25,018 bases of DNA from a virus (taxonomy: Duplodnaviria; Heunggongvirae; Uroviricota; Caudoviricetes). The position numbers were made by a program, and so were the translations under genes. Shown here in pieces: positions 1 through 25,018 of the stretch. Every line of letters begins with the position of its first letter. Positions within the stretch are counted from its first letter, which is position 1. The notes beneath the pieces are model-generated. The model was not told where the DNA came from and made no database searches. It saw only the letters and a program-made list of their open reading frames with translations. The stretch spans positions 1 through 25,018 of IMG/VR virus record IMGVR_UViG_3300012347_000364; one strand, 5' to 3'.

Positions 1-6302: not shown

Positions 6303-6938
6303 ATGTTACCGCAACGCTTAAAATATGAAATACAAAAACCCCTTGTCATTAAACACCTCACTAGTTTGGTTGATAATGATAGACGTCTTCGCTTTGGTGG
6401 CGTACTTAGCGACGAGTCAATTGCTTCCTATGTTGACAAGCAGTGGGATGCAGATGGTGCCTGGTTTGGAACTTTTGATGGTGAAGAACTAATTGCCGTC
6501 GTCCATGTTGCGATAACAAATGATGAAGCAGAGATTGGCCTGTCGGTAGACCCTCATTACCGCGATAGAAAGCTTGGACAAAAGCTTTTCGAGCGAGCAG
6601 CTTTCTATATACGTTCAGAAGGTATACAGCACGTTTACATGCATTGTCTTTCTGAGAATGCAGCAATGAAGCACATGGCACAGAAATACAACATGACTAC
6701 GGTGTCGCAGTATGGTGAGACTGATGCTCGAGCCGTCGTAGACGCCCCGTACACCCCGATGGATTCTGTTACGGAAGCCGTTGCCCAACAGCTTGCTTTA
6801 TGTGATAATAGCATACGTGTGACATCAAGTATGTGGAGCAAATATATTGAGCGTCTTTGGAACGTCCTGCCAAAGAAATCTATGAGGAACGTGAATGCCA
6901 ATCCAAACGATATTTCCGACAACCATCCAAGTAAATAA
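6303..6938 (+). CDS. GNAT family N-acetyltransferase
   Basis: DRRLRFG, AEIGLSV, acetyl-CoA motif YRDRKLGQKL, YMHCLSENAAM. Confidence 0.85.
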   Translation: MLPQRLKYEIQKPLVIKHLTSLVDNDRRLRFGGVLSDESIASYVDKQWDADGAWFGTFDGEELIAVVHVAITNDEAEIGLSVDPHYRDRKLGQKLFERAAFYIRSEGIQHVYMHCLSENAAMKHMAQKYNMTTVSQYGETDARAVVDAPYTPMDSVTEAVAQQLALCDNSIRVTSSMWSKYIERLWNVLPKKSMRNVNANPNDISDNHPSK

Positions 6939-7464
6939 CTACAAGTCGTTATTAGCGGACGCCCGCGCCTTCATGGATTTGGTGGGGAGAGTGGGAGACG
7001 TTCCAGATATCATATATGACGCACAAGATGTAGATGCATGTAAGCAATGTGCTACGTATCTACAGGACGCGTGTGGTGATCTTACACAGACTGTAATTGA
7101 GCAATGCATGGAGTTTGCCAATACCACATACTACATCAACGCTGGCGATTCTGTTAGTATTAAGTATGCTTGGCCTATGACATATGATGTTGGCTCTACC
7201 TTCTTCCCTCACCAGCATATGTCAGACAACATTAAAATGTCAGCAATATACTATACAAACGTAGGTGAAGGGTCAGCGCCGTTAAGATTCTATGATCAGC
7301 GTTACTTTACTAGTGATTGTACGCAAAAGAATTTAACGCACGACTTCCATCCACAAGATGGCGACCTATTAATATACCCTGCAAATTTAATACACGGTGT
7401 TCCGAAGAATAATAATAATACACGTAGGTGTATAGTGTTTGATGTATCGATTATACGCGCATGA
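6895..7464 (+). CDS. 2OG-Fe(II) oxygenase-like protein (TIGR02466-type)
   Basis: FFPHQH, SAIYY, LRFYD, GDLLIYPANLIHGV, RRCIVFD; GAGGA SD; overlaps the GNAT gene by 44 nt. Confidence 0.78.
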   Translation: MPIQTIFPTTIQVNNYKSLLADARAFMDLVGRVGDVPDIIYDAQDVDACKQCATYLQDACGDLTQTVIEQCMEFANTTYYINAGDSVSIKYAWPMTYDVGSTFFPHQHMSDNIKMSAIYYTNVGEGSAPLRFYDQRYFTSDCTQKNLTHDFHPQDGDLLIYPANLIHGVPKNNNNTRRCIVFDVSIIRA

Positions 7465-8126
7465 TAAAAACATTATTTGCTGATCAAATATTCCACGACA
7501 ATAGGTGGGATTTAGTAGAACCTTGGGCTTCTAAAATGGTTGAGGATATGTATGGGGAGATCACTAATACTCCTCAGTCGTACACTACAGATCCATCTCC
7601 TGTAGAAGGATTCGATACCCCTATGGGGTGGTGGTGGAGAAATAATCAAATATTTAAGGATACAATAAGTAAAGAAGCTGAAGCGTGGTTGTTGAAGTCT
7701 CTTAAGGAATATTTCTTTAATGTTCTTCAGCATACTTTGTATCAAGAGGAATATCTCTTTATGCATTACATCTGGCCTGTTGTAATAACTACAGGGTCTT
7801 ACGTAGTGCCACATATACATCGAGGAGCTGGCAATCATTTTATATCTGGAGGATTGTGTTTGCGTGCAAGTGAAGGACATGCCCTTACCTTCCATAGTCC
7901 GAGAAGTTTTTTTAGTGAGCCCTTCAAGTTAAAAAATATGGCGAATTCAAACGAGGTAGGAATCCCTGTGAAATCTGGGGACTTACTTTTTTGGAAATCA
8001 GATGCTATACATGAAATAAAACAAAACAACACGACAGAGCCTTTGGTCTTTATTGGCTTTGATGTTGGTTTATTCCGCCCCCACCCACCTGAACATCTTT
8101 GCTATAAGATAGAATCATATGAATAA
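7461..8126 (+). CDS. 2OG-Fe(II) oxygenase-like protein (TIGR02466-type)
   Basis: VVPHIH, ISGGLCL, LTFHSPR, GDLLFWKSDAIHEI. Confidence 0.75.
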   Translation: MIKTLFADQIFHDNRWDLVEPWASKMVEDMYGEITNTPQSYTTDPSPVEGFDTPMGWWWRNNQIFKDTISKEAEAWLLKSLKEYFFNVLQHTLYQEEYLFMHYIWPVVITTGSYVVPHIHRGAGNHFISGGLCLRASEGHALTFHSPRSFFSEPFKLKNMANSNEVGIPVKSGDLLFWKSDAIHEIKQNNTTEPLVFIGFDVGLFRPHPPEHLCYKIESYE

Positions 8127-8790
8127 TAAATTAACGATGTTAATTACTGGAGCAAGTAGTGGAATAGGCTTAGCCTGTTATAATCTTTTCAAAGAAAAAT
8201 ATAATGTTGTAACTTCTCACAGAAGTGTGGGGGCTGATTTTAGAGGGGACCTCACAGACCTCTCATTTAGAGAGGAATTGTGTCGCAATGTAACACCAGA
8301 CATCTTCATCAATAATGCTGGAGGAATGTGTGAGGGAGACACGGTGAAGATACTTGAGCTAAATGCTGTAGCTCAAGTAGACCTCCTAATGAAATTTTAT
8401 AATAAAATGAAACCGGGTGGTGTAATAATTAATATAGCATCTATTTGTGCCGAGCTTCGTGGATGGCAGGGAATGGAAGAAACGCTGATTCCGTATATTG
8501 CGGCGAAACATGCTATTAAGGCAGCTAGCCTTTGCTATACAGATGCGCGATTTAAAGACATTAGGGTATCTTGTGTCGAACCAGATATGGTGGCAGGAAC
8601 ACGGACCTCACCTCATTTGATCGATGAGGGTCACTATAACGACTTTAGTGCCGATCAATACACACCCATGAGGCCCAAGGATATCGCTACATTGATTGAG
8701 CATGAGTTGACCCAGCCACGTTGGATGGTAAAGGGATTGATACAAGTAAGTTTAGCATCTCGACATCTAGTGATGCATGAGCCAGGATGA
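8119..8790 (+). CDS. Short-chain dehydrogenase/reductase
   Basis: LITGASSGIG Rossmann motif, INNAG, IINIAS, catalytic YIAAK, VEPDMV. Confidence 0.9.
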   Translation: MNNKLTMLITGASSGIGLACYNLFKEKYNVVTSHRSVGADFRGDLTDLSFREELCRNVTPDIFINNAGGMCEGDTVKILELNAVAQVDLLMKFYNKMKPGGVIINIASICAELRGWQGMEETLIPYIAAKHAIKAASLCYTDARFKDIRVSCVEPDMVAGTRTSPHLIDEGHYNDFSADQYTPMRPKDIATLIEHELTQPRWMVKGLIQVSLASRHLVMHEPG

Positions 8791-8820
8791 CCCACCGATG
8801 GGTGGGTATGTAAATAAATA
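8790..8820 (+). promoter_or_regulatory. Perfect hairpin followed by a late-promoter-like ATAAATA
   Basis: ACCCACC-GATG-GGTGGGT (8790-8807); ATAAATA at 8814-8820. Confidence 0.45.
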
Positions 8821-8843
8821 TATTTTTTGAAAGAGGATTAGCA

Positions 8844-9140
8844 ATGAGTAATATTACGTGTTTGAAATTGATTAGTGGTGAAGAAGTGATCGGTAAGTTT
8901 GTCGATAAAACTGTTGATGGTATCACCATTGAAGATGTTGCTTCTGTTGTGATGATGCCCAGCCAACGCGGTGATGGTAGTGTGTCTTTGGGGTTGATGC
9001 CTTTCCTCCCATACGCCGATAAAAATTATTTTATATTCTCTGCAGCGTCTATCGTCGTCAATTTCGATCCAAATATCGATATGGTGAATAACTATAGCCG
9101 TATGTTTGGTGCTGGTATTCAGGTAGTTAAGTCAATCTAA
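8844..9140 (+). CDS. Conserved T4-like phage hypothetical protein (Sm-like fold suspected)
   Basis: LKLISGEEVIG ... PFLPYA ... Y..MFG pattern, recalled from small proteins near hsp20/gp43 in T4-like phages; GAGGA SD. Confidence 0.7.
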   Translation: MSNITCLKLISGEEVIGKFVDKTVDGITIEDVASVVMMPSQRGDGSVSLGLMPFLPYADKNYFIFSAASIVVNFDPNIDMVNNYSRMFGAGIQVVKSI

Positions 9141-9153
9141 CCACTATTCACGT

Positions 9154-9813
9154 ATGTTTACAAAAACAGAACTATTCCCTGAGATACTCTATCAGAGTAG
9201 GATAGATCTAACAGAAGAACAGCGTGAGGCGCTTTGGGATGTATGTGAGGTTCGTGAATATGCCAAGTGCGCACCTGGAGAGAATGTAAACGGAACGTCC
9301 AACATATACCACTACAGCGATATTCCCGATTATAGGAAAAGAGTCGTCGAAAGACTGCCTGAACTAATTGTCACGTTAATGAGTCATGCGCGCGTCTATA
9401 TGGAAGACTGTTTGGGCGCGCCCCTCGTTAAAGACGATCGGTTAATAATGAAACATATCAACTGCGTTGTTATTCCACCAGGCGGGTCAGTCCCCAGCCA
9501 CACTCATTTCTATAACGGACCCAGTTTTTTAACAGGTAGCTTTTGTCTGGAAGATGGTGGAGGAAATACGAGGTTAGCAATCCAAGGTCCGAGATATTTG
9601 ACAACCGAGCCTCTGACCACAAAATATACCACCAATACCAACGAGCATTACCTCTACCCCAAAGCGGGCGATCTCCTTATATGGAATTCTCACTTGTCTC
9701 ACGGAATACCATATAACATTGCACCAGGTCCTATGGTGTTTTTGTGGTATGATGTTGATTATAGACACGGTCAGTATCCTATAGACGATCGTTGTATAGT
9801 AAGAGGAAATTAA
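9154..9813 (+). CDS. 2OG-Fe(II) oxygenase-like protein (TIGR02466-type)
   Basis: VPSHTH, LTGSFCL, GDLLIWNSHLSHGI. Confidence 0.75.
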   Translation: MFTKTELFPEILYQSRIDLTEEQREALWDVCEVREYAKCAPGENVNGTSNIYHYSDIPDYRKRVVERLPELIVTLMSHARVYMEDCLGAPLVKDDRLIMKHINCVVIPPGGSVPSHTHFYNGPSFLTGSFCLEDGGGNTRLAIQGPRYLTTEPLTTKYTTNTNEHYLYPKAGDLLIWNSHLSHGIPYNIAPGPMVFLWYDVDYRHGQYPIDDRCIVRGN

Positions 9814-9814
9814 T

Positions 9815-10156
9815 ATGAGTTATTCGAGATGGGGATCGTCACATTGGTATTCGTTCTGGAGCACAGCCTCAGGTCCTACTAAGGATGAGCAGATATTGAG
9901 TCTGTGGTATAACATAGACATGACGCATGATTGGACATATGCAGATCTCAAGAAGATTACGATCGATGATTTGACAATCGAGTATGCAGGCGTTCCTCAT
10001 AACGAGCTGCTAGAAGCACAAGAGTTGATCAGTGCGTTTATTGCAGATGTTGATGGTGCAAGTGATGCAGAATTAGTAGATAGTTACATCGACTTTCTCG
10101 AGGTAGAATGCGGCATCGATCCCGTTGATCTCAATGTGATAAGAGGGTATAATTAA
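9815..10156 (+). CDS. Hypothetical protein
   Basis: 113 aa ORF, GAGGA SD, tight gene packing. Confidence 0.75.
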   Translation: MSYSRWGSSHWYSFWSTASGPTKDEQILSLWYNIDMTHDWTYADLKKITIDDLTIEYAGVPHNELLEAQELISAFIADVDGASDAELVDSYIDFLEVECGIDPVDLNVIRGYN

Positions 10157-10179
10157 CATTCCATTAAAAGAGGTATGTT

Positions 10180-11073
10180 ATGAAAGTTTCCGTTTGCAGC
10201 GATCTGCATTTAGAATTTGGTTTCTTTGCTCCTGACGCAGCCATCTTCAAGAACGAAGAGCAAGCGGACGTTCTCGTGCTGGGTGGTGATATTTGCGTTG
10301 CTGCAGGAGTCAGTGATCCGAAATACCGTGCAAACTTAGTAGAGTTCTTTGATCGCTGCAGCTCTGCATATAAGCATGTGGTTTACCTCATGGGTAACCA
10401 CGAGCATTACAACGGCGATTTCAAATACAGCGCTGGTACGTTGTTCTCTTTGACCTGCGTACACGACAACTTCCACTTCCTCGATAATGGATATGCATAC
10501 ATCGATGGTGTCCTGTTTGTTGGCGGCACCATGTGGACTGATATGAATAGGGGCGACCCACTGACTCTTCACCACATGAAGTCGTCAATGAATGATTTCC
10601 AATGTGTTAAGAACAGTAGCAACATGCTGTCGCGTAAGGTCCCCCTATACGAAGACCCATCACTTGTCAACGAGCATGGTGTAAAGCAACCCTCTGGCTG
10701 GAAGTTTAAAACAGAGCCAAGTATGTTCAGTCCAAACGATGCACTACAAGAGCATCATAAGTTCTTGGATTATCTGCGCACGATGTTGAACAACTCCAAA
10801 GATCAAAAGGTTGTTGTTTGCACGCACCATACTCCTTCTACGCTTAGTGCACATCCACGATATAAGCATGATACGATTATGAATGGTGGTTATCATTCAG
10901 ACCTTTCTGAGCTCATTCTCGATAACCCACACATCAAATTGTGGACGCATGGTCATACACATGAACCTTTTGATTATGTGTTGGGCGAGACGCGTGTGGT
11001 TTGCAACCCTCGAGGATATATCAAGTACGAGCCAATGGCTTCTAGCTTTACCCCTAAGATTGTTGAGATCTAA
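10180..11073 (+). CDS. Calcineurin-like metallophosphoesterase
   Basis: SDLH, GGDI, GNHEH, THH, HGHTH motifs. Confidence 0.92.
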   Translation: MKVSVCSDLHLEFGFFAPDAAIFKNEEQADVLVLGGDICVAAGVSDPKYRANLVEFFDRCSSAYKHVVYLMGNHEHYNGDFKYSAGTLFSLTCVHDNFHFLDNGYAYIDGVLFVGGTMWTDMNRGDPLTLHHMKSSMNDFQCVKNSSNMLSRKVPLYEDPSLVNEHGVKQPSGWKFKTEPSMFSPNDALQEHHKFLDYLRTMLNNSKDQKVVVCTHHTPSTLSAHPRYKHDTIMNGGYHSDLSELILDNPHIKLWTHGHTHEPFDYVLGETRVVCNPRGYIKYEPMASSFTPKIVEI

Positions 11074-11270
11074 TGAATATGCAAGTAAAATGGTATGATT
11101 GGTTGCGATACTCTGGTGCTGCAGCCACCTTCCACATTAACCCTCTGTACTGGTGGGTACTTCCTCACTTTAAAAGCTATAGGAGTGAGTTTAGTGGAAG
11201 CGATCGTCGTTGGGAATTTAAATTCTTATTCCTGAAAGTTGTTGTTTGGATTGATAATGGAGCATGGTAA
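11073..11270 (+). CDS. Hypothetical protein (aromatic-rich)
   Basis: 65 aa; overlaps the neighbouring stop and start codons. Confidence 0.6.
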   Translation: MNMQVKWYDWLRYSGAAATFHINPLYWWVLPHFKSYRSEFSGSDRRWEFKFLFLKVVVWIDNGAW

Positions 11271-11854
11271 TGGGTAAATCGTTTACTGTAGTGGTTGATT
11301 ACGATAACAAGACGGGCGATACTATTCTCCCGCTCCCAGACGAGCTGATGCTCGAAGCTGGTTGGAATCTTGGCGATACTGTGCAATGGATCGACAATAA
11401 AGACGGCACATTCCAATTGGTTAAGAAAGAGCAAGAACCAGCTACAGAGTGGGTGCTCGTTGATGCAGTCAGCACATTTCGTATGCGATATATGGTAGAA
11501 GTGCCTAAAGGTAAATCGGAGTGGGCACTAGATACTGTGTCGATGAACGAAGCAAAAGAATTTTCACAAGAACATATCGGCGAGCAAATAGTATCACATC
11601 GAGTCGTTAGTTTCGATGAAGCGATTGCAATCAGTGATATTGACAACCATTATTGTAAGAAATGGACGACTGAGCAAAAAGTGAACGCCTTCTTTACAAA
11701 GAGCGAGCCAGAAGAGTCGACTATTGTACCGATGCCTGGTACTTCTGGCTCAGCTAAGGTGAAGCGTCCAGAAGATGTGTGCGCCATCTGTAAATTGACA
11801 CGAGACCAATTGGGTAGCCATGCGTGCTACGCTTATAACTGCGGACTAAATTAA
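11264..11854 (+). CDS. Hypothetical protein with N-terminal AbrB/MazE-like domain
   Basis: ILPLPDELMLEAGWNLGDTVQW pattern; Cys-rich C-terminus (CAIC...C....C); true start may be 11270. Confidence 0.6.
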   Translation: MVMGKSFTVVVDYDNKTGDTILPLPDELMLEAGWNLGDTVQWIDNKDGTFQLVKKEQEPATEWVLVDAVSTFRMRYMVEVPKGKSEWALDTVSMNEAKEFSQEHIGEQIVSHRVVSFDEAIAISDIDNHYCKKWTTEQKVNAFFTKSEPEESTIVPMPGTSGSAKVKRPEDVCAICKLTRDQLGSHACYAYNCGLN

Positions 11855-14374
11855 TTGAAATTCTATACACACGTACATCTGCACAAAGCAGACATCTTAC
11901 TTCGAGGATATGAAAATGGCCAACGAGTGCAACGCTCGATCCGCTATCAGCCATACATATTCGAACCCAATCGCGTCTATCAAGAGAAAGGCGTAGAAAC
12001 TCCCTTCCGTACGTTGAAGGGAGAACCTGTTTACAAGAACGAATTCGATAGCGTATTTGAAGCACGCGAGCACATCAAACAATTCAAAGGCGTTGCTGGT
12101 AAGCCGTTATATGGTCTAGACAGTTTCGTCTATACGTTCATCAACGACAACTACCCCGGCGATATTGACTACGATCCGAAAGTGATTAGCCTAGTATCGC
12201 TCGATATTGAGGTTGACTCTGAAGGTGGTTTTCCTGACATTGCGCAAGCAGACCGAATGGTTACTGCTATTACTTTGCGCAAACGCGGCAAATCATATGT
12301 GTTTGGTTTGAAGCCTTACACTGTTGAGCACGAGAGCGTCACATATATTGAATGTAAGGATGAGCATGACCTTCTCAATAAGTTTCTTTCTACGTGGCAA
12401 TCGCAATTGATTGATCCGGACGTCGTTACGGGTTGGAACATTGAGTTCTTCGATATTCCGTATTTGGTTAACCGCATCCGTCGTACGATGGGTGATGTTT
12501 CTGCTAAGCGCTTGTCGCCATGGGGCATTCTAGATCAACGTACGCTAGAAATCATGGGGAAAGAATACACTGTATACACGCCTGTAGGGATTAACATCAT
12601 CGACTACATGCAGGCATATAAGAAATTCTCGTTCCAGATGCAAGAGTCTTATAAGCTAGATCATATCGCGTTTACAGAACTAGGCGAACGTAAGTTGGAC
12701 TATAACGAGCTCGGTTTCGAGACGTTGGATGAGTTCTACAAAGGCGACTATCAAAACTACATCAACTACAACATTCGAGATACTGAATTGGTTGATAAGC
12801 TAGAAGATAAGCTGAAGTTTCTAGAGCAGATCTATGCTATTGCATATGACGGCCACGTCAACTTTGCAGACGCGTTTACTTCTGTGCGTATGTGGGACGT
12901 TATCATTCACAACTACTTGCTGTCTCGTGGCATCGTTGTACCGATGGTCGAGCGTGGTGCTAAGTTTGGTCAGATTGTGGGTGCTTATGTTAAAGACCCG
13001 CAAGTTGGTATGCATCCATGGGTAGTGTCGTTTGACTTGAACTCGCTATACCCTCACTTGATCATGCAATACAACATCTCGCCAGAGACGTATGTCGATC
13101 AGATGTATGGATTGACTGTGGATAAGATTCTTGATGGTGGATTGAACGGAGCACCACGCGATGAAGCTATTGCACGTAATCTAGCAATTGCTGCTTCAGG
13201 TTGTACTTTCGATCGCGACTTCCGAGGATTCTTGCCAACGTTAATGCAGAAGATGTACAACGATCGTGTTACGTTCAAGAAGCAGATGATTGCTGCAAAG
13301 CAGCAGTATGAGAAGACAAAGACATACGAGCTTGAGAAAGAGATTGCACGTTGCCATAACATGCAGCTTGCTAAGAAGATTCAATTGAACTCAGCTTATG
13401 GTGCTTTATCCAACGTATACTTCCGCTGGTTCGATATCAACCTAGCAGAGTCGATTACTAAGTCTGGTCAGCTTTCTATCCGTTGGATGGAACGCAAGAT
13501 GAATGCTTATCTCAACAAGCAACTGAAGACTGGTGAAGTTGATTATGTGATTGCTTGTGATACAGATTCCATGTACTTGGATCTTGGCGAGCTCGTCAAT
13601 CAAACGTGTCAAGGCAAGTCTACGCAAGAGATTGTTGCATACTTAGATAAAGTGTGTGAGAAGATCTTTGAACCATTCATCGATAAGTCGTACCAAGAGT
13701 TGGCAGATTATGTCAACGCTTACGATCAGAAGATGAAGATGAAGCGAGAGGCGATTGCTGATAAGGGTATCTGGACTGCTAAGAAGCGATACATCTTGAA
13801 CGTGTACAACCTGGAAGGGGTCGCATACGAGGAAGCTAAGCTGAAGATTCAGGGCATCGAGGCTGTACGTTCATCAACACCATCATCTTGTCGTGATAAC
13901 ATTAAGAAGGCCCTGAAGTTGATTATGACATCGACGGAAGATGATTTGATTAACTTTATCGCTAACTTCCGAGAAGAATTCAAGCAGATGCCTTTCGAGC
14001 AGATTGCGTTCCCGCGTACTGTTCGTGGATTATCGGAGTACCATGATGCTGCTACAATCTTCCGTAAGTCTACGCCCATTCATGTACGCGGTGCATTGAT
14101 TTACAACCACATGCTGAAGGAGAATAAGCTGCAGAATAAATACCAAGTGATCGGCGAAGGTGAGAAGATTAAATTCTGTCACTTCAAACTACCGAACCCT
14201 GCAATGAGCAACATTGTAGCATCATCTGGTGCGTTGCCTAAAGAGCTTGACTTAGTCAATTATATCGATTATGATATGCAGTTTCAAAAATCATTCATCG
14301 ATCCACTTCAAACCATCCTAGACGTTCTTGGGTGGCATACAGAGAAACGAGTCACTTTAGATTCGTTCTTCTAA
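11855..14374 (+). CDS. 43: Family B DNA polymerase (T4 gp43-like)
   Basis: ExoI DIE, ExoII GWNIEFFDIPY, ExoIII YNIRD, motif A SFDLNSLYP, motif B KIQLNSAYG, motif C CDTDS; C-terminal clamp-binding TLDSFF; TTG start. Confidence 0.97.
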   Translation: MKFYTHVHLHKADILLRGYENGQRVQRSIRYQPYIFEPNRVYQEKGVETPFRTLKGEPVYKNEFDSVFEAREHIKQFKGVAGKPLYGLDSFVYTFINDNYPGDIDYDPKVISLVSLDIEVDSEGGFPDIAQADRMVTAITLRKRGKSYVFGLKPYTVEHESVTYIECKDEHDLLNKFLSTWQSQLIDPDVVTGWNIEFFDIPYLVNRIRRTMGDVSAKRLSPWGILDQRTLEIMGKEYTVYTPVGINIIDYMQAYKKFSFQMQESYKLDHIAFTELGERKLDYNELGFETLDEFYKGDYQNYINYNIRDTELVDKLEDKLKFLEQIYAIAYDGHVNFADAFTSVRMWDVIIHNYLLSRGIVVPMVERGAKFGQIVGAYVKDPQVGMHPWVVSFDLNSLYPHLIMQYNISPETYVDQMYGLTVDKILDGGLNGAPRDEAIARNLAIAASGCTFDRDFRGFLPTLMQKMYNDRVTFKKQMIAAKQQYEKTKTYELEKEIARCHNMQLAKKIQLNSAYGALSNVYFRWFDINLAESITKSGQLSIRWMERKMNAYLNKQLKTGEVDYVIACDTDSMYLDLGELVNQTCQGKSTQEIVAYLDKVCEKIFEPFIDKSYQELADYVNAYDQKMKMKREAIADKGIWTAKKRYILNVYNLEGVAYEEAKLKIQGIEAVRSSTPSSCRDNIKKALKLIMTSTEDDLINFIANFREEFKQMPFEQIAFPRTVRGLSEYHDAATIFRKSTPIHVRGALIYNHMLKENKLQNKYQVIGEGEKIKFCHFKLPNPAMSNIVASSGALPKELDLVNYIDYDMQFQKSFIDPLQTILDVLGWHTEKRVTLDSFF

Positions 14375-14378
14375 ACAC

Positions 14379-14441
14379 AGAGGCCTCAAAAGCATCATCC
14401 CTCTATAATAATTCTGCTGCTATGTCTAACATAGGAGTCTT
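14379..14441 (+). promoter_or_regulatory. preQ1-I-like riboswitch candidate
   Basis: P1 AGAGG/CCTCT, loop ending in C, tail starting ATAA, possible pseudoknot AGCA/TGCT, SD-overlapping hairpin CTATGT/ACATAG; directly upstream of queD. Confidence 0.55.
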
Positions 14442-14951
14442 ATGACCAACACAATTACACCAATCACATACAAGTACACAAGCACGAAAGAATACGTAGA
14501 CGCATTCCCAGTTGCATATCGCCAATGGCGTGCTGACTCACATTGTAACCTGATTCACGGCTATTCGTTTAGCATGAAGTTTTATTTCGGCACCAATGAT
14601 TTGGATGTCCGTAACTGGGCAGCCGATTATGGCGGCTTGAAAGAGCTGAAGGGCTTGTTGCAAGACCAATTTGATCACACATTGCTAGTTGCAGAAGATG
14701 ATCCTGAATTGGCGACATATAAGATTCTTCAAGAGAAGAACATGGCTAAGCTAACTATCCTTCCTAAGTTGGGTTGCGAGGGTTTGGCTGACCAACTCTA
14801 CAAATACGTTAATGGCGTATACATTCCTGATATGTGGGGTCCATCAGAAGCAAAACGTTTGTGGTGCTACCGCGTTGAAGTTCGTGAAACGCAGAGCAAT
14901 ATGGCATTCCGTGAAGGCCACCGCGAATGGAATGAAGACTTGTTCGCTTAA
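14442..14951 (+). CDS. queD: 6-carboxytetrahydropterin synthase-like (QueD/PTPS family)
   Basis: RQWRADSHCNLIHGYS, DYGGLK, FDHTLL, GCEGLA, VRET; AGGAG SD. Confidence 0.85.
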   Translation: MTNTITPITYKYTSTKEYVDAFPVAYRQWRADSHCNLIHGYSFSMKFYFGTNDLDVRNWAADYGGLKELKGLLQDQFDHTLLVAEDDPELATYKILQEKNMAKLTILPKLGCEGLADQLYKYVNGVYIPDMWGPSEAKRLWCYRVEVRETQSNMAFREGHREWNEDLFA

Positions 14952-14960
14952 GGAAGCAAA

Positions 14961-15254
14961 ATGGCAAAGATAATTAACGACGACGATTTCGACTTCGGCT
15001 TCTCAGCCGTTAGTGAGCAGGACCTGAAAGCGATGGAGCGTGAGCTCGAAGCTAAGGTCGCTATTCAGAATACACAGTTGCAAGAAGTAGCAGCTAGCTA
15101 TGAGGAGAAGTTAGATCAGTTGTATACCATGGTAATGCCTCTATTGAAGAACTTAGCAAAAGACTCTGATAAAGACTACATCTATTGGCCAGATCGTCAG
15201 AAGAAGATGTTAGAGTTTATTAGAAAAGTAGAGACGTTAGTAAATGGTAGTTAA
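14961..15254 (+). CDS. Conserved phage hypothetical protein
   Basis: DDFDFGFS N-terminus, PLLKNL..D..K.YIYWP.R; AAGGA SD. Confidence 0.75.
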   Translation: MAKIINDDDFDFGFSAVSEQDLKAMERELEAKVAIQNTQLQEVAASYEEKLDQLYTMVMPLLKNLAKDSDKDYIYWPDRQKKMLEFIRKVETLVNGS

Positions 15255-16290
15255 TTATCTTGCACTGTTAGTCGCGCTACTGCTTTCTGCAGTGGCTGCG
15301 TATTATAGTATTGTTGGACTGGCTGTTATCTTTGCTTCAGCTATGGTTCCGGTCGTCGTAATGGCCTCCACACTAGAAGCTGGCAAGGTTGTTGCGGCGT
15401 CCTGGTTGTACCGTAATTGGAACACTTCACCAAGGTTCATCAAATACTATCTAACAGTTGCAGTATTCATCCTCATGCTAATTACGAGCATGGGGATTTT
15501 TGGATTCCTATCCAAGGCGCATCTAGAGCAAGCAGTAGCTACCGGCGAAGTTGGATCTAAGTTAGCGATATATGATGAAAAGATAAAGGCATCTAAAGAG
15601 AACATCGACGCAAGCCGTAAAGCGCTTAAACAGATGGATGATGCAGTGGACCAGGTCATGGGCCGAAGCACTGATGAAAAGGGTGCTGATAAAGCTGTCG
15701 CTGTTCGACGTAGCCAACAAAAAGAACGTAGTCGACTGTTGTCGGATATTGAGACTGAGCAGAAAACAGTTAGCCGACTTGTTGAAGAGTCTGCACCAAT
15801 ACGACAAGAAGTACGTAAGGTTGAAGCAGAAGTCGGTCCAATAAAATATATTGCAGCATTGGCGTATGGAGATAATCCTGACACTAATATGCTGGAGAGT
15901 GCTGTACGAGCAGTGATTATATTGCTCGTGTCGGTATTTGATCCATTAGCAATTATTATGCTGTTGGCTGCAAGCCACTCGATCGCCCAACATAATAAGA
16001 TTGAAGAAGTTGAATCATCAGCGCCGGTGAAGAAATCACGCGTTCAAGAACCAGAGCCAGTTGTTGATTCGATGCCAGATCCGATCGACAAGAAGCGAAC
16101 GATTAAGTCTAAACGAACCAAGCTGCCTGATTTAGATTTCATTGAAACACCTCTACCACCAGAGCCAGCTCCTGTTGAGGAGAAAGAGGGATGGTCGCCT
16201 AGATGGTGGAGACGTGCAGGTCAGTTGATTGATCGAAAGAAGAGTGGTATTATTGAGATTGATAAGCAGTCGATCGTTAATATGAAATGA
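15244..16290 (+). CDS. Membrane protein with coiled-coil region
   Basis: Several N-terminal TM helices, central coiled coil, TM near FDPLAIIML, Pro/Glu-rich tail. Confidence 0.8.
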   Translation: MVVNYLALLVALLLSAVAAYYSIVGLAVIFASAMVPVVVMASTLEAGKVVAASWLYRNWNTSPRFIKYYLTVAVFILMLITSMGIFGFLSKAHLEQAVATGEVGSKLAIYDEKIKASKENIDASRKALKQMDDAVDQVMGRSTDEKGADKAVAVRRSQQKERSRLLSDIETEQKTVSRLVEESAPIRQEVRKVEAEVGPIKYIAALAYGDNPDTNMLESAVRAVIILLVSVFDPLAIIMLLAASHSIAQHNKIEEVESSAPVKKSRVQEPEPVVDSMPDPIDKKRTIKSKRTKLPDLDFIETPLPPEPAPVEEKEGWSPRWWRRAGQLIDRKKSGIIEIDKQSIVNMK

Positions 16291-16598
16291 CGGAAGAGAA
16301 CGTAAAGAAATTACACGCACTGATAGTTGAGAAGGGTACGCAAATACATAACGAGCTGCCTTCTCACCATGCCCATCCAGGAGGACGTATCGGAATAGCT
16401 CACATCTATTCTGTTATTAAATCTGTGATGGGTGTTCCTGCTAAACAGTGTCGTGATTGTCGTTATGATGATATCGTGGAAATAGTCAACTATGTCGTTG
16501 ACAACGTTCATGTGCTTAAAGGCCTAACAAGTCCTCTACATGAGAAGTATGACAAAGAGCCAGTATATGAACCAGCATCATTGGAAAAGTTTTTCTAG
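16287..16598 (+). CDS. Hypothetical protein
   Basis: 103 aa; HPGGRIGIAH and CRDC motifs; ends in TAG, in frame with the next ORF. Confidence 0.78.
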   Translation: MTEENVKKLHALIVEKGTQIHNELPSHHAHPGGRIGIAHIYSVIKSVMGVPAKQCRDCRYDDIVEIVNYVVDNVHVLKGLTSPLHEKYDKEPVYEPASLEKFF

Positions 16599-16607
16599 GA
16601 GTCTAAT

Positions 16608-16802
16608 ATGGATGCATATGTTTTAAGCCACCAACTAATGGACGCGTGGCGAGCAGAGTTTATGGGCAAAATGAATTCAGGCGCTTGTGAGCCTGGCAAA
16701 GTAGTTCCTGTACCGGTTCGTGTTAAGACCGCAAACGGATATGCTGATATAAAGTCTATGAGTGTTGACCCTACAGAGGGTATTGTGTTAGAATTGGAAT
16801 GA
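16608..16802 (+). CDS. Hypothetical protein
   Basis: 64 aa, AGGAG SD. Confidence 0.7.
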   Translation: MDAYVLSHQLMDAWRAEFMGKMNSGACEPGKVVPVPVRVKTANGYADIKSMSVDPTEGIVLELE

Positions 16803-16803
16803 A

Positions 16804-16992
16804 ATGAAATTGCTTTTTGGAATGATGCTGATATTACCGATGTACTTGTTGTTACAACTAACATCGTTGATTGCTCGAAGTATGGCTGTTGTGTCAGCTG
16901 TAGTTGCGAATGCGACTATTGCGTTAGTCTTCTGGACCAAGTCTAGTTGGCTGATAGACCGTGCCATGAAGCACTTCGGGTTTGAGAAATAA
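16804..16992 (+). CDS. Small membrane protein
   Basis: 62 aa, largely hydrophobic. Confidence 0.65.
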   Translation: MKLLFGMMLILPMYLLLQLTSLIARSMAVVSAVVANATIALVFWTKSSWLIDRAMKHFGFEK

Positions 16993-17019
16993 TTTATACA
17001 AATATACAAAGGATATACA

Positions 17020-18084
17020 ATGAGCTTACTAGCTAAAATTCGTAAGAATAGTACGATTAAAGAAACGGCAATCTTATCAGAGTCGAAGTTCTTCACGAAG
17101 AAGGATATGATTCCTACAGCCATCCCTGCAATTAATATTGCACTGAGCGGACGTCTTGATGGTGGCCTAACACCTGGCCTTACAATGTGGGCAGGTCCAT
17201 CAAAGCATTTTAAGACTGCATTCAGTTTGTTAATGGCACGCTCGTATCTTGACAAGTACCCAGAAGCTGTTATGTTGTTCTATGATTCAGAGTTTGGTAC
17301 TCCGCAGTCGTATTTCGATTCGTTTGGTATTGATGTGGGTCGTGTTGTTCATACACCGATTATGGACGTTGAGCAATTGAAGTTTGACATCATGCAACAG
17401 CTGGCAGGCATCGATCGCAACGACCGTGTCATCATCGTTGTAGACTCGATCGGTAACCTAGCTTCTAAGAAAGAAGTTGAGGATGCGCTGGAAGGTAAGT
17501 CTGTTGGTGATATGTCACGCGCAAAGCAGATCAAATCATTGTTCCGTATGGTTACACCACACTTAACGATGAAGGATATTCCTATGATCGTTGTTAACCA
17601 CACATACAAGACATTGGAATTGTATTCTAAAGATGTTGTTGGTGGTGGTACTGGTTCTTACTACTCTGCAGACAACATCTTTATCTTAGGACGTCAGCAA
17701 GAGAAAGAAGGCACAGAAGTTGTTGGTTATAACTTCATCATCAACGTAGAGAAGTCCCGTCATTGCCGCGAGAAGTCTAAAATTCCTGTCACAGTGAAGC
17801 ATGATGGTGGTATCTCTACGTGGTCTGGCTTACTCGATATGGCATTGGAATCTGGCCACGTGATTAAACCATCGAATGGTTGGTACTCACGTGTCGATGC
17901 AGATGGCGTCGTGGAAGAGAAGAAGTGGCGTATCAAGGACACTGACTCCAAAGAGTTCTGGGGCTCCGTGATCACTAACAAAACGTTCCAAGAATGGATC
18001 AAGAACACTTATCAGGTATCTTCTGGTTCGATCATGTCGTCAGAAGATGACTTGGCAGAAGAACTCAGCGCAATTACTGAATAA
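17020..18084 (+). CDS. uvsX: RecA-like recombinase UvsX
   Basis: Walker A GPSKHFKT, FYDSEFG, Walker B VVDSIGN, VGGGTGSYYSA, VEKSR. Confidence 0.96.
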   Translation: MSLLAKIRKNSTIKETAILSESKFFTKKDMIPTAIPAINIALSGRLDGGLTPGLTMWAGPSKHFKTAFSLLMARSYLDKYPEAVMLFYDSEFGTPQSYFDSFGIDVGRVVHTPIMDVEQLKFDIMQQLAGIDRNDRVIIVVDSIGNLASKKEVEDALEGKSVGDMSRAKQIKSLFRMVTPHLTMKDIPMIVVNHTYKTLELYSKDVVGGGTGSYYSADNIFILGRQQEKEGTEVVGYNFIINVEKSRHCREKSKIPVTVKHDGGISTWSGLLDMALESGHVIKPSNGWYSRVDADGVVEEKKWRIKDTDSKEFWGSVITNKTFQEWIKNTYQVSSGSIMSSEDDLAEELSAITE

Positions 18085-18091
18085 TTGAAAC

Positions 18092-18253
18092 ATGGCACAC
18101 TCTAACAATCAAAATATGAGCTTACTTGGTACTAACCCCAAAACAATCAAATACGAAGAACGTCAAAGTGTGCCATTGCACGACAATCTATCCAAACAAC
18201 GGATGGATGAGTATAAGTGTTTCTTATTGAACACTACTCCTGTTAAACAATAA
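18092..18253 (+). CDS. 53 aa hypothetical protein (not in ORF track)
   Basis: MAHSNNQNMSLLGTNPKTIKYEERQSVPLHDNLSKQRMDEYKCFLLNTTPVKQ fills the uvsX-41 gap; no clear SD. Confidence 0.45.
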   Translation: MAHSNNQNMSLLGTNPKTIKYEERQSVPLHDNLSKQRMDEYKCFLLNTTPVKQ

Positions 18254-18265
18254 TTATGGAATTTT

Positions 18266-19657
18266 ATGATCGAACAAACAATCTTTGCAAACCTCGTCCA
18301 CAATGAGGAGTATGCAAGGAAAGTAATTCCCTTCCTGAAGAAGGAATACTTCCAGAGTCGCATTGATCAGACTCTGTATACTATTATTGGGGATTTCGTT
18401 GAGAAGTACAACAGCTTTCCAACAAAGACTGCTCTTAAAGTTGAGGCCGACTCACGTGTTGGGCTGACTGAAGATGAGAGCCATAAACTCGAACAAGTAA
18501 TCGACAGTCTGCAGGATGCGCCAGCAGATCTGCAGTGGCTCGTTGACGAGACGGAGAAGTTCTGTCAAGATAAAGCAATCTATAACGCAATCTACCAGAG
18601 CATCGGTATCTTAGACGGTGCCTCTAAAGAGGGTAACGATAAGGGTGCAATTCCACAGATCCTGTCTGATGCGCTCGGCGTCAGTTTTGATTCACACATC
18701 GGCCATGACTTGCTCGAAGATGTTGAATCGCGTTATGCTTTCTACCACAAGAAAGAGTCTCGCGTTCCATTCGACCTCGAATACTTCAATATCATCACTA
18801 AGGGTGGATTGCCTAATAAAACACTGAACATCATCTTGGCTGGTACCAACGTAGGTAAGTCGTTGTTCATGTGCCACTGTGCGGCAAGCAACGTGTCCAA
18901 AGGCAAGAATGTTCTGTATATCACAATGGAGATGGCAGAGGAGCGGATTGCTGAGCGTATTGATGCTAACTTATTGAACGTCACAATGGACGAACTTCAA
19001 ATCATGCCACTCGATGTATATGAGAAGAAGGTTGCACGAGTTAAGTCTGCAAGTCCTGGTAAACTGATTATCAAGGAGTATCCAACTGCAAGTGCTGGAT
19101 CTGCTCATTTTAGACATTTACTGAATGAACTGAAGCTGAAAAAGAACTTTGTGCCTGAAATCATATACATCGATTACCTAAATATTTGCGCGTCTTCCAG
19201 GTTGAAGTATGGTGCGAATATTAACTCATACACATACATTAAAGCAATTGCAGAAGAGTTGCGTGGCTTGGCTGTAGAATTCAATGTTCCGATCGTGAGT
19301 GCTACACAAACGACTCGTTCAGGATTCTCTAGCTCAGATGTTGGTTTGGAAGATACTTCCGAATCGTTCGGTCTACCAGCTACCGCTGACTTGATGTTTG
19401 CTTTGATCTCTACTGAAGAACTTCAGGAGATGAATCAGATTATGGTCAAGCAGTTGAAGAATCGTTTTGGCGATCCTTCTAACAACCGTAGATTTGTGAT
19501 TGGTGTGGATCGAGCTAAAATGAAGCTATATGACGTCGAACAGCATGCTCAAAACGATGTTGTAGATGATAAACCGCTATTTGATAGTAGCGATACTGGA
19601 AAGCGTATGGGTTCTGAAAAGAAATTCAATAAAAACGCATTCGAGAACTTCAGTTGA
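18266..19657 (+). CDS. 41: Replicative DnaB-like helicase (T4 gp41)
   Basis: Walker A AGTNVGKS, YITMEMAEE, IYIDYLNI, SATQTTR, ESFGLPATAD, QLKNR. Confidence 0.97.
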   Translation: MIEQTIFANLVHNEEYARKVIPFLKKEYFQSRIDQTLYTIIGDFVEKYNSFPTKTALKVEADSRVGLTEDESHKLEQVIDSLQDAPADLQWLVDETEKFCQDKAIYNAIYQSIGILDGASKEGNDKGAIPQILSDALGVSFDSHIGHDLLEDVESRYAFYHKKESRVPFDLEYFNIITKGGLPNKTLNIILAGTNVGKSLFMCHCAASNVSKGKNVLYITMEMAEERIAERIDANLLNVTMDELQIMPLDVYEKKVARVKSASPGKLIIKEYPTASAGSAHFRHLLNELKLKKNFVPEIIYIDYLNICASSRLKYGANINSYTYIKAIAEELRGLAVEFNVPIVSATQTTRSGFSSSDVGLEDTSESFGLPATADLMFALISTEELQEMNQIMVKQLKNRFGDPSNNRRFVIGVDRAKMKLYDVEQHAQNDVVDDKPLFDSSDTGKRMGSEKKFNKNAFENFS

Positions 19658-19824
19658 CACGATTTATTACACTTTTAGGCGCTTGGTCTATCATATTCCC
19701 AATCAACTTGGCAGCCACCTTACTGGTGGTTTCCATCCAGCTTTTTGTGAAAATATTTAACATGCCGTTTGATGTTTGGGATCACCTCAGCGAACATCTC
19801 GAACAGATACATACTGAAGAATAG
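19654..19824 (+). CDS. 56 aa membrane protein (not in ORF track)
   Basis: TTG start overlapping the gp41 TGA; MTRFITLLGAWSIIFPINLAATLLVVSIQLFVKIFNMPFDVWDHLSEHLEQIHTEE; ends TAG then TAA. Confidence 0.5.
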   Translation: MTRFITLLGAWSIIFPINLAATLLVVSIQLFVKIFNMPFDVWDHLSEHLEQIHTEE

Positions 19825-19841
19825 TAATCTAAACGGAGAAC

Positions 19842-20333
19842 ATGTTGTTTGTTCATAAACGTATGTTAGTTAGCATTTCCGGGATCAGCGACAGTAAGTT
19901 TAAAAAGATAGTCCATAAAGCTGTGGAATTCTACGCTGGCCTCTTACTATCTCCGAGAATATCAAAACACATAACGATCGATATTGAGTTTAGTAATAAA
20001 CTTGATAACAATGCTGATGGTTATTGTGACGTGGAAGGATATAATTCGCGCAATAAGCCGCGTGAATTCACGATCCAGGTACGTAAAAACAAATCAAAAA
20101 GATATATGATGATGACGTTGGCCCACGAAATGGTCCACGTTAAACAGTTTGCTATGGGCGAATTGCACGAGAATATGAATGCATGGAAGGGTAAGCGTCT
20201 GCCCTCCTCTGTCGATTACTGGGACACACCGTGGGAAATCGAAGCGCACGGACGTGAATATGGGCTTTACTCACGTTTTGCTCAGAAACACAACGTCCGG
20301 TATAAGAAAACCGCTTACGAACGCGATAATTGA
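19842..20333 (+). CDS. Zincin-like metallopeptidase
   Basis: LAHEMVHVKQ HExxH motif plus PWEIEA third ligand; GGAG SD. Confidence 0.85.
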   Translation: MLFVHKRMLVSISGISDSKFKKIVHKAVEFYAGLLLSPRISKHITIDIEFSNKLDNNADGYCDVEGYNSRNKPREFTIQVRKNKSKRYMMMTLAHEMVHVKQFAMGELHENMNAWKGKRLPSSVDYWDTPWEIEAHGREYGLYSRFAQKHNVRYKKTAYERDN

Positions 20334-20334
20334 C

Positions 20335-20529
20335 ATGCAAGTCAAGAACATCGTATCAATAACTCCTGTCGATATGAATGGATGGGTGGTACAAGGTTCT
20401 GTGTTTAATAATGATTCGATATGTTTAATCCTACAAAACGTTGACTTTGACGTGCTGGTCATAAGATACTTTACAGATGAGGTGCAAGCACACCTATATT
20501 TGAAAGACCTTGTTTATGGAGTTCGTTAA
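20335..20529 (+). CDS. Hypothetical protein
   Basis: Likely true start at 20335 (MQVKNIV...), 1 nt after the upstream stop; 64 aa. Confidence 0.65.
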   Translation: MQVKNIVSITPVDMNGWVVQGSVFNNDSICLILQNVDFDVLVIRYFTDEVQAHLYLKDLVYGVR

Positions 20530-20735
20530 TGTATCAACGCAGCAGTCAGTCTAAGATTTCGCCAATGGATGGGTCAAGCATCAGTCCAATGAAGCTGGTA
20601 ATGTTTCTCAAGGCAGCTAAAGAAGACTATGAGCGCCGCGGCAAAGAGGATGAAGCATTTGTCCTAGAAATGCTGGAAGACCACTTCCGAGAAGGCAAGC
20701 CAGCCGTATACACCTCTAAAATCTTCGGTTTCTGA
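20529..20735 (+). CDS. Hypothetical protein
   Basis: 68 aa; TAATG overlap. Confidence 0.7.
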   Translation: MYQRSSQSKISPMDGSSISPMKLVMFLKAAKEDYERRGKEDEAFVLEMLEDHFREGKPAVYTSKIFGF

Positions 20736-20751
20736 CACAATTTTCCTCATA

Positions 20752-20759
20752 CATAAATA
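20752..20759 (+). promoter_or_regulatory. Late-promoter-like motif
   Basis: CATAAATA, one mismatch to TATAAATA, in the intergenic gap. Confidence 0.5.
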
Positions 20760-20778
20760 ATGTAAATGAGGAAAAACA

Positions 20779-20991
20779 ATGGCAACATTCGCTAATACTT
20801 CCACCGCGAAGGTATCAAACACGAGCATGTCGTCTGCTCATCCAGAAAGATTTACCCAGGATGAGGTTATTTCCGCTATAAAAAATTCAAAGTCAAAGCC
20901 TTTACTGGTGGCTGATGGTCGAGCTATGGACTTAGCTGACCAAGTTCGTCGTTTGGGCTCTAAACAAATATCAATAGTGGTGTTAGCATAA
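20779..20991 (+). CDS. Hypothetical protein
   Basis: 70 aa, GAGGA SD. Confidence 0.7.
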   Translation: MATFANTSTAKVSNTSMSSAHPERFTQDEVISAIKNSKSKPLLVADGRAMDLADQVRRLGSKQISIVVLA

Positions 20992-21965
20992 TGTTAAAAT
21001 TTAGATCGTTTCTTGCAGAAGAAGTAAAGCCAGCTGGCGGCAATAGTAGCAATACTAAGATGGGCGATGCTTATGAGATGGGCACAGTGCTGCACATTCA
21101 TAACAATACAGCTGCTAAAGGTAATACAAGCAAGGAATACCAAGCTAAAATCAAAGAGATCAAAAAGAAGCACGAAGAGGCTCTTTCTCACTTCTCGCCT
21201 GAAAAACAAGCAGATATCAAAAAGAAGTCGATCGACTCTGCTAACGCATACCTAGGGTCGTTGGCAAAAGAAGAAGGTATCAAGCCAGAGCATATTAACG
21301 AAGTCCATCACACCAATCTAGGAATCAGCGATCATATTGGGCACGATGTGGTGCGCGCCGATAACCCACACGATCTAGTGATCAAAGGTAAGAAGGGCCG
21401 CTCTAAATTCATGCATGGTGCTTCTTTGAAAGCAACAGCAGGTACAGCATCTAATAACCCAATCGCTTCATTCGAGCGTCAGTCAGCAGCACACGGCATG
21501 GATGTTGGAACCACAAAGGCATGGGCAGCTGGTAAGAAGAAAGTTGGCCTAACTGGTCTGACAAATGCGCAGATTAAAGAGCGTCGCCACGAGCCAGAGG
21601 TTGTTGCTGCTAATAGTGAAACACAACAGAAGGCTGCTAAACAGCACGCCAAAGCGTTTAATGGCGCAACCCATGAGCAACGCCAACAACATATCCTACA
21701 CTTCTTGAAGGCTCATCCGGACATGCCATACCACTACGTTGTTGGTGAGAAGGGCGGTAAGTCGGTATCTATTGATAATCACCCAGCCGTTGCCGCACTC
21801 CGAAACGCTAAGCACGTTACTGCTACCGTTAAGAACAACAACGTACACTTCCATGATGAGAATGGAACTCATATCGCGACAGCTGAACATAGACCTACGC
21901 ACGGTTCGTTCTACAGTCCGCAAACGAACTTTAAATTTGGCTCAGCAAAGGCCTCATCAAAATGA
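20991..21965 (+). CDS. His-rich protein, possible PD-(D/E)xK nuclease with capsid-targeting-like N-terminus
   Basis: MLKFRSFLAEE start; NPHDLVI...GASLK motif. Confidence 0.5.
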   Translation: MLKFRSFLAEEVKPAGGNSSNTKMGDAYEMGTVLHIHNNTAAKGNTSKEYQAKIKEIKKKHEEALSHFSPEKQADIKKKSIDSANAYLGSLAKEEGIKPEHINEVHHTNLGISDHIGHDVVRADNPHDLVIKGKKGRSKFMHGASLKATAGTASNNPIASFERQSAAHGMDVGTTKAWAAGKKKVGLTGLTNAQIKERRHEPEVVAANSETQQKAAKQHAKAFNGATHEQRQQHILHFLKAHPDMPYHYVVGEKGGKSVSIDNHPAVAALRNAKHVTATVKNNNVHFHDENGTHIATAEHRPTHGSFYSPQTNFKFGSAKASSK

Positions 21966-23149
21966 TCGATCTAATTACAGAAGCCAAACAACCCAACGAA
22001 GAGAAGCTAACTCATTTAGAGCACGCTGAGGATCATCCAATTAACGCTGGCGCTGCTGGGTTCGCGCATGCTAAGAAGACTTTGGTGGCTGGTCATAATG
22101 CATTGACTGGCAAAGCTTCATCTGCTACTGTCACTACGAAGTATGATGGATCGCCGTCTATTGTATTCGGACATCACCCGGAAACCGGTAAGTTCTTCGT
22201 TGCGTCTAAGTCAGCATTCAACAAGAATCCAAAGATTAATTACACTGCTGATGATATTGAAGCAAACCACGGTCACGCGCCAGGATTAGTTGCAAAGCTT
22301 TCTGCAGCACTGAAGCATTTACCAAAAGTTACGCCTAAAACAGGCGTATTTCAAGGTGATATCATGCATTCGGGCGCTAAGAGCAAAACGAATCCAGCTG
22401 GCGATGTAACAATGCATGGTGGAGAAGCACATTTCACACCAAATACTATTACATACTCCACAAAGAAGCCAGGTGAGGCAGACCAAGTGGCTAACTCTAA
22501 GATTGGCGTGGCTGTGCACACATCATACCAAGGTAAAGACTTTGCTAGTATGAAAGCGAAGTACAATTCTGGTAACGAAGGGTTCGGGACGCACAAAGAC
22601 GTTCATTTGATGGACGTATCGCACCCAATCGAGAAGAGCAAATACTCGAAAGAGGATCAAACCAAGTTCAAAGAACATATGGATGCTGCTGAAGCTGCTC
22701 ATAAGGAATTGGAATCAACTGGTGGGTATAAAGAGCTAGAAAAGCACACAGACCACCTCAAAACATACATTAATAAGACAGTGCGCACTGGTGAAACGCC
22801 TTCAACAGAGGGATATACGCACCATGTTGCAGAACATTACGGCAAAGCAGCTGCTAAATTAAAGACTGCGGCTGCCAAGTCCAAGACAGAAAATGCTGGA
22901 AATGAGCTGGTGTCACATGCAAGAGAACACGAAGATACGTTTGAGAACTTGCTGCACGTCCACCACCACTTGCAAGCTGCGAAGAACGTGCTAGCCCACG
23001 CATTTTCATCGCATACAGATTATGGCCATTCAGTCGGCGACCAAAAGGTTAAGCCAGAAGGCCACGTATTAGCTATCAATAATAGACCTACAAAGATAGT
23101 AGATCGTGCTGAATTCAGCCGAAATAACTTTAATAAGAACAGAAACTAA
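21962..23149 (+). CDS. Conserved T4-like protein with ligase/nucleotidyltransferase-like motifs
   Basis: LTHLEHAED, TTKYDGSP (KxDG), FFVASKS, FQGD, EGHV, KIVDR. Confidence 0.6.
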   Translation: MIDLITEAKQPNEEKLTHLEHAEDHPINAGAAGFAHAKKTLVAGHNALTGKASSATVTTKYDGSPSIVFGHHPETGKFFVASKSAFNKNPKINYTADDIEANHGHAPGLVAKLSAALKHLPKVTPKTGVFQGDIMHSGAKSKTNPAGDVTMHGGEAHFTPNTITYSTKKPGEADQVANSKIGVAVHTSYQGKDFASMKAKYNSGNEGFGTHKDVHLMDVSHPIEKSKYSKEDQTKFKEHMDAAEAAHKELESTGGYKELEKHTDHLKTYINKTVRTGETPSTEGYTHHVAEHYGKAAAKLKTAAAKSKTENAGNELVSHAREHEDTFENLLHVHHHLQAAKNVLAHAFSSHTDYGHSVGDQKVKPEGHVLAINNRPTKIVDRAEFSRNNFNKNRN

Positions 23150-23154
23150 CTTAT

Positions 23155-23162
23155 TATAAATA
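23155..23162 (+). promoter_or_regulatory. T4-type late promoter
   Basis: Exact TATAAATA in the intergenic gap. Confidence 0.75.
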
Positions 23163-23209
23163 GATCTACCATCAGTATAGGCTAAGGCAAACCTGAACAG
23201 GAATAGACA

Positions 23210-25018: not shown

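Follow-up and report, generated by a model that had tools for sequence, protein, structure and literature searches.

The DNA analysed here (the window, 25,018 nt in full) is part of a complete phage genome of 222,825 bp with terminal repeats. The phage is T4-like. The window encodes a family B DNA polymerase and a UvsX homologue (17020-18084), and at the DNA level it comes closest to cyanomyovirus polymerases, with ~66% identity. We found that the 67-nt gap between the gp43 stop codon (TAA, 14372-74) and the ATG (14442) of a PTPS/QueD-like gene is filled by a leader element, with the onset of a pseudoknot 5 nt past the stop codon. The element contains a 16-nt loop, CCTCAAAAGCATCATC (14384-14399), located between AGAGG and CCTCT, and a tail, ATAATAATTCTGCTGCT (14405-14421), which includes TGCTGCT. 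A first-pass annotation of this DNA had described these strings as filling the gp43-queD gap, and every string was located as given. The features of the locus are collected in Table 1. We found no terminator-like site in 13800-15200, so none lies between the gp43 gene and the motif. A gp43 readthrough or frameshift signal was considered and rejected, since in relatives the motif accompanies queD, not the upstream gene, often with its own promoter before the motif.

Table 1. Coordinates of the queD leader element, its predicted structural parts and the neighbouring genes
Feature	Position	Strand	Remarks
gp43-type family B DNA polymerase, upstream neighbour	11855..14374	+	Pfam DNA_pol_B and exonuclease domain
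P1 5' strand AGAGG	14379..14383	+	Pairs with 14400-04; P1 covariation in 76 distinct matches
L1 CCTCAAA	14384..14390	+	Length 3-12 nt among variants; positions 2-3 mostly CU
P2a 5' strand AGCA	14391..14394	+	Pairs with TGCT 14418-21; columns covary
U of 1x1 U.C mismatch within P2	14395	+	T in 119/119 variants; opposite C14417, also 119/119
P2b 5' strand CA	14396..14397	+	C14396-G14416, A14397-T14415 (U14415 in RNA)
L2 UC	14398..14399	+	C14399 abuts P1, invariant
P1 3' strand CCTCT	14400..14404	+	Partner of 14379-83
L3 ATAATAATTC	14405..14414	+	A-rich, 10 nt in every variant
P2 3' strand: P2b' TG, mismatch C14417, P2a' TGCT	14415..14421	+	Bases reused by anti-SD helix
Anti-SD hairpin: GCU/AGU outer pairs and CTATGT 14420-25/ACATAG 14429-34, loop CTA	14416..14438	+	In leader MFE structure
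Shine-Dalgarno AGGAG 14433-37 and start codon ATG 14442-44	14433..14444	+	From the sequence
PTPS/QueD-like gene, 169 aa	14442..14951	+	Pfam PTPS, PHROG 2389; putative regulated gene

The ORF downstream of the leader matched Pfam PTPS (1.5e-13) and PHROG 2389, which is QueD-like (8.7e-34). It is the only PTPS-family gene in its own genome. Its product shares 43% identity with the QueD-like protein of Pseudomonas phage Iggy, whose gene is located within a QueE-QueC-QueD-FolE-DpdA cluster. Canonical QueD has HGH at a position where the window protein carries HGY. The Iggy protein has the same variant, and its place in that cluster indicates that the substitution is compatible with a role in 7-deazaguanine synthesis.

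We also found other genes of the pathway in the same genome. GTP cyclohydrolase I (FolE) is encoded at 203.4-204.1 kb, and a QueE-like radical SAM protein adjoins a phosphoribosyltransferase at 199.5-200.8 kb, so that the earlier description of the leader as preceding a gene of a matching pathway holds. The search of the genome gave no convincing QueC, no TGT/DpdA and no match to QueE of the B. subtilis type. The same picture was obtained for 22 long related records: FolE and the QueE-like protein are present in 22/22 and TGT/DpdA in 0/22, the matches to QueC are partial and doubtful, and a phosphoribosyltransferase is found near QueE or FolE in 13/22. The QueD-like enzyme would thus fit between FolE and QueE, in a FolE-QueD-QueE route that leads to 7-carboxy-7-deazaguanine, and the phages give no sign of the enzyme that usually inserts the base into DNA. 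With no clear QueC and no TGT, preQ1 is not expected to be these phages' own product. A similar pseudoknot-like leader before the genome's own FolE gene was also considered and was dropped, as it is not conserved in the FolE leaders of relatives.

The queD leader is, on comparison with its relatives, predicted to fold as an H-type pseudoknot of ~43 nt (14379-14421). The first-pass annotation had pointed out two TGCT sites as possible partners of AGCA (14391-94) in the loop; both pairings are available, and the homologues fix the register at 14418-21. In a single sequence the fold is unremarkable, with an MFE of -12.8 kcal/mol for the window leader alone (z = -0.8 against shuffles). The case that the pseudoknot is not a chance structure is therefore made by the comparison with relatives, not by single-sequence folding.

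To this end, a protein search of IMG/VR gave at least 591 relatives of the PTPS-like protein, of which 80 loci were kept, and a covariance model (R1) was built from 50 leader variants. An independent pattern scan, in which only the invariant bases were constrained and the outer P1 pairs were left free, added at least 80 further viral loci. For the IMG/VR and metagenome matches to the motif, the first 80-120 were analysed and more exist. P2 was tested in an alignment of 119 distinct variants. Because this alignment is ungapped and anchored on the invariant bases, it was not fitted to the structure.

Both helices covary. Among 76 distinct pattern-scan matches, 99.5% of the P1 cells are paired, and four of the five pairs are compensatory, with changes on both sides. 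The P1 covariation score was 0.241, compared to 0.036 in shuffles (0/500) and no more than 0.052 in controls with slid partners. The helix occurs in the forms AGCGG/CCGCU, AGAGG/CCUCU, AGUGG/CCACU, ACCGG/CCGGU, UGCGG/CCGCA and UCCGG/CCGGA. Its inner G-C pairs are almost fixed (innermost in 119/119 variants, the next in 118/119). The first-pass annotation had given the B. subtilis preQ1-I aptamer the same P1 as the window, but this agreement is a coincidence: the third pair is C-G, not A-U, in 103/119 variants, and AGCGG/CCGCU is the commonest form.

For P2, seven fixed column pairs are paired in 84% of cases across the 119 variants, compared to 65% in shuffles, and the covariation score was 0.472 versus 0.182 shuffled (0/500), with slid controls at or below 0.151. 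The pair beside the mismatch is UA in 36, GC in 21, AU in 16 and CG in 9. Register-corrected parsing revealed 43 distinct strand combinations, for example GGCG/CGCC, GGUG/CACC, GGCU/AGCC, GACUU/AAGUC and UGACAC/GUGUCA. Within P2b the C-G pair is invariant, and the A-U pair is replaced by G-C in 4 variants, with both sides changed. A shuffle test with free register separated P2 modestly (mean 4.02 bp versus 3.57 +/- 0.08), and the fixed-column test is the cleaner of the two. The alignment of queD leaders from related phages, which had been proposed as a check, has thus found P1 and P2 both conserved and covarying. This comparison indicates that the leader element is a conserved pseudoknot, kept with compensating changes in more than 100 uncultured phages.

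Furthermore, ~15 bases in loops and junctions, unpaired or at junctions, are invariant across the 119 variants. The first three bases of L1 read NCT in 113/119, and C, U and A all occur as the first base. The C found there in the window had been regarded as a deviation from the ligand-contacting U of preQ1-I, a view we abandon for a position that is not conserved. L2 is TC in 106, TTC in 8, CC in 3 and AC in 2 variants, and its final C is present in 119/119. In L3, positions 3, 7 and 9 are invariant (A, A and U), position 10 is C in 118/119, and positions 5 and 6 are A in 117/119 and 113/119, respectively.

The motif is linked to one gene. The R1 model gave exactly one match in 73 of 81 sources (the window and the 80 loci), on the gene strand and upstream of a PTPS/QueD-like gene. 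All 80 pattern-scan loci (80/80) are also covariance-model matches on the sense strand upstream of the gene. The first ORF after the motif is PTPS in 141 of 156 matches, and in ~10 cases one ORF, encoding a methyltransferase, a cupin or a protein of unknown function, lies between them. The window's own genome carries one copy, and a single upstream copy was found in 4/5 long relatives; no second copies and no regulon were found in the own genome or the 5 long relatives. A degenerate second copy of the motif was observed on contig L131. The motif is absent in some of the window's nearest PTPS relatives (92-94% identity), where the gene is translationally coupled to the upstream gene.

We also scanned 185,579 prokaryote genomes with the pattern, and obtained 37 matches, close to the ~50 that a rough estimate gave for chance. 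Three of them are true motifs, all located on small phage-like contigs that had been binned into MAGs, with the same gene downstream. A cellular origin was rejected, as the remaining prokaryote matches fail P1 and fall in coding sequence. All occurrences of the motif in the genome scans were on phage or phage-like contigs, and none had a cellular gene setting. In two cultured phages that carry the gene, Acidovorax phage ACP17 and Pseudomonas phage Iggy, no motif was found even with filters off. A blastn search with the motif against GenBank phages, a search of low sensitivity, gave no match, and no description of it was found in the literature searched, whose coverage was incomplete.

We then examined how the pseudoknot relates to the ribosome-binding site (RBS). 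In the MFE structure of the window, G14416-U14418 and C14420-U14425 pair with A14429-G14434 and A14436-U14438, burying AGGAG. As an isolated platform, this 9-bp anti-SD hairpin has a folding energy of -8.9 kcal/mol. It has 5 nt in common with the P2 3' strand, and the pseudoknot and the hairpin are therefore mutually exclusive. The hairpin CTATGT/ACATAG over the SD had been put forward as a plausible expression platform, and this is supported by its presence in the leader MFE structure and by the pairing of P2a' with the RBS across relatives.

The relatives fall into two clades, which keep the aptamer and have different platforms, with P2a' pairing with the RBS in both. The platform of the main clade is a CCUAUG/CAUAGG anti-SD hairpin that involves the P2a' strand. 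The second clade has no such hairpin; here, the P2 strand (UGUCAU or GCCGUC) pairs with the start-codon region (AUGGCA). When isolated platforms of 118 variants were folded, at least two P2a' bases were paired with the region from the SD to AUG+6 in 93%, compared to 43% in controls whose upstream half was shuffled, and the mean platform MFE was -8.5 versus -5.4 kcal/mol. Making P2' unavailable in RNAfold weakened the platform from -8.5 to -3.8 kcal/mol. The number of paired RBS bases was little changed, at 7.5 with P2' blocked versus 8.6 of 18. Since RBS pairing is weaker and involves about as many bases when P2' is blocked, the predicted effect is quantitative and not all-or-none. The SD itself lies outside P2, 13-25 nt downstream of it among the variants. 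In this model, competition for the P2 strand predicts an ON switch, in which formation of the pseudoknot frees the RBS.

Taken together, we put the chance that the queD leader is a ligand-sensing ON riboswitch at about even. This reading is based on the large number of unpaired bases that are invariant around a compact pseudoknot, on an association with one metabolic gene exclusively, and on the two platforms with the same strand exchange. As in riboswitches generally, a conserved structured element is found in the leader of a metabolic gene and is joined to variable expression platforms. From the features that were computed directly (two covarying helices, a set of invariant bases, the exclusive gene link and the competing helix), we infer ligand binding, the identity of the ligand and the ON direction as follows. 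The P2 3' strand would alternate between the aptamer loop, as part of the pseudoknot, and the ribosome-binding site, as part of the anti-SD hairpin. A small molecule may dock among the invariant unpaired bases, which are the U.C mismatch, the UC of L2 and the A..AA.UC of L3. Its binding would stabilise the pseudoknot, so that the P2 strand leaves the anti-SD hairpin. The RBS would then be freed, and translation of the QueD-like enzyme would be turned on. An ON switch before a biosynthetic gene is unusual for end-product control, which counts against such a riboswitch.

As for the ligand, our best guess is that it most likely belongs to a class of guanine-faced heterocycles of the same pathway, either a 7-deazaguanine (CDG, preQ0, preQ1) or a pterin (the substrate or product of QueD), because the phages encode FolE, the QueD-like and QueE-like proteins and often the phosphoribosyltransferase, without TGT/DpdA or a clear QueC. 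In a more specific form, which we advance tentatively and with somewhat less than even confidence, the leader would represent a new, phage-only riboswitch class. Its pseudoknot would bind a 7-deazapurine or pterin intermediate, possibly the QueD substrate or CDG and not preQ1, and would activate translation of the QueD-like protein. It would thereby gate a FolE-QueD-QueE(-phosphoribosyltransferase) pathway that has no TGT/DpdA.

Several other riboswitch classes are H-type pseudoknots, among which we take SAM-II (RF00521), SAM-V (RF01826), preQ1-II (RF01054), fluoride (RF01734) and guanidine-III (RF01763) to belong. The queD leader would resemble them in having a compact pseudoknot as its aptamer and in linking ligand binding to RBS access through the second helix, by way of its 3' strand. 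It differs from them in its conserved bases and gene association, and cmscan gave no match to them at E<=10. To our knowledge, validated riboswitch classes come almost wholly from cellular genomes. If the proposal is true, a phage-confined class with a ~43-nt aptamer and ON logic would be a new solution to the recognition of a ligand by RNA, and phages would meter their own auxiliary metabolism by RNA sensors. The element also offers a handle on an unexplained FolE/QueD-like/QueE-like pathway without a base-exchange enzyme in freshwater T4-like phages, where the identity of the ligand would indicate the product of the pathway. The aptamer RNA is small enough for direct biochemistry and structural work.

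A different explanation of the same conservation is a translational operator bound by a protein. In this case, the conserved loops would be bound by a protein of the phage or its host, such as the QueD-like enzyme or a regulator of the T4 type, and this binding would tip the competition between pseudoknot and anti-RBS helix. Helices that covary, together with invariant bases in the loops, suit a protein site equally with a metabolite pocket, and the confinement of the motif to phage or phage-like contigs also agrees with an operator. T4-type phages are known to regulate translation via leader RNA structures, including the autoregulatory pseudoknot of gene 32. In the T4 genes e and soc, hairpins that sequester the RBS are combined with an internal promoter, and the gene e transcript started from there lacks the 5' arm. 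The gene 32 leader pseudoknot is also mentioned in a study of preQ1-I (PMC3444477).

The queD leader resembles these T4 systems in several respects. It is a 5'-leader pseudoknot with an RBS-hiding hairpin in a T4-type phage. In 68/119 relatives the hairpin loop contains a promoter-like TGnTAnnnT, and a transcript started there would, as in gene e, be without the 5' arm; unlike gene e and soc, the window has no internal promoter. It differs from gene 32 in that the pseudoknot competes with a hairpin instead of nucleating protein binding, and the downstream gene is PTPS/QueD-like, not gp32. Moreover, classical operators overlap the RBS, whereas 13-25 nt separate this element from the SD downstream, and it appears to act by strand exchange. 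It is also tied to one metabolic gene, in a single copy per genome and with no regulon, and the analysis turned up no candidate binding protein. For these reasons we consider a protein-bound operator unlikely, though it deserves the most attention among the alternatives to a ligand-sensing switch.

Another explanation requires neither ligand nor protein. The pseudoknot could be a structural element that folds first and keeps the RBS open, stabilises the 5' end of the mRNA, or senses Mg2+ or temperature; the anti-RBS helix would then be only a backup or a means of tuning. A T4-late-type ATAAATA box or a GTATAAT -10 box lies a few bases ahead of the motif in many relatives. Promoter boxes just upstream would put the motif at the extreme 5' end of the mRNA, and the 5'-to-3' order of folding would favour the pseudoknot before the RBS is made. 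However, this leaves unexplained the ~15 invariant unpaired bases, the fixed U.C mismatch and the fixed 10-nt L3. Nor does it account for the retention, in two unrelated platforms, of a stronger helix that competes for the P2 strand. We therefore regard it as quite unlikely.

The leader could also be a genuine, divergent member of preQ1-I that binds preQ1 and represses queD. PreQ1-I is an H-type pseudoknot composed of P1, P2 and L1-L3, in which the A-tract of L3 lies on P1 (PMC3444477). Like preQ1-I (RF00522), the queD leader has a 5-bp P1 with inner G-C pairs, a P2 formed between the loop and the 3' tail, and an A-rich L3 after P1, and it precedes a gene of the 7-deazaguanine pathway to which preQ1 belongs. 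The invariant C14399 sits at the position of the ligand-pairing C of preQ1-I and may be its equivalent. At the level of sequence, this C is present in 119/119 variants, and in L3 A3 and A7 are invariant and positions 5 and 6 are at least 95% A; these bases may have the roles of their preQ1-I counterparts, in which the C is the Watson-Crick partner of preQ1 and L3 docks on P1. In addition, the genome report of coliphage Seurat (PMC4342423) is said to mention a preQ1 riboswitch.

The homology searches gave a different answer. Searching the whole window against Rfam 15 at gathering thresholds revealed only three tRNAs. At E<=10, the window region 14300-14520 (221 nt) and positions 2900-3020 of L002, a relative close to the consensus (121 nt), matched only noise (snoRNA, lncRNA, and freshwater-2 at 12 bits). 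The search with the preQ1 model that the first-pass annotation had suggested did not support it: RF00522, whose gathering score is 39 bits, gave no match at the motif in the whole own genome at E<=10, and only weak matches elsewhere. On these results, the leader pseudoknot is not a member of preQ1-I, nor of any other Rfam 15 family, and so nothing is borrowed from a validated class. Of the original description of the leader as preQ1-I-like, the H-type topology, P1, the invariant C and the A-rich L3 remain, and membership does not.

The architecture also differs. The loop is longer than in preQ1-I (13-19 nt), and P2 is longer as well (5-9 bp, as 2 + 3-7), interrupted by the invariant U.C mismatch. 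The length of L3 is constant (10 nt) and its UC end near-invariant, and the first base of L1 is variable. In preQ1-I the SD or a terminator is contained in the P2 3' strand or borders on it, while here the SD lies outside P2 at the distance given above. The wiring of the leader predicts ON, in contrast to the B. subtilis and T. tengcongensis preQ1-I switches, in which formation of the pseudoknot is the OFF state (PMC3444477). Unlike preQ1-I, members of this motif were found only on phage and phage-like contigs, and the phages are without convincing QueC and without TGT. Membership in preQ1-I is thus very improbable, and a ligand-sensing ON switch outside that class is still preferred.

Finally, part of the element can be read in another way. 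In 68/119 variants, a sigma70-type promoter can also be read across the final base of P1, then L3, the P2 3' strand and the loop of the hairpin. It was defined by a -35 with at least 4/6 matches to TTGACA (TTTACA or TATACA, for example), a spacer of 16-18 bp and TGnTAnnnT. This reading is absent from the window and from the whole second clade, though the motif is kept. An explanation by a conserved DNA site (promoter or operator) instead of RNA structure would draw on this overlap, but it is hardly credible when the window and the second clade keep the motif without the promoter, when two helices show compensation that preserves pairing and changes sequence, which is unexpected for a protein-DNA site, and when the motif and the gene share the same strand in every case. 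Within its own clade, the promoter-like overlap could explain some of the sequence conservation.

In the phage's own genome, we found a QueE-like radical SAM gene followed directly by the gene of a 148-aa phosphoribosyltransferase. Homologues of this phosphoribosyltransferase were identified in 13 of the 22 related records, near QueE or FolE, and neither TGT nor DpdA was found in any of the 22 or in the phage's own genome. This combination suggests a pathway for 7-deazapurine nucleotides that involves no base exchange.

Residues 27-41 of the QueD-like protein read AYRQW...HCNLIHGY, and its HGY form is shared with the QueD-like proteins of ACP17 and Iggy. Canonical QueD carries two additional His zinc ligands in the equivalent region. 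None of the three ORFs 3' of queD (97, 348 and 103 aa) matched a family in Pfam, NCBIfam or PHROG significantly. Among relatives, the genes 3' of PTPS vary strongly and include QueE, a recurrent ORF of ~270-300 aa, a methyltransferase, a small membrane protein, and KdsA-like and epimerase-like ORFs (named by eye).

Location of the features described (G000:C1, own whole-genome record; L085 and L243, segments of it; L012, L063 and L131, loci of related phage contigs)
Feature	Location	Equivalent or strand
QueE-like gene and phosphoribosyltransferase gene	G000:C1:199462-200821	L243:2963-4322
QueD-like gene	window 14442-14951	
Three ORFs 3' of queD	window 14961-16598	
Candidate leader promoter	window 14247-14275	+
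Palindrome	window 14380-14387	
FolE leader, own genome	L085:1230-1366	G000:C1 about 203268-203404
Promoter-like overlap, examples	L012:2950-2990; L063:2955-2995	
Degraded motif copy	L131:5-57	
Intact motif copy	L131:999-1052	

The nearest candidate promoter for the phage's own motif leader is a sigma70-like TTGACT-17-TATGAT (10/12 matches) within the 3' end of gp43. An ATAAATA or GTATAAT box just 5' of the motif is present in many relatives and missing in the window phage.

A promoter-like overlap, not found in the window's own motif, can be read in 68 of the 119 motif variants, of which only four lie outside the CCUAUG-hairpin clade. Here, the last P1 base and L3 read as the -35 (TTTACA, TATACA or TTGACA), and TGnTAnnnT lies 16-18 bp further 3', in the anti-SD hairpin loop. 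RNA begun at this site would be missing all of the aptamer as well as the anti-SD hairpin's 5' arm. The layout resembles that of T4 gene e, where the transcript from an internal promoter lacks the 5' arm of the hairpin hiding the ribosome-binding site.

The phage's FolE leader has, in order, a sigma70-like TTGACT-17-TACAAT, a hairpin with a T-run and GGTGG-N12-CCACC, whose loop CCTTT is the complement of the SD, AAAGG. The FolE leaders of four close relatives do not keep this pseudoknot-like arrangement and instead show an ATAAATA box followed by a GCTAC-N6-GTAGC hairpin.

Within the motif, GAGGCCTC is a perfect 8-nt palindrome that runs from the P1 5' strand into the first part of L1, and showed no conservation among relatives. 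On one related contig, L131, the motif occurs twice, at a distance of 1 kb. The first copy, upstream of a 309-aa methyltransferase-like ORF, has a compensated P1 (ACCAG/CUGGU) and a degraded P2; the second is intact and lies upstream of PTPS.
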